Origin: a virus
Lineage: Duplodnaviria > Heunggongvirae > Uroviricota > Caudoviricetes
Length of the DNA stretch: 46,053 nucleotides
IMG/VR virus record: IMGVR_UViG_2541047806_000008
Reading direction: 5' to 3' (one strand)
Within the stretch, counting starts at the first letter, position 1; the number at the start of each line of letters is the position of its first letter. Made by a program: the position numbers and the translations under genes. The notes below the pieces were generated by a model that made no database searches, had not been told where the DNA came from, and saw nothing but the letters and a program-made list of their open reading frames with translations. Below are positions 1 through 46,053 of this stretch, piece after piece.

Positions 1-750
1 TCAGTCAATTGTTTTGTTTATTCCATCTGTGACGCCGATTATTTTCTCAAAATAATGAGATGGCGTGACACCATAATAATCTTTAAATGCACATATGAAA
101 TATGAAGTACTGTTATAGCCACATTTCTGGGCTACGACATTGATAGAATAAGAGTTTGAAGTTATGAGTTTTTTTGCATACCTCATCCTAGTATCTCTCA
201 ATATTTCAGTAAATGACGTTCCTTCATCCCTTAATCTTTTTTTTATTAAACTTTCACTCGTATAAATCAATTCCGCAATATCTTTTAAATGCCATTGCCG
301 CTCAATATTAAAACTGATTATTCCAGTAATTTTACAGGTGAATGTATTTATATTTGTTAGTATAAAAGAATTTACACTTTCGCGTTTTTTGAACATGGCA
401 AGTAAGGATATACATAGTCTTTCTTTTAACCAAAGGGAGTGTGAGTCTGCTATTTTAATCCCTTCAAACAGAGAAAAAACAAGCGATAATGGAGGTTCCT
501 CTTCAGCAATATAGCCATTCTTATCAAGAGTAAATTTGCCAGGCAGCTCATTATTCACGTCGATAAAAAAGGATAAACATGTTTTCTTATCTATATCAAC
601 AATTCTTAGTTTAGAGGGGCATACTGGTAACTCCCTTCTAATTTTGTCGCTTACAATAAACAATGAATTTTTTTTGAACGAGATAACTCTCCTGTTTATA
701 ATTAAATCAAATGATTGACAGATGAAAACTACGGAGCAAACATAATCCAT
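1..750 (-). CDS. appY: AraC-family transcriptional regulator AppY
   Basis: 249-aa ORF; translation matches E. coli AppY as recalled ([21 protein letters not shown]...), with C-terminal AraC-type HTH region. Host or cargo gene at prophage boundary. Confidence 0.8.
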
Positions 751-1425
751 CTTGCACCTATCATAAAATTAAAACAAGTTGATAGCAGTCAAATAACAAC
801 CAATTAAATACACAATCATAATCAGGATGATGTGCATTTATATTTTTATACACAAAATTATAGTTTGCAAATTTTAATAAATTTCATTTAAGATTAAATT
901 ATTATATGTATATTGTTTTTTATTCTAACGTATTTCAAAGTTACATTTTTCAACGCTTACTATACTTTTTATTAACATAAACTCACTACAACGCACCTGA
1001 AACCTCTTGCTATATATATGTCAACCGTTTGAATTTAAAATAAAAAGAGTATCATTTTTACTTGCATTTCTTATCAAGTCACATTCAACAACAGTAAAAA
1101 AACATTATTAGAACCATCCAATTAACAAAAAACCAACATCCAGCTTGCTTAATTTTTCTTTATTAAACGATATTGAAAATCAATTGATAAAATACATCTA
1201 AACAACCTTTTGGGGCGCAAAAGCATAACATCAAACAAACAAATAACACACCGAAAAAACTCACAATTAATAACCTATGATATACATACTGTTTATTATG
1301 GTTGAATAAGCCACTCGATATCTGGTGCTACGGAAGTGTCCACACGGTTTAGCAGCACCCGATACTTTTTTCAGGCTTCCAGCAACGATCTTTCTTCCTC
1401 CGTTGCATATACAGCTCACCTTTTT
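751..1425 (-). promoter_or_regulatory. Extremely AT-rich upstream region of appY (putative promoter and silencing region)
   Basis: About 670 bp with no ORF of 60 aa or more, very AT-rich by eye with A/T tracts; immediately upstream of the appY start. Exact promoter elements not assigned. Confidence 0.35.
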
Positions 1426-1719
1426 TCACCCACGATTAACCAACAGCCAGACCAGCAGACACGCCACCACCGGCACAGCAAAATCCATCAGGCTTGCCAC
1501 ATCCCATGCGCGCGAATCAAAACCGCCCCACCACGGCATATTCATTCGCTTGCCATGCCCGAACATTTCAATCCAGCGATATTCTGCCTGGGTGTGTTCA
1601 CGCGCAATGAAGAACGTACAACCGGCTATCGCCCCGTAAACCCAGTTTCCGGTAAAAAGACCAATCAGTACCTGCGCAGCCACAGCACAAAGCGCATGAA
1701 GAAAAGGTGTTATATCCAT
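1426..1719 (-). CDS. Hypothetical small membrane protein (about 3 predicted hydrophobic helices)
   Basis: 97-aa ORF directly downstream of the tail fibre module; hydrophobic stretches (LHALCAVAAQVLIGLF, VYGAIAGCTFFIA, FAVPVVACLLVWLLV). Family not recognised. Confidence 0.4.
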   Translation of the reverse strand: MDITPFLHALCAVAAQVLIGLFTGNWVYGAIAGCTFFIAREHTQAEYRWIEMFGHGKRMNMPWWGGFDSRAWDVASLMDFAVPVVACLLVWLLVNRG

Positions 1720-1729
1720 TACTCCTCCT

Positions 1730-2434
1730 TTATCCGATATCGCTTCGGGAAGTTGATAACAACTTCAATTCTGACTCAAGTTCATCAACTCTTTCGGTCA
1801 GTTTCTGGATATGGTGAATCAGTGGAACAACCAGACGTTCGTACATTACACCTTCGGCAACAAGGCCATTGCTGGAAATAGCTTCCCGTGCATCATCTTC
1901 GTTAGCTGATCGCCAGTGTACAAACTGAGGGGCAATTTCTCCTACTTCCTCGGCAATCAATCCGTAGAATCCCCAGTCACGCCTGTCATTTTCGCATTGT
2001 GACCTGTACCATACAGGGCGCATCCTGAAAATGAGATCGGCGTGCTCTGAATCTATCGTCTCTACTGAATGCTTATAGCGGATAGACGATGTTGACCGCA
2101 GTACAGACGAAATTGCAGGGTCAGGATTAAGATAAAGGTTTGCCGCCGCTGTAGTCGTGGCCAAATTCCATAAATAAAACGCTTCACGACCTGTCAGTGG
2201 ATAAAAATCTCCGCCATAACGACCACTTTCCAGATCGTTCACTTCCACTTTGTTTTTCAGCTTATTATCAACTTCAGTTTTTGTGTATCTGGAGCTGATA
2301 TCCTGCTTTGCACTGGTCATATCAGTCTGAAGCGTTGATACTTTACTGTTAATTGAGGAAATATCTTCCTTCGCTTTACTGACATCTCCCTTCAGCGTGG
2401 TGATGTCTCCCGGAATTACTGTCGATGTAGCCAT
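1730..2434 (-). CDS. Tail fibre-like protein with C-terminal intramolecular chaperone (peptidase S74-like) domain
   Basis: 234-aa ORF; C-terminal region (WGFYGLIAEEVGEIAPQF ... YERLVVPLIHHIQKLTERVDELESEL) resembles the auto-cleaving chaperone domain of phage tail fibres and spikes; N-terminus coiled-coil-like. Confidence 0.5.
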   Translation of the reverse strand: MATSTVIPGDITTLKGDVSKAKEDISSINSKVSTLQTDMTSAKQDISSRYTKTEVDNKLKNKVEVNDLESGRYGGDFYPLTGREAFYLWNLATTTAAANLYLNPDPAISSVLRSTSSIRYKHSVETIDSEHADLIFRMRPVWYRSQCENDRRDWGFYGLIAEEVGEIAPQFVHWRSANEDDAREAISSNGLVAEGVMYERLVVPLIHHIQKLTERVDELESELKLLSTSRSDIG

Positions 2435-2443
2435 TTGTCTCCC

Positions 2444-2725
2444 TCACATCCAGCCACGAAGTTGATGTTCAACAACAACCGCGTATTCATCGAATATTGA
2501 CGATTTTTTTGCATCATTAATGATGCGCACGTTTACAAAATATCCGTCTTCCTTAACACATACCGGTTCGCCATCTTCAGTCAGTTCTCCGGTTTCTTTG
2601 TACACGTTACCTATCACGTCAATAAGAATATCATCCTGCATCAACTCGTCATCATAATAGCCAATGCTCTCCATAAAGGCCGAAAAGTCGGCCCTGTCTG
2701 CAAATTTGAGTGTTAAATCTTTCAT
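2444..2725 (-). CDS. Hypothetical protein in tail-fibre-assembly (tfa) position
   Basis: 93-aa ORF whose start overlaps the stop of the stf C-terminal fragment; does not resemble lambda Tfa as I recall it; function assigned by position only. Confidence 0.35.
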   Translation of the reverse strand: MKDLTLKFADRADFSAFMESIGYYDDELMQDDILIDVIGNVYKETGELTEDGEPVCVKEDGYFVNVRIINDAKKSSIFDEYAVVVEHQLRGWM

Positions 2726-3264
2726 TTAATACTCTCCCCCATTTGCGCATCAGTTAATTCTTTATGCCATATTCTCAGGTTACGAACGTGACCAAACAAG
2801 TGACGTTCTCCTCCAGCAGAAGTTCCCCCAATACGTATTTCATGTGCAGCTCCGGTATTCTTCCATGACGAAGTCTGAACAGGTGACAGGTAACCATTAC
2901 AACAGCAACGAAATTCAGTCGAGCTATTACAGACAAAACCAGCAATCATTTTGCGCCCGGCCTTCACAGATGGACTAAGATATGCAGATCTCACTCCAAA
3001 CTGAACATAAGGTAAAGGTTCTACATCCGGACTTGTAGGCGTCCTGAAAGCCAATACCAGTTGTTCATCATTAGTCGCCACGCCAATAGTGGTTAAAATT
3101 CGTGGGGCCTGATTTGGCGTAGAGTCCCAATTTTTATGTATTTCAACAAGACAGCTTAAAGGGACAGAACTTATGTTATTTCTGGTTGAAAAAATAACCA
3201 TATCACTCGCCCTTGTCGCAGGAACACCTGGTGTGACAATAAATGATGATAAGCAAGAACCTAG
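2722..3264 (-). pseudogene. stf: Side tail fibre (stf) C-terminal fragment, separated from its N-terminal part by IS5; LamG/concanavalin-like distal domain
   Basis: Reading frame is open from the IS5 junction (CTAG at 3261-3264) to the stop at 2722; ends with a pentraxin/LamG-like motif (FGHVRNLRIWHKELTDAQM). Same frame as the N-terminal fragment across the target duplication. Confidence 0.7.
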
Positions 3265-4459
<1,195 letters not shown>

Positions 4460-6290
4460 CTAGCTCTATTTGAGGGGTGGTTACATCCATAAAACTAGTC
4501 TTATCAAAATTAGCACCCAGTTTGTTTGACATCAGAATGGCGCCGTTAATATATGTAGAGTCGTCTGTTACTTTATAAACAGCCTCTACAGCAACCCACT
4601 CACCGTCACGAACAACATTTTTCACAGCAATATTAGACGCATCTGCTCCAGACGTGAATGTATCTAGTGTGGCGCTATCAATAAAAATGGCAGCTACAGC
4701 AACTGGCGAATCCCCTTTATCAAATCTAGCCGCAAATCTTACATTATCCCCTTTTGCTCTAAAGGATATTGTAACTGCATCATTTTTGACTACCGCTATC
4801 TTATTTGCTGCTGCCCCTGATATAATTCCATATGAGCCAGAACTATCTAAATATTTTTCTGGGGTAAACGTTGCATATTTAAAACCCCTGGAATCGGTTT
4901 TTGTCTCGCTTATCTTCAGGCCTGGATTTTTATTCCACAATTCCGGAGCGTTTGAGTTTGTGAAGTAATTTGTTCTCTGCCCTTCAATTAACAGCCCTTC
5001 TTTTTCAAAACGTGGCTCATTAATTTCTGCAATGGTAAGAGCGCCGGACTTATTGATATAGGTCGCGGAACTCGCGCGGGAAAACGGGACAATTTTGTCG
5101 GATGGTATAGTGACCACATCATCGCGCACTGTTATTTTTTTATATCCCGGGCCAAATCCTGTAATCATATCCATCGAGTCATTAAACGGTATCCACACAT
5201 CAGGCAACGGCTGCAAAACTTGTTTATACGGCTCAGCTGCCTGGCTTGCGTACTCCCTGGCTGCGTCTTCACTTGCTTTTGCAGCCATCTGGCTTGCAGC
5301 GGATGCTTTCGCCGAGTTAGTCGCCGCAGTCTCGCTCGCCTTTGTGTTGGTTTCACTGGTTTTTGCTGCTTTTTGACTGTTGGCTGATGCAGTGGCAGAA
5401 GAAGCCGCCGCACTTGCAGAACCAGCTGCGGCACTCTCGCTTTGGGCTGCTGCATCCTGGCTGTTTTTCGCCGCAGTTTCGCTGGCTTTGGCATTCGTTT
5501 CGCTGGTCTTCGCTGCCGTCTGGCTGGACTTTGCGTTAGTTTCACTCGTCTTCGCAGCTTTCTGGCTGTTAGCCGCAGCAGTTGCTGATCCAGCTGCTGA
5601 AGTCGCAGAACCGGCTGCCGCGCTCTCGCTTTGGGCTGCTGCAACCTGGCTGTTTTTTGCCGCAGTTTCACTGGCTTTGGCATTCGTTTCGCTGGTTTTC
5701 GCTGCCGTCTGGCTGGACTTTGCGTTGGTTTCGCTCGTCTTTGCGGCTGTCTCGCTGTTTTTCGCGTTGGTTTCTGATTTTTTGGCTGCTGTCGCGGAGT
5801 TTGCCGATGCAGTCTTTGAGGTCGCTGCCGCCTGTGCACTATTAGCTGCATTCGTTTCTGAGGTTTTCGCCGCGTTCTTCGATGATGCCGCTGCAGTTTC
5901 GGATTTCTTTGCCGCCGCTGCGCTCTGAGAGGCGGCTTCGGCGTTGCGTGCCGCTTCTTCCACCATTTCCTCAAAACGACGCAATGCTTCCGGCATGACA
6001 TCATCTTCCGTCATGGCACCGAGAAAATCATTCAGCGTACCTGGTCTGGAACCTTCATAGACGGTAATGGTTCCGGCATGTGAAGGCGGAAAACCTTCAA
6101 CAAGCAGGATAACGCTGTACTGGCCATACTCAACATCCATGCTGTAACGCCCGGCTTCATCCGGATTTTCAGAGGCCACCGTGTTCACCAGTACCGTGGT
6201 GCTGTTACGCTTTGCCTTCAGTTGAATAGTGCAGTTCTGTATTGGTTTTCCCGCACCATCTTTCAGCACACCTGAAATCTGTACTGCCAT
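4460..6290 (-). pseudogene. stf: Side tail fibre (stf) N-terminal fragment truncated by IS5
   Basis: N-terminus MAVQISGVLKDGAGKPIQNCTIQLKA... is lambda Stf/StfR-like; ATG at 6288-6290 preceded by GGAG; long Ala/Ser/Thr-rich repeats; the track ORF runs 38 nt into IS5 before stopping at 4422. Confidence 0.8.
5400..5780. repeat. Tandem direct duplication of about 189 bp inside stf
   Basis: Sequence from about 5431 recurs from about 5620 with few mismatches (offset 189 bp, 63 codons, in frame); encodes repeated KTSETNAKSSQTAAKTSETNAKASETAAKNSQ blocks. Confidence 0.7.
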
Positions 6291-6299
6291 ACTCACTCC

Positions 6300-6330
6300 A
6301 CAAATAAAAAAGGCGCCATTTCTGGCGCCC
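6300..6330 (-). terminator. Putative intrinsic terminator between J and stf
   Basis: Inverted repeat GGCGCC-ATTTCT-GGCGCC at 6312-6329 followed on the minus strand by a U-tract (plus-strand A-run about 6306-6311). Confidence 0.5.
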
Positions 6331-6350
6331 GTATTGGGGTTATAAATATT

Positions 6351-9300
6351 TCAACGGATACTGATACCGGAAGCAGCTTTTTTGGTCACAATCACCGTAC
6401 AGTCTGTGATGTTACCTGCGCCCTGATTGCCTTTCTGGAAAATCTTAAACTCCAGAGTGACGCTTCCCCTGCCACTCGGCATATCAATAACCGCACTGTA
6501 GCTACCGGGAATGGCCCCTTTAGTTTCTCTGGATGCGATTAATACACCGTTTTTGCGAACTTCAAAACCATAACCCGTGTATCTTGTACCTCCCGGGTTA
6601 TTACCACTTCCCGGATCGCTATACGCTATTCCGTTAAAGATAATGGGCGGAATAATGATTTGACGGTCAAAGTTATGATCATCGCTGATGGTGACTGTAA
6701 CCGTCCCGTTTGGTGTTTCCGTATTACCCCACGTACCAGCCTGTTTCGGGAATGATTTGGATACAGCTTTAACGAAGTCACCTCTGACCTGAGTCGCCTC
6801 CAGCATGCCCTTAATCGTACAGTTTTCATTTACCGTGACATTGTTGAGCGTCCCGGCGTTCGCATTCACACTGCCACTGATATCCGCATTTTTAGCGGTC
6901 AGCTTTCCGTCCGGTGTCAGGGAAAATGCCGGTGGATTTCCACCGCTGGTAATGGTGGGGGCCGTCAGGCGTTTCAGGAACACGTCGTTCATGAATATCT
7001 GATCGCCCTGACCAACAAACATCGGTTTTGTGTTGCCATTCGCAGGATTAATCATCGCAATCCTGTCTGCCGCCAGCAGCACCTGACTCTGCATGCCGTC
7101 AGGGGTGTTCTCAATACCGGCACCGATACCCGCAATATAAAGGCGTCCGTCCTGCATCTGCTGCAGCTTCACAGCCCACATGCTGTTCAGGTTATTATTT
7201 GTATCAACCTGAACTTTCTGTATCTGCTGGATCGCTGCACTCTGGTCTTCCAGTTTCTTATTGACGGTCTGTGTGATTTCATTGCTGACATCCGTAATGG
7301 ACGTCCTGATTTCAGCCAGGTCAGGCGCAAGCTGACCGTTATCAATCTGCGTCCACAGCTCCTGGGCCAGATGTGTTTTCCCGATTTCTCCTTTGAAAAA
7401 ATCCAGATAGCCTGATGCATCATCACTCGGCTGACCGACAGCCTCCACGAATGCCGATTTGCCAACGGTGTTCACACTGCGGATATAAAAGTAATAATCA
7501 TGGCCCGGTTTGATATTGATACTGGCGGCTATCCAGTACAGCGCCGTGCCAAGATAGCGTGCTGTGGTTTCAACCTGCCTGATATCCGCAATCCGCTTTT
7601 CCGAGAACCAGAACTCAAACTGTACCGTCGGATCATAAACCGCAAGATGCGGCGTGGCGGTTATCTGAAAATAGCCCGGCGTCAGCTCAATCCGCGACGG
7701 CGCTGCCGGTGCGGCAATCCGGAACGATACCGACGCCGGATCGCCCTGCTGCCCCCACGCATTTACTGCCCGGACTGTCAGCCTGTAGTTCCCCAGCGCC
7801 AGTTGTGTGAAGCGGTAAGTGGTTTCCATCGTCCGGGCCGTGCTGACCAGCCGCTCACTGCCGTCATCCGCTGTTACGGTCAGGCGAAGCATAAAGCTCA
7901 CACCCTTCACCACCTTCGGCGTGTCCCAGCGCGCCAGCACCTGATATTCCCCGCTGTCTGCGGTGACTTCGGCAGTCAGGTGCTGCACCGCTGGCGGCGT
8001 GACACCATTCACCGTGCCGCTCTGGTCGCCGTCAAAGTGCGCCCCGTTATCCACGATGGCTTCTTTTTCCGGTACATGCTGCACGGCGGTGATGGCATAC
8101 GTGCCGTCGTCGTTCTCACGGATACTCACGCAGCGGAACAGGCGCTGGCGCAGCGTCGGCAGCTTCAGCCCCCACACGCTGTATTCAGCAACGCCGTCAG
8201 GAACACGGCTCACTTTCACCTTCACGCCGTCGGTGACGGACTGAACCTCCACGCTGACCGGATTGCCACTTCCGTCAACCAGGCTTATCAGCGTGGTACC
8301 GGAGGATGGCAGCGTGATTTCACGGTCGAGCGTCAGCGTCCGGGTCTGGCTGTTTACCGCCAGCACGCGCCCGCCGATGCTGATACCGGCATAGTCATCA
8401 TCACAGATTTCAATGACATCGCCCGGCACATGGCGAAGCCCTTCTGCGCCCACGCTGAAGTCCACGGTCTGCGTTTCCAGCAGTTCTGTTTTAATCAGCC
8501 ACAGCCCGGCGCGATGTGCCTGCCCCCGGCTGGTACAGCCAAAGGCATCCATCTTCGTGACGTTACGACCGTAACGGGCAATGGCCTGCGTGTCCTCCAC
8601 AAGCTCTGTCGCCGTCTCCCAGCCGTTATTCGGGTCAATCCAGTTCACCTCAACGGCATTATGGCGGTCCTTCAGGGCGCTGAAGCTGTAGCGGAACGGC
8701 GCGCCATCATCCGGCATCACCACATTACTGCGGTTATAGGTCCACACCTTATCTGATGGTCGGTCCTGCACGAACGTCAGCGTCTGCCCGTTCCATACCG
8801 GCATACAGCGCATCGCCGAGCAGAAATCACTGAGCACATCCCACGCCTTGCGCTGTGTGGTCAGGTACGCATTACAGGTGATGCGCGGCTCCGTGCCGCC
8901 AAAGCCGTCCGGCACTGACTGGTCGCAGTACTGGCCGATGACATACAGCGCCCATTTATCCACATCCGCCGCACCAAGACGTTTCCCCATGCCGTAGCGC
9001 GGATGGGTCAGCATATCCCACAGACACCAGGCCATGTTGTTGCTGTATGCCGGTTTAAACGTTCCGTCCCAGATACCGCTGTATTGCCGCGTCTGCGGGT
9101 TATAGTTCGACGGCACCTGCAGAATGCGCCCGCGCAGATGATAATTACGGCTCACCTGCTGGCTGCCGAACTGCTCCGAATCCACCTGCACGCCGACCAG
9201 TGCCGTGTTCGGGTAGCCCTGTTTCACATCGATGATTTCGGTGTATGACGACCAGAGCGTTTTGTTCTGCAGCTGGTCTGTGGTGCTGTCCGGCGTCATC

Positions 9301-9848
9301 CTGCGCATCCGGATATTGAACGGGCGCGGCGGCAGGTTACCCACCACCACCGAGGCCAGATACTGCGAGGTGGTTTTGCCCTTAATGGTGATGTCTTTTT
9401 CCGTCACCCAGCCACCATTACGCTGGATCTGAACCAGCAGGCGGACTTCCGACGGATTCCTGTCCCCCTTTGAGGTGGTTTCCACCAGTGCCTGCACGCC
9501 GAAGGTAAAACGCAGTCGGTCAATGTTTGCCGACGTGATGGTCCGGGTGATCGGCGTGTCGTATTTCACTTCCGTACCCAGCACCGTCTCGGAGCCGGAG
9601 GATTCAAATCCCTCCGGCGGTGTCTGCTCCTGCTCACCGGCCCGGAACACCACCGTGACGCCGGAGATATTGGTATTCCCCTCACTGTCCAGCACTGGCG
9701 TACTGTTCAGCAGCACGCTTTTTAATCCATCCACCGGACCTTCAACCGGCCCTTCGCTGATGGCATCGATCACACTCAGCAACTGCGTGGACTTCAGGTT
9801 GTCCTTCGCTTCGCGCGGAGTATGCCCCTTACTGCTGCCTTTACCCAT
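6351..9848 (-). CDS. J: Tail tip central fibre / host specificity protein J
   Basis: 1165-aa ORF in lambda J position; N-terminus and fibronectin-like central region resemble lambda gpJ. Confidence 0.9.
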
Positions 9849-9907
9849 TCCTCACGCTCCATAAACGACAAAACCGCCCGGAGGCGGTTTCACATAAACG
9901 TTTTTCA

Positions 9908-10579
9908 TCAGCGACCAATCACCACAACCTGACCACCATCCCCTTCGTCTGCCGTGCTGATCTCCTGAGAGACCACCCGCGACCCCACGCGCATTTCACC
10001 GTACAGAACCGGCAGAACATTGCCCTGGGCAACCATGTTATCCAGTGAGGAGAAATAGGTGTTCTGCTTACCGTTATCCGTTGTCTGTGTACGGGGAGTT
10101 CTGGCTTTCGGTGCCAGCATCTGCGCCACACCACCGAGCACCATACTGGCACCGAGAGAAAACAGGATGCCGGTCATACCACCGGCCCCAATGGCTGCCC
10201 CCCATGCTGCAAGGGTGGCTCCGGCGGTAAAGAATGATCCGGCAATGGCGGCAGCCCCCAGGACAATCTGGAATACGCCACCTGACTTGGCCCCGGCGAC
10301 TCTGGGAACAATATGAATCACAGCGCCATCAGGCAGAGTCTCATGTAACTGCGCCGTTAACCCGGACGTGCTGACGTCCCGCCCGGCAATCCGTACCTGA
10401 TACCAGCCGTCGCTCAGTTTCTGACGAAACGCCGGGAGCTGTGTGGCCAGTGCCCGGATGGCTTCAGCCCCCGTTTTCACACGAAGGTCGATGCGGCGAC
10501 CAAATCGTTGTAAATCCCCGTAAAGGCAGATGCGCGCCATGCCCGGTGACGCCAGAGGGAGTGTGTGCGTCGCTGCCAT
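9908..10579 (-). CDS. I: Tail tip assembly protein I
   Basis: 223 aa, same length and synteny as lambda gpI. Confidence 0.8.
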   Translation of the reverse strand: MAATHTLPLASPGMARICLYGDLQRFGRRIDLRVKTGAEAIRALATQLPAFRQKLSDGWYQVRIAGRDVSTSGLTAQLHETLPDGAVIHIVPRVAGAKSGGVFQIVLGAAAIAGSFFTAGATLAAWGAAIGAGGMTGILFSLGASMVLGGVAQMLAPKARTPRTQTTDNGKQNTYFSSLDNMVAQGNVLPVLYGEMRVGSRVVSQEISTADEGDGGQVVVIGR

Positions 10580-11220
10580 TTGTCGGTGTACCTCTCTCGT
10601 TTGCTCAGTTGTTCAGGAATATGGTGCAGCAGCTCGCCGTCGCCGCAGTAAATTGCGGCGTGATTCGGCACTGATGAACCAAAACAGCACAGCAGCACAT
10701 CGCCCGGCTGTGCCGCTGACAACGGCACCTGATACAGCCCCGTCGCCTCCAGATTATCCAGATAGAGATTCTGGCCGTTACGCCACCAGTCATCCTCACG
10801 ATAAAAGTCCGGCATCTCAATCCCCGCCAGATGATAAGCATCCCGGAACAGTGTGTAACAGTCCGTCACACCGTGCTCAAAGCGCCGCCCGGTGAGATGC
10901 GGCACACAGCGGAACTTATGAATCGTCCCCCGGCAGACCAGCCACCACGGCAAATCACTCTGCACCTGCAGCCGCCGGTCGGCCTCACTCAGCCAGGGCA
11001 GACCACCGGGGTGGCTGTGGACCAGCGCCACAATCTCACCCTGCATTTCTGCCTGCAGCCAGTCTTCCGGCGACATACGGAAATACGCCTCCGGCTCACC
11101 GGAGATATTCACGCAGGGAAAATATCTTTCCCCCTCCGGCGTGCTTACCACGAAGCCGCACGACTCCGCTGGCGCACATCGCCGGGCGTGCGCCAGAATC
11201 GCTGATTCTGTCTGTGTCAT
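10477..11220 (-). CDS. K: Tail tip assembly protein K (MPN/JAB plus NlpC/P60-like)
   Basis: N-terminus MTQTESAILAHARRCAPAESCGFV as in lambda gpK; 3-prime end overlaps I as in lambda. Confidence 0.8.
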   Translation of the reverse strand: MTQTESAILAHARRCAPAESCGFVVSTPEGERYFPCVNISGEPEAYFRMSPEDWLQAEMQGEIVALVHSHPGGLPWLSEADRRLQVQSDLPWWLVCRGTIHKFRCVPHLTGRRFEHGVTDCYTLFRDAYHLAGIEMPDFYREDDWWRNGQNLYLDNLEATGLYQVPLSAAQPGDVLLCCFGSSVPNHAAIYCGDGELLHHIPEQLSKRERYTDKWQRRTHSLWRHRAWRASAFTGIYNDLVAASTFV

Positions 11221-11225
11221 GGGAT

Positions 11226-11924
11226 TTACTGCGAAAGTTTGTTAATGGAAAGGAAGCCGCCAAAGTTGCCGACGTTATTGCGAAACTTACAGCCGCTCAG
11301 GCATTTGCTGCATTTATCCTTCGTGATATCGGACGTCGGCTGGTCATATTCATCCGCGACAGCCGGACCGTTATAACCGCACTCATCACCGCGATAGGTC
11401 CAGGTGCAGGTGTTGGCCAGCATGATGCGCCCCGGAAAAACAGCACCATCCGTTTCCGTTGGTGTGGACAACACAAAGGAGGCACTGACCGCGCTCAGTT
11501 CGCTGCACTGCTCGATGCGCCAGCGGCTGATCACCTCCTGCTCCGGATCGGCGTCACTGTTTCCGTTGACGAAGTTCACCGCATCCAGAAAACGGGCGTA
11601 AACCTTACGCCTGACCACCGTTCCGCCGACCAGACTCTGCAGATCTTCCGCCATCCCGGTGACCATACCGTACAGGTTAGAGACTGCCAGCGTGGGGCGC
11701 GTACTGGTGCCTTTGCCATTCAGTTCAAAACCACTCCCCTGAATGGGATACGCCAGATACTGCCGCCCCTGCCAGGTAACCGGCTCACCTTTTTCGTTCT
11801 GCTCATTACAGAAAAAATAACGTTCACCACCGACCTCTGTCAGATCGATTTCCCAGAGCACCACGCTGGCCGACTGCTCCGCACGGGTGCATTCATTCAG
11901 TGTTTCCTGCCGGATATCCTGCAT
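11226..11924 (-). CDS. L: Tail tip protein L
   Basis: 232 aa, lambda gpL length and position. Confidence 0.85.
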   Translation of the reverse strand: MQDIRQETLNECTRAEQSASVVLWEIDLTEVGGERYFFCNEQNEKGEPVTWQGRQYLAYPIQGSGFELNGKGTSTRPTLAVSNLYGMVTGMAEDLQSLVGGTVVRRKVYARFLDAVNFVNGNSDADPEQEVISRWRIEQCSELSAVSASFVLSTPTETDGAVFPGRIMLANTCTWTYRGDECGYNGPAVADEYDQPTSDITKDKCSKCLSGCKFRNNVGNFGGFLSINKLSQ

Positions 11925-12253
11925 CAGTTCACCACCTGTTTAAACTCTGCGCTGAACTCAACACGCAGCATACTGACCCGCGACGTCCATTTTGCGCAGA
12001 TCACCTTTATCTGCCGCCAGTCATAAGGCGGCGTCCACAGAAAGGCTTTCCAGCCTCCGTGCTCTGCCAGAAACGATTCCAGCGCCGTGGCCTCCCAACG
12101 GGGGACAGAAAGCGTCACGCTGTACGTTTTCAGGTTGGCATTCAGCCCGGCAGGCGCGCGCTGGGAGTAACCATCACCAAAGCGCACCTCCCTGACGGAA
12201 GGAGTCGAAGCCACATCCATACCCGGTTTCACTTTCCAGCGGAAGGTTTTCAT
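11924..12253 (-). CDS. M: Tail tip protein M
   Basis: 109 aa, lambda gpM length and position. Confidence 0.85.
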   Translation of the reverse strand: MKTFRWKVKPGMDVASTPSVREVRFGDGYSQRAPAGLNANLKTYSVTLSVPRWEATALESFLAEHGGWKAFLWTPPYDWRQIKVICAKWTSRVSMLRVEFSAEFKQVVN

Positions 12254-14805
12254 CGTCCACCTCCGGAGAACAGACCACCATCACGCATCTGCCCGGTCAC
12301 AACATCCATTGCCGCCTTACGGGCTACGTCATAAACCGCCTTCAGCGCCTGTGGCCCTATCTGACCGTTCGTGCCGTCGTTGTTAATCACCACATGGTTA
12401 TTCTGCTCAAACTTCCCGGACGCCTGCGACCGGCTGTCCGCCATGCTGCCCGGTGTACCGACATAACCACCGGTGGCATAGCCGCGCATCAGCCGGTAGA
12501 GATTCCCCACGCCAATCCGGCTGGTTGCCTCCTTCGTGAAGACAAATTCACCGCGGTGAACAATCCCCGCTGGCTCATATTTGCCGCCGGTTCCCGTAAA
12601 TCCTCCGGTTGCAAAATGGAATTTCGCCGCAGCGGCCTGAATGGCTGTACCGCCTGACGCGGACGCGCCGCCACCAACAGCCCCGCCAATGGCGCTGCCG
12701 ATACTCCCGACAATCCCCACCATTGCCTGCTTAAGCAGAATTTCTGTCATCATGGACAGCACGGAACGGGTGAAGCTGCGCCAGTTCTGCTCACTGCCGG
12801 TCAGCATCGCCGCCATATTCTGTGCAATACCATCAAAGGTCTGCGTGGCAGCACTTTTAACCTGCGACATACTGTCCGTGGCGCTCTCTTCCCACTCACT
12901 CCAGCCGGACTTCAGGCCTGCCATCCAGCTCCCGCGAAGCTGGTCTTCAGCCGCCCAGGTCTTTTTCTGCTCTGACATGACGTTATTCAGCGCCAGCGGA
13001 TTATCGCCATACTGTTCCTTCAGGCGCTGTTCCGTGGCTTCCCGCGCTGCCTGCCGGTCAGTCAGCCCCCGTTTTTTTGCATCAATGGCGGCCCGTTTTG
13101 CCCGTTGTTGCTGTGCGAACTTATCCGCCTGCTGCGCCAGCGCGTTCAGGTGCTCCTGATAGGTGACCTTGTCGCCAAGTACAGCCAGCTGGCGTTTGTA
13201 CTCCAGCGTCTCGTCTTTATGCGCCAGCAGGGATTTCTCCTGTGCGGACAGCTGGCGACGTTGTGCCGCCTCCTCCAGTACCGCGAACTGACTTTCCGCC
13301 TTCCACAAATCCCGGCGCTGCTGGCTGATTTTCTCATTCGCTCCGGCATGCTTCTCCAGCGTCCGGAGTTCTGCCTGAAGCGTCAGCAGGGCAGCATGAG
13401 CACTGTCTTCCTGACGATCGCCCGCAGACACCTTCACGCCTTTCGGCTTTTTCAGCGTCGCTTCATAGTCCTTTTTCGCCGCCGCCATCAGCGTGTTGTA
13501 ATCTGCCTGCAGAATTTTCCCGTCCTTCAGTGCCTTGTTCAGTTCTTCCTGACGGGCGGTATATTTCTCCAGCGGCGTCTGCAGCCGTTCGTAAGCCTTC
13601 TGCGCCTCTTCGGTATATTTCAGCCGTGACGCTTCGGTATCGCTCTGCTGCTGCGCATTTTTGTCCTGTTGACTCTGCTGCTCAGCCTTCTTTCGGGCGG
13701 CTTCAAGCGCAAGACGGGCCTTTTCACGATCATCCCAGTAACGCGCCCGCGCTTCATCGTTAACAAAATAATCATCCTTGCGCAGATTCCAGATGTCGTC
13801 TGCTTTCTTAAACGCAGCCTCTGCCTTAATCAGCATCTCCTGAGCGGTATCAGGACGACCAATATCCAGCACCGCATCCCACATGGATTTGAATGCCCGT
13901 GCTGTCCTGTCTGCCCAGGTTTCCAGCGTGCCCATGTTCTCTTTCAGGCGTCGGGTCTGGTCATCAAACCCTTTCGTTGCGGCCTCGTTCGCCGCCTGCA
14001 ATGCCCCGGCTTCATCGCCGGAACGCTGCAACTGAGCAACATACGCAATCTGCTCCGCCGTCACGTTATGGAACTGGCGTGCCATCGCCGTCAGCCCCGA
14101 CGTCGGGTCTGTGGTCAGCTTCCCGAAGGCTTCAGCGACCTTGTCCACCTCCACGCCGGATGCAGAGGAGAAACGCGCCACACTCTGGCTGATGGACGCA
14201 ATCTGAGCCTCACCGCTTACCCCCGCCTTAACCAGTGCGCTGAGTGACTCGCTGGTCTGGTTAAACGTCAGCCCTGCCGCCTGCCCGGCTCTGGACAGGA
14301 CCAGCATACGATCTGCCGTCAGTCCCGCCTGATTGCCGGAAAGGACCAGCGTTTTGTTGAAATCGGACAGGGTTGAGTTGCCCTGATACCAGGCATACGC
14401 CAGCGCTCCGGTCGCCACCGCCAGCGAGGTGGCCCCCACCATCGGCAGGGTGATCGCACCGGCAAGCCCCCGGAACATGGGGATCATCCCGCCGAAGGAG
14501 TCCTTCACCTGCCCCCCCTGTTGCAGCAGGATCAGCCACGGACTTTGCCCGCCTGCAAGCTGCGTGGCCACGTCAGTGAACTGCGCAGGCAGCATACGCA
14601 TGGCGGCTTTATACTGCCCGACGGAAATTCCCGCTTTCTGTGCAGCCAGCGCCTGCCGGTTCATCGACTGTTCAACGACTGCCGCTGTTTTTTTCGCATC
14701 ACTTTCCGTACCGGAAAAATGACGCCTGACTCTGGCCATCTGCTCGTCAAATCTGGCCGCATCCAGACTTAAATCAACGACCAGATCGCCTACCGGTTCA
14801 GCCAT
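12250..14805 (-). CDS. H: Tail tape measure protein H
   Basis: 851-aa ORF, coiled-coil-rich, in lambda gpH position (lambda H is 853 aa as recalled). Confidence 0.9.
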   Translation of the reverse strand: MAEPVGDLVVDLSLDAARFDEQMARVRRHFSGTESDAKKTAAVVEQSMNRQALAAQKAGISVGQYKAAMRMLPAQFTDVATQLAGGQSPWLILLQQGGQVKDSFGGMIPMFRGLAGAITLPMVGATSLAVATGALAYAWYQGNSTLSDFNKTLVLSGNQAGLTADRMLVLSRAGQAAGLTFNQTSESLSALVKAGVSGEAQIASISQSVARFSSASGVEVDKVAEAFGKLTTDPTSGLTAMARQFHNVTAEQIAYVAQLQRSGDEAGALQAANEAATKGFDDQTRRLKENMGTLETWADRTARAFKSMWDAVLDIGRPDTAQEMLIKAEAAFKKADDIWNLRKDDYFVNDEARARYWDDREKARLALEAARKKAEQQSQQDKNAQQQSDTEASRLKYTEEAQKAYERLQTPLEKYTARQEELNKALKDGKILQADYNTLMAAAKKDYEATLKKPKGVKVSAGDRQEDSAHAALLTLQAELRTLEKHAGANEKISQQRRDLWKAESQFAVLEEAAQRRQLSAQEKSLLAHKDETLEYKRQLAVLGDKVTYQEHLNALAQQADKFAQQQRAKRAAIDAKKRGLTDRQAAREATEQRLKEQYGDNPLALNNVMSEQKKTWAAEDQLRGSWMAGLKSGWSEWEESATDSMSQVKSAATQTFDGIAQNMAAMLTGSEQNWRSFTRSVLSMMTEILLKQAMVGIVGSIGSAIGGAVGGGASASGGTAIQAAAAKFHFATGGFTGTGGKYEPAGIVHRGEFVFTKEATSRIGVGNLYRLMRGYATGGYVGTPGSMADSRSQASGKFEQNNHVVINNDGTNGQIGPQALKAVYDVARKAAMDVVTGQMRDGGLFSGGGR

Positions 14806-15232
14806 ACCGGACTCCTCCTGCGATCCCTTCTGATACTGTCATCAGCATTACGTCATCCTCCGTCATGTCCGCCACATCCGGGGAAGCGGGGATAACTTCA
14901 TTCCCGTCCAGGCCAAAACGAACGCCTCCGGCAAGCCCTGCCGCTTTCTGCATCAGCACATCATCTTCAGGCTCTTCGTCAGCCTCGCGCCGGTTCAGCA
15001 GACTGAAATCCAGCGGATGCATCTCCGGATCGCTGAAAAACAGGCTGAGCACGGTGTACGTCAGCCCGGAAAAGTGCATATCCAGCAGAACATCATGAAA
15101 ATAATGGGTACTGTAAAAGCGGTGCCAGTCGGCATACTCCGTGGATGACATCCCGGCAAGCATGGCGCGCCAGTCGGGTCGCCCCATCTCACGCGCCAGT
15201 TTCAGGGCAAAACTCAGCTCACCGTCGAACAC
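14798..15232 (-). CDS. T: T portion of tail assembly chaperone G-T (made by programmed -1 frameshift from G)
   Basis: Open frame of 144 codons overlapping the 3-prime end of G; no ATG of its own; slippery heptamer GGGAAAG present at the overlap. Confidence 0.75.
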   Translation of the reverse strand: MFDGELSFALKLAREMGRPDWRAMLAGMSSTEYADWHRFYSTHYFHDVLLDMHFSGLTYTVLSLFFSDPEMHPLDFSLLNRREADEEPEDDVLMQKAAGLAGGVRFGLDGNEVIPASPDVADMTEDDVMLMTVSEGIAGGVRYG

Positions 15233-15636
15233 TTTCCCGCAGAAACAGGCTCTGCAGGCCCGGCGTCCTCTGCCTGTTCAGGAGCATCATTCACCACAAA
15301 CTCAGACATACCGGACAGCCGGTACACCACGTTTTCAGCATGAGAAATTGCCTCTGTGGGCCAGGTGGTAAGCACTTCCTGCTCAATCTGTTTAACGGCT
15401 TCATTCATGGAAGGCAGCTTTGTCTTCTGCGGATGGTTATGCCACAGGGACATCGCCACCAGAAACGCGCCGGTTCTGATGGCGTCTTCCACAGTAAACT
15501 TCCGGTTGCTGTCTGACTCCGCCTGTTCTGCCTGCCGTTTCATCAGGGCGAGATGCTCAATACGCTGCAGGGCTGACAGTTCAGAAAGCGTGACGGTCAC
15601 ACCGTTATGTTCAAATGATTCTGTTTTCAGGAACAT
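15214..15636 (-). CDS. G: Tail assembly chaperone G
   Basis: 140 aa, lambda gpG length; ends ...SAGKCSTVS. Confidence 0.85.
   Translation of the reverse strand: MFLKTESFEHNGVTVTLSELSALQRIEHLALMKRQAEQAESDSNRKFTVEDAIRTGAFLVAMSLWHNHPQKTKLPSMNEAVKQIEQEVLTTWPTEAISHAENVVYRLSGMSEFVVNDAPEQAEDAGPAEPVSAGKCSTVS
15232..15238 (-). other. Programmed -1 ribosomal frameshift slippery site (G GGA AAG)
   Basis: Plus-strand CTTTCCC at 15232-15238 is GGGAAAG on the coding strand, just upstream of the G stop (15214-15216), as in lambda G/GT. Confidence 0.7.
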
Positions 15637-15651
15637 CGCTGACTCTCCGGA

Positions 15652-16422
15652 TTAACTGGCGGTGACGGTGATTTCTGCAACCGCAGCAAACTCACCATTA
15701 CCAGATACAACCGGAATGTTGACCTTGCCTGCAGCAACGCCGTTCACGGTGATGGTCATACCACTGACCGACACGGTGGCTTTTGTTTTATCCGAAGACA
15801 CCGCACGGAAGCTCTTGTCGGTTGCCCCTTCCGGCTGGAAGGCCACGGTCAGCGTGGTGCTCTGCCCTTTCACTACGGAAGCACTGGCTGGCGTTACCGT
15901 CATGCCGGTGGCCGCCGTCACCGTGCTGCGATCTTCTGCCATCGACGGACGTCCCACATTGGTGACCTTCACCGTGCGGGTAATCACTTCCTTCGCCGTC
16001 ACCGCCTTACCGATACTGCTGACCCAGCCACGGAACACATCGACCGTGCCGTTCGGGAAGCGGATTTTATAGGCACGGGTATCACCTTCATTAAACCACG
16101 CCAGCAGCGCCTGCTGCCCCTGCTCTCCGGGCATCCAAGCCAGCGTGAAGCTGGTATCTCCGGCAGATTTCTGCCCCTGCCCGGTCGCAGTCCAGTCTGC
16201 ATCTTCATCATCGAGATAGCTGTCGTCATAGGACTCAGCGGTCAGTTCGCCGGGCGTCAGGTCTTTAACTTTTGCCAGACGCGACCAGTCAACGTCTGAA
16301 AGCGGGTTCGCATAAGGGTCACCGCTCCCCTTATAAACCCACAGTGTGGTCCCGGCCCCTTTCACCGGCATTACTGGATTTGGTACAGGCATATCGTCCT
16401 CACATTTCATAGGTAATGACAT
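15652..16422 (-). CDS. V: Major tail tube protein V with C-terminal Ig-like domain
   Basis: 256 aa; lambda gpV-like with a Big_2-like C-terminal segment. Confidence 0.85.
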
Positions 16423-16795
16423 AAGTCAGATCGGCTGAACTCCACAGGCCCGCATCATCGTCGCGCCGGTAGTCATAGCCACTGGCCACCATACTGGTGA
16501 TCAAATCTGACAGTGCCGGGACATCGCTCATCACCGGATAAATCCGGGACTCCATCCACGAATCCAGCTCTGAATCCGGCACCTGAGCAGGCAGGAAAAC
16601 TTCAATATGCAGCTCCGCCTGCCAGGTATCACTGTCCAGCTCTTCGCCCGTGTATTCAGCGCCGATGAGATAAACGGCAATTGCCGGAAAATCCGCCTCA
16701 TCAAAAACAGCGGGGCGACCATCAAAAAGCGTCGCCCCGGTGTCATGCTTCTCCAGTGCATCCAGTACGGCTGCACGGAGTTCAGTATGTTTCAT
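16400..16795 (-). CDS. U: Tail terminator protein U
   Basis: 131 aa, lambda gpU length and synteny. Confidence 0.85.
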
Positions 16796-17370
16796 CGCTT
16801 TATTACCATTCTCAGTTGATGCTGCAGCGCATAGCCCAGCTCTTTCGGAAGACGTTCACGCCGTATCCGTTCAATATTCTGTTTAAACGCCGTGGTAAGC
16901 GGCACCGCCATCGGGATTTTCACCACATCAATGGGGTAACGGTTTTTCCCGGCCACACGCTGCATGACATGCCACCGGCCATTTTTCAGTTGCTGAATAA
17001 ACGCGCCGGGAATACGACGGTTTCCCACCACAAGCACGCTGCCGCCACCTTTCAGGGCTGAACGCTGCCCCTTTTTACGACGCCTGCGTCGGGACAGGAC
17101 AATCCGCGCGTTACCCAGCTTTATTACGGGCAAATCCCCCCGGTTAACCCTGATTCTGGCCTGCGGATTTTTGACCGTGGCCCTTTTCAGCCTGGCCCTT
17201 TCCTTTACCAGTTTCCGGCGTACCTTTGTCTCACGGGCAACCTGTGACGCCGACTGCGATATCGCGGATGAAGCAACGCGGTTAATGGCCATTGCGGCGG
17301 CACCAGGCACCGCCGTTTTGCTGATACGGCTGAGGTTTTCAACGGCCTGCTCAAGACCTTTTATGGCCAT
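16792..17370 (-). CDS. Z: Tail completion protein Z
   Basis: 192 aa, lambda gpZ length and synteny. Confidence 0.85.
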   Translation of the reverse strand: MAIKGLEQAVENLSRISKTAVPGAAAMAINRVASSAISQSASQVARETKVRRKLVKERARLKRATVKNPQARIRVNRGDLPVIKLGNARIVLSRRRRRKKGQRSALKGGGSVLVVGNRRIPGAFIQQLKNGRWHVMQRVAGKNRYPIDVVKIPMAVPLTTAFKQNIERIRRERLPKELGYALQHQLRMVIKR

Positions 17371-17381
17371 ACATCCCCCTT

Positions 17382-17735
17382 TCAGCGGCGACGGTTAACG
17401 GCAGGCGGTACGCCCCGCCCAAGCCAGAGATGACAGCTTCCACCATCATCCGGCGAAATCCGGTCTATCCAGAAGTTTTCCTCACCGATGGTCAGCGTGT
17501 CGCCGCGCCGCAGCTGCCGCACATCATCAGTCCGGACAAACAGGGACGGGCTGGAGCCTTCAACGCGTACGCCCTGTCCGGCATAGCTGATATTTTCAGG
17601 GTCATCAAAAACACCACGTATTACTGCGCCGGACTGCTCACCGGATGTCATGGTGGCTGACGTTCCCATGTACCCGCGTATCGTTTCATCGGCGCGGGCA
17701 ATGGCAGCATCGAACAGGTTATCGAAATCAGCCAC
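17382..17735 (-). CDS. FII: Head-tail connector protein FII
   Basis: 117 aa, lambda gpFII length and synteny. Confidence 0.85.
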   Translation of the reverse strand: MADFDNLFDAAIARADETIRGYMGTSATMTSGEQSGAVIRGVFDDPENISYAGQGVRVEGSSPSLFVRTDDVRQLRRGDTLTIGEENFWIDRISPDDGGSCHLWLGRGVPPAVNRRR

Positions 17736-17746
17736 AGCGCCTCCCG

Positions 17747-18142
17747 TTATTGCATTCTGGCCAGGCCACGTTCTGTCATTTCGGCTGCCACACCGGCAGA
17801 GACACGAAACGCCGTTCCCGGCAGCACAAATGCCACAGGTTCATCCCGCGTGGCGTGAAGTGCATCAGTATGCAGCGTCACCAGTGCCACGACCGTGACC
17901 AGAGCAGCCGTATCAATCATGGTATCCGGCTGCGCTGATACCACCTCATTTTCATGTCCGGTCAGCGCATTTTCCGGTCTGAGAGGGGTATCCTGACCGG
18001 CAGCGTCATCCGTGTCATCAAGCTCCTCTTCCAGCTCTGCCACACGGAGCGCCAGTTCTTCTTTCGTCCCCGTCAGGCTGACATCACGGTTCAGTTGCTC
18101 ACCCAGCGACCGGAGACGGACAATCAGTTCACCTTTCGTCAT
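17747..18142 (-). CDS. FI: DNA packaging protein FI
   Basis: Start placed at internal Met (MTKGELIVRLRSLGEQLNRDVSLTGTKEELALRVAELEEEL), which matches lambda gpFI; the track ORF extends 13 codons further upstream. Confidence 0.8.
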   Translation of the reverse strand: MTKGELIVRLRSLGEQLNRDVSLTGTKEELALRVAELEEELDDTDDAAGQDTPLRPENALTGHENEVVSAQPDTMIDTAALVTVVALVTLHTDALHATRDEPVAFVLPGTAFRVSAGVAAEMTERGLARMQ

Positions 18143-18183
18143 GGACTCCTCCACATAGAGAAAATGGCCCCGAAGGGCCACGA

Positions 18184-19209
18184 TTACGCCAGTTGTACGG
18201 ACACGAACTCATCAGGGTCAGCCAGCAGCATCAGCGGTGCTGACTGAATCATGGTGAACTCACGCGCCGGATCGCCGGTGGTCACCCAGTTTTTCGGGTA
18301 ACGGGCAGAGGAGTTAATGCCTTCGCGCTGTGCGTCCGCATCCTGAATGCAGCCATAGGTGCGCAGACCGCGTGCCTGAGTGTTCCCCAGCACCATCGTG
18401 TTGTCCGGCAGGAAGTTCTTTTTGACGCCGTTTTCCACGTACTGTCCGGAATACACGACGATGGCCACATCGCCATACATCCCCTTGTAGGACACCGCTT
18501 TGCCCAGGTCTTTCACCGCTGTCTCCAGCTCGGAATGAGAGCCGCGACGAGTATCCAGCTTCTCCCTGACGGCTTTGAAGGAACGGAACAGCGCCCAGCC
18601 TTTCGGATCAAACACGATGATATTCACCACTCCGCTGGCGTTCAGCGCGTAGGCTTCGATATCGTCGGTCGGATCATACGTGGACTTGTCACGCTTGCTC
18701 CACTCCGTGCCGCCGGACTGCGTGATGTTATTCGCCTCACTGCGGCCCATATCCACCTCAACCGGATCGAAGGCTTCACCGGTCATGGTGTATTTGCCCT
18801 TAAGCACGGCAGAAACTGCCTGCATCTCTTCGACCTGGGCAATCGCCAGATTTTCATCCAGCATATTCTGCCGAATAATACGGCGACGACGGTAAGCCGG
18901 GTCAGCCAGGTTCTGCGGTTCTTCATCCGGCAGGCGACGCAGGGTCATCTGCGGATTCACCTCATGCTTGGGTTTGACATAACCCGGCGTAAATTCAGAG
19001 GTGGAGCCGCCACGGGATCGGATAACCTCACCGGAAACAATCGGCGAAACGTACAGCGCCATGTTTACCAGTCCCGGAATTTGTGAGAGATAGACTTTCT
19101 CCGTGGTGAAAGGATAGGTTTCACGGAAAAACAGGCGCAGAAACAGCGGATCGAACTTAAAGTGATGCTGGGTCGATGCCAGTAATTCTGCAGTTGTATA
19201 TACAGACAT
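18184..19209 (-). CDS. E: Major capsid protein E
   Basis: 341 aa; near-identical to lambda gpE as recalled. Confidence 0.9.
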   Translation of the reverse strand: MSVYTTAELLASTQHHFKFDPLFLRLFFRETYPFTTEKVYLSQIPGLVNMALYVSPIVSGEVIRSRGGSTSEFTPGYVKPKHEVNPQMTLRRLPDEEPQNLADPAYRRRRIIRQNMLDENLAIAQVEEMQAVSAVLKGKYTMTGEAFDPVEVDMGRSEANNITQSGGTEWSKRDKSTYDPTDDIEAYALNASGVVNIIVFDPKGWALFRSFKAVREKLDTRRGSHSELETAVKDLGKAVSYKGMYGDVAIVVYSGQYVENGVKKNFLPDNTMVLGNTQARGLRTYGCIQDADAQREGINSSARYPKNWVTTGDPAREFTMIQSAPLMLLADPDEFVSVQLA

Positions 19210-19264
19210 AAATTATTTCCATAAAAAAAGCCGCACAGGCGGCCTTTGTTGATGAAGGGGAAGA

Positions 19265-19597
19265 TTAAACGATGCTGATTGCCGTTCCGGCAAACGCGGT
19301 CCGTTTTTTCGTCTCGTCGCTGGCAGCCTCCGGCCAGAGCACATCCTCATAACGGAACGAGCCGGACTTGTAGAACGTCAGTGTGGTGCTGGTCTGGTCA
19401 GCAGCAACCGCCAGAATGCCAACGGCTGCACCGTCGGTGGTGCCATCCCACACAACCAGCTTACGGGTAGTGCCATCCAGCATCAGTGGGGTCATTGCAG
19501 GCGTTTTCGCACTCAATCCGCCAGGCGCAATTGCTGTATGAGCCGGATCACTGTTACCCAGCGGCTGGTAATGGTTAAACTCTTCTTTTGTCGCCAT
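19265..19597 (-). CDS. D: Capsid decoration protein D
   Basis: 110 aa; lambda gpD-like with a divergent N-terminal 40 residues and a near-identical C-terminal two-thirds. Confidence 0.9.
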
Positions 19598-19606
19598 AAC
19601 TGCCTC

Positions 19607-20918
19607 TTATACCGGTAAAGCTTCAGGTGTATTAAGTAATTCTTTATTGGTATCAGATGCCAGGTTACCTGCAGCCAGCGGTGCCGGTGCACCCTGCATC
19701 AGACGATCCAGCGCAGTGTCACTGCGCGCCTGTGCACTCTGTGGTGCTGCGGCCAGAATGCGGCGGGCCGTTTCCACGGTCATTCCGGGGGTTTCGGCCA
19801 GCACGCGTGCCTGTTCTTCGCGTCCGTGAGCCTCCTCACAGTTGAGGATCCCCATAATGCGACTGTTTTCTGCCGCAACCGCTGCGGTGATCTGCGCGTT
19901 CACGTCCGGCTGCGCCGCGCTGGCGTTCTCGCCCTCCGTCGCTTGCACCACCTCAGTAACGTCAGCCTGCGAAGCAGTGGCTGAAACAGTTGTTGATTGA
20001 GTCTCTTTGGTCATTCGCCCTCCTGAGAGACGGGATTTACGTGCATCCAGTGCATCACGCATGACGGTGATCGCATCGGTACTGTTAACAAGTTCATCAG
20101 CCAGTCCGGCATCAATGGCCTCCTGACCGCTGTACACTGCAGCCTCGGTATCCAGCACAGCCTGCACGGACAGGCCGGTATATGCCGACACCTTCTGTGC
20201 AAACATCCGGCGGGTTGCGTCCATCCGGGACTGCAGTGTCTCCCGGACGTCATCCGGAAGATGGCTGTAGGGGTTGCCATCCACCTTATGGCTGCCGCTG
20301 TAAATCAGCGTGATTTCCACACCCTGTTTCTCCAGCGCAGCACCGTAATTACTGTGAGCCATCATGACGCCGATGGAGCCTGTCCGGGCGGTCTGCGTGA
20401 CCAGACGCCGGGAGGCGGCACTGGCAAGCAACTGACCTGCACTGCAGTTCATGTCGTTGGCCAGCGCCCATACCGGCTTTATGTCACGCACACGGGCGAT
20501 GATGTCAGCGCAGTCAAATGCCCCTGCCACCATCCCGCCTGGCGTATCCATATCGAGCAGAATGCCGTCCACCATCGGGTCGCTGGCAGCCTGTTGCAGA
20601 CGGGCGATAATGCCGTTGTAACCGGTCATCCCCGAATACGGCTGCAGCGCTCGCGTCCGACTGACCAGCGTGCCGGACACCGGCAGCACGGCGATGCCGT
20701 TCATGACCTGATAACTGCGGGCCTGTCGTGGTCCGTCATCATCAACGGATAACGCCAGCGCCGCGGGTGCCTCTCCGGCAGTCAGGCTGTCGCCGGATAC
20801 CGCATCCGTCAGGCGGCTGATCCCAAGCTGGCCTGCAAGCGCACAAAAGAAAACCCGCGCATAGGCGGGTTCAAGCATCAGCGGCTCATTAAAGGCCATA
20901 CTGGCAATATGCGGGAGA

Positions 20919-20938
<20 letters not shown>
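19607..20938 (-). CDS. C: Capsid assembly protease C, with nested scaffold Nu3 in the same frame
   Basis: Matches lambda gpC from VTAELRNLPHIASMAFNEP; apparent GTG start at 20936-20938; the track ORF is extended upstream into B. Confidence 0.8.
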
Positions 20939-24619
<3,681 letters not shown>

Positions 24620-24645
<26 letters not shown>

Positions 24646-25165
24646 TCAGCAACCCCGGTATCAGTTCATCCAGCGCGGCTGCTTTGTTCATGGCTTTGAT
24701 GATATCCCGTTTCAGGAAATCAACATGTCGGTTTTCCAGTTCCGGAAAACGCCGCTGCACCGACAGGGGGATCCCGTCGAGAATACTGGCAATTTCACCT
24801 GCGATCCGCGACAGCACGAAAGTACAGAATGCGGTTTCCACCACTTCAGCGGAGTCTCTGGCATTTTTCAGCTCCTGTGCGTCGGCCTGCGCACGCGTAA
24901 GTCGATGGCGTTCGTACTCAATAGTCCCTGGCTGGAGATCTGTCTCGCTGGCCTGCCGCAGTTCTTCAACTTCCCGGCGCAGCTTTTCGTTCTCAATTTC
25001 AGCATCCCTTTCGGCATACCATCTTATAACGGCGGCAGAGTCATAAAGCACCTCATTACCCTTGCCACCGCCTCGCAGAACGGGCATTCCCTGTTCCTGC
25101 CAGTTCTGAATGGTACGGATACTCGCACCGAAAATGTCAGCCAGCTGCTTTTTGTTGACTTCCAT
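24620..25165 (-). CDS. nu1: Terminase small subunit Nu1
   Basis: 181 aa; matches lambda Nu1 (MEVNKKQLADIFGASIRTIQNWQEQGMPVLRGGGKGNEVLYDSAAV...). Confidence 0.95.
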
Positions 25166-25354
25166 TGTTCATTCCACGGCCAAAAACAGAGAAAGGAAAC
25201 GACAGAGGCCCAAAAGTTCGTTTTCAGCACCTGTCGTTTCCTTTCTTTTCAGGGGGTATTTTAAATAAAAACATTAAGTTACGACGAAGAAGAACGGAAA
25301 CGCCTTAAACCGGAAAATTTTCATAAATAGCGAAAACCCGCGAGGTCGCCGCCC
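25166..25354 (-). other. cos site: cosN 12-nt cohesive end at 25343-25354, cosB region between cosN and Nu1
   Basis: Reverse complement of 25300-25354 reads GGGCGGCGACCTCGCGGGTTTTCGCTATTTATGAAAATTTTCCGG, which is the lambda left end as recalled. Confidence 0.85.
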
Positions 25355-25553
25355 CGTAACCTGTCGGATCGCCGGAAAGGACCCGCAAAATGATAATAAT
25401 TATCATCTGCATGTCACAACGTGCATCTACGCCATCAAACCACGTCAAATAATCAATTATGACGCAGGTATCATATTAATTGATCTGCATCAACTTAACG
25501 TAAAAACAACTTCAGACAATACAAATCAGCGACACTGAATACGGGACAACCTC

Positions 25554-25787
25554 ATGTCAACGAAGAACAGAACCCGCAGAACAACAACCCGCAACATCCG
25601 CTTTCCTAACCAAATGATTGAACAAATTAACATTGCTCTTGATCAAAAAGGGTCCGGGAATTTCTCAGCCTGGGTCATTGAAGCCTGCCGCCGAAGACTG
25701 TGCTCAGAAAAAAGAGTTTCGCCTGAAGCAAACAAAGAAAAGAGTGACATTACTGAATTGCTCAGAAAGCAGGTCAGACCAGATTGA
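25554..25787 (+). CDS. YlcI-like small protein (DUF3950-like)
   Basis: 77 aa; N-terminal two-thirds match E. coli DLP12 YlcI as recalled (MSTKNRTRRTTTRNIRFPNQMIEQINIAL...); opposite strand to the late genes. Confidence 0.55.
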   Translation: MSTKNRTRRTTTRNIRFPNQMIEQINIALDQKGSGNFSAWVIEACRRRLCSEKRVSPEANKEKSDITELLRKQVRPD

Positions 25788-25844
25788 AGCAATTTAGATA
25801 ATCGTGCAGACTAGGTACCTTCATATCACATGGAAGGTACTACA

Positions 25845-26255
25845 ATGGCTCAGGTTGCCATTTTTAAACAAATATTCGATAAAGTGCGAAATAATTTAAA
25901 CTATCACTGGTTTTATTCTGAACTAAAACGTCACAATGTCTCACATTACATTTACTATTTAGCCACAGAGAATATTCATCTTGTTCTTGAAAACGATAAT
26001 ACGGTTTTAATAAAAGGACAGAGTAAGGTTGTAAATGTAAGATTTTCAAAAAATAAATGCCTTATAGAAGCCACCTTAAAAGGATTCAAATCAGGAGAGT
26101 TATCATTTTACGAATACAGGAAAAATCTTGCTACAGCAGGGGTTTTCAGATGGATTACAAATATCCACGAAAACAAAAGGTATTACTATACCTTTGATAA
26201 TTCATTACTCTTTACTGAGAACATTCAGAACACTACACAAATATTTCCGCACTAA
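25845..26255 (+). CDS. YbcV-like protein (DUF1398-like)
   Basis: Start placed at [19 protein letters not shown] (track ORF starts 5 codons earlier); resembles DLP12 YbcV as recalled. Confidence 0.55.
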
Positions 26256-26300
26256 ATCATAACGTCCGGTTTCTTCCGTGCCAGAACCGGACTCGCTGGC

Positions 26301-26465
26301 ATGATGAAATATGTGTACCCGGTAACCCCGGTGTGCATCGTTATTGATTATTCCCGCACACTCGCGCAGAAGGAGTTCCCCGTCGGGCTACGGTCTCTGT
26401 TAATACGGGAATACGGCGACGATACAGCGCATGATGTGTCAGGCTTGAATACCTTTATCCTTTAA
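26301..26465 (+). CDS. Possible small ORF (54 aa), hypothetical
   Basis: Hand-translated from ATGATGAAATATGTG...; below the 60-aa track cutoff; followed by a hairpin with T-tract about 26505-26535. Weak support. Confidence 0.2.
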   Translation: MMKYVYPVTPVCIVIDYSRTLAQKEFPVGLRSLLIREYGDDTAHDVSGLNTFIL

Positions 26466-26746
26466 AAGGGATATCAGTTAAGTTATCCCGTGTAGGGTAT
26501 AAGCCATTATCAAAGCCACTCTGTAGGAAGTGGCTTTTGTAATGGCAATAAAAAGCCCCGCGAATGCGAGGCTAAATCCTGGTATTTGTAATGACTGGCT
26601 CTTATCTCAACGCAGCCCCTTACCGCGCGCAAAATGCTCAATATCAAGCATCAGCAATGAGATGTTTAATCTGGATTCACTCCAGAAGTGAGCACCACCC
26701 TGTCTACAGAGCCAGATGTGAAGGATGATGAGTAAAATTATCGCTA

Positions 26747-27214
26747 TCATCGAAGGCATTGCGTCCTGATGTATTCCTGAAGCGTTCTCAATGCTGTTTG
26801 GTCGCGGATAATTCCGTCCCGGATACCGAGAACGTTTCGTCCAGCAACTGGAGAGAGTTCGACGGTGGCATCATTGCCCATGCCGGAGGCGCTGGAGGTT
26901 TCGGCTGAGGATGGCACAGGGCATTTTCCTTTGACGAGCACCCGACCACCATTATCAAGCTTGCGCCGAAGAGCATCATTTTCAGCTTTCGCATCAGCTA
27001 ACTCCTTCGTGTATTTATCATCGAGTGCATCAGCATCACGCTGGCGCTGCTGCATGTCAGTAATGGTGGCGTTCGCCTTCTCCAGTTCACTGGCCTTGTT
27101 ATCGCGCTGTTCTTTGTAGGCGATTGCATTATCACGGTAATGATTAACAGCCCATGACAGGCAGACGATGATGCAGATAACCAGAGCGGAGATAATCGCG
27201 GTTACTCTGCTCAT
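26747..27214 (-). CDS. Spanin inner-membrane subunit Rz
   Basis: Lambda Rz-like from [31 protein letters not shown]; N-terminal membrane anchor and coiled coil. Confidence 0.8.
26788..26994 (-). CDS. Spanin outer-membrane lipoprotein subunit Rz1 (embedded in Rz, alternate frame)
   Basis: 68-aa ORF inside Rz with lipobox-like LIMVVGCSS and proline-rich segment [11 protein letters not shown], as in lambda Rz1. Confidence 0.7.
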
Positions 27215-27708
27215 TGTTTCCCCCACAAACAGACTTCACGCTCAATCTCACGGCGAGTCATCAGTCCTTTCCATTGATTACCGCCAGCGTATGTCCAGCG
27301 CCGTAGCTGATCACATGCGCCTTTAATATCACCCTGGTTTATTTTGCGAAGAAGCGTCGATGTTCTGAAATTGCCAGCACCCACGTTGTAGACGAACGAG
27401 TAAAGAGCGCCGCGCGTTGTTTCCGGTATATCGACTTTGATGTACCGGTTAATTTGTCTGGCGACAGTGGCAAGGTCTTTATTCAGGAGGGCTTTGCACT
27501 CTGCTTCGGTATACGTTTTACCGGGAATGATGTCTTTTCCTGTATGCCCGTAACATACAGTCCATACACCAACTATGTCTTTGTAAGGATTATGTCTCAC
27601 ACCTTCCAGACCATCGTTACCACTTGGGCCAGTGATTAACACAGATGCTATAGCAATAGCCCCGCCACCAATAGCAGCAGCAACAGCTTTTCGTAATGAT
27701 GGAGGCAT
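27211..27708 (-). CDS. SAR-endolysin (lysozyme, phage 21 / RrrD type)
   Basis: 165 aa; N-terminal Gly/Ala-rich signal-anchor-release segment ([20 protein letters not shown]) and lysozyme core; resembles DLP12 RrrD as recalled. Confidence 0.85.
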
Positions 27709-27923
27709 TATTCACCTCTCGCAGCCTTGCGCTTATCTTCTTTAATCTTGAAATAAAGGTTTGTCAGGTACGTCAGCAGGCCAAATACCAGGCTACCCAG
27801 CACACCTATTGCTGCCCACTGTGAGGGCGTGACTTTATCGAGCAGCTGTAAAAACCAGTACCCGGCACTACCTGCTGAGGTGCCATAGGCGACACCCGTT
27901 GTTAACTTATCCATGGATTTCAT
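27708..27923 (-). CDS. Pinholin (S21 / EssD type)
   Basis: 71 aa with two TM segments; resembles phage 21 S and DLP12 EssD as recalled. Confidence 0.85.
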
Positions 27924-28046
27924 AACCCCACCTCGCAGACAAAGCGGGTGTAAATTGAGGGAATACTACGAAACGTAACAGACTCGGAGTCAGTGAATAA
28001 CTCAGGTATTGGGTTATCAGCTAATATCGAGACTCAAAAAATGGAA

Positions 28047-28068
28047 AAACCCGCTCGACGGCGGGTTT
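28047..28068 (-). terminator. Putative intrinsic terminator on the minus strand, about 125 nt upstream of the holin start
   Basis: AAACCCGC-TCGACG-GCGGGTTT inverted repeat; on the minus strand it is followed by UUCCAUUUUUU. Confidence 0.4.
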
Positions 28069-28496
28069 AAGCTGTGTGACGAAGTAACCACTCTTAACAG
28101 CATAACCAATTTTTTACGTACGTAAACCACTAAATGATATTTGCGAGAATGCTACCGAGTATTGAAAACACCACTACAAATACATAAGCAAATCTCAACA
28201 AATAACCAACAAATAATTTCCAGCGTTATTTTTAGCCAATTTAAATTGAACCTTCAAATTATAGAGCACTTATAAATAACAGCCATTAATATAAATTGGC
28301 TAATAGATTTATTTTTATTCAGCCAAGAGCCATGAATAGGATTCGATAGAAAAAAGTTCAGATAAAAATAGAGATCTACTTCACAAATTAAACGAGAAAC
28401 CAAAACTTACATCTTGAAATAATCACATTGATTAGATGAATATTTATCGCGCAGTGACATCATTTTTTAATAATAGTTCAAAAAAAAGGGCTCACG

Positions 28497-29579
28497 ATGA
28501 AAAAATTAACAGTGGCAATTTCTGCTGTAGCTGCATCAGTACTGATGGCGATGTCTGCTCAGGCAGCTGAAATTTATAATAAAGACAGTAACAAGCTGGA
28601 TCTGTACGGGAAAGTTAATGCTAAGCACTACTTCTCCTCTAATGATGCAGATGATGGTGATACTACTTATGCCCGTCTTGGCTTCAAAGGTGAAACCCAA
28701 ATCAACGATCAACTGACTGGTTTCGGTCAGTGGGAATATGAATTCAAAGGCAACCGCGCTGAATCTCAAGGTTCTTCCAAAGACAAAACCCGTCTTGCAT
28801 TTGCAGGCCTGAAATTTGGTGATTACGGCTCAATCGATTACGGCCGTAACTACGGTGTAGCATACGACATCGGTGCGTGGACTGACGTCCTGCCAGAATT
28901 CGGTGGTGATACCTGGACCCAAACAGATGTGTTCATGACTGGTCGCACTACTGGTGTTGCAACTTATCGTAACAACGACTTCTTTGGTCTGGTCGATGGC
29001 CTGAACTTTGCTGCTCAGTATCAGGGTAAAAATGACCGCACTGACGTAACTGAAGCCAATGGTGATGGTTTCGGTTTCTCCACTACTTATGAGTATGAAG
29101 GATTCGGCGTGGGTGCAACCTATGCTAAATCAGATCGCACTGACGGTCAGGTCGCCTATGGTAAGAGCAAATTCAATGCCTCCGGCAAAAATGCGGAAGT
29201 ATGGGCTGCAGGCCTGAAATATGATGCGAACAATATCTATCTGGCTACCACATATTCTGAAACTCAGAATATGACCGTTTTTGGTAATAACCATATTGCA
29301 AACAAAGCACAAAACTTTGAAGCAGTAGCACAATATCAGTTTGACTTCGGTCTGCGCCCATCTGTTGCTTACCTTCAGTCAAAAGGTAAAGACCTTGGTG
29401 TTCATGGTGACCGAGACTTAGTCAAGTATGTCGATGTCGGTGCTACTTACTACTTTAATAAAAACATGTCCACTTTTGTTGATTACAAAATCAACTTAAT
29501 TGACGATAGTAAGTTTACCAAAACAGCTGGTATTGATACTGATGACATCGTTGCTGTAGGTCTGGTTTACCAGTTCTAA
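28497..29579 (+). CDS. nmpC: Outer membrane porin, NmpC / Lc / OmpD family (cargo gene)
   Basis: 360 aa with signal peptide ([23 protein letters not shown]) and a general-porin sequence ending ...VGLVYQF; uninterrupted here; antisense to the late operon. Confidence 0.85.
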
Positions 29580-29595
29580 TCTGATTACGAAAAAG

Positions 29596-29634
29596 ATATG
29601 TTGCGGGAGGCGTTGCCTCCCCAACATATAAGTG
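29596..29634 (-). terminator. Candidate late terminator tR-prime (long hairpin plus U-tract on minus strand)
   Basis: Arms ATATGTTGCGGGAGG / CCTCCCCAACATAT around loop CGTTG (one bulge); on the minus strand followed by CUUUUUCG; about 135-170 nt downstream of the Q stop. Confidence 0.4.
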
Positions 29635-29716
29635 GCTCCCTCAAGCCACTTCCTTTAGAAGCACAACCTTGCTTCTAACTATATAAACCTTCTGTTATAT
29701 ATTACCCTTTATTTTT

Positions 29717-29745
29717 GGGGGCGTCTCAACGCCCCATTTTTAATA
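29717..29745 (+). terminator. Putative intrinsic terminator for the plus-strand porin transcript
   Basis: GGGGCG-TCTCAA-CGCCCC followed by ATTTTTAATAATTTTT on the plus strand. Confidence 0.5.
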
Positions 29746-29768
29746 ATTTTTAGTAAACAATTGGCATA

Positions 29769-30152
29769 TTAATTAGAGTTATTAACAACGATATCCATCT
29801 CTAACCGGATATCTAATGCCATTAACATCCCTTCAATTATGCCCTCAGCCTTTTGTAACCTTTTCCCGATATAACCATCAGAGCAGCAATGCTTACCTGC
29901 CAGTGACATGAATGTCATACCGACTACATAATAATCTACTAATAAATCGTGCAAATCGCTGTTGTTCTTTTTCAGACGGGCCATGCACCCGCAAATGATC
30001 ATCGCGTCATCGTCACAACATTGCGGGCGAGATTTTACTTTTGAAGGAATTAATCCCTTAAAACCGGCGGCAATGGACGACCAGGTCACATCTTCATGAT
30101 TATTAGCCGCCCACGCTCCCCAACGCTCAAGAACCATCTGAATATCACGCAT
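29769..30152 (-). CDS. Late antiterminator Q (QuuD-like)
   Basis: Resembles DLP12 QuuD as recalled ([24 protein letters not shown]...); ATG at 30150-30152 preceded by GGAG; the track ORF starts 5 codons upstream at TTG. Confidence 0.8.
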
Positions 30153-30237
30153 CAACTTACTCCACAAAACTCAGACCAGAACGCCAATTACAAGCAAAAA
30201 TCAACAAAACAGTATTAGTTGATTGTTATCTCTGACT

Positions 30238-30360
30238 TCATACTCCTGCTCCTGTCAGTGTTTTGGCGTAATTCTTCAGTATTCGGTAATCGGTCAAAAC
30301 AGAGCCGGGGAAACGATATAAGCGCAGACGCCCCCAGCGGTGGCGAAGAAGTTCTGCCAT
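30238..30360 (-). CDS. Possible small ORF (40 aa), ylcG-like by position
   Basis: Hand-translated MAELLRHRWGRLRLYRFPGSVLTDYRILKNYAKTLTGAGV between rusA and Q; below the track cutoff. Weak support. Confidence 0.3.
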   Translation of the reverse strand: MAELLRHRWGRLRLYRFPGSVLTDYRILKNYAKTLTGAGV

Positions 30361-30374
30361 ATTAAACTCAAACA

Positions 30375-30737
30375 TCATTCATTCCCCATTTCGGTGATGG
30401 TCAGTTCCAGCCTCCCACCTTTGGTAACAGGCATCTTCACAACGCGGTAATCAACGACCTGAGCATCATCCAGCCAGAAACCTGCTTTAGTGAGTGCGTC
30501 AAAAGCGGCTTTTTGCAGATTATCCAGGTCACGGCGACGGCGATCCGGCATGTGGCACTCAATGCGGATTTTCACAGGCATAGCCAGGCCGATATCCAGC
30601 ATTGCGTTTTTAATGATTCGGGCGACGTTATCGCGGTATGCCTGCCCCTCTGCGCTGACGTGCGTGCGCCCGCGATTATGGCGGTAATAGCGATTATTGC
30701 TCGGAGGCCAGGGTAGTGTGATGTGGTAAGTATTCAC
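30375..30737 (-). CDS. rusA: Holliday junction resolvase RusA
   Basis: 120 aa; matches RusA as recalled ([38 protein letters not shown]...). Confidence 0.9.
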
Positions 30738-31024
30738 GCCTTAATTACCCTCTCTTTCAGCCAGATAACCTGCGTTCTCGCCATACCTTCCAGCGCGCAT
30801 TCTTTTGCATATCCAGCGTCAACAAAATGCGTGCGGCGGTCGATTTCGTCGTGGCAGGCAGAACATGCAATGGTGGCAATCAGGTCTGGCGGTTTGATAC
30901 CGGTACCGCACAATCCAGCCAGCCGGATATGTGCCAGTACAGACGTCTCAGAATTGCCATTACATACGCCAGGGATTCTTACCTGGCATTCCCGACCACG
31001 CGCTGCTTTTCTCAAATCAGCCAT
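30734..31024 (-). CDS. YbcO-like protein (DUF1364, putative nuclease)
   Basis: Start placed at [24 protein letters not shown] with AAGGAGGA upstream; cysteine-rich; the track ORF is extended from a TTG. Confidence 0.7.
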
Positions 31025-31187
31025 GATTCCTCCTTGCTGCCAGTCGCAACCATTTTTTATCAACCAAGCTGGCGGTATATCCGAGCAGTGTTGGTATTTC
31101 GGATGGCTTCAGCTCAGGTTTACGCTTACGACGATTTGGTACTCTGTAGATGTGTCCGTTCATGACACGAATAAGCGGTGTAGCCAT
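31017..31187 (-). CDS. ninE: NinE-like protein
   Basis: 56-aa ORF hand-translated ([30 protein letters not shown]...), basic and lambda NinE-like; below the track cutoff. Confidence 0.6.
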   Translation of the reverse strand: MATPLIRVMNGHIYRVPNRRKRKPELKPSEIPTLLGYTASLVDKKWLRLAARRNHG

Positions 31188-31642
31188 TACGCCTCCTGCT
31201 TGTCGCGCAGCAGCTGGAACTCGCAGCTCTGCGGAATAGTCAGGTGGCAGCCAATATTCACCGCCCAGGCTTCAACCTTACACAGGAAGATATACATCTC
31301 TCCGGTATCAAGATCGGAGGTATGGCGTAACGACTGGATAGTGGTGATCTCACCGGTTACGACATCAACCAGGTCTTTGGTTTCATAACCGAGATATGTG
31401 TGTTTGAGAGCATCTTTTACCCAAGCTGGAGTGGCGAACGTTTTACCCCTGCTGATGAGGTATTCACTGATTTCGCTGTACCACATGTGGCTGAGTGCAT
31501 TCTGGGAAAGACTGCGTTTCTCACGCCACGGTTTAAGCACCATGCGAAAGCATTTGCCTTCCTCCAGATAAGGCTGGATCTGCTGGCCGATAGCGGTGAA
31601 GTTACCACGATGCAATTTGATGCCGTCTTGTGGGAGGTTCAC
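31187..31642 (-). CDS. NinB family protein (YbcN-like)
   Basis: 151 aa; pattern [18 protein letters not shown] resembles the lambda NinB core; DLP12 YbcN-like. Confidence 0.7.
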
Positions 31643-31675
31643 GCTTCACCTCCGCAGAGGTCAAACGCTGGATGC

Positions 31676-31760
31676 AAAAAATCGCAGGTGCATCTCTGCA
31701 TCTGTGAAGGGAGAAGAGAGTTTGGATTGTATGTGCGCATAAACGTCCCCGTTTAGCGCA
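31676..31760. repeat. 85-bp direct repeat, copy 1 (partner at 33610-33694)
   Basis: AAAAAATCGCAGGTGCATCTCTGCATCTGTGAAGGGAGAAGAGAGTTTGGATTGTATGTGCGCATAAACGTCCCCGTTTAGCGCA; 80 of 85 positions identical to copy 2. Confidence 0.85.
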
Positions 31761-31836
31761 GAAGTCACCGGAGTTGTTCAAGCTCCAATGGCATGATTAT
31801 GGCTGGTTGATTATTGGAAATCAAATGTGCTGAAAA

Positions 31837-32346
31837 TTAGTCTGCCAAGTCTTCCTCAGTCGCAACTGGGTAATTCCAAATATCAAAAAAAGCTATAGCC
31901 TCCTGCCATTTGCTCCATAAGTTATCAAGTACTTGTGTAGGTTCCGTACTTTTAAAAACAGAATCAGCCGCATCACCGTTATGAACTTCCTCGTACAGTT
32001 CCATTATTAGCAGATTAACAAAGTACTGTTTCAACATTAATGCCTGATTACCTTCTTTCTGCTGGCTATCCTGCTTGATGAGCTCCATCGCCCGTACTAG
32101 GCACCTGATGATATCCGCTGCATCATTAACGCTCCATTCAGATCCGCGCTTATCTTTAGCTGATGAATTGGCTCTCTCAGCGCAAGCCTTTAAAGACTCA
32201 TAAAGGTAAACTCTATTTTGTAGCTGCAGCGCTTTTTTTGACGTGCACCAACTTGCAAGCGCCGACCCCGCTGCGGCTAATGTGCCAAACGCAGAAATGC
32301 CTGCTGCTATTGCACTTAAGTCGGCACTGTCAAAGTTCCACATCAT
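31837..32346 (-). CDS. Hypothetical protein with N-terminal hydrophobic anchor
   Basis: 169 aa; hydrophobic segment LSAIAAGISAFGTLAAAGSALASW then an acidic soluble region; AT-rich gene; no family recognised. Confidence 0.5.
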   Translation of the reverse strand: MMWNFDSADLSAIAAGISAFGTLAAAGSALASWCTSKKALQLQNRVYLYESLKACAERANSSAKDKRGSEWSVNDAADIIRCLVRAMELIKQDSQQKEGNQALMLKQYFVNLLIMELYEEVHNGDAADSVFKSTEPTQVLDNLWSKWQEAIAFFDIWNYPVATEEDLAD

Positions 32347-32520
32347 CGTTACACCTTATATAAACACCCCTCAGTAATATCCAATAAGGTATGTGAACAA
32401 TCAATATAATTTATATCCGTATCGGCACATAGCGATTTTAATGCTACTGATAATGGTATCTTTTAGATTATATCGTCCAGTTCCAGTACCCGTATTTTAT
32501 GAAATGGACTCGCACATTAC

Positions 32521-32562
32521 CAAAAAAAATGCCAGCACTTCCGTCATCGCAGAATGCTGGCA
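32521..32562 (-). terminator. Putative intrinsic terminator downstream of the Bro-N gene
   Basis: Inverted repeat GCCAGCA...TGCTGGC at 32531-32561; on the minus strand it is followed by a run of 8 U (plus-strand A-run 32522-32529). Confidence 0.5.
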
Positions 32563-32581
32563 GTATTTCTAACTAGTGACT

Positions 32582-33190
32582 TTATTGCAACAGATTCTGA
32601 CGGAAATATGGTAACACACGACTCCACTTATCATCCTGCCACGGTTGGAATTTTACATGCGCCGTTTCTCTGGCAAGGATTTCTCGCGCCCTGTTGAGTA
32701 TCCGAGGATATTCTTGTTCGATTGAAGTGAATCTACCTGCTTCGCGATGCTCTGCGACCTGAAGAAGGGGCGTAACGTTCTGGCAGGCGGTTAACATCGT
32801 ATCACTTGCTCGCCATAACCAGGCGAGTGTGCAAAGTTCGTTATCAGTGAATTGTTTTGTGATTGGGGATTGTTGAACTTCTCGATCGAGAATATCCAGA
32901 ACCCAGCGGCGGAATTCTTTGGCCACAGGAGTACGAGCAAACATGGCGATCAAATGGGCTCCGCGAAGGCTAAATACTCGAGACTCCTGCATTCCACGAG
33001 GGGTGGTCACTTTGACCACCCTTGTCATCATATCTGTGAATTCATCTGAGTGCCGAGAGTAAATGCGCTGAACTGCTTTATCGTCCGCATATTCCAGTGC
33101 TAAACCAACTTCAGTGGCAGTAAGCCAAATTCTGTTATTGTGGCAAATCGGGGTAAACGTCGTTTTGTGGAATGCTAATTGAGTAGTCAT
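32582..33190 (-). CDS. Bro-N domain protein (phage antirepressor-like)
   Basis: 202 aa; N-terminal region (FTPICHNNRIWLTATEVGLALEYADDKAVQRIYSRH ... RVFSLRGAHLIAMFARTPVAKEFRRWV) fits the Bro-N / KilA-N-like pattern. Confidence 0.6.
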   Translation of the reverse strand: MTTQLAFHKTTFTPICHNNRIWLTATEVGLALEYADDKAVQRIYSRHSDEFTDMMTRVVKVTTPRGMQESRVFSLRGAHLIAMFARTPVAKEFRRWVLDILDREVQQSPITKQFTDNELCTLAWLWRASDTMLTACQNVTPLLQVAEHREAGRFTSIEQEYPRILNRAREILARETAHVKFQPWQDDKWSRVLPYFRQNLLQ

Positions 33191-33609
33191 AGTATCACCT
33201 CATCAGGTTAACCATCACCACCAACGACGCCAATCGACTGGTGGTGAACTGTGTAAGGTTGGCGTAACCGGCTACTCAAACCCGGCGCTTCCGAAGAAGC
33301 CCTCACACAGCCCACCATAATTTGGGCATAGCCGTGCTTAGCGCACAAAAAAACCGCTTAACGCGGTATGCGTTGAGTAGTATCCCGGGACGCCAATCCC
33401 GTGTGCCGATTTTGCGGCAACGCACAGAATATAGCGCCGGATAAATCATGTCGTCAACCCCAGTAAATGGACACCATGATGATCACATCCATAGCTGCTA
33501 CAACAGTTACAACTACCTCAGGCCAAAACATAACGATTTCCATATCACCTTTAGCCGCCAGACGAATAGAGACTCCCAATTCTGGCTGTCGAAGTAAAAC
33601 ACCGAATGT

Positions 33610-33694
33610 AAAAAATCGTAGGTGCATTTCTGCATCTGTGAATGGAGATGAGAGTTTGGATTGTGTGTGCGCATAAACGTCCCCGTTTAGCGCA
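33610..33694. repeat. 85-bp direct repeat, copy 2 (partner at 31676-31760)
   Basis: AAAAAATCGTAGGTGCATTTCTGCATCTGTGAATGGAGATGAGAGTTTGGATTGTGTGTGCGCATAAACGTCCCCGTTTAGCGCA. Confidence 0.85.
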
Positions 33695-34002
33695 ACCCCA
33701 CCACCGGGTGTTCAGGCCGACAGTAACTATATTATTCCCTACTGATTTTTGAAAATCAAAGGTCTTTATACGTCACACGAGAGCAAATATTTCCGAAGAA
33801 GAAACCTTTCACCTTGAAAGGATAAAGAGTTCATTTCATAAATTGAAATATTCAATAAGAATATTGCAAAAAATGAAATTATTTACTAGCGAGTCTATCT
33901 AACTGATAATTATGAAGATTGTAAGCGGTAGCAATCACCCGCATACACATTGAACAGGATTTAATACAAAACGTCTTAAATTGTCCGTAAGGAATAGCAC
34001 GA

Positions 34003-35505
34003 ATGACTCAAACTCCTCTATTACTTGCAATCATATTTTTATTGGTTGTTCTTGTTCTTTATATAGCTGCAATCAAACGCATCAAAAAAATACAATTAGA
34101 ATTAAGTGATAGCAATCAAAAAAATGAAGAATACAAATCTCGCTTTGCAGATTATTTTAATGTAGAAGAAGAATGTAAGAAGCTTATTGAGAAAACAGAG
34201 CAAGAATGCTCCATAATAAAAGAAGAATCCCTAAAAGTAAAAGAAAATGCCAATAATGAACTAACAAACACCATTGAAAAAATGGATGGTATCAATAAAC
34301 AAATCCAAGAGCTAAGAAGAACTTATAAAGAGAAGAAAGAAATATATGATAAACTAGTAAGGCAAATTTCTATTTATTCAGAAGATGTTGAGCTAGCCGA
34401 ACTAGGATTTTACGAACCTCATTTTAATTTTGAAGATTCAGAGCAATTTAAAAACAAAATAAAATCCATCAGGGATGAACAGAAATTAATGCTGCGGGAT
34501 AAAACCCACTCTGGCGCAGTATATTGTACAACCCAATGGACTGTTGAAGGCTCTCGAGCAGAGGGTAAAAAAATGACAGACAGAAATATCAGGCTAACTA
34601 CTAGAGCATTTAATAATGAATGTGATGCTGCAATTAGCAATTGCACGTGGAAAAACATCACTAAAATGGAAGAACGCATCACAAAGGCATTTGAGGCCAT
34701 AAATAAACTAAACGAGCAAAATCACATATATATAAACACTAAATACCTCAATAAAAAACTTGAGGAATTGTGGCTTACCCATGAATATCGTGAGCAAAAA
34801 CAGAAAGAAAAAGAAGAACAGGCAGAAATAAGGGCACAAATGAGAGAGGAGGAGCGTGCACAACGAGAAATAGAAAAGGCCATGCAAGACGCAGAGGCAG
34901 AAGAGCGCCGTTATAAAAAAGCAATTGAAGCTGCAAGAAAGGAAATGGAAAAAGTTACTGGTGACATGAAGCAGCGCCTCGAAAATCGCATTGCCGAACT
35001 AGAACAGAGTTTGTCGCAGGCTGAATCAAAGCATCAAAGAGCATTATCCATGGCACAACAAACCAAACAAGGTCATGTTTATATTATTTCGAACATAGGT
35101 TCTTTTGGGGAGAATGTTTATAAAATAGGCATGACACGACGTCTTGATCCGCAAGACCGTGTAAATGAGCTCGGTGATGCATCTGTTCCTTTTATTTTTG
35201 ATGTACATGCCATGATTTATTCGGAGGACGCTCCATCATTAGAAAAAAAACTACATGATGTCTTCGATAAAAAGAGAGTCAATCTTGTAAATCGTAGAAA
35301 AGAGTTTTTCTATGTTACTCTGGATGAGATCAAAGAAGCTGTTAAAAAACACTCTGATTCAGAAATTGAATTTATTGAGACAGCAGTCGCAAAAGACTTT
35401 AATGAGTCATTGGCTATTCGTAATCATGAAAATAAAAAAAGTGACAACAGCAACTCATCAATTATACCTGAGCGAAAAACCCCAGAGTTTGCAGATGCAA
35501 TTTAA
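34003..35505 (+). CDS. Membrane-anchored coiled-coil protein with C-terminal T5orf172 / GIY-YIG-like domain (DUF4041-like architecture)
   Basis: 500 aa; N-terminal TM helix (LLLAIIFLLVVLVLYIAAI), long Lys/Glu-rich coiled coil, C-terminal GHVYIISNIGSFGENVYKIGMTRRLDPQDRVNELGDASVPFIFDVHAMIY...; AT-rich; opposite strand to the early operon. Confidence 0.6.
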   Translation: MTQTPLLLAIIFLLVVLVLYIAAIKRIKKIQLELSDSNQKNEEYKSRFADYFNVEEECKKLIEKTEQECSIIKEESLKVKENANNELTNTIEKMDGINKQIQELRRTYKEKKEIYDKLVRQISIYSEDVELAELGFYEPHFNFEDSEQFKNKIKSIRDEQKLMLRDKTHSGAVYCTTQWTVEGSRAEGKKMTDRNIRLTTRAFNNECDAAISNCTWKNITKMEERITKAFEAINKLNEQNHIYINTKYLNKKLEELWLTHEYREQKQKEKEEQAEIRAQMREEERAQREIEKAMQDAEAEERRYKKAIEAARKEMEKVTGDMKQRLENRIAELEQSLSQAESKHQRALSMAQQTKQGHVYIISNIGSFGENVYKIGMTRRLDPQDRVNELGDASVPFIFDVHAMIYSEDAPSLEKKLHDVFDKKRVNLVNRRKEFFYVTLDEIKEAVKKHSDSEIEFIETAVAKDFNESLAIRNHENKKSDNSNSSIIPERKTPEFADAI

Positions 35506-35530
35506 TTAATTTGTAGTAGCAATAAAGCAG

Positions 35531-35560
35531 GCATCGTTGAGAATATTTTGTCAGCGATGC
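35531..35560 (+). terminator. Hairpin downstream of the T5orf172-like gene (possible terminator)
   Basis: GCATCGTTGA ... TCAGCGATGC inverted repeat with one mismatch, followed by TTACTTCTCT. Confidence 0.35.
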
Positions 35561-35753
35561 TTACTTCTCTAACAAAAACGGTGATTACCAACGAACTAAC
35601 GGACTTCAGGTAATCATAAGACAAATGGAACGACTCTCCGGTGATTAGATCCCTGCAATAACAGTAATTTTCTACTAACTGAAAAATCTTTAACTGCCGC
35701 TCCTATTTCTAAGCTGACTGCTAGATTACATGGTGTGTTACCGATGAAAACCG

Positions 35754-36056
35754 TCACAGCAAGTTTAAGTTCATATCTCCATACACTGCCAACACTCGTT
35801 TCATCGCGGCACTCTGGCGACACTCCTTGAAAATCAGATTCGTGCTCACCTTTCCTTCCCGTTCTTCCCTGGTAGCGAACCGGTAATACACCGTTCGCCA
35901 GACCTTACCATCAACGACCAAGATTCCTGCCCGTGCCATTTTAGCCGCAGCCTGATTTATACTGGTTACTGTTGCGCCTGTTACCGCAGCAACGTCCTGC
36001 GCACAGAAGCTCTTATGCGTCCCCAGGTAATGAATAATTGCCTCTTTGCCCGTCAT
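35754..36056 (-). CDS. ren: Ren protein
   Basis: 100 aa; matches lambda Ren as recalled (MTGKEAIIHYLGTHKSFCAQDVAAVTGATVTSINQAAAKMARAGILVVDGKVWRTVYYRFATREEREGK...) except for a divergent C-terminal tail. Confidence 0.8.
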   Translation of the reverse strand: MTGKEAIIHYLGTHKSFCAQDVAAVTGATVTSINQAAAKMARAGILVVDGKVWRTVYYRFATREEREGKVSTNLIFKECRQSAAMKRVLAVYGDMNLNLL

Positions 36057-36754
36057 ACAGTTGCTCCTTTCAGTCCGAACTTCGCTTTGATTTCTGCGAT
36101 CTTCGCCAGAGCCTGTGCACGATTTAGAGGTCTACCGCCCATGACAGGAAGTTGTTTTACTGGTTCAGGTATCGCCTCACCACGGTTAATTCGCGCGGTC
36201 ATACAAGTCAGTTCATCGGCAGCCTTGCGCCGTAATTCCGCATCAGTAAGCGCATTGGCCCGCATGTTCTGATACAGGTTGGTAACCAGCCAGTAGTGCG
36301 CGTTTGATTTCCACGGATAAGACTCTGCATCCGGATACAGGCCACGCTTCCGGCAATACTCGTAAACCATATCAACCAGCTCGCTGGTGTTTGGTAGTCC
36401 GGCAATAACGGATGCTTCTTCCCGGCACCAGGCTACAAACTGTCCGGGGGATGGCAGGAATGGTCGATTCTGCCGACGGGCTACGCGCATTCCTGCGTTA
36501 ACCTGTTCCATCGTGGTGATCCCGTTTTCCCGGAAAGCCAGAACCCACTGGCGGCGGATTTCGTTCAGTTCGTTCTGCTCACGATTAGCCAGGCTCGCCG
36601 GGAAAGTTGCCAGTAACTGGCTGAACACACCGTTGATGATCTGCGCTACCTGCTGTACCTGTGGCTTTTCGTCATACTGTTCCGGCATGTTGTTGGCGAT
36701 CCGACGCATCTGCTCACGGTCAAAGTTAACCATCTGTGCGGCGATGTTTTTCAT
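36053..36754 (-). CDS. P: Replication protein P (helicase loader)
   Basis: 233 aa; near-identical to lambda P as recalled. Confidence 0.9.
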   Translation of the reverse strand: MKNIAAQMVNFDREQMRRIANNMPEQYDEKPQVQQVAQIINGVFSQLLATFPASLANREQNELNEIRRQWVLAFRENGITTMEQVNAGMRVARRQNRPFLPSPGQFVAWCREEASVIAGLPNTSELVDMVYEYCRKRGLYPDAESYPWKSNAHYWLVTNLYQNMRANALTDAELRRKAADELTCMTARINRGEAIPEPVKQLPVMGGRPLNRAQALAKIAEIKAKFGLKGATV

Positions 36755-37680
36755 AGATCCACCCCGTAAATCCAGTCAGTGTTTGTCAGGTCGAGTTTTG
36801 GTTTGCCGACTGTCACGCCAGCCTGTTGCTTGTTCCGGTTGATTTCGAGCTGGGTCCACTTGTCGCGGAGTTTGGCCGGACTCAGCACGTTACCGGACCA
36901 GAAGTTGTCCTGGCAGGCCCAGCGGAACAGCACGCACATGTCGCGGTGGTTACGTCCGTCACGTTCACGCATCAGGCGGATATCGTTAGCCCACCCAGCA
37001 AAATTCGGTTTTCTGGCTGATGGTGCGATAGTCTTCACCATGTCAAACATCCACTCTGCGGCGGTCAGGTCTTCTGCTGTCCCCCACTTGCTGCCGCTCT
37101 GAATTGCAGCATCCGGTTTCACCACAGGAAGATCGTTTTCTGGCTGGTCAGAGGATTCGCCAGAATTCTCGGACGAAAAAGGTTTTATATTGTCTTTTGT
37201 TAGTTTGTCTTTTGTGTTTACCTGATTCGGGTAAACGCCTTTACCTGATTTGGGTAAACTTTTCTTACCTGATTCAGGTAAATTTACCTCTTTCAGGTAA
37301 ACTTTATTTTTCTTACCTGATTCGGGTAATGTTGACCATTCACTGACCACATTATTAATGCCGATATTCCGCCCGCTCTGAATAAGAATCCCACGCTTTA
37401 CCAGAACGCTTTTTGCAGCAGAACACTTGTGCGGCAATATCCCGGTCAATTCGGAAAGTTGCTCGTTGCTCACCCAATCCAGTTTTTTATTAAAGCCATA
37501 TGTTTTGCGCATGACAGCCAGGAAGACCAGAAGCTGGTGCTGTGTTAATCCGGCCAGCATCACAGCTTCCAGCAACTCATTTGCAATGCGCGTATAACCA
37601 TCATCGAGATCTGCCACGCGCGGCTCCTTTTGTGCCGCATCCGGCACTGGAAAATTGAATATCTCAGCAGTGTTTGCCAT
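36751..37680 (-). CDS. O: Replication initiator O
   Basis: Start placed at MANTAEIFNF (ATG 37678-37680, GGGAGG upstream); N-terminal domain lambda O-like (VADLDDGYTRIANELLEA), C-terminal domain lambda O-like; contains the iterons. Confidence 0.85.
   Translation of the reverse strand: MANTAEIFNFPVPDAAQKEPRVADLDDGYTRIANELLEAVMLAGLTQHQLLVFLAVMRKTYGFNKKLDWVSNEQLSELTGILPHKCSAAKSVLVKRGILIQSGRNIGINNVVSEWSTLPESGKKNKVYLKEVNLPESGKKSLPKSGKGVYPNQVNTKDKLTKDNIKPFSSENSGESSDQPENDLPVVKPDAAIQSGSKWGTAEDLTAAEWMFDMVKTIAPSARKPNFAGWANDIRLMRERDGRNHRDMCVLFRWACQDNFWSGNVLSPAKLRDKWTQLEINRNKQQAGVTVGKPKLDLTNTDWIYGVDL
37140..37335. repeat. Replication origin: 4-5 iterons (TTACCTGATTCGGGTAAA-like) with adjacent AT-rich segment, inside O
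   Basis: Iteron copies at about 37216, 37240, 37264, 37284 and 37312; AT-rich stretch at about 37160-37205. Confidence 0.7.
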
Positions 37681-37766
37681 AATTCCTCCCGCAATGAGTG
37701 TGTTACGATTTGCACCTGAAAGTCGGTTCTGTTCCAGCAGACCGGCTTTCGCCATTTCTGAACCTG

Positions 37767-38306
37767 TCATATCGCCCCCAGCATGGTAGTAACCATCGCC
37801 ATCAATGGACCAGCCAGATCTGGGTCCACACGAAACATCGATACAATACCTTCACTAATTTCCTTCAGTTTCTGGTGGCGTGGTGCGTTGAGAATGACAG
37901 CCTGTTTTGCCTCACTGAGTTCCTTTTCCATTTCAGCCAACCTAGCCATGAAGCTATCCTGCTCAACCAGGTAACCGCGATATTCCAGCGGTAGTACCGC
38001 CAGAATTGCCGGGGTCAGTTCACGCACGTTATTTCGGTATTTTTCAGAATCGAATTTGTTATCGAGGAAGCGGAACAGCTTCTGGCGTGCACGGCTGACA
38101 TCATCAGGGAAATCGATGGTGCCGCCGCCCTGCTCCCGATACTCATTCACAATGAGTGTGGCAACGACATCCTGATTATCTACAGCCGACCAGGCGCGGA
38201 CGGCATCACGGATTTTTTCGTGGCCTGGCACCTGTTTTGTTTGAGAACGATTTATCACCGCAGTCGGGCTAAATCCGCTAGTCTGTTGGTATGGAAGTGG
38301 TTGCAT
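37767..38306 (-). CDS. CII-like regulatory protein (longer than lambda CII)
   Basis: 179-aa ORF in the cII position between cro and O; not lambda CII; assignment by position and general resemblance only. Confidence 0.4.
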   Translation of the reverse strand: MQPLPYQQTSGFSPTAVINRSQTKQVPGHEKIRDAVRAWSAVDNQDVVATLIVNEYREQGGGTIDFPDDVSRARQKLFRFLDNKFDSEKYRNNVRELTPAILAVLPLEYRGYLVEQDSFMARLAEMEKELSEAKQAVILNAPRHQKLKEISEGIVSMFRVDPDLAGPLMAMVTTMLGAI

Positions 38307-38375
38307 AATTGACTCCTTTAGTTTGAATTGACTGTTAAGTTGATTGCTTATTGTTAAAGAGCGTGAAATGGAAAT

Positions 38376-38606
38376 TTAAGCTGCGTTCTTTTCGGTGTGT
38401 GGAAACAACTTCGGAAGATCCGGGCGAATCTGGTATGCCTTCACTACTCCACCAGTAGCCGTAACAATGCTGCCGACATGTTCAGGGGATACCTTTGCTT
38501 TGTTGTGAAGCCACTTATAGACGGCCTGCTGTGAAACTTCGCAAGCAGCGCCCAGTTTCTTTTGTGAACCAACGATATTGATCGCTGTTTTGATAGCTGG
38601 GTTCAT
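38376..38606 (-). CDS. Cro-like HTH repressor
   Basis: 76-aa ORF divergent from cI across an operator-rich intergenic region; HTH-like segment KKLGAACEVSQQAVYKWL. Confidence 0.6.
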   Translation of the reverse strand: MNPAIKTAINIVGSQKKLGAACEVSQQAVYKWLHNKAKVSPEHVGSIVTATGGVVKAYQIRPDLPKLFPHTEKNAA

Positions 38607-38710
38607 AACAACCTCCGTGGTTAATTTGAATCAAGATTAAAACTATGGTTGTTTTTAGTCAACAACCATTTTCGTTTGATGGAATAAAACCTTGGTTGTA
38701 CATTTGGACT
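38607..38710. promoter_or_regulatory. OR region: pR (minus strand; -35 TTGACT, 17-nt spacer, -10 TAATCT) and operators with GGTTGT/ACAACC half-sites
   Basis: On the minus strand TTGACT-N17-TAATCT (plus coordinates 38635-38662); inverted repeat ATGGTTGTT-N7-AACAACCAT at 38644-38668; further half-sites at about 38607 and 38693. Confidence 0.55.
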
Positions 38711-39400
38711 ATGAAAACAACACTCTCAGAAAGACTTAAAGAAGCCAGATTAGCGCGAGGCCTTACACAAAAGGCGCTTGGGGATTTGGTCGGGGTTAGC
38801 CAGGCTGCTATTCAGAAAATCGAAACAGGGAAAGCTAATCAAACAACTAAAATCGTGGAGATCGCGAACGCTTTGGGTGTGCGCGCAGAATGGTTATCTT
38901 CTGGCGTTGGAAATATGTCAGACAGTACAGTGCAACCAATACAATCAACTGTCAGCCATTCCAAATACTTCAAGATTGACGTTCTTGATATAGAAGTCAG
39001 TGCTGGGCCGGGAGTCATCAACCGTGAGTTTGTAGAAGTTCTACGCTCGGTTGAGTACTCGTTTGACGATGCTCGTCACATGTTCGATGGTAGGAAGGCG
39101 GAAAATATCCGCATCATTAACGTGCGTGGTGACAGCATGTCAGGAACGATCGAACCAGGTGATCTGCTGTTCGTTGATATCACAGTTAAATCTTTCGACG
39201 GTGATGGTATCTATGCGTTTCTGTACGACGACACAGCCCATGTAAAGCGCCTGCAAATGATGAAGGATAAGCTGCTGGTCATCTCTGATAACAAAAGCTA
39301 CTCACCGTGGGACCCGATCGAGAAAGACGAGATGAACCGGGTGTTCATCTTCGGTAAGGTTATTGGGAGCATGCCGCAGACGTACAGGAAGCATGGTTAA
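38711..39400 (+). CDS. CI-type repressor (N-terminal HTH, C-terminal S24 LexA-like autopeptidase)
   Basis: Start placed at MKTTLSERLKEARLARGLTQKALGDLVGVSQAAIQKIE; C-terminal region has the S24-type motifs (VRGDSM ... KRL); the track ORF is extended upstream. Confidence 0.85.
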   Translation: MKTTLSERLKEARLARGLTQKALGDLVGVSQAAIQKIETGKANQTTKIVEIANALGVRAEWLSSGVGNMSDSTVQPIQSTVSHSKYFKIDVLDIEVSAGPGVINREFVEVLRSVEYSFDDARHMFDGRKAENIRIINVRGDSMSGTIEPGDLLFVDITVKSFDGDGIYAFLYDDTAHVKRLQMMKDKLLVISDNKSYSPWDPIEKDEMNRVFIFGKVIGSMPQTYRKHG

Positions 39401-39481
39401 TAATTAGCCTGTAGCTTTTTAAGGCACACTCTTTTCAAGAATATTAAATAGAACACTATATGGCATAAACAAGGACTTAGG

Positions 39482-39955
39482 ATGGAAAAGCCTAGCTTCC
39501 CACCTCTTCTTACAGCAGGATTTCATGATATGGATAGTGATGGCATCAAGTCTCTTTGTGTCGACACCTTCCCAAAATCCGTTAGAAGAAGTATGCTATA
39601 CTGTAATTTTATACAGCTTATTGAGCAATTTAAACTTGTTAATCAGCAGTGTCTATGTTTCTCTGAAGTGTGGATCGATGGTTCATTCACTACAGAGAAA
39701 CCTGAACCTGATGACATAGATATACTCGTGGTCGTCGATTATTTGGCCCTAAACTCTTTGCCAAACACGCTGATGCCATTGGTCAGCTCATTGTTAAATA
39801 GAGATTTTATTAAAGAAAACTACAGCATTGACGTTCTTTTGCTGCCTGAAAATCATCCAGAAATCGATTATAGTGAAAGGCGAAGTTACTGGAGAGGGTG
39901 GTTTGGTTTTGATCGGAAGGAGAATCCTAAAGGCCTCGTGAGGGTAATGTTATGA
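39482..39955 (+). CDS. Nucleotidyltransferase-fold protein (Pol beta superfamily-like GS...DxD motif), first gene of rex-position operon
   Basis: 157 aa; motif WIDGSFTTEKPEPDDIDILVVVD fits the G[GS]-x9-13-DxD signature; AAGGAC RBS; relatively AT-rich. Confidence 0.45.
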   Translation: MEKPSFPPLLTAGFHDMDSDGIKSLCVDTFPKSVRRSMLYCNFIQLIEQFKLVNQQCLCFSEVWIDGSFTTEKPEPDDIDILVVVDYLALNSLPNTLMPLVSSLLNRDFIKENYSIDVLLLPENHPEIDYSERRSYWRGWFGFDRKENPKGLVRVML

Positions 39956-40884
39956 GCGAAGAAAAAACATTCAACTCCCTCAAGGAGCGAATTGCGTTCA
40001 TTCAACGCGATGTGGATCTGCTTGCTCAAAATAAGGGGAGATCATTTGCTGATGACATTATATTTAGATCACTTGACTCCCATCTGAGCGATCTCCGAGA
40101 GAGACAACGTGCAATCGATAACCAACATCCTTTACGTGATTTCATGGAGTTGAGATTAAAAGGTGTTTTGGTCGATTTCGGGTCTATTCCGTTAGATATT
40201 CTATCTGTAATTTCAGGTAATCTCGCATCCCTTGTACAGAAAGCAGTTTACCGACTTGGATCTGGGAAAGATTCTAGTCGTGTGCCGATTGATGTTAAAA
40301 AATCATTAGACATGAGATTGGCAGACTTGCGTCCAGGTTCGACGAAGTTAGGTGTTACTTTTTCTACTGGTTCTTGCGAGCTCATCGAAACAGTATCCAG
40401 TCATGCTGTTAAGGAGATTTTTGCACTACTCTCATCCATTGATGAAGAAACATTCACGGCTAAAATTGCCGAAATTGGTTCGCAATCAACAGCTAACCTA
40501 AAAAACATCATAAATGAGTGCGAAAAATATAGTCTTAACTTTGATCTTACTTGGATTGGACCTTTAAGTGATGGTACCAGACAAGTGTCAATTTCTTCAG
40601 AAGATATAAAAAAACTGAATGCTCGCTTAGCTTTAACGAAGGTCATTCAGCTACCGGATGAGCATATATCAGGCGAACTTGCTATTTTATCCATGTACGG
40701 GAAATTGGAGATTGCAAGCGAGCTTGGAAAAATAAAGGCTTCTTATCCGATTGATATGTTAGGAGAAATTCAAAGTAAATATAAAGTTGGTGAACGAATA
40801 TCGCTCGTAGTAAGCGTTTCTGAGATTCACAATGAAAGATTAGGAACATCACGACGTAACTACATGGTTAAAAAAATCGAATAG
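39952..40884 (+). CDS. Hypothetical protein (310 aa), second gene of rex-position operon
   Basis: Start ATG overlaps the upstream stop (ATGA at 39952-39955); no TM segment evident; no family recognised. Confidence 0.45.
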   Translation: MSEEKTFNSLKERIAFIQRDVDLLAQNKGRSFADDIIFRSLDSHLSDLRERQRAIDNQHPLRDFMELRLKGVLVDFGSIPLDILSVISGNLASLVQKAVYRLGSGKDSSRVPIDVKKSLDMRLADLRPGSTKLGVTFSTGSCELIETVSSHAVKEIFALLSSIDEETFTAKIAEIGSQSTANLKNIINECEKYSLNFDLTWIGPLSDGTRQVSISSEDIKKLNARLALTKVIQLPDEHISGELAILSMYGKLEIASELGKIKASYPIDMLGEIQSKYKVGERISLVVSVSEIHNERLGTSRRNYMVKKIE

Positions 40885-40892
40885 TGATGCTA

Positions 40893-40919
40893 CCCGGCCA
40901 CCGTGCCGGGTTTTCTTTT
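40893..40919 (+). terminator. Intrinsic terminator ending the cI / rex-position operon
   Basis: CCCGGC-CACCGT-GCCGGG followed by TTTTCTTTT on the plus strand, 9 nt after the stop. Confidence 0.6.
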
Positions 40920-41009
40920 GCCCTCCCCTCATCACACACACCGTTAAAAAAACCACCATAACCTCGCTTCAGTTATCGCTATGCGATTCAAGTCACAAAA
41001 TAAATCCAT

Positions 41010-41100
41010 CCTAAATACAACCAGTTATATCTAAAACAACCAATAAAACAACTTTTGTTGTTGACGATAAAACAACTATAGTTTTAAATAAGTTCATCGC
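41010..41100 (+). promoter_or_regulatory. OL / pL region (candidate -35 TTGACG 41061-41066, -10 about 41084-41090) with ACAAC half-site operators
   Basis: GTTGTTGACGATAAAACAACTATAGTTTTAAATAAG closely resembles the pR segment GTTGTTGACTAAAAACAACCATAGTTTTAATCTTG; inverted repeat AACAAC-TTTT-GTTGTT at about 41047-41062. Confidence 0.4.
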
Positions 41101-41282
41101 AACAACACAACGATACGGCAACTACCTGATTCACCGTTGCGATGACCGCTTAGATCCGCAGCTTGAATTTCAGCAGGCTTCGGGGAGTGCGAGGGATGAA
41201 ACGGACGCGTGAACGTCGGTGTGACCAGCTGAAATCAACTCAACATTTCATACCTTAGTCGCTTCAACGAGGCGGCTTAGTT

Positions 41283-41573
41283 ATGACAACCGGCGGCCAT
41301 CCACCGCCTGAATACGCGCAGAAGTCTTTATATGTTCAGCAGCCCAGCTTACGGGCAGGAGTTTTTATGGTTCATCAACATTACGGAACGCAGACCGTTA
41401 ATCGCGGTGCGGTCATGCCAGGAATGCTGGTCAAACGCAAAGATGGTACCTGGACTGCATCAGCTAATTTACGCGGACGACTTTATCTGCATCGCGGCAT
41501 TGAGCGCACTTATACCCGTGACTTGCTCGTGGAAGTTTTTCTCGACGGACGCGGCAACGGTCTGAATCACTAA
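41283..41573 (+). CDS. Hypothetical early-left protein (kil position); likely true start at 41367
   Basis: 96-aa track ORF; an internal ATG at 41367 has a GGAG RBS (68 aa from MVHQHYGTQTVNRG...); not Arg-rich, so not an N-like antiterminator. Confidence 0.3.
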   Translation: MTTGGHPPPEYAQKSLYVQQPSLRAGVFMVHQHYGTQTVNRGAVMPGMLVKRKDGTWTASANLRGRLYLHRGIERTYTRDLLVEVFLDGRGNGLNH

Positions 41574-41648
41574 TCCCCTTTCCTGTTTTCCGAATCAGCC
41601 TGGCATTCCGCGGGCGATTTTTTCACAGCCATTTTCAGGAGTTCAGCC

Positions 41649-41945
41649 ATGAACGCTTATTACATTCAGGATCGTCTTGAGGCTCAGAGCTGGGCGCGTC
41701 ACTACCAGCAGATCGCCCGTGAAGAGAAAGAGGCAGAACTGGCAGACGACATGGAAAAAGGCCTGCCCCAGCACCTGTTTGAATCGCTATGCATCGATCA
41801 TTTGCAACGCCACGGGGCCAGCAAAAAAGCCATTACCCGTGCGTTTGATGACGATGTTGAGTTTCAGGAGCGCATGGCAGAACACATCCGGTACATGGTT
41901 GAAACCATTGCTCACCACCAGGTTGATATTGATTCAGAGGTATAA
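41649..41945 (+). CDS. gam: Gam (RecBCD inhibitor), short form
   Basis: 98 aa; matches the lambda Gam short form as recalled ([21 protein letters not shown]...[10 protein letters not shown]). Confidence 0.85.
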
Positions 41946-41950
41946 AACGG

Positions 41951-42736
41951 ATGAGTACAGCACTCGCAACGCTGGCAGGGAAGCTGGCTGAACGTGTCGG
42001 CATGGATTCTGTCGACCCACAGGAACTGATCACCACTCTTCGCCAGACGGCATTTAAAGGTGATGCCAGCGATGCGCAGTTCATCGCATTACTGATCGTT
42101 GCCAACCAGTACGGCCTTAATCCATGGACGAAAGAAATTTACGCCTTTCCTGATAAGCAGAATGGCATCGTTCCGGTGGTGGGCGTTGATGGCTGGTCCC
42201 GCATCATCAATGAAAACCAGCAGTTTGATGGTATGGACTTTGAGCAGGACAATGAATCCTGCACATGCCGGATTTACCGCAAGGACCGCAATCATCCGAT
42301 CTGCGTTACCGAGTGGATGGATGAATGCCGCCGCGAACCATTCAAAACCCGCGAAGGCAGAGAAATCACCGGACCGTGGCAGTCGCATCCCAAACGGATG
42401 TTACGTCATAAAGCCATGATTCAGTGTGCCCGTCTGGCCTTCGGATTTGCTGGTATCTATGACAAGGATGAAGCCGAGCGCATTGTCGAAAATACCGCAT
42501 ACACTGCAGAACGTCAGCCGGAACGCGACATCACTCCGGTTAACGATGAAACCATGCAGGAGATTAACACTCTGCTGATCGCCCTGGATAAAACATGGGA
42601 TGACGACTTATTGCCGCTCTGTTCCCAGATATTTCGCCGCGACATTCGCGCATCGTCAGAACTGACACAGGCCGAAGCAGTGAAAGCTCTTGGATTCCTG
42701 AAACAGAAAGCCACTGAGCAGAAGGTGGCAGCATGA
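41951..42736 (+). CDS. bet: Bet single-strand annealing protein
   Basis: 261 aa; near-identical to lambda Bet as recalled. Confidence 0.95.
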
Positions 42737-43413
42737 CACCGGACATTATCCTGCAGCGTACCGGGATCGACGTGAGAGCTGTCGAACAGGGGGATGATGC
42801 ATGGCACAAATTACGGCTCGGCGTCATCACCGCTTCAGAAGTTCACAACGTGATAGCAAAGCCCCGCTCAGGAAAGAAGTGGCCTGACATGAAAATGTCC
42901 TACTTCCACACCCTGCTGGCTGAGGTTTGCACCGGTGTGGCTCCGGAAGTTAATGCTAAGGCGCTGGCCTGGGGAAAACAGTACGAGAACGACGCCAGAG
43001 CCCTGTTTGAGTTTACTTCCGGCGTGAATGTTACTGAATCCCCGATCATCTATCGCGACGAAAGTATGCGCACCGCCTGCTCTCCCGATGGTTTATGCAG
43101 TGACGGCAACGGCCTTGAACTGAAATGCCCGTTTACCTCCCGGGATTTCATGAAATTCCGGCTCGGTGGTTTCGAGGCCATAAAGTCGGCTTACATGGCC
43201 CAGGTGCAGTACAGCATGTGGGTGACGCGAAAAGATGCCTGGTACTTTGCCAACTATGACCCACGAATGAAGCGTGAAGGCCTGCATTATGTCGTGGTTG
43301 AGCGGGATGAAAATTACATGGCGAGTTTTGACGAGATGGTGCCGGAGTTCATCGAAAAAATGGACGAGGCACTGGCTGAAATTGGTTTTGTATTTGGGGA
43401 GCAATGGCGATGA
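42733..43413 (+). CDS. exo: Exo 5-prime to 3-prime exonuclease
   Basis: 226 aa; near-identical to lambda Exo as recalled. Confidence 0.95.
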
Positions 43414-43592
43414 CGCATCCTCACGATAATATCCGGGTAGGCGCGATCACTTTCGTCTACTCCATTACAAAGCGAGGCTGGGTATTTCCCGGCCTTTCTG
43501 TTATCAGAAATCCCCTGAAAGCACAGCGGCTGGCTGAGAAGATAAATAATAAACGGGAGGCGGTATGCACAAAGCATCTCCTGTTGAGTTAA
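43404..43592 (+). CDS. Hypothetical small protein (lambda b-region-like small ORF)
   Basis: 62-aa ORF in the exo-xis interval; call is positional. Confidence 0.3.
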
Positions 43593-43756
43593 GAACGAGT
43601 ATTGAGATGGCACATAGCCTTGCTCAAATTGGAGTCAGGTTTGTGCCAATACCAGTAGAAACAGACGAAGAATTTCATACGTTAGCCGCATCCCTTTCAC
43701 AAAAGCTGGAAATGATGGTGGCGAAAGCAGAAGCAGATGAGAGAGACCCGGTATGA
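43565..43756 (+). CDS. Hypothetical small protein
   Basis: 63-aa ORF in the exo-xis interval. Confidence 0.3.
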   Translation: MHKASPVELRTSIEMAHSLAQIGVRFVPIPVETDEEFHTLAASLSQKLEMMVAKAEADERDPV

Positions 43757-44054
43757 CAGCCACGGAATGCATTTTTCTGGCAGCGGGCTTCATATTCTGT
43801 GTGCTTATGCTTGCCGACATGGGACTTGTTCAATGACACCTCAGCAGGAAAACGCCCTTCGCAGCATTGCCCGTCAGGCTAATTCTGAAATCAAAAAAGC
43901 CAGACAGCAGTTTCCGGATAAAAACGTCGATGACATTTGCCGTAGCGTACTGAAGAAGCACCGTGAAACGGTAACGCTGATGGGATTCACACCGACTCAT
44001 TTAAGCCTGGCGATCGGCATGTTAAACGGCGTCTTTAAGGAACGGTTAACATGA
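43737..44054 (+). CDS. Hypothetical protein (start uncertain; possibly at internal MTPQQENAL)
   Basis: 105-aa track ORF in the exo-xis interval. Confidence 0.3.
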   Translation: MRETRYDSHGMHFSGSGLHILCAYACRHGTCSMTPQQENALRSIARQANSEIKKARQQFPDKNVDDICRSVLKKHRETVTLMGFTPTHLSLAIGMLNGVFKERLT

Positions 44055-44146
44055 AAAGCAAAATCATCAGGGAGCTACAGGCTCCTTTTTTATTGTTCGC
44101 ATTCATCCTCAAGCGTATTAACCAACAATTCAGGGATTAATGGAAG

Positions 44147-44365
44147 ATGGCAGACATCATTGATTCAGCATCAGAAATCGAAGAATTACAGCGCAATACA
44201 GCAATAAAAATGCGTCGTCTGAACTACCAGACTGTATCCGCAACTCATTGTTGTGAGTGTGGCGATCCGATAGATGAGCGAAGACGCCTGGCTGTTCAGG
44301 GTTGTCGGACTTGTGCAAGTTGCCAGGAGGAGATCGAACTTAAGAACAAACAATGGGGACTATGA
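44147..44365 (+). CDS. TraR/DksA-family C4 zinc-finger protein
   Basis: 72 aa with CxxC-x17-CxxC (CCECGDPIDERRRLAVQGCRTCASC); a TraR-like ORF is common in the lambda exo-xis region. Confidence 0.6.
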   Translation: MADIIDSASEIEELQRNTAIKMRRLNYQTVSATHCCECGDPIDERRRLAVQGCRTCASCQEEIELKNKQWGL

Positions 44366-44412
44366 TGGCCTCAAAGCAGCAAATTTCAACATCGTCCAAC
44401 TGAGGTGTAAAA

Positions 44413-44691
44413 ATGTTCAGAATCATTTTTCCTAACACCTGGTACGTCGACCACCACGGCACTCCCTGCAAAATCCTGCGTTCTACCCACAACAAAGTTC
44501 ACTACATCCGAAAAGGCAGAACATGTATCGCCAGCATGTTCCGCTTTAATCATGACTTTGAACCTGTGAATAAAGCTGATGCAGATCGGATAGCAGAAGA
44601 GATCGAAACGGCAGAACACATTAAGAAGTTACGTGACATGCGTTCAAAAAGCAGAGGTAACCATGGAATCATACAGCCTCACACTCGATGA
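44413..44691 (+). CDS. Hypothetical protein
   Basis: 92-aa ORF upstream of xis. Confidence 0.3.
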   Translation: MFRIIFPNTWYVDHHGTPCKILRSTHNKVHYIRKGRTCIASMFRFNHDFEPVNKADADRIAEEIETAEHIKKLRDMRSKSRGNHGIIQPHTR

Positions 44692-45034
44692 GGCCTGTCA
44701 GTTTCTTAAGATATCCAGACCAACCGCCACCAACTGGATACGAACAGGCCGCCTACAGGCAACACGTAAAGATCCAACCAAGCCAAAATCTCCTTACCTC
44801 ACAACACGGCAAGCCTGCATTGCGGCGCTTCAGTCTCCGCTGCATACTGTCCAGGTGAGCGCGGGTGATGGCATAACAGAGGAAAGAAAATGTCACTCTT
44901 CCGCAGAAATGAAATATGGTATGCCTCGTATTCGCTCCCGGGCGGGAAACGAATTAAGGAATCTCTTGGCACAAAGGACAAGCGGCAAGCTCAGGAGTTG
45001 CACGACAAGCGAAAAGCAGAACTCTGGCGAGTAG
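44663..45034 (+). CDS. xis: Excisionase-like HTH protein (AlpA/Xis-like), unusually extended and overlapping int
   Basis: [31 protein letters not shown]... is HTH-like; the open frame continues about 145 nt into the int coding region, so possibly read-through or a pseudogene. Confidence 0.45.
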
Positions 45035-46053
45035 AAAAGCTAGGGGATTTACCTGATGTCACTTTTGAAGAGGCCTGCCTAAGATGGCTTGAGGAAAAAG
45101 CTGATAAAAAATCTCTCGATTCAGATAAAAGCCGGATTGAGTTCTGGCTTGAACATTTTGAGGGTATAAGGCTTAAAGATATCTCGGAGGCAAAGATTTA
45201 CTCTGCTGTAAGCAGAATGCATAACAGAAAGACGAAAGAAATATGGAAACAGAAAGTTCAGGCCGCCATCAGGAAAGGTAAAGAACTGCCTGTTTATGAA
45301 CCAAAGCCAGTATCAACTCAGACAAAGGCAAAGCATCTTGCCATGATAAAGGCCATTCTCCGTGCTGCAGAACGCGACTGGAAGTGGCTGGAAAAAGCGC
45401 CTGTCATCAAGATACCAGCGGTCAGAAACAAGCGAGTCAGATGGCTGGAAAAGGAGGAAGCAAAACGCCTTATTGATGAGTGCCCCGAACCACTGAAATC
45501 TGTCGTCAAGTTTGCGCTGGCAACTGGTCTGAGAAAGTCGAACATCATAAATCTGGAATGGCAACAAATCGACATGCAGCGACGAGTTGCCTGGGTGAAT
45601 CCAGAAGAGAGCAAATCAAACCGCGCCATTGGTGTGGCGCTGAACGATACCGCCTGTAAAGTGTTGCGTGATCAAATAGGCAAGCATCACAAATGGGTGT
45701 TTGTACATACCAAGGCGGCTAAGCGAGCAGATGGAACATCAACGCCTGCGGTCAGGAAGATGCGCATCGACAGCAAGACATCATGGCTATCAGCTTGTCG
45801 TCGTGCAGGAATTGAAGATTTCCGTTTCCATGACCTCAGACACACCTGGGCAAGCTGGCTGATTCAGTCAGGCGTCCCATTATCAGTGCTTCAGGAAATG
45901 GGCGGATGGGAGTCCATAGAAATGGTTCGTAGGTATGCTCACCTTGCGCCTAATCATTTGACAGAGCATGCGAGGAAAATAGACGACATTTTTGGTGATA
46001 ATGTCCCAAATATGTCCCACTCTGGAATTATGGAGGATATAAAGAAGGCGTAA
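44890..46053 (+). CDS. int: Tyrosine integrase (IntD-like)
   Basis: 387 aa; C-terminal catalytic region with conserved R...HxxR...Y context ([17 protein letters not shown] ... RRYAHL); resembles DLP12 IntD as recalled; stop is the last codon of the window. Confidence 0.9.

Follow-up and report, generated by a model that had tools for sequence, protein, structure and literature searches.

Organization of the tail fiber locus

The window, i.e., the whole 46,053-nt stretch of viral DNA analyzed here (IMG/VR record IMGVR_UViG_2541047806_000008), is filled by a lambdoid prophage that adjoins appY (the DLP12 site). The locus described below is a modular side (lateral) tail fiber cassette which is inactivated in this prophage by an insertion sequence of the IS5 family. 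Its features are as follows:

1296..1406, minus strand: remnant of a conventional tfa (tail fiber assembly) gene (RefSeq annotation, E. coli 118UI)
1426..1719, minus strand: gene for a 97-aa predicted membrane protein (phrog_1443)
1730..2434, minus strand: gene for a 234-aa candidate distal fiber protein, short allele (PF13884; PDB 8hqz match)
2444..2725, minus strand: 93-aa gene, putative partner of the LamG-type fiber head (phrog_1361, E=2e-46)
2722..3264, minus strand: stf 3' fragment, codons 610-789 and stop (Laminin_G_3, NF048003, PDB 6tb9)
3265..4459, plus strand: insertion sequence of the IS5 family, 1195 bp (DDE_Tnp_1 and DUF772 matches, CTAG target duplication, inverted repeats)
4464..6290, minus strand: stf 5' fragment, codons 1-609 (phage_tail_N; colinear with the intact stf of 118UI)

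The coordinates and minus-strand orientation given in the preliminary description for the stf C-terminal fragment (2722-3264), the 93-aa gene (2444-2725) and the 234-aa gene (1730-2434, hereafter the third gene) are exact. Two further genes accompany them. The tfa remnant sits between the cassette and appY, and RefSeq annotates its identical counterpart in E. coli 118UI as a tail fiber assembly protein pseudogene with an internal stop and a missing N-terminus. In phage 21 and in 46 IMG/VR loci the 97-aa gene lies 12 nt past the 92-aa gene, and it trails the cassette in temperate lambdoid phages irrespective of the presence of the third gene; it was not found in the T1-, T5-, and 9g-like versions of the cassette, and its product has no match in Pfam or PADLOC. 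It is possibly a lysogen-expressed accessory gene that lies outside the fiber proper.

Disruption of stf by IS5

The insertion sequence interrupts stf at codon 610 and carries a transposase open reading frame at 3297-4313 (DDE_Tnp_1, 121 bits). It is bounded by terminal inverted repeats (GGAAGGTGCGAA... at both ends) and by a 4-bp target duplication, CTAG, at 3261-3264 and 4460-4463, which is present as a single CTAG in the uninterrupted allele. A length of about 1.2 kb, inverted repeats, a DDE transposase, and a 4-bp YTAR duplication place the element in the IS5 family, and a query spanning the left junction, half of it drawn from the end of IS5, aligns at about 95-96% to elements annotated as IS5-like. 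The end coordinate 3264 in the preliminary description coincides with the exact left edge of the element (3265-4459).

An intact Stf of 789 aa is found in other E. coli, and the flanks of IS5 are 100% identical to it. For example, E. coli 118UI has an intact stf and matches the window with 100% DNA identity over positions 1250-3264. The stf/IS5 junction itself was not found in 5426 complete E. coli genomes. On the other side of the element, the mechanically called open reading frame (4422-6296) takes a GTG start two codons early and runs into IS5. The insertion strips the LamG domain from Stf and is probably polar on the genes downstream of stf; hence the prophage cannot make its side fiber.

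Domains and variability of Stf

The 5' fragment of stf encodes a lambda-type tail-attachment domain, an Ala-rich shaft, and a conserved junction, and it extends through most of the head's first domain. The N-terminus matches phage_tail_N (PF08400) with 226 bits, and residues 1-94 are nearly identical to the N-terminal domain of the Ur-lambda Stf (PDB 9e7m, E=1.5e-49). The 3' fragment encodes the end of a domain resembling the spike fiber of RcGTA, followed by a LamG/galectin-like C-terminal domain ending ...ERHLFGHVRNLRIWHKELTDAQMGESIK; the two domains together make up a head of about 440 aa. The first of them is recognized in intact Stf at residues 434-628 by NCBIfam NF048003 (GTA_spike_fiber, cut-off 36, score 56.6 bits), and a profile of the fiber ends matches the RcGTA head spike fiber Rcc01080 (PDB 6tb9, E=1.8e-5), although this domain belongs to a capsid spike in RcGTA and to a tail fiber head, next to a LamG-like domain, in Stf.

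The LamG-like tip was suspected from the fragment alone, which matches Laminin_G_3 (PF13385) at E=1.8e-4 with 22.1 bits, under the Pfam cut-off of 27.6. The suspicion is borne out by the intact Stf of 118UI, which reaches 31.1 bits with an alignment confined to positions 88-149 of 151, i.e., the C-terminal third of the model, and by matches to the same family in seven of nine homologous fiber ends from different phage groups. The LamG fold of the tip is thus a prediction that draws on this partial alignment and on the published prediction for a homolog of 41% identity.

Conservation falls steeply along the protein. In comparison with lambdoid relatives, residues 1-130 are 93-100% identical and the shaft (131-350) is 95-98% identical, phage 21 excepted; the junction (351-433) is 63-81% identical across all lineages, while the head (434-789) is only 28-64% identical to that of lambdoid relatives and 41-42% identical to the heads of IrisVonRoten Gp22 and phage 21 Stf. 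No phage record with at least 60% identity to the last 190 aa of Stf was found. As the LamG-type head is the most variable part of the cassette, unlike the 234-aa protein, it is probably the main specificity determinant.

The 93-aa gene and the gene order of the cassette

The start codon of the 93-aa gene overlaps the stf stop codon (ATGA), as it does in nearly all loci. The gene lies directly downstream of a fiber gene, i.e., in the position expected of tfa. The preliminary description had judged its product unlike the lambda Tfa, and both the sequence profiles and the predicted fold agree with this: neither the Tfa family (Caudo_TAP, PF02413) nor any other Pfam family is matched at E<=0.1, and NCBIfam and PADLOC likewise give no match. 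The AF2 model is an alpha+beta fold with a pLDDT of 89 which is unlike the solved tail fiber assembly proteins, and fold searches with it returned generic alpha+beta or uncharacterized matches and no informative neighbor.

The 92/93-aa family is located directly 3' of the same fiber C-terminus in almost all of about 135 loci and occurs in 183 phage records belonging to six groups (lambda-like, T1-like, Dhillonvirus, 9g-like, T5-like, and rV5-like); in rV5 itself, gp41 is not followed by any annotated small gene. The order is head, then the 92/93-aa gene with its ATGA overlap, then 9 nt, then the gene of a protein with a characteristic N-terminal anchor, and among sufficiently long loci of this type (80 IMG/VR loci and the phage loci) it is invariant, with the exception of one rearranged and one cut-short locus. 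The same order is found in the T1-like PeterMerian (43/47/57% identity), the 9g-like ESCO3, the N15-like PhiR46_1, and the T5-like IrisVonRoten. The anchor motif is present in about 60 records of E. coli, Shigella, and Salmonella phages, just downstream of the 92-aa gene wherever coordinates or annotation were checked. The phage-21-type loci carry the head and the 92-aa gene without a third gene, and the rV5-like JeffSchatz locus likewise keeps a gene of the 92/93-aa family and has no third gene. The phage-21-type loci imply that the third protein depends on the cassette and not the reverse. The cassette is common and crosses phage families, with an optional third gene.

The retention of the 92/93-aa family where the third gene is missing indicates that its primary partner must be the fiber head. 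The 93-aa protein is most likely a dedicated partner of the LamG-type head, serving either as an assembly factor of a non-Tfa kind or as a small subunit associated with the head. It could instead be a structural knee linking Stf with the third protein, with a function like that of T4 gp35, and not a chaperone; we regard this as less likely, given that phage 21 and JeffSchatz keep the small gene with nothing to be joined and that structural similarity carries no functional signal above noise. A broader proposition is that phrog_1361 represents an overlooked partner of galectin/LamG fibers, of either the chaperone or the knee class, which together with the anchor forms a universal socket and plug for distal receptor-binding proteins. 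This can be offered only tentatively, with the balance somewhat against it. Such a scheme would allow lambda-, T1-, 9g-, T5-, and rV5-like phages to swap these distal proteins or to acquire additional ones.

The third gene

The 234-aa protein is composed of an anchor (residues 1-27, MATSTVIPGDITTLK..., with the conserved motif TVIPxDITxLK), a coiled-coil-like stalk (about 28-68), a small tip (69-115), and a chaperone domain of the S74 type at the extreme C-terminus (116-234). A region resembling the S74 intramolecular chaperone with some 100 residues ahead of it had been noticed before; Peptidase_S74 (PF13884), which has a cut-off of 22 bits, is indeed matched with 27.5 bits at residues 116-172, covering positions 1-57 of the 58-position profile, and the domain is preceded by 115 residues; the long allele described below scores 52.3 bits. 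A further match is to the C-terminal region of LtfA, the lateral fiber of DT57C (PDB 8hqz, E=1.4e-6), where SSIRYK of the 234-aa protein aligns with SGIEYK of LtfA. Ser116 aligns to the first position of the profile with the S-x4-K spacing to Lys121, and both residues are invariant in both alleles and in four phage lineages. The S74 domain is predicted to be cleaved off.

Two alleles occupy the third position, of about 234 aa and of 343-351 aa, which have the anchor and the Ser/Lys dyad in common and differ in the middle. A short allele derived from the long one by deletion was considered and rejected, as the middles are unalignable and the overall identity is 27-29%. The 90%-identity cluster of the 234-aa protein comprises 2928 member sequences, and PADLOC returns no match for this protein. 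Variation inside the short allele is low and is not concentrated at the tip, and residues 85-115 are part of a block common to fibers with the same chaperone subtype. Judged by its sequence, the short allele leaves almost no space for a receptor-binding domain and may serve as a cap instead of an adhesin.

Comparison with known fiber systems

In lambda, Stf and Tfa take the same place after J, and a small gene trails the fiber gene as it does here. The distal tip of lambda Stf is of the lambda/T4-gp37-like kind. The distal half of Stf is here a lectin-like head instead, the small gene has neither the Caudo_TAP signature nor the fold of Tfa, and an additional S74-bearing gene follows; hence the preliminary claim of a receptor-binding cassette unlike that of lambda holds. 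In T5 pb1 and the K1F endosialidase, an S-x4-K motif likewise opens the C-terminal S74 chaperone of a fiber protein, but here the S74 domain is half of a very small protein with a mature part of only 115 residues.

The closest parallel is the lateral fiber Gp22/Gp23/Gp24 of the T5-like phage IrisVonRoten (Bas32), which has been described as a proximal fiber that bears a distal receptor-binding protein (Humolli et al. 2025, PMC11990801). The AlphaFold-Multimer model published there places Gp24 on Gp22, from whose C-terminus a galectin-like domain protrudes; this domain was suggested to be an additional receptor-binding domain. The three genes have the same order and spacing as the cassette here and all three are homologous: the distal 439 aa of Gp22 are 41% identical to Stf 351-789 and share the end motif ERHLFGH.RN.RIWHKELTD, the 92-aa Gp23, which is not discussed in PMC11990801, is 38% identical to the 93-aa protein, and Gp24 has the same anchor at its N-terminus (MVTKTVIPTDITKLK) and a self-cleaving chaperone domain at its C-terminus. 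The systems differ in the tail-attachment N-terminus, which is T5-type in Gp22 and lambda-type in Stf (16% identity), in the 574 aa and two receptor-binding domains of Gp24 against almost none in the 234-aa protein, and in the IS5-broken stf of this prophage.

Similarly, DT57C and DT571-2 have two-part fibers in which LtfA is attached to the tail and LtfB joins LtfA by a conserved N-terminus, and genetics demonstrate the branched LtfA/LtfB fiber in DT57C (PMC4728585, PMC10713586). LtfB adds a second O-antigen specificity, and both proteins carry a C-terminal chaperone domain, whereas the end of Stf is a LamG-type head. The descriptions of these phages include no 92-aa gene; the anchor of LtfB is phiEco32-gp15-like, unlike that of the 234-aa protein, and TVIPxDITxLK was not detected in phages of this kind. 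The gp28 of Cronobacter Drexlerviridae was rejected as a parallel, being a different, single-polypeptide fiber. A search of the literature for fibers combining LamG and S74 domains, or for the phages by name, found nothing specific, and the Eligo base-editing paper holds nothing on fiber chaperones.

Role of the third protein and proposed assembly

The 234-aa protein is best read as an accessory distal fiber; an accessory fiber had been suggested as a possibility in the preliminary description. It might also be a trans-acting chaperone for Stf assembly that stays outside the virion and uses its N-terminus as a targeting peptide. The Pfam family name of its domain, 'Chaperone of endosialidase', the label 'putative lateral tail fiber chaperone' given to homologs from PeterMerian, KarlJaspers, and HMD-P4 (to the 231-aa homologs by the BASEL authors), and the mere 115 aa ahead of the domain, with no obvious binding domain, all fit such a function. 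However, the slot and anchor also carry proteins of 343-351 aa and 574 aa with large variable domains, the latter being the published T-shaped receptor-binding protein Gp24, and fibers of the phage-21 type have the same head without the gene, so that the third gene is unneeded for folding that head. Furthermore, S74 domains are reported (Schulz et al. 2010; Schwarzer et al. 2007) to act in cis on the segment immediately N-terminal to them. A chaperone acting in trans is therefore improbable.

A short fiber bound elsewhere on the tail tip (e.g., to J or the baseplate) and independent of Stf is more doubtful again. Short separate fibers exist in many phages, which is no direct evidence for one here, but the anchor stands beside the LamG-head/92-aa pair in every neighborhood checked, and as these phages have unrelated tail tips (lambda-, T1-, 9g-, and T5-like), the docking partner is most economically encoded by the cassette itself. 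The notion that the gene is what is left, after truncation and decay, of a larger spike or fiber with an S74 domain is hardly tenable, although a truncated remnant had been raised previously: it could appeal to an alignment confined to the C-terminal 240 of the 1385 positions of phrog_3299 and to the recurrence of the tip and chaperone block at the end of 355-405-aa fibers, but the gene has its own ATG, fixed 9 nt past the 93-aa gene in the 55 short-allele loci, which are the majority (55/82), it is under purifying selection (dN/dS 0.10-0.24), it is present at about the same size in genomes of phage isolates (PhiR49_1, IdasGreatGrand) and as a 231-aa homolog in T1-like phages (57% identity in PeterMerian), and its alignment with the larger S74 alleles, in which the N-terminal anchor and the Ser/Lys dyad are retained, marks it as complete, with the anchor common to the full-size alleles and to T1-, 9g-, and T5-like phages.

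Returning to the distal fiber, the assembly would proceed as follows. The lambda-type N-terminus of Stf would attach to the tail and lead through the Ala-rich shaft to the hypervariable head of about 440 aa, which would determine specificity, probably by glycan binding. The 93-aa protein, translationally coupled to stf, would act as a dedicated partner of the LamG head type in one of the roles considered above. The C-terminal S74 domain would trimerize the 234-aa protein and then remove itself at Ser116, leaving a mature trimer of 115 residues with anchor, short coiled coil, and mini-tip. Through TVIPxDITxLK this trimer may dock onto the distal part of Stf and/or onto the 93-aa protein, yielding a two-part or branched fiber with the 234-aa protein as an optional plug-in. 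The gene structure, the domains, the patterns of conservation and variability, the co-occurrence rules, and the IS5 insertion are observed, and the model as a whole, a lectin-headed Stf with a 93-aa partner and an optional distal plug-in, broken here by IS5, is considered probable with moderate confidence.

Implications

For this window, the side fiber is dead through a private IS5 insertion. The finding is real but largely ordinary, as the cassette is widespread and mobile, and structure predictions have already been used to describe a homologous T5-like system (PMC11990801). The 93-aa family is the only truly uncharacterized component of the cassette. If the model is true, coliphages with widely differing tail architectures, both temperate and virulent, have in common a portable three-piece host-range module, and the candidates for specificity are the lectin-like head, which is hypervariable, and the third protein, which is exchangeable. 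Knowing which piece sets the specificity and how the distal piece is plugged in would aid the prediction of host range from prophage sequences and likewise the engineering of lambda-based delivery particles.

Prophage setting and the interrupted fibre gene

The window is a lambdoid prophage, and its site is that of DLP12: appY lies at its left end, and the identical appY-end sequence in E. coli 118UI is followed by ompT, envY, and nfrA. Large ORFs fill the remainder, as expected if the prophage is otherwise fairly complete. The side tail fibre gene (stf) and its neighbours lie downstream of J, as listed here.

1-750, minus strand: appY
1296-1406, minus strand: pseudogene remnant of a conventional-type tfa
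1426-1719, minus strand: predicted membrane protein of 97 aa
1730-2434, minus strand: 234-aa protein (third gene)
2444-2725, minus strand: 93-aa protein
2722-3264, minus strand: 3' fragment of stf
3265-4459: IS5-family element (1195 bp) with terminal inverted repeats and a DDE transposase
6351-9848: J
7500-8756, plus strand: 418-aa ORF antisense to J

IS5 is inserted at stf codon 610 and is flanked on both sides by CTAG (3261-3264 and 4460-4463), which occurs singly in the uninterrupted allele. E. coli 118UI and many other genomes match 1250-3264 at 100% identity and have an intact stf (789 aa). The stf::IS5 junction is found in none of the 5426 complete E. coli genomes searched; hence, this insertion is a private one, probably of recent date. 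It disables the cassette in the window: the LamG domain would be lost and the downstream genes are probably silenced. The element itself is a variant whose inverted repeat has two forms, ...GCGAACAAG and ...GCGAATAAG, one per end. A query taken across the left junction (one half IS5 end) gives matches of ~95-96% to annotated IS5-like elements.

The tfa remnant, between the cassette and appY, lies in a very AT-rich stretch (750-1300, GC 0.25-0.36), which suggests that recombination replaced an older Stf/Tfa module with the LamG-type cassette. The J-stf interval (6297-6350) is without lom here, as in E. coli 118UI; lom is present at this position in PhiR49_1, 2G7b, and PhiR46_1. The ORF antisense to J, in a region of ~60% GC, is probably a compositional artefact.

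A variable head on a conserved fibre

Intact Stf consists of a lambda-type N-terminal domain, in which residues 1-94 correspond to the solved N-terminus of the Ur-lambda fibre, an Ala-rich shaft, and a head of ~440 aa. The head carries an RcGTA head-spike-fibre-like domain (NF048003, 56.6 bits, cut-off 36) that also gives a profile match to PDB 6tb9. The LamG-like tip proposed in the preliminary description is borne out at the profile level, as the C-terminus of the intact protein matches Laminin_G_3 (31.1 bits, cut-off 27.6); the window fragment taken alone scores below threshold. Among lambdoid relatives, residues 1-130 are 93-100% identical and residues 1-350 nearly invariant (shaft 95-98%, phage 21 excepted), and the junction 351-433 is 63-81% conserved even when T1- and T5-like phages are included. 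Identity falls to 28-64% in the head (434-789), whereas the adjoining 93-aa and 234-aa genes are 91-95% identical. A variable part set among conserved ones in this way is what marks a receptor-binding head. Heads of the matching type are present in 205 phage records.

The shaft (~4950-5950) consists of repeated units rich in Ala, Ser, Thr, and Lys (…KTSETNAK.S.TAA…). These cause a marked AT skew, reaching -0.57, and several spurious long ORFs in other frames and on the other strand (e.g., 5165-6004 and 5380-5928).

The small protein

The 93-aa protein finds no match in Pfam, NCBIfam, or PADLOC. Its AF2 model, from a diverse alignment, is confident (pLDDT 89) and predicts a small alpha+beta domain, for which PDB and BFVD hold no informative neighbour and no resemblance to tail fibre assembly proteins; the earlier view that this gene is unlike Tfa agrees with both results. 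In almost all of ~135 loci (80 + 51 from IMG/VR, the others being the phage loci), it is directly preceded, with an ATGA overlap, by a fibre gene ending in ...ERHLFGH.RN.R.W..L.D.Q...; the few loci that depart from this are either rearranged or lie on contigs beginning or ending at the gene. The family is small, as 1.84 billion proteins yield 52 representatives, which, fragments aside, nearly all have ~90-110 aa. It nonetheless occurs in 183 phage records covering lambda-like (including phage 21), T1-like, Dhillonvirus, 9g-like, T5-like, and rV5-like phages. The literature searched holds no treatment of the 92/93-aa protein, nor a rule tying it to the head type rather than to the third gene.

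In some rV5-like myoviruses, JeffSchatz (L091 5001-5333) among them, a LamG-type head ends a 1479-aa lateral fibre and is accompanied by a small-protein relative of 110 aa. In rV5 itself (L143 22100-22200), gp41 ends differently and no small gene is annotated; even within this genus, therefore, the head module is exchanged. Coliphage fibre cassettes of rV5-like or T5-like type are present in records labelled as Campylobacter phages (MG0656xx) and as a Listeria phage (OR848352), with identities equal to those in E. coli phages; these records look mislabelled or mixed.

An optional third protein

The S74-like C-terminus noted earlier in the 234-aa protein is supported by Peptidase_S74 above threshold (residues 116-172), by invariant Ser116 and Lys121, and by a match to the C-terminal part of the lateral fibre of DT57C. 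The accompanying suggestion of a truncated remnant is rejected, as dN/dS is 0.10-0.24, phage isolates carry the gene, and T1-like phages encode a 231-aa homologue with 57% identity. All three sequence observations of the preliminary description stand, and its interpretation in part.

The third gene starts 9-12 nt past the 92/93-aa gene, and its product always begins with M(A/V/T)T.T(V/N)IP.DIT.LK. E. coli prophage loci carry alleles of ~234 aa (n=55) or ~346 aa (n=27), which share only this N-terminal anchor and the chaperone dyad; IrisVonRoten has a 574-aa protein in the same slot. The anchor motif occurs in about 60 records of E. coli, Shigella, and Salmonella phages, just downstream of the 92-aa gene wherever coordinates or annotation were compared, and in phage-21-type loci the 92-aa gene is directly followed by the 97-aa membrane gene, the third gene being absent. 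On this gene order, head and small protein form the core unit and the third gene is an optional add-on; the docking partner of the third protein would have to be cassette-encoded. A minimal tip or cap, and not a versatile adhesin, may be what the short allele encodes, because it varies little, with no clustering of changes at the tip, and residues 85-115 belong to a block travelling with the same chaperone subtype in other fibres. This very short allele is not reported for lambdoid prophages in the literature searched.

The 97-aa gene follows the cassette in temperate lambdoid phages with or without the third gene (phage 21 and 46 IMG/VR loci) and is absent from the virulent T1-, T5-, and 9g-like versions. 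Its product has no match in Pfam or PADLOC, and its position beside receptor-binding genes suggests an exclusion or conversion function expressed in the lysogen.

Proposed assembly and relation to known fibres

We infer that Stf trimers would join the tail by the lambda-type N-terminus, their lectin-like heads binding a variable surface glycan, and that the 93-aa protein, synthesised in step with Stf, would help to fold or complete the head. The C-terminal chaperone domain would drive trimerisation of the third protein, which may then cleave itself at Ser116 and plug its anchor into distal Stf, giving a two-part or branched fibre.

The cassette belongs to an already known kind of fibre system. 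The published T5-like trio of IrisVonRoten is homologous to it; there, Gp24 is predicted to be attached to the proximal fibre Gp22, whose galectin-like C-terminal domain has been put forward as a further binding domain (PMC11990801). The branched LtfA/LtfB fibres of DT57C are genetically established (PMC4728585, PMC10713586), and the BASEL papers point out that lateral fibres of small siphoviruses may comprise one, two, or more proteins (PMC8594841). The modest interest of the cassette rests mainly on its uncharacterised small protein.

Follow-up and report, generated by a model that had tools for sequence, protein, structure and literature searches.

Evidence for a duplicated nin operon leader around an isrK-C4-antirepressor module in a lambdoid prophage

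Results

Organization of the locus

The window analyzed here is the whole 46,053-nt stretch of a Caudoviricetes genome (IMG/VR record IMGVR_UViG_2541047806_000008), and the prophage at the locus resembles phage 82 and DLP12. All genes at the locus are on the minus strand. An 85-bp sequence is present in two direct copies, at 31676-31760 and 33610-33694, with 80 of 85 positions identical, as a sequence-only reading of the same DNA had reported. Ungapped extension lengthened the pair to 31657-31760 and 33591-33694, which are 89% identical (93 of 104 nt, i.e., 11% diverged). A chance origin is excluded by the blastn E-value of 2e-35, obtained against the window and the fetched loci, and blastn found no third copy within the window. 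Beyond the repeat, weaker homology with a 1-nt offset continues upstream and reaches a promoter-like segment (23 of 37 positions identical at 31790-31826). Descent of the repeat from a tRNA or attachment site was rejected because the window contains no tRNA. The base composition of the segment between the repeats differs from that of its surroundings. We refer to the repeats as copy A (ninB-proximal) and copy B of an element E. The following features lie between them:

33454-33543, minus strand: hydrophobic ORF of 29 aa (MEIVMFWPEVVVTVVAAMDVIIMVSIYWG), matching the C-terminal part of PHROG 4612
33428-33457, minus strand: predicted isrK promoter, TTGACG-18-TATATT, which fits the consensus at 10 of 12 positions and is shared with Gifsy-1
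33347-33419, minus strand: isrK small RNA (RF01394), 58.7 bits against a gathering score of 50
33396-33390 and 33380-33373: C4 targets a1 and b1 inside isrK, TTGGCGT and CTACTCAA
33237-33322, minus strand: C4 antisense RNA (RF01695), 74.8 bits against 45, full-length (model positions 1-87)
33208-33318, minus strand: ORF of 36 codons that overlaps C4 and ends 15 nt before the Bro-N start, at the position of Gifsy-1 orf45 (PMC4825925)
33179-33233, minus strand: C4 targets a2 and b2, TTGGCGT (33233-33227) and CTACTCAA (33186-33179)
32582-33190, minus strand: antirepressor-type protein of 202 aa with Bro-N and P22_AR_C domains
32522-32561, minus strand: intrinsic terminator of the antirepressor operon, GCCAGC...GCTGGC followed by T8
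31837-32346, minus strand: orf169, 169 aa, PHROG 1779, a family of unknown function

The isrK-C4-antirepressor module

Both protein-coding genes from which the sequence-only reading composed a two-gene cassette, the Bro-N ORF and the 169-aa ORF, are present as described, and the terminator that it placed after the Bro-N gene is real. That description was incomplete, since isrK and C4 were overlooked and orf169 is separate. isrK has its own terminator at 33367-33353, and the c4-a1b1 model scored 39.6 bits on the isrK region, below its threshold of 46.7. The unpaired segments of C4 are complementary to the sites in isrK and to sites at or just upstream of the Bro-N start codon. The b2 site covers Bro-N codons 2-4, and a further C4-complementary site, TGGTGGTGA (33223-33215), is close to the Bro-N start. 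The isrK and C4 RNAs are absent from PGAP and phage annotations of the region. The repeat itself matched no Rfam family when 31600-33800 was searched at a permissive threshold; the small RNAs sit inside the cassette.

The 202-aa protein matched Bro-N (PF02498, 40.5 bits against a gathering score of 25.6), P22_AR_C (PF10548, 63.7 bits against 22.4) and PHROG 245, 'anti-repressor Ant' (E = 2.8e-56), and on these similarities it probably has antirepressor activity. The unit is an isrK-C4-antirepressor module of the P1 immI/Gifsy-1 isrK type, usually with a small upstream ORF; the 29-aa ORF was found in most cassettes, not all.

In the P1/P7 immI operon (c4-icd-ant) and the P4 CI RNA system, an antisense RNA is processed from the operon leader (Rfam clan CL00128). 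As in immI, the unpaired antisense segments found here are complementary to upstream a1/b1 and downstream a2/b2 sites, with a2/b2 at the translation start of the regulated gene. Unlike in P1/P7, the target overlaps the start codon of the antirepressor itself, no icd homologue was identified at the locus, and the host element is a lambdoid prophage.

The similarity with the isrK-orf45-anrP-isrJ locus of Gifsy-1 (Hershko-Shalev et al. 2016, PMC4825925) extends over the isrK promoter, isrK, the C4-type RNA (STnc1160/orf45 region), the a2 site and the first codons (MTTQ), which align with 79% column identity, and in both loci the small ORF overlaps C4 and stops just before the antirepressor gene. 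On the other hand, the module is upstream of ninB here and downstream of Q in Gifsy-1, and only here is it preceded by a copy of E and the 29-aa ORF. The body of the antirepressor (Bro-N/P22_AR_C) also differs from that of AnrP, with 22 of 59 identities (37%) restricted to the first 59 residues (E = 0.003). For isrJ, which is present in the Gifsy-1 locus, the Rfam search of 31600-33800 gave no match at E <= 5. The isrK RNA of Gifsy-1 was reported to bind Hfq and to activate translation of a long transcript in trans (PMC4825925).

orf169 is an independent accessory gene (moron), unrelated to the antirepressor module: 8 loci have it but no Bro-N, and it is missing from at least nine cassettes whose sequence continues into the ninB-proximal element. 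A hydrophobic N-terminus is followed by a predicted all-helical body, without a match in Pfam, NCBIfam or PADLOC, and the homologues form only 14 clusters, none with an informative name. The AlphaFold model is a helical bundle (mean pLDDT 70.7), for which comparison with the PDB gave nothing significant (best E = 0.19, query-normalised TM-scores all <=0.32).

Anatomy of element E

Copy A lies directly 5' of ninB/ybcN, a position that it also has in phage 82, K-12 DLP12 (ylcH, b4588), phi80 (IR4), HK639, HK225 and Enterobacter phages. Its features are:

31796-31824, minus strand: predicted sigma-70-type promoter, TTGATT-17-CATAAT
31807-31824: perfect palindrome TTGATT-N6-AATCAA, inside the promoter
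31766-31791, minus strand: SL1, which would open the predicted transcript
31734-31760, minus strand: SL2, with a GGGGA ribosome-binding site in the loop and the ylcH ATG (31740-31738) in the 3' arm
31639-31740, minus strand: ylcH homologue (orf33 of phage 82), an annotated small gene, 33 aa
31648-31661, minus strand: SL3, ACCTC-TGCG-GAGGT, within the 3' end of ylcH, sequestering the ninB ribosome-binding site
31187-31642, minus strand: ybcN (NinB family), first gene of the nin operon

Read along the minus strand, E consists of a predicted promoter with the palindrome, SL1, SL2, ylcH, and SL3 over the ribosome-binding site of ninB. Transcription is predicted to start at about 31789 (minus strand). 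The imperfect hairpin previously noticed at the end of the repeat corresponds to SL2 (31734-31760 and 33668-33694). The ylcH frame of copy A begins in the 3' arm of SL2, carries a ..SQMQKCTCDFL.. motif, and ends in a TGA that overlaps the GTG start of ybcN/ninB (GTGA, 31642-31639). Together with SL3, this overlap would provide a layout for translational coupling.

We infer from the sequence that E has promoter activity and that translation of ninB is coupled to that of ylcH. Besides the sequence, the promoter is supported by a single start site cited from a relative in Salmonella: Gifsy-1 shares the promoter and SL1 arrangement, and its predicted start, 1,606 nt upstream of antQ, matches the start reported 1,600 bases upstream of that gene (PMC4825925).

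Copy A is 97.7% identical over 131 nt to the region of phage 82 (GenBank X92588) where orf33 precedes orf151 (ninB), and the phage 82 annotation lists orf33, a ribosome-binding site, a putative -10/-35 and a 'possible regulator-binding site'. DLP12 ylcH and its phage 82 counterpart have the same 33-codon ORF overlapping the ybcN start, with the same putative -35/-10. Unlike phage 82 and DLP12, the present prophage has a second, partly degenerate copy located 1.93 kb upstream and not before ninB:

33731-33759, minus strand: predicted promoter, -35 TTGATT (33759-33754), 17-nt spacer, -10 AATAAT (33736-33731)
33742-33759: palindrome with one mismatch, CTGATT..AATCAA read on the plus strand
33698-33726, minus strand: SL1, with the conserved CCTGAACA loop and a stem weaker than that of copy A
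33668-33694, minus strand: SL2, TGCGCTAAACG-GGGA-CGTTTATGCGCA, identical to copy A
33591-33694, minus strand: repeat copy B, 104 nt, with a degenerate ylcH-like frame

The proposal that the repeats are duplicated regulatory sites (promoters) is supported by the predicted TTGATT-17-(C/A)ATAAT in both copies. The ylcH-like frame of copy B has lost one cysteine of the CTC motif (..SQMQKCTYDFL..) and runs on to 33513, giving 53 aa. It lacks the coupling stop and, unlike that of copy A, does not overlap the start of a NinB-family gene. In the relative IdasGreatGrand the ylcH ATG of copy B is lost. Copy B may be functional or a remnant.

Conservation of E across relatives

E is a conserved element, as was found with 120 viral loci; these were gathered by a pattern derived from the E core, so that invariance of the core is partly circular and the blastn hits alone are independent. 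The 95 distinct upstream flanks are unrelated beyond about -40, yet nearly all contain TTGATT-N6-AATCAA followed by CATAAT. The palindrome, the -10 and SL1 with a CTGAACA loop characterize both copies, with the single mismatch in the palindrome of copy B.

The stem of SL1 covaries. Pairing is retained in 94% of cells and both partners vary in 6 of the 7 pairs, with 57 compensatory cells versus 19 +/- 3 in shuffles (0 of 500 shuffles reached the observed value) and 10-44% pairing in slid controls. Many of the pairs are G-U, which are valid only on the minus strand. For SL2, at least six different stems were found, all of which retain a Shine-Dalgarno loop of the GGGA type and have a 3' arm containing ATG or GTG. 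These were judged by folding each variant, as RNAalifold on a MAFFT alignment recovered SL1 and mis-modelled SL2, the stem variants of which were misaligned. Despite indels, the ylcH frame (29-34 codons) is kept in 95 of 102 variants and invariably terminates in ATGA or GTGA on the start of the next gene. SL3 is formed by three unrelated stem sequences, each burying the downstream ribosome-binding site.

Within the window the palindrome is confined to the two E promoters, and an immunity-region operator was rejected for that reason. Its half-sites resemble those of FNR but are wrongly spaced (N8 rather than N4). To our knowledge, the palindrome matches no transcription factor site. In annotations ylcH is 'uncharacterized', and neither annotations nor literature searches revealed a regulatory role. 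Literature searches for ylcH, ylcH with ybcN, the ninB promoter and phi80 IR4 found no functional study. ylcH is mentioned in the literature for a twofold rise of its RNA in microaerobic growth and as an entry in a codon-bias table.

Empty and filled sites

Most phages have one copy of E, as do 2,892 of 5,426 complete E. coli genomes (about half). A role of the repeat as a dedicated cassette boundary or the end of a mobile element is not supported: E is the ordinary ninB/ybcN leader. The counter-possibility named in the sequence-only reading, that the repeat would turn up elsewhere as ordinary sequence without association to cassette boundaries, is borne out in part by these single-copy leaders. 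The single-copy empty sites that the same reading suggested looking for do exist. In three viral contigs (L035, L046 and L071) PD-lambda-1 is followed by one element and then ybcN, and the sequence switches from B-like to A-like inside an identical 29-nt stretch that contains SL2. The contiguous empty junction is also present in 46 complete E. coli genomes, against 112 with the filled form, and this presence/absence polymorphism agrees with the view that the repeats mark gain or loss.

Recombination within E is also apparent from the association of its parts, as the SL2 types and the 3'-end types are found in all four pairings (31, 1, 2 and 24). Some cassettes have orf169 and others lack it, and the 5' half of E that goes with them also varies. 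Of the 12 cassettes with a readable upstream side, about 10 have an E copy there, at 83-99% identity (8 identified by the core pattern, 2 more by blastn). Two cassettes (L124 and L056) do not have it, so the bracket is common and not obligatory.

These data give good support to cassette gain or loss through homologous recombination at a conserved regulatory leader; whether the events were insertions or deletions is a matter of inference. Conserved 'boundary' sequences at module junctions belong to the modular, mosaic model of lambdoid phage evolution. E resembles them in being a short conserved segment with unrelated flanking modules and evidence of crossovers inside it. E differs from plain boundary sequences in being a structured regulatory unit in its own right, and this would account for the conservation of the boundary segment.

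Discussion

In our view the repeats probably represent a duplicated regulatory head, conserved at the start of the nin operon in many lambdoid phages, with an antirepressor module and an accessory gene swapped in between the two copies. Homologous recombination between phages would take place inside E because no other DNA between the replication and nin genes is as conserved, and would shuffle modules upstream or downstream. Such exchanges would have put the isrK-C4-antirepressor module and the unrelated orf169 between two E copies. C4 RNA would pair with the start region of the antirepressor, and recombination between A and B would delete the 1.93-kb segment. Filled and empty forms both circulate in E. 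coli.

Another explanation for copy B is that it is a selected regulatory duplication, placing the hydrophobic ORF and, by read-through, isrK-C4-antirepressor under the promoter/operator signal of nin-Q. The retention of the -35, the palindrome (one mismatch), the -10, SL1, SL2 and the core in copy B is consistent with this, as is the presence of an upstream copy with most readable cassettes. Moreover, expression of the Gifsy-1 antirepressor raises transcription of an operon with an E-type promoter. However, the 5' half of copy B (promoter and SL1) heads ninB in the empty sites, so this half is not cassette-specific. The predicted strong promoter of isrK, the two cassettes devoid of an upstream copy, and the decay of the copy B ylcH frame in two lineages through different Cys-to-Tyr changes also argue against selection. 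We regard such a duplication as possible but doubtful. It is compatible with the recombination account of the origin of the copy.

Alternatively, E could mainly be a terminator or attenuator corresponding to lambda tR2, in which a core hairpin with a T-run in ylcH stops transcription unless ylcH is translated or CUGCGC/GAUGCAG pairs. E and tR2 share a map position at the start of nin, between ren and ninB, and the intrinsic lambda tR2 is about 30 nt before ninB. A terminator scan flagged TGCAGAGATGCACCTGCG followed by ATTTTTT (31700-31683) as a weak consensus match in copy A, and the long-range CUGCGC/GAUGCAG pairing found by RNAalifold would compete with SL2. Still, with 4-8 pairs and an A-C mismatch the stem is weak, and the T-run is broken in most relatives (TTTTCT, TTCTTT, TATTTT). 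The core is invariant, so covariation speaks neither for nor against the terminator or the alternative pairing. Lambda has a plain strong terminator without ylcH or promoter, unlike E with its predicted promoter, two covarying hairpins and leader ORF. We find a mainly terminating role quite unlikely.

A cassette driven by a transposase or site-specific recombinase, with the repeats as its ends or target duplication, is very improbable: direct repeats do bracket a discrete segment of different base composition and both filled and empty sites exist, but the genes between and beside the repeats include neither enzyme, the 104-nt copies have diverged by 11%, thousands of genomes have E in single copy as a functional ninB leader, the intervening content varies modularly, and the junction is in plain shared sequence, as homologous recombination gives.

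With the duplicated leader as the preferred reading, the locus is a case of ordinary phage mosaicism around a leader that is very widespread and apparently unstudied. It provides an example of modular exchange in lambdoid prophages, both alleles of which are common in natural E. coli; otherwise little changes. Because isrK and C4 were overlooked by annotations, the 'Rha/P22AR protein' encoded here should be read as a tightly RNA-controlled antirepressor, which bears on prophage induction. In E. coli K-12, ylcH belongs to a strongly conserved promoter-leader unit that includes three structured RNA elements and an operator-like palindrome, and this unit offers a cheap, testable hypothesis on the control of the nin-Q operon.

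A more far-reaching and rather unlikely possibility is that E acts as a switch composed of promoter, operator and leader peptide, giving regulated entry into nin-Q independent of pR and N antitermination. A conserved, probably host, protein would bind the palindrome, and ninB would be gated by YlcH translation. The antirepressor module of two-copy prophages would receive the signal as well, and if this is true the same signal would be linked to prophage induction.

The repeat and its setting

The window represents a lambdoid prophage of the phage-82/DLP12 type, and the minus strand carries all genes of the repeat region. Here E. coli 118UI and phage PhiR26_1 are 100% and 99.6% identical to the window. 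The sequence-only reading had described an 85-bp direct repeat (31676-31760 and 33610-33694, 80 of 85 identities), two ORFs between its copies (the Bro-N gene and orf169) and a terminator past the Bro-N gene. All of these are real, with the terminator at 32522-32561. The ungapped match extends to 31657-31760 against 33591-33694 (93 of 104 identities; blastn E = 2e-35), and blastn found no third copy in the window. Reading with transcription, ren is followed by PD-lambda-1 (opposite strand), repeat copy B, a 29-aa ORF, isrK, C4, Bro-N with its terminator, orf169, repeat copy A, ybcN (ninB), ninE, ybcO, rusA, ylcG and Q. Downstream of Q lies an OmpC/OmpD (nmpC/lc)-type porin gene (28497-29579, plus strand), which the window shares with DLP12 and PhiR26_1.

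A leader upstream of ninB

Copy A is a segment, hereafter element E, that many lambdoid phages carry directly before ninB/ybcN. It has been annotated already: as orf33 with a ribosome-binding site in phage 82 (X92588), where a putative -35/-10 and a "possible regulator-binding site" are marked just upstream, and as ylcH (b4588, 33 aa, "uncharacterized"), overlapping ybcN, in DLP12 of K-12. The IR4 annotation of phi80 marks its hairpin. At this position lambda has a plain terminator, tR2. HK639, HK225, several Enterobacter phages and one Klebsiella phage carry the element at about 79% identity. E is also present in 2,892 of 5,426 complete E. coli genomes. In one viral contig (L102) the order is Ren, YbcN, E, YbcN, with a ybcN-like gene on both sides. 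As far as the literature was searched, no functional studies of E or ylcH were found.

Scanning IMG/VR with a pattern from the E core gave 120 loci; the invariance of 23 core bases among these is circular, as the pattern was drawn from the core, and matches found independently of it have the same core.

31676-31706: core, TCACAGATGCAGAAATGCACCTGCGAT, present in all related loci

The core is unchanged even at synonymous ylcH positions, including in the independently found phi80, HK639 and HK225. Self-pairing, or pairing with the CUGCGC at the base of hairpin SL2, is possible.

The first hairpin, SL1, starts at the predicted transcription start and has a conserved loop, CCTGAACA(A), on a covarying stem. 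Pairing holds in 94% of cells (10-44% in slid controls), six of seven pairs are altered on both sides, and 57 cells are compensatory against 19 +/- 3 in shuffles, with 0 of 500 reaching the observed value. Its many U-G and G-U pairs are valid in RNA of the minus strand only. SL2 occurs with at least six distinct stem sequences, in all of which the loop is of the GGGA (Shine-Dalgarno) type and the 3' arm includes ATG or GTG. From this start codon the ylcH frame runs for 29-34 codons, and it survives the indels in 95 of 102 distinct variants; the motif SQMQKCTCDFL is retained, and the stop invariably overlaps the following gene's start codon as ATGA or GTGA. SL3 is a hairpin inside the ylcH end with the ribosome-binding site of the next gene in its 3' arm, a layout reached by three unrelated stem versions. 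Overall, the layout is the one predicted for a leader ORF whose translation is coupled to that of ninB.

The promoter and its palindrome

Comparison of 95 distinct upstream flanks revealed no relatedness beyond about -40, and nearly all read TTGATT-N6-AATCAA, a few bases, and CATAAT. TTGATT and CATAAT, spaced by 17 nt, are predicted to be the -35 and -10.

31824-31796, minus strand: putative promoter of copy A (motif)
33759-33731, minus strand: putative promoter of copy B (motif)
31807-31824: palindrome TTGATT-N6-AATCAA of copy A
33742-33759: palindrome of copy B, one mismatch

The palindrome covers the -35 and spacer and has no further occurrence in the window outside both E promoters. Because it is conserved across phages of differing immunity types, with an invariant rather than covarying sequence in about 90 related loci, it suggests that a conserved DNA-binding protein, possibly from the host, may act here. 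Its half-sites resemble those of FNR, except that they are spaced by N8 rather than N4. In a minority of the E promoters among the IMG/VR flanks (e.g., those reading ...GTGATTCTTGATAATCATTTTTCAAAAGTGATGTTATAAT), the palindrome is replaced by TGATAATCATT, a putative Fur box-like sequence.

Gifsy-1 keeps an E-type promoter (TTGACT-17-CATAAT) although ninB and ylcH are absent. It is followed by SL1 (ACTGG-CCTGAACAA-CCAGT), with the same loop as in E, and by an SL2-like hairpin around the start of the first gene, STM2620.

36590-36670 of Gifsy-1 (L133), minus strand: E-type promoter, SL1 and SL2-like hairpin

Between its predicted transcription start (~36632) and the antQ start (35026) are 1,606 nt, and the published start of the antQ operon, placed 1,600 bases ahead of antQ, falls exactly at this promoter (Hershko-Shalev et al., 2016; PMC4825925). 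The predicted start of copy A (~31789) is ~1,620 nt upstream of Q in the window, and we infer that the E promoter would be active in this prophage.

Copy B retains the promoter motif, the palindrome, SL1, SL2 and the core. The earlier suggestion of a duplicated promoter is supported at the level of prediction. Beyond the core, copy B has diverged and lost SL3 and the coupling stop. Its ylcH-like frame, with one Cys of the CTC motif changed to Tyr, extends into the 29-aa hydrophobic ORF. In a second B-type lineage it is the other Cys that is missing, and the IdasGreatGrand copy has lost the ATG too.

The antirepressor module between the copies

The cassette had been described as holding two genes, which missed two RNA genes just upstream of Bro-N.

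33419-33347, minus strand: isrK (Rfam, 58.7 bits, threshold 50)
33322-33237, minus strand: C4 antisense RNA (Rfam, 74.8 bits, threshold 45)
33396-33390 and 33380-33373: C4 sites inside isrK, TTGGCGT and CTACTCAA
33233-33227 and 33186-33179: downstream C4 sites, TTGGCGT and CTACTCAA
33454-33543, minus strand: very hydrophobic 29-aa ORF, MEIVMFWPEVVVTVVAAMDVIIMVSIYWG (PHROG 4612)

Over isrK there is also a sub-threshold match to the c4-a1b1 model. isrK has a strong predicted promoter (TTGACG-18-TATATT) and its own terminator. The unpaired segments of C4 are perfectly complementary to the two pairs of sites, the last of which spans Bro-N codons 2-4; this arrangement is the P1 immI scheme. A 36-codon ORF comparable to Gifsy-1 orf45 overlaps C4, and 15 nt separate its end from the Bro-N start. 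The entire control region can be aligned with the Gifsy-1 isrK locus (promoter, a1, C4, a2 and first codons MTTQ), whereas the antirepressor bodies differ and only the N-termini are alike (22 of 59 identities). Bro-N and P22_AR_C domains were identified in the window protein, which also matches antirepressor families of PHROG; the module is another member of a known family.

The 29-aa ORF has a good ribosome-binding site, and its stop overlaps the isrK -35. Most cassettes have it intact, but in two loci (L083, L122) it is truncated to 6 codons; it could encode a small membrane protein or toxin-like peptide. orf169 belongs to PHROG 1779 and gave no known domain, defence-system match or significant fold match.

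Gain and loss of the cassette

The gene at 34003-35505 (plus strand) is an anti-phage defence gene: its 500-aa product, which has DUF4041 and T5orf172/MUG113 domains, matches PD-Lambda-1 of PADLOC (E = 1.9e-198). It is located between ren and copy B and is transcribed away from the copy-B promoter. With the further cargo that related phages carry here (emrE, ybcK, ybcL, ybcM, an alpha/beta hydrolase), it marks the ren-ninB interval as an accessory-gene hot spot.

Among related loci, the isrK-C4-Bro-N unit is found with and without orf169, orf169 stands alone beside E in 8, and Bro-N homologues without isrK/C4 exist. The upstream E copy is present in about 10 of 12 cassettes with a readable upstream side, and missing in L124 and L056. 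Single-copy empty sites, for which the sequence-only reading had proposed a search, exist. Three viral loci (L035, L046, L071) have PD-lambda-1 and no cassette, and ninB is headed by a copy-B-type 5' half (promoter and SL1); the switch to A-like sequence falls inside an identical 29-nt stretch holding SL2. Past the switch, L046 equals copy A, including a rare G variant in the core. The contiguous empty junction occurs in 46 complete E. coli genomes and the filled arrangement in 112.

Recombination within E is general: SL2 types and 3'-end types are found in each of the four possible combinations (31, 1, 2 and 24). A transposon-like or site-specific mechanism is opposed by the 11% divergence of the copies and the absence of any recombinase, which instead fit homologous exchange between diverged phages. 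The proposal that the repeats are recombination scars through which the cassette can be gained or lost is supported. The view of a repeat-bracketed cassette stands in part: empty and filled sites exist and most cassettes are bracketed, but the repeat itself is an ordinary, widespread regulatory leader and not a dedicated cassette boundary. With its palindrome, three structured RNA elements and predicted coupled leader ORF, E is a modestly interesting and easily testable regulatory unit.

Follow-up and report, generated by a model that had tools for sequence, protein, structure and literature searches.

Vassallo et al. (2022, Nat Microbiol, PMC9519451) found the anti-phage system PD-λ-1 in ECOR26 as a gene of 1,503 nt on contig QOXL01000020 (positions 49060-50562). 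The published clone includes flanking DNA of 62 bp at one end of the gene and of 282 bp at its other end, and the supplement of that study gives DUF4041 (residues 197-252), T5orf172 (357-448), and MUG113 (373-449) as HHpred domains of the protein. The system was renamed SNIPE and characterised by Saxton et al. (2026, Nature, PMC13190303), who describe a constitutive, inner-membrane-anchored GIY-YIG nuclease and show its localisation and topology experimentally. Deletion of the transmembrane (TM) helix leads to a highly toxic protein that cuts the chromosome, and the E414A variant loses both toxicity and defence. The DUF4041 domain aids DNA binding and can be crosslinked to the tape measure protein. 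Before infection, SNIPE is located near the mannose permease ManYZ, and during infection it is near gpH, the λ tape measure protein, and labelled λ DNA is cut during injection in the presence of SNIPE. Infected SNIPE cells survive and grow, as seen in time-lapse microscopy and high-MOI growth curves, unlike those of the abortive-infection control PD-λ-3; the induction of prophages is not affected. The system acts on ManYZ-dependent λ-like phages and, more weakly, on most siphoviruses of the BASEL collection, with no protection against myoviruses or podoviruses (all PMC13190303).

Several other systems show partial similarities to SNIPE. Zorya and Kiwa likewise work at the inner membrane while phage DNA is entering, and Zorya has been proposed to cleave DNA. 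In contrast to SNIPE, which is one protein and binds directly to ManYZ and to the tape measure protein, both are multi-gene systems sensing perturbation of the envelope, and they have no domains in common with it (PADLOC gave no such matches). The superinfection-exclusion morons of the HK97 gp15 type (references 38-39 of PMC13190303) are also prophage-encoded, single-gene entry blocks in the inner membrane directed against related siphoviruses. Their dependence on the tape measure protein and on a component of a sugar-PTS permease (PtsG) is a further parallel. These morons block entry without a nuclease, whereas SNIPE destroys the entering DNA. The free-standing T5orf172/GIY-YIG homing endonucleases (I-TevI-like enzymes and the T5orf172 family of ICP1) share the catalytic domain family T5orf172/MUG113. 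SNIPE differs from them in being membrane anchored, in carrying DUF4041 and no sequence-specific DNA-binding extension, and in its function, which is defence.

Identification of the locus as SNIPE

The stretch of DNA analysed here, 46,053 nt in length and called the window in the following, is a lambdoid prophage in which λ-type tail genes are combined with a nin-Q region of the phage-82/DLP12 type. Its open reading frame at 34003-35505 on the plus strand (500 aa; ATG start at 34003, stop codon at 35503-35505) is almost certainly SNIPE (PD-λ-1), a gene for anti-phage defence, which together with its own promoter region and hairpin forms a self-contained piece of cargo in the variable spot between ren and ybcN. 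PADLOC assigns the gene to PD-Lambda-1, with an E value of 1.9e-198 for PDLC03976 (positions 1-485 of the 491-position profile) and 7e-195 for PDLC03977. The protein is identical at 500/500 residues to the product of a coding sequence annotated "PD-lambda-1" in Escherichia phage PhiR26_1 (PV340555.1). On the DNA level, positions 33200-36060 show 99.9% identity to this phage, and a single base, 33811, differs between 33591 and 35780. Each of the nine residues that the SNIPE paper names is present at the matching position (E414, E223, N250, L253, W257, E264, K305, I308, and T319). Gene length and domain coordinates equal those of the ECOR26 protein RCP76574.1; the two are tied together by the annotation of PhiR26_1, by this agreement in length and coordinates, and by the nine residues in common.

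The system is already known: it has been named and mechanistically dissected, is contained in PADLOC and Pfam, and is annotated in GenBank and RefSeq. The gene names in RefSeq are "DUF4041 domain-containing protein" and "SNIPE associated domain-containing protein", and the current Pfam name of PF13250 is SNIPE. Compared with the described system, the copy in the window shows the same length of 500 aa, the same order of TM segment, helix, DUF4041, helix, and T5orf172/GIY-YIG domain, and the same lambdoid prophage context. Nothing differs in the protein, and the one deviating base lies upstream of the gene. The window is nevertheless a different mosaic prophage from PhiR26_1, with 97.4% identity over 73% of positions 22000-46053, another repressor, and, next to this repressor, a PDC-M63-like gene pair. 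When the literature was searched for phages of the ΦR panel under GenBank-style names, only unrelated papers on Pseudomonas phage and on physics were returned.

A preliminary description, made from the letters of the window, had correctly recognised a real defence gene and the way it is built. The additions of the present analysis are contextual and comprise the exact boundaries of the cassette, the cargo hotspot between ren and ybcN, the doubling of the orf33 leader, and the carrier's own tape measure protein, which is of the SNIPE-sensitive type.

Gene organisation and signals

The preliminary description placed an AT-rich reading frame of 500 aa opposite the early-right operon, preceded by about 300 bp of non-coding DNA with a good ribosome-binding site and followed by a hairpin; all of these statements hold. 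The neighbouring genes O (36751-37770), P (36053-36754), ren (35754-36056), and ninB/ybcN (31187-31642) are all located on the minus strand, as are those for a Rha/Ant-like protein (32582-33190) and a 169-aa protein (31837-32346). The cassette has a GC content of 0.351, compared to 0.508 for the ren-P-O segment and 0.499 for the whole window. The AT-rich region upstream of the gene (33695-34002, plus strand; GC 0.347) comprises 308 bp in which no credible open reading frame was found. It contains the ribosome-binding site AAGGA at 33989-33993, 9 nt 5' of the ATG, and a candidate sigma-70 promoter, TTTACT-17-GATAAT, at 33882-33910, whose match to the consensus at 9 of 12 positions does not count as evidence that it functions.

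The hairpin on the plus strand (35529-35562) begins 24 nt past the stop codon and is followed by TTACTTCT. For the 86-nt stretch, a folding energy of -22.9 kcal/mol was obtained, with a z value of -4.15, and none of 200 shuffled sequences reached this stability. A strict terminator scan did not call the hairpin; it is probably a transcription terminator.

A terminator-like hairpin on the minus strand, CCTTTCAAGGTGAAAGG with a T-rich tail, is located at 33805-33821 inside the upstream region of SNIPE, and base 33811, the sole difference from PhiR26_1 within the cassette, lies in it. This hairpin could serve as a stop for early-right transcription reading antisense through SNIPE.

Protein architecture and nuclease domain

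The N-terminal membrane anchor described for SNIPE is also predicted for the protein of the window. A hydrophobic segment covers residues ∼4-24 (nt 34012-34074), the best 19-mer starts at residue 6 with a mean Kyte-Doolittle value of 3.37, and 56 of 57 homologues contain an N-terminal hydrophobic segment. This is the single TM helix that had been noticed at the outset, and the T5orf172-like C-terminal segment proposed there and the DUF4041 domain named there for a profile search are equally borne out by Pfam. DUF4041 (PF13250) matches residues 198-252 (nt 34594-34758) with an E value of 1.2e-19 and 70.4 bits, against a cut-off of 27. T5orf172 matches residues 357-449 (nt 35071-35349; E 6.9e-17), and MUG113 matches residues 373-449 (E 7e-19), both above the curated cut-offs. 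The proposal of a coiled coil of about 300 residues needs correction. In an AlphaFold2 model based on an alignment (mean pLDDT of 77.9), long helical segments cover residues ∼4-125 and ∼246-355, but these do not make up one plain coiled coil, as a compact DUF4041 domain (∼150-260, pLDDT of ≥90) lies between them. A model calculated from the single sequence reached a mean pLDDT of 55.8, with values below 50 in the nuclease domain, and was unusable.

The alignment of homologues consists of 57 sequences with 50-57% identity. Invariant residues in it include G357, H358, Y360, K374, G376, R379, R380, E414, N427, N430, and E434, and position 373 is conservatively substituted (Y/F). Judged from the sequence, Y360, Y/F373, G376, R379, E414 (codon GAA at 35242-35244), N427, and N430 would map onto the canonical GIY-YIG motifs. 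The assignment to the GIY-YIG fold is made because of the T5orf172 and MUG113 matches, the β-β-α-β-α order in the model, and the HHpred, AlphaFold3, and E414A results of the original authors. Neither the 161 C-terminal residues nor the family profile gave a significant match in sequence searches of the PDB, and hhalign comparisons of this profile, which is of low diversity (Neff of 2.5), with the GIY-YIG domains of UvrC and I-TevI were not significant, with probabilities of 0.6% and 0.1%, respectively. Fold searches with the full-length model were dominated by helical matches, and a search of the protein against NCBIfam returned nothing but sub-threshold coiled-coil noise.

In a large protein collection, at least 8,000 clusters were matched at an E value of ≤1e-5. 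The sequence of the window protein itself is present there in a 975-member cluster and on at least 1,000 contigs. Among the matches listed, the closest relatives outside E. coli (Vibrio, Shewanella, and other Enterobacterales) are ∼50-57% identical, and all of these contain the same three Pfam domains.

Boundaries and distribution of the cassette

The limits of the inserted segment had been placed at 33695-35560, and comparison across genomes gives a shared minimal unit of 33695-35564, in close agreement. On the left, the homology common to all other contexts starts at 33606/33695, and the edge of the cassette adjoins an orf33-ybcN leader of the phage-82 type. This leader, which in phage 82 is normally found 5' of orf151/ybcN, is present twice in the window. 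The copy next to SNIPE (33591-33694, minus strand) is the second copy of a 104-nt direct repeat and is 89% identical to positions 31657-31760. A derivation of the repeat from ninE was considered and rejected; ninE lies 3' of ybcN, and the repeat corresponds to the phage-82 leader 5' of orf151/ybcN. On the right, the hairpin at 35529-35562 marks the edge of the minimal shared cassette. It is followed by a junction segment (35565-35773) that reaches to the start of λ-type ren homology and is found only where the cassette adjoins ren.

The junction segment encodes the last seven, non-λ codons of Ren. The ren gene (35754-36056, minus strand; stop codon at 35754-35756) encodes a Ren-like exclusion protein of 100 aa (phrog_142, E 5.5e-42) with a replaced tail, ending in VLAVYG-DMNLNLL in place of VLAVYG-VKR in λ. 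The homology to λ DNA ends at position 35774 of the window, corresponding to λ 40562, 8 nt before the stop codon of λ ren. Both the unusual tail and the replacement of the 3' end of ren by the insertion had been anticipated in the preliminary description.

SNIPE remains attached to the orf33-ybcN leader in every context examined, and the other side varies between ren, an HD-domain gene, and a second nin region. In SB0258h1, the order is ren, SNIPE, and orf33-ybcN, with a single copy of the leader joining SNIPE to ybcN. A single leader copy is also found in EcPNK006, a remnant prophage near argU/fimZ, where SNIPE is joined directly to ybcN; an HD-domain gene takes the place of ren, and the shared DNA ends at window position 35564. 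In another locus (L014), SNIPE comes after a whole second nin region. In L010, an IS5 element (7755-8771) is inserted between SNIPE and ren at a target site corresponding to window positions 35721-35724. The 515-aa HD-domain protein that adjoins SNIPE in EcPNK006 (L007, 7171-8718) may be another defence gene. In a further genome (hit H34), the SNIPE gene itself is interrupted by IS5.

Between the two leader copies of the window lies a second cargo module (31761-33590, minus strand), separate from SNIPE and without a PADLOC match. It encodes the Rha/Ant-like protein (32582-33190) with Bro-N and P22_AR_C domains and is present in both the window and PhiR26_1. The second protein of the module, the 169-aa product of 31837-32346, matches phrog_1779 over its full length and shows a hydrophobic, Ala/Gly-rich N-terminal stretch; it gave no Pfam or PADLOC match. 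The position of this module between two orf33 leaders would fit a recombination event between the leaders of distinct phages.

The SNIPE gene is accessory and not core, in line with its first description as cargo. Of 153 records in a phage collection with a match to the ren-side flank, only one contains the gene. The spot between ren and ybcN contains other cargo in related phages, namely, an acyltransferase and a lipoprotein in PhiR30_1 and ybcK/L/M in PhiR34_1. λ has only 73 bp at this position, and SNIPE is absent from λ and most relatives. Among complete E. coli genomes, the cassette is found in 131 of 5,426, always on the chromosome.

Probable mode of action and alternative readings

The mechanism was published for the identical protein, and we infer that it applies to the copy in the window. 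SNIPE would here be produced constitutively, and its N-terminal helix would hold it in the inner membrane, with both DUF4041 and the nuclease domain facing the cytoplasm; this anchoring would keep the nuclease off the chromosome. Before infection, the protein would associate with ManYZ, and the GIY-YIG-type domain with the catalytic residue E414 would cut the phage genome during injection. The infected cell would survive, making this a direct defence, and the resident prophage would be unharmed on induction. Expression from the native promoter in the lysogen is assumed from plasmid experiments, in which the cloned fragment defends from its own promoter (PMC13190303).

The preliminary description had left a choice between exclusion and abortive infection by a nuclease and had named a homing-type element as an alternative. 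Single-gene exclusion stands, given the identity to PD-λ-1/SNIPE. In an abortive-infection system, infection would free the nuclease onto the host DNA, and the cell would die to protect the population. The high toxicity of the protein without its TM helix, which cuts host DNA (PMC13190303), would fit such a toxic nuclease, as would the fact that many T5orf172/GIY-YIG proteins are non-specific nucleases. Cells with the identical protein survive infection at high MOI, however, and the phage DNA is cut during injection (PMC13190303), which makes this part of the original proposal extremely improbable. A selfish homing element, whose free-standing endonuclease would cleave the ren-ybcN junction of lambdoid genomes lacking SNIPE and insert a copy of its gene there, is also extremely unlikely. 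According to PMC10448857, T5orf172-type genes are often found at the boundaries of genetic exchange in phages, and the presence/absence polymorphism of SNIPE at one junction with sharp boundaries would agree with homing. The protein is, however, anchored in the membrane, and Pfam finds only DUF4041, T5orf172, and MUG113 in it and no sequence-specific DNA-binding module. Defence depends on ManYZ or the tape measure protein rather than on a target sequence (PMC13190303). The unrelated cargo at the same spot in relatives and the variable right-hand neighbours of SNIPE, an HD-domain protein and a second nin region among them, fit a recombination hotspot rather than homing.

Another reading takes the intact gene as a silent or decaying passenger that is unexpressed or non-functional in this prophage, for example, through convergent early-right transcription. 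The gene is antisense to pR-driven transcription, its sole promoter candidate is the 9/12 match described above, and copies disrupted by IS5 occur in other genomes. Against this, pR is repressed in the lysogen, so that no interference would arise in the state in which defence matters, and the cloned fragment is active from the native promoter. The near-complete identity to PhiR26_1 over 33591-35780 is likewise at odds with decay, and 110 of 132 matching complete genomes contain a copy that is at least 99% identical with an intact reading frame, which argues for purifying selection. We regard a silent passenger as very unlikely, and a functional, membrane-anchored exclusion nuclease remains the preferred reading.

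Carrier prophage and possible exclusion of related phages

The window's tape measure protein (12250-14805, minus strand) is 97% identical to λ gpH. Residue A304 is kept, and just two substitutions are found in residues 300-400, the region of gpH linked to ManYZ dependence and SNIPE sensitivity (PMC13190303). Because this protein resembles gpH so closely, the carrier phage belongs to the clade that is excluded by its own cargo, and the main natural targets of SNIPE are therefore probably other, heteroimmune λ-like phages. From these comparisons, SNIPE can tentatively be viewed as a discrete mobile unit of ∼1.87 kb, built of promoter, gene, and hairpin, whose main role may be the exclusion of heteroimmune kin entering by the ManYZ route, including the carrier's own progeny. 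We give this view somewhat less than an even chance. If true, SNIPE would be an instrument of competition between prophages and not of general host defence.

The prophage contains further genes of interest. Directly 3' of a cI-like repressor gene (38645-39400), in the position of λ rexAB, lie two genes on the plus strand (39482-40884) that encode a DUF6932 protein of 157 aa and a protein of 310 aa without a Pfam match. The pair matches the PADLOC candidate system PDC-M63A/B with E values of 7e-43 and 4e-42 and, on the strength of these profile matches, may be a second, uncharacterised defence cargo of the same prophage. An IS5-family transposase gene (DDE_Tnp_1 and DUF772; 3297-4313, plus strand) lies within the tail-fibre end, an insertion that may have made the prophage defective in its side tail fibres or host range. 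Between Q and the lysis genes, another cargo gene (28497-29579, plus strand) is found on the strand opposite to the late operon. It encodes a general porin of 360 aa (Porin_1, E 2e-151), which is OmpD/OmpC-like according to the annotation in related phages.

Follow-up and report, generated by a model that had tools for sequence, protein, structure and literature searches.

A conserved structured RNA in the pL leader of DLP12-like prophages, a candidate early antitermination element

Organization of the leftward early operon

The window analysed here, a stretch of 46,053 nucleotides, belongs to a lambdoid prophage of the DLP12/Bievrevirus-like type, and its plus strand corresponds to the leftward direction of lambda. 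Across positions 40893-41660 the top matches are PhiR34_1, IdasGreatGrand, Turner, Perceval and 4A7, with identities of 90-98%. The leftward (pL) operon comprises, in this order, kil, gam, bet, exo, several small ORFs, a traR/dksA-like gene, xis and int (Table 1). The position between cI and pL is taken up by a DUF6932 nucleotidyltransferase-like ORF and an ORF of 310 aa (PHROGs 9194 and 6603); since other genes (SIR2, HipA-like, ASCH or lipoprotein) are found at this position in relatives, it is apparently a variable slot for cargo or defence genes, comparable to lambda rexAB. Between the cI-operon terminator and oL (40912-41030), about 110 nt are kept in the heteroimmune phages Perceval and 4A7 despite different adjoining operators.

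Table 1. Features of the early control region and the leftward operon. Positions are those of the window.
Feature	Position	Strand	Description
cro-cII spacer	38333-38385	minus	Exact rrn-type boxA CGCUCUUUAACAA (CGCTCTTTAACAA) at 38351-38363
cro	38376-38606	minus	YdaS-like
cI	about 38711-39400		Right after cro in listed gene order
Two cargo ORFs	39482-40884		Between cI and pL
cI-operon terminator	40892-40911		Upstream of pL and leader
pL	41061-41089	plus	TTGACG (41061-41066), 17-nt spacer, TTAAAT (41084-41089)
5' hairpin of pL transcript	41095-41144	plus	CAUCGCAAC / GUUGCGAUG, 9 bp, C-rich loop; first inverted repeat
B domain	41141-41246	plus	Structured RNA cassette, 106 nt; covariance model R2 127.5 bits
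Helix Ya	41147-49 with 41189-91	plus	Encloses Yb
Helix Yb	41156-65 with 41174-83	plus	
Yb apical loop	41166-41173	plus	AAUUUCAG; perfect complement of CUGAAAU (41229-41235), just 3' of Yc
Helix Yc	41192-97 with 41224-30	plus	Encloses Yd
Helix Yd	41201-06 with 41215-20	plus	
Arg-rich mini-ORF	41163 (TTG) or 41196 (ATG) to 41258	plus	20-31 codons; encodes MKRTRERRCDQLKSTQHFIP
Element C	41246-41330	plus	Hairpin 41257-41277, then UUAGUUAUGACAAC, then hairpin 41292-41308 (GGCGG CCAUCCA CCGCC); upstream of kil
kil	41367-41573	plus	FtsZ inhibitor family; whole-protein match to PHROG 294 (E 1e-37); PF27398 in homologues; good SD
Intrinsic terminator within pL operon	44069-44095	plus	GGAGCUACAGGCUCC then UUUUUUAUU; upstream of traR/dksA-like gene, xis and int
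int	44890-46053		Last gene of the pL operon order

An earlier note on this DNA placed pL at 41061-41090 and allowed that this placement might be wrong. Three observations show it to be correct. The 33-nt core of the promoter (GTTGTTGAC.A.AAAACAAC.ATAGTTTTAA), which is overlapped by operator half-sites of the AACAAC/GTTGTT type, is repeated in near-identical form as pR upstream of cro (minus strand, 38634-38672). The same core constitutes the pL of Salmonella phage UPF_BP1 (85% over 33 nt). Finally, in Perceval and 4A7 similarity drops across the operators and returns at about 41097, near the transcript start. The start of the transcript, CAUCG..ACA.CGA, is common to the put phages, phi80 and HK225.

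From the transcript start to kil, the first real gene, there are about 270 nt. Two starts, 41283 and 41367, had been considered for the small ORF that ends at 41573. The one at 41367 stands and defines kil as the first gene of the pL operon, whereas the one at 41283 is unsupported, since the polymorphism of 41283-41366 shows no codon periodicity even though this stretch is highly conserved. For the same reason, and because the frame ends differently in relatives, neither an upstream ORF at 41283-41366 (MTTGGHPPP...) nor a long Kil of 96 or 136 aa was accepted; the long Kil entries in the protein database that look divergent are frameshifted, and no long form is conserved. When the upstream peptide was compared by tblastn with 50,697 phage records, the only matches were 16 close relatives and nucleotide-level matches to the kil-proximal element.

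Both inverted repeats that had been noted in the leader are present where they were placed. The first, CATCGCAAC (41095-41103) with GTTGCGATG (41136-41144), forms a hairpin at the 5' end of the transcript, with a fold z-score of -2.6; this hairpin is lineage-specific, its 5' arm being replaced in CP-933P. The second, TTGAATTTCAGC (41163-41174) with GCTGAAATCAA (41228-41238), lies within the B domain described below. Closer to kil, element C was found by nhmmer upstream of kil in HK225, HK639, KO-TP1 and nine species genomes. In these other phages and genomes it lies downstream of an intrinsic terminator, and the pairing of its first hairpin is kept with different sequences. Together with 41331-41366, the run-up to the kil SD, element C makes up the least polymorphic part of the leader (41246-41366); it probably concerns kil itself. 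The conserved start of this stretch is ATGACAAYCGGCGGCCATCCACCGCC (translation MTTGGHPPP).

An intrinsic terminator is located between B and kil in the Scandinavium and type-2 loci (see below), and likewise ahead of kil in HK225, KO-TP1 and HK639. In the window lineage this pre-kil terminator stretch has been deleted, leaving a junction of CAACA with TTTCATACC, so that the nearest clear terminator is 2.9 kb downstream. The terminator at 44069-44095 is kept in four relatives, among them 4A7, Perceval and CP-933P. A terminator-like site between kil and gam is weak and not conserved.

Absence of N, nut and put

The leftward early operon contains neither an N gene nor a put RNA. In PHROG and Pfam searches of the leader ORFs, no family except Kil was detected, and thus no N; tblastn searches of the window and 14 related loci with phi80 N, HK225 gp41 and lambda N gave no credible match; and the RefSeq annotation of the relative 4A7 lists a Q-like protein but no N. 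With kil as the first gene, these searches bear out the claim that no N-like gene lies between pL and gam, and they, like the 4A7 annotation, lend no support to the alternative of a divergent N elsewhere. The earlier note had also seen no lambda-type boxA/boxB nut site by eye, and indeed no boxA occurs within the leader when up to two mismatches are allowed. An N/nut system requires boxA and boxB with a matching nutR; here the R-side boxA has no hairpin and is found in one R-side type only, and B has no second copy.

The search for put was based on a covariance model (R1) built from nine put RNAs (HK022 L and R, HK639, phiEt88 L and R, CobraSix, S9-5, PdC23 and UPF_BP1), in which 7 of the 15 pairs covary. 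Known and newly found put sites, which served as controls, scored 64-98 bits with this model, whereas the plus strand of the leader scored no more than 0 bits in both the window and contig L131, even with filters switched off. Rfam 15, which has no put family, gave no match in the leader at E values up to 10 when searched over 36000-46053 and contigs L131, L125 and L093. The put model also matched two Siccibacter colletis prophages at 98.5 bits upstream of kil (L113 1424-1496; L118 844-916), which extends put to another genus.

A conserved RNA structure in the leader

The earlier note reckoned with the possibility that the leader has no conserved structure. We identified a structured RNA cassette, the B domain, which begins about 50 nt into the pL transcript and consists of two stem-loop domains, Ya/Yb followed by Yc/Yd, abutting without a spacer. 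Covariation was tested with RNAalifold and pair counts on an alignment (A9) of 12 sequences, eight of them E. coli alleles, from three clades. Of its 264 cells in 22 pairs, 263 (99.6%) hold standard pairs. Both sides have changed in four pairs and 12 cells (A9 columns 18-41, 20-39, 21-38 and 65-76), a level of covariation that none of 500 shuffles reached and for which slid controls gave values of 0-2, on a base of only three clades and about five independent events. The single exception in A9 is the A at 41196 of the window itself, which gives A-C where all others have G-C. An E. coli allele outside A9 with GGG at 41196-41198 breaks one Yc pair, and the other polymorphic E. coli sites in B fall in loops and bulges (alignments read by eye). 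Nucleotide diversity (pi) in B is 0.028, as opposed to 0.058 at the third codon positions of kil and gam. Folding of the leader as a single sequence is no better than that of shuffles (z-scores of -0.08 to +1.0); this measure is not discriminating, because genuine put RNAs also come out near zero (-0.3 and -0.95).

The apical loop of Yb and the complementary tail 3' of Yc are invariant over the three clades except in contig L131, and the Yb stem varies. Loop and tail may pair to form a pseudoknot, a candidate that we infer from complementarity, since this particular pairing shows no covariation. A different model (X), in which the second inverted repeat closes B, was rejected: the repeat shows no covariation and the inner helix P2 fails, with 71-88% of cells paired. 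The RNAalifold model (Y) fits the variation better and was therefore preferred, the repeat being retained only as the possible loop-tail pseudoknot. Just 3' of the B domain (41236-41245), the pentamer TCAAC is repeated in tandem, with two copies in the window and three in several E. coli prophage alleles.

Distribution of B and exchange with putL and nutL-N

The leader stretch 41092-41262, which covers the 5' hairpin and B, is present in 2210 of 5426 complete E. coli genomes (about 41%), mostly at 95-99% identity, and is unannotated in all 2210. Among the prophages with B are DLP12/Bievrevirus-like phages, CP-933P of O157:H7 and Perceval of LF82. A diverged copy of the middle portion of this stretch was found in Scandinavium hiltneri in a search upstream of kil homologues that covered one genome per species. 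A pattern scan revealed a third clade, type 2, with ten IMG/VR contigs, to which a metagenome scan for further clades added a single contig. A covariance model of B (R2) detects exactly one copy per genome or locus, and its match in the leader is the sole one in the window. No second, R-side copy was found either by BLAST or with this model.

B is modular: it is preceded by at least 9 different pL/operator sets and is promoter-proximal in every locus found. In Scandinavium, element C and kil lie downstream of it at a distance of 1.1 kb, beyond one gene and an intrinsic terminator; in the type-2 contigs B is near the promoter and kil at least 1 kb downstream, past other genes. This arrangement ties B to the promoter and not to kil. 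Downstream of B, the type-2 and Scandinavium loci (L127 10365-10866; L125 862-1236) have a conserved, GC-rich stretch of about 400-500 nt in which no ORF is convincing.

Several uncultured relatives, known as contigs, carry B behind the leader of another phage. In contigs L129 and L136, pL, operators and 5' leader are those of HK639, and B then stands in place of the annotated putL. What contig L131 has in common with HK639 putL is the 5' leader and 45 nt of 3' flank, and about 117 nt have been exchanged for put. The identity of contigs L130 and L131 to phi80 extends over pL/oL and a further 107 nt of leader; next comes B, at the position of the annotated phi80 nutL boxA, nutL core and N. In UPF_BP1, conversely, putL directly follows a pL of the window type. 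On account of the swaps behind the HK639 and phi80 leaders, we regard B, putL and nutL-N as three alternatives in one slot, two of which are known early antitermination devices.

Comparison with known antitermination systems

The put RNA needs no phage protein; it works in cis on RNA polymerase and depends on the beta-prime zinc-binding domain (PMC9378689). Like the put sites of HK022 (putL and putR) and HK639 (putL), B is promoter-proximal in the pL leader and lies ahead of the terminators of the operon. It likewise consists of two abutting stem-loops of similar total size and is not accompanied by an antiterminator gene. The likeness is closest to HK639 put, which also exists as a single L copy and occupies the identical slot behind the HK639 pL and leader. 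In contrast to these similarities, no homology to put can be detected with the put model. The helices of B and its conserved nucleotides are different ones, and the possible loop-tail pseudoknot has no counterpart in put. A local resemblance exists between stem II of HK639 put (CGGGCUCAGGAAGAGCGG; CGGGCTCAGGAAGAGCGG, L003 34257-34275) and Yd of type 2 (CGGGCAAUGGAGAGCCGG; CGGGCAATGGAGAGCCGG, L131 about 3621-3640). The put model does not see it, and it could be due to chance, convergence or remote ancestry.

With the N-nut system of lambda and phi80, B shares the genomic slot (after the phi80 pL and 107 nt of leader in L130 and L131) and a similar length of leader before the first gene. Unlike lambda and phi80, the window lacks an N gene and a leader boxA/boxB, and its right operon contains no second site of this kind.

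The antitermination of rrn operons, which involves boxA and NusB, NusE, NusG, NusA and SuhB, finds its only likeness in the boxA of the cro-cII spacer, that is, in the right operon of one R-side type and outside B. No other exact boxA occurs in the window, and 13 of 14 positions in the spacer sequence CGCUCUUUAACAAU agree with the boxA region of rrn. The boxA is flanked by CGCAGCTTAAATTTC and AATCAACTTAACA, near-copies of the leader motifs at 41157-71 and 41233-45, which lie on either side of the core of B. The spacer has no structure and represents one of two R-side types, the other having an unrelated hairpin; boxA is absent from half of the relatives. A protection of pR transcripts mediated by boxA and host factors is possible, and it would not be general to the family. 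The operator of YdaT was considered as the source of the flanking motifs and rejected, as the exact match to TTGATTN6AATCAA is elsewhere. This match to the published operator of YdaT (the CII equivalent), at 31807-31824, coincides in part with a promoter-like sequence of the minus strand; a copy with one mismatch is found at 33742-33759. Also on the minus strand (33353-33457), upstream of the ORF at 32582-33190, a promoter-like sequence (TTGACG, 18 nt, TATATT) is followed 60 nt on by a terminator-like hairpin and seven T.

A proposed role for B and its alternatives

B is a single-copy, promoter-proximal RNA whose structure is conserved with covariation, which exchanges with both putL and nutL-N, and downstream of which there are terminators. 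Because it occupies the slot of the early antitermination device in related phages, it is a candidate new antiterminator RNA. We propose, at roughly even odds (a probability of about 0.5), that B is a cis-acting early antitermination element with a role like that of put that is not a homologue of put. For B, we infer from sequence comparison that it antiterminates, that it does so in cis and that no phage protein is needed. According to this proposal, B would be transcribed early and fold into Ya/Yb and Yc/Yd, possibly with the loop-tail pseudoknot, and would then act in cis, as put RNA does, on the very polymerase by which it was transcribed. That polymerase would read through downstream terminators, including that at 44069-44095, and this read-through would allow the traR/dksA-like gene, xis and int to be reached. 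We prefer antitermination to other functions because of position and comparison, namely the exchange with putL and nutL-N, the link to the promoter, the terminators downstream and the modularity of the element. The RNA-based put-like element suggested in the earlier note thus holds up as to position and probable role, given a structured, covarying RNA that swaps with putL and nutL-N, but not as to homology with put.

A stronger version of this proposal is tentative, and we would sooner bet against it than for it. It states that B is a self-sufficient antiterminator RNA, with a structure unrelated to that of put, which acts in cis by binding to E. coli RNA polymerase and modifying it. B would then be a third lambdoid solution beside N/nut and put, swapped into one leader slot, and, at about 41% of complete E. 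coli genomes, by far the commonest RNA solution.

Several points run counter to an antitermination role. With the pre-kil terminator deleted in the window lineage, no clear terminator comes before the one 2.9 kb downstream, and a promoter beyond 44069-44095 could serve xis and int instead. B has no second copy for the pR operon, where a boxA spacer or an unrelated hairpin is found. Moreover, a cassette in the nutL-N slot might equally bind an unrecognised protein. This last point leads to an alternative that we consider unlikely, in which B would not act alone but would be a nut-like site recruiting an antiterminator protein that cannot be recognised as such, either encoded elsewhere in the phage or provided by the host Nus factors, as at rrn. 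B is at the position of phi80 nutL, the GGUGUG that follows Yd resembles boxC and CGCUUAGA is weakly boxA-like (both read by eye), the immunity type of the window has an exact rrn-type boxA after cro, and unrelated N-like proteins in odd positions are known, for example Gp17 of mEp021 (PMC11893012). However, PHROG, Pfam, an Arg-run scan and tblastn revealed no N-like ORF, the single copy of B has no matching R site, and the boxA is missing in half of the relatives. Furthermore, the exchange between L131 and HK639 involves only about 117 nt and replaces put, an RNA that needs no phage protein.

An equally improbable alternative is that B is an element of the 5'-UTR that has nothing to do with processive antitermination, of which the operon would have no need. 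As such it could affect mRNA stability or processing, act as a Rho-dependent attenuator that silences the toxic kil, or regulate translation. In the window B is just 120 nt upstream of kil, its flanks are C-rich, G-poor and rut-like (read by eye), the stretch 41283-41366 beside the kil SD is the most constrained (pi about 0.002-0.02), and the terminator-like site between kil and gam is, as stated above, a poor one. These features would fit a function directed at kil, but in Scandinavium and type 2 B has stayed with the promoter, and at least 1 kb and other genes separate it from kil. Neither the specific exchange of B with two known antitermination devices nor the canonical terminators downstream of it would be expected for an element of this kind.

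The earlier note also stated that no Arg-rich N-like protein is encoded between cI and gam. This overlooked an Arg-rich mini-ORF in the leader (Table 1), yet the ORF is not conserved and has no match to any family. In Perceval and 4A7 it continues in frame into kil; in the Scandinavium and type-2 homologues GTG-TAA is found at its position and the ORF is lost. E. coli prophage alleles begin with ATG, GTG or, in one allele that has no start codon, GGG, and several frame-breaking indels occur. Comparable Arg-rich 12-mers number about 43 in the six-frame ORFs of the window. In view of the variable starts and indels, the GTG-TAA in relatives and the frequency of Arg-rich runs, we judge the mini-ORF at 41196-41258 to be non-functional as an N analogue. 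That it specifies a minimal N-like peptide binding a hairpin in its own coding region is very improbable despite the resemblance of RTRERRCD to the lambda N motif RRRERRAE, an SD-like GGAG 9 nt upstream and a GNRA-like Yd loop, because two of the three clades have lost the ORF and yet preserve the RNA structure via compensatory changes, homologues are lacking, and 20 residues do not accommodate the NusA- and polymerase-binding parts of N.

Implications

To our knowledge, RNA-only processive antitermination in phages is represented by essentially one family, put, in a few phages. A literature search by topic and by sequence string found no description of B (King 2011, on put-like RNAs, may hold an earlier mention), and a search on the regulation of Bievrevirus found no paper. 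According to a 2025 survey, lambdoid phages without N are merely supposed to use 'put-like' mechanisms (PMC12315714). The proposal that B is an early antitermination element is directly testable, since natural isogenic swaps exist, phi80 pL occurring with either nutL-N or B and HK639 pL with either putL or B. B would provide an annotation marker for a leader that is now unannotated in 2210 genomes. If the proposal is true, B would be a second, unrelated RNA with the job of put, making it possible to compare how nascent RNAs reprogram RNA polymerase, and it would explain the N-less early programme of a very common group of E. coli prophages.
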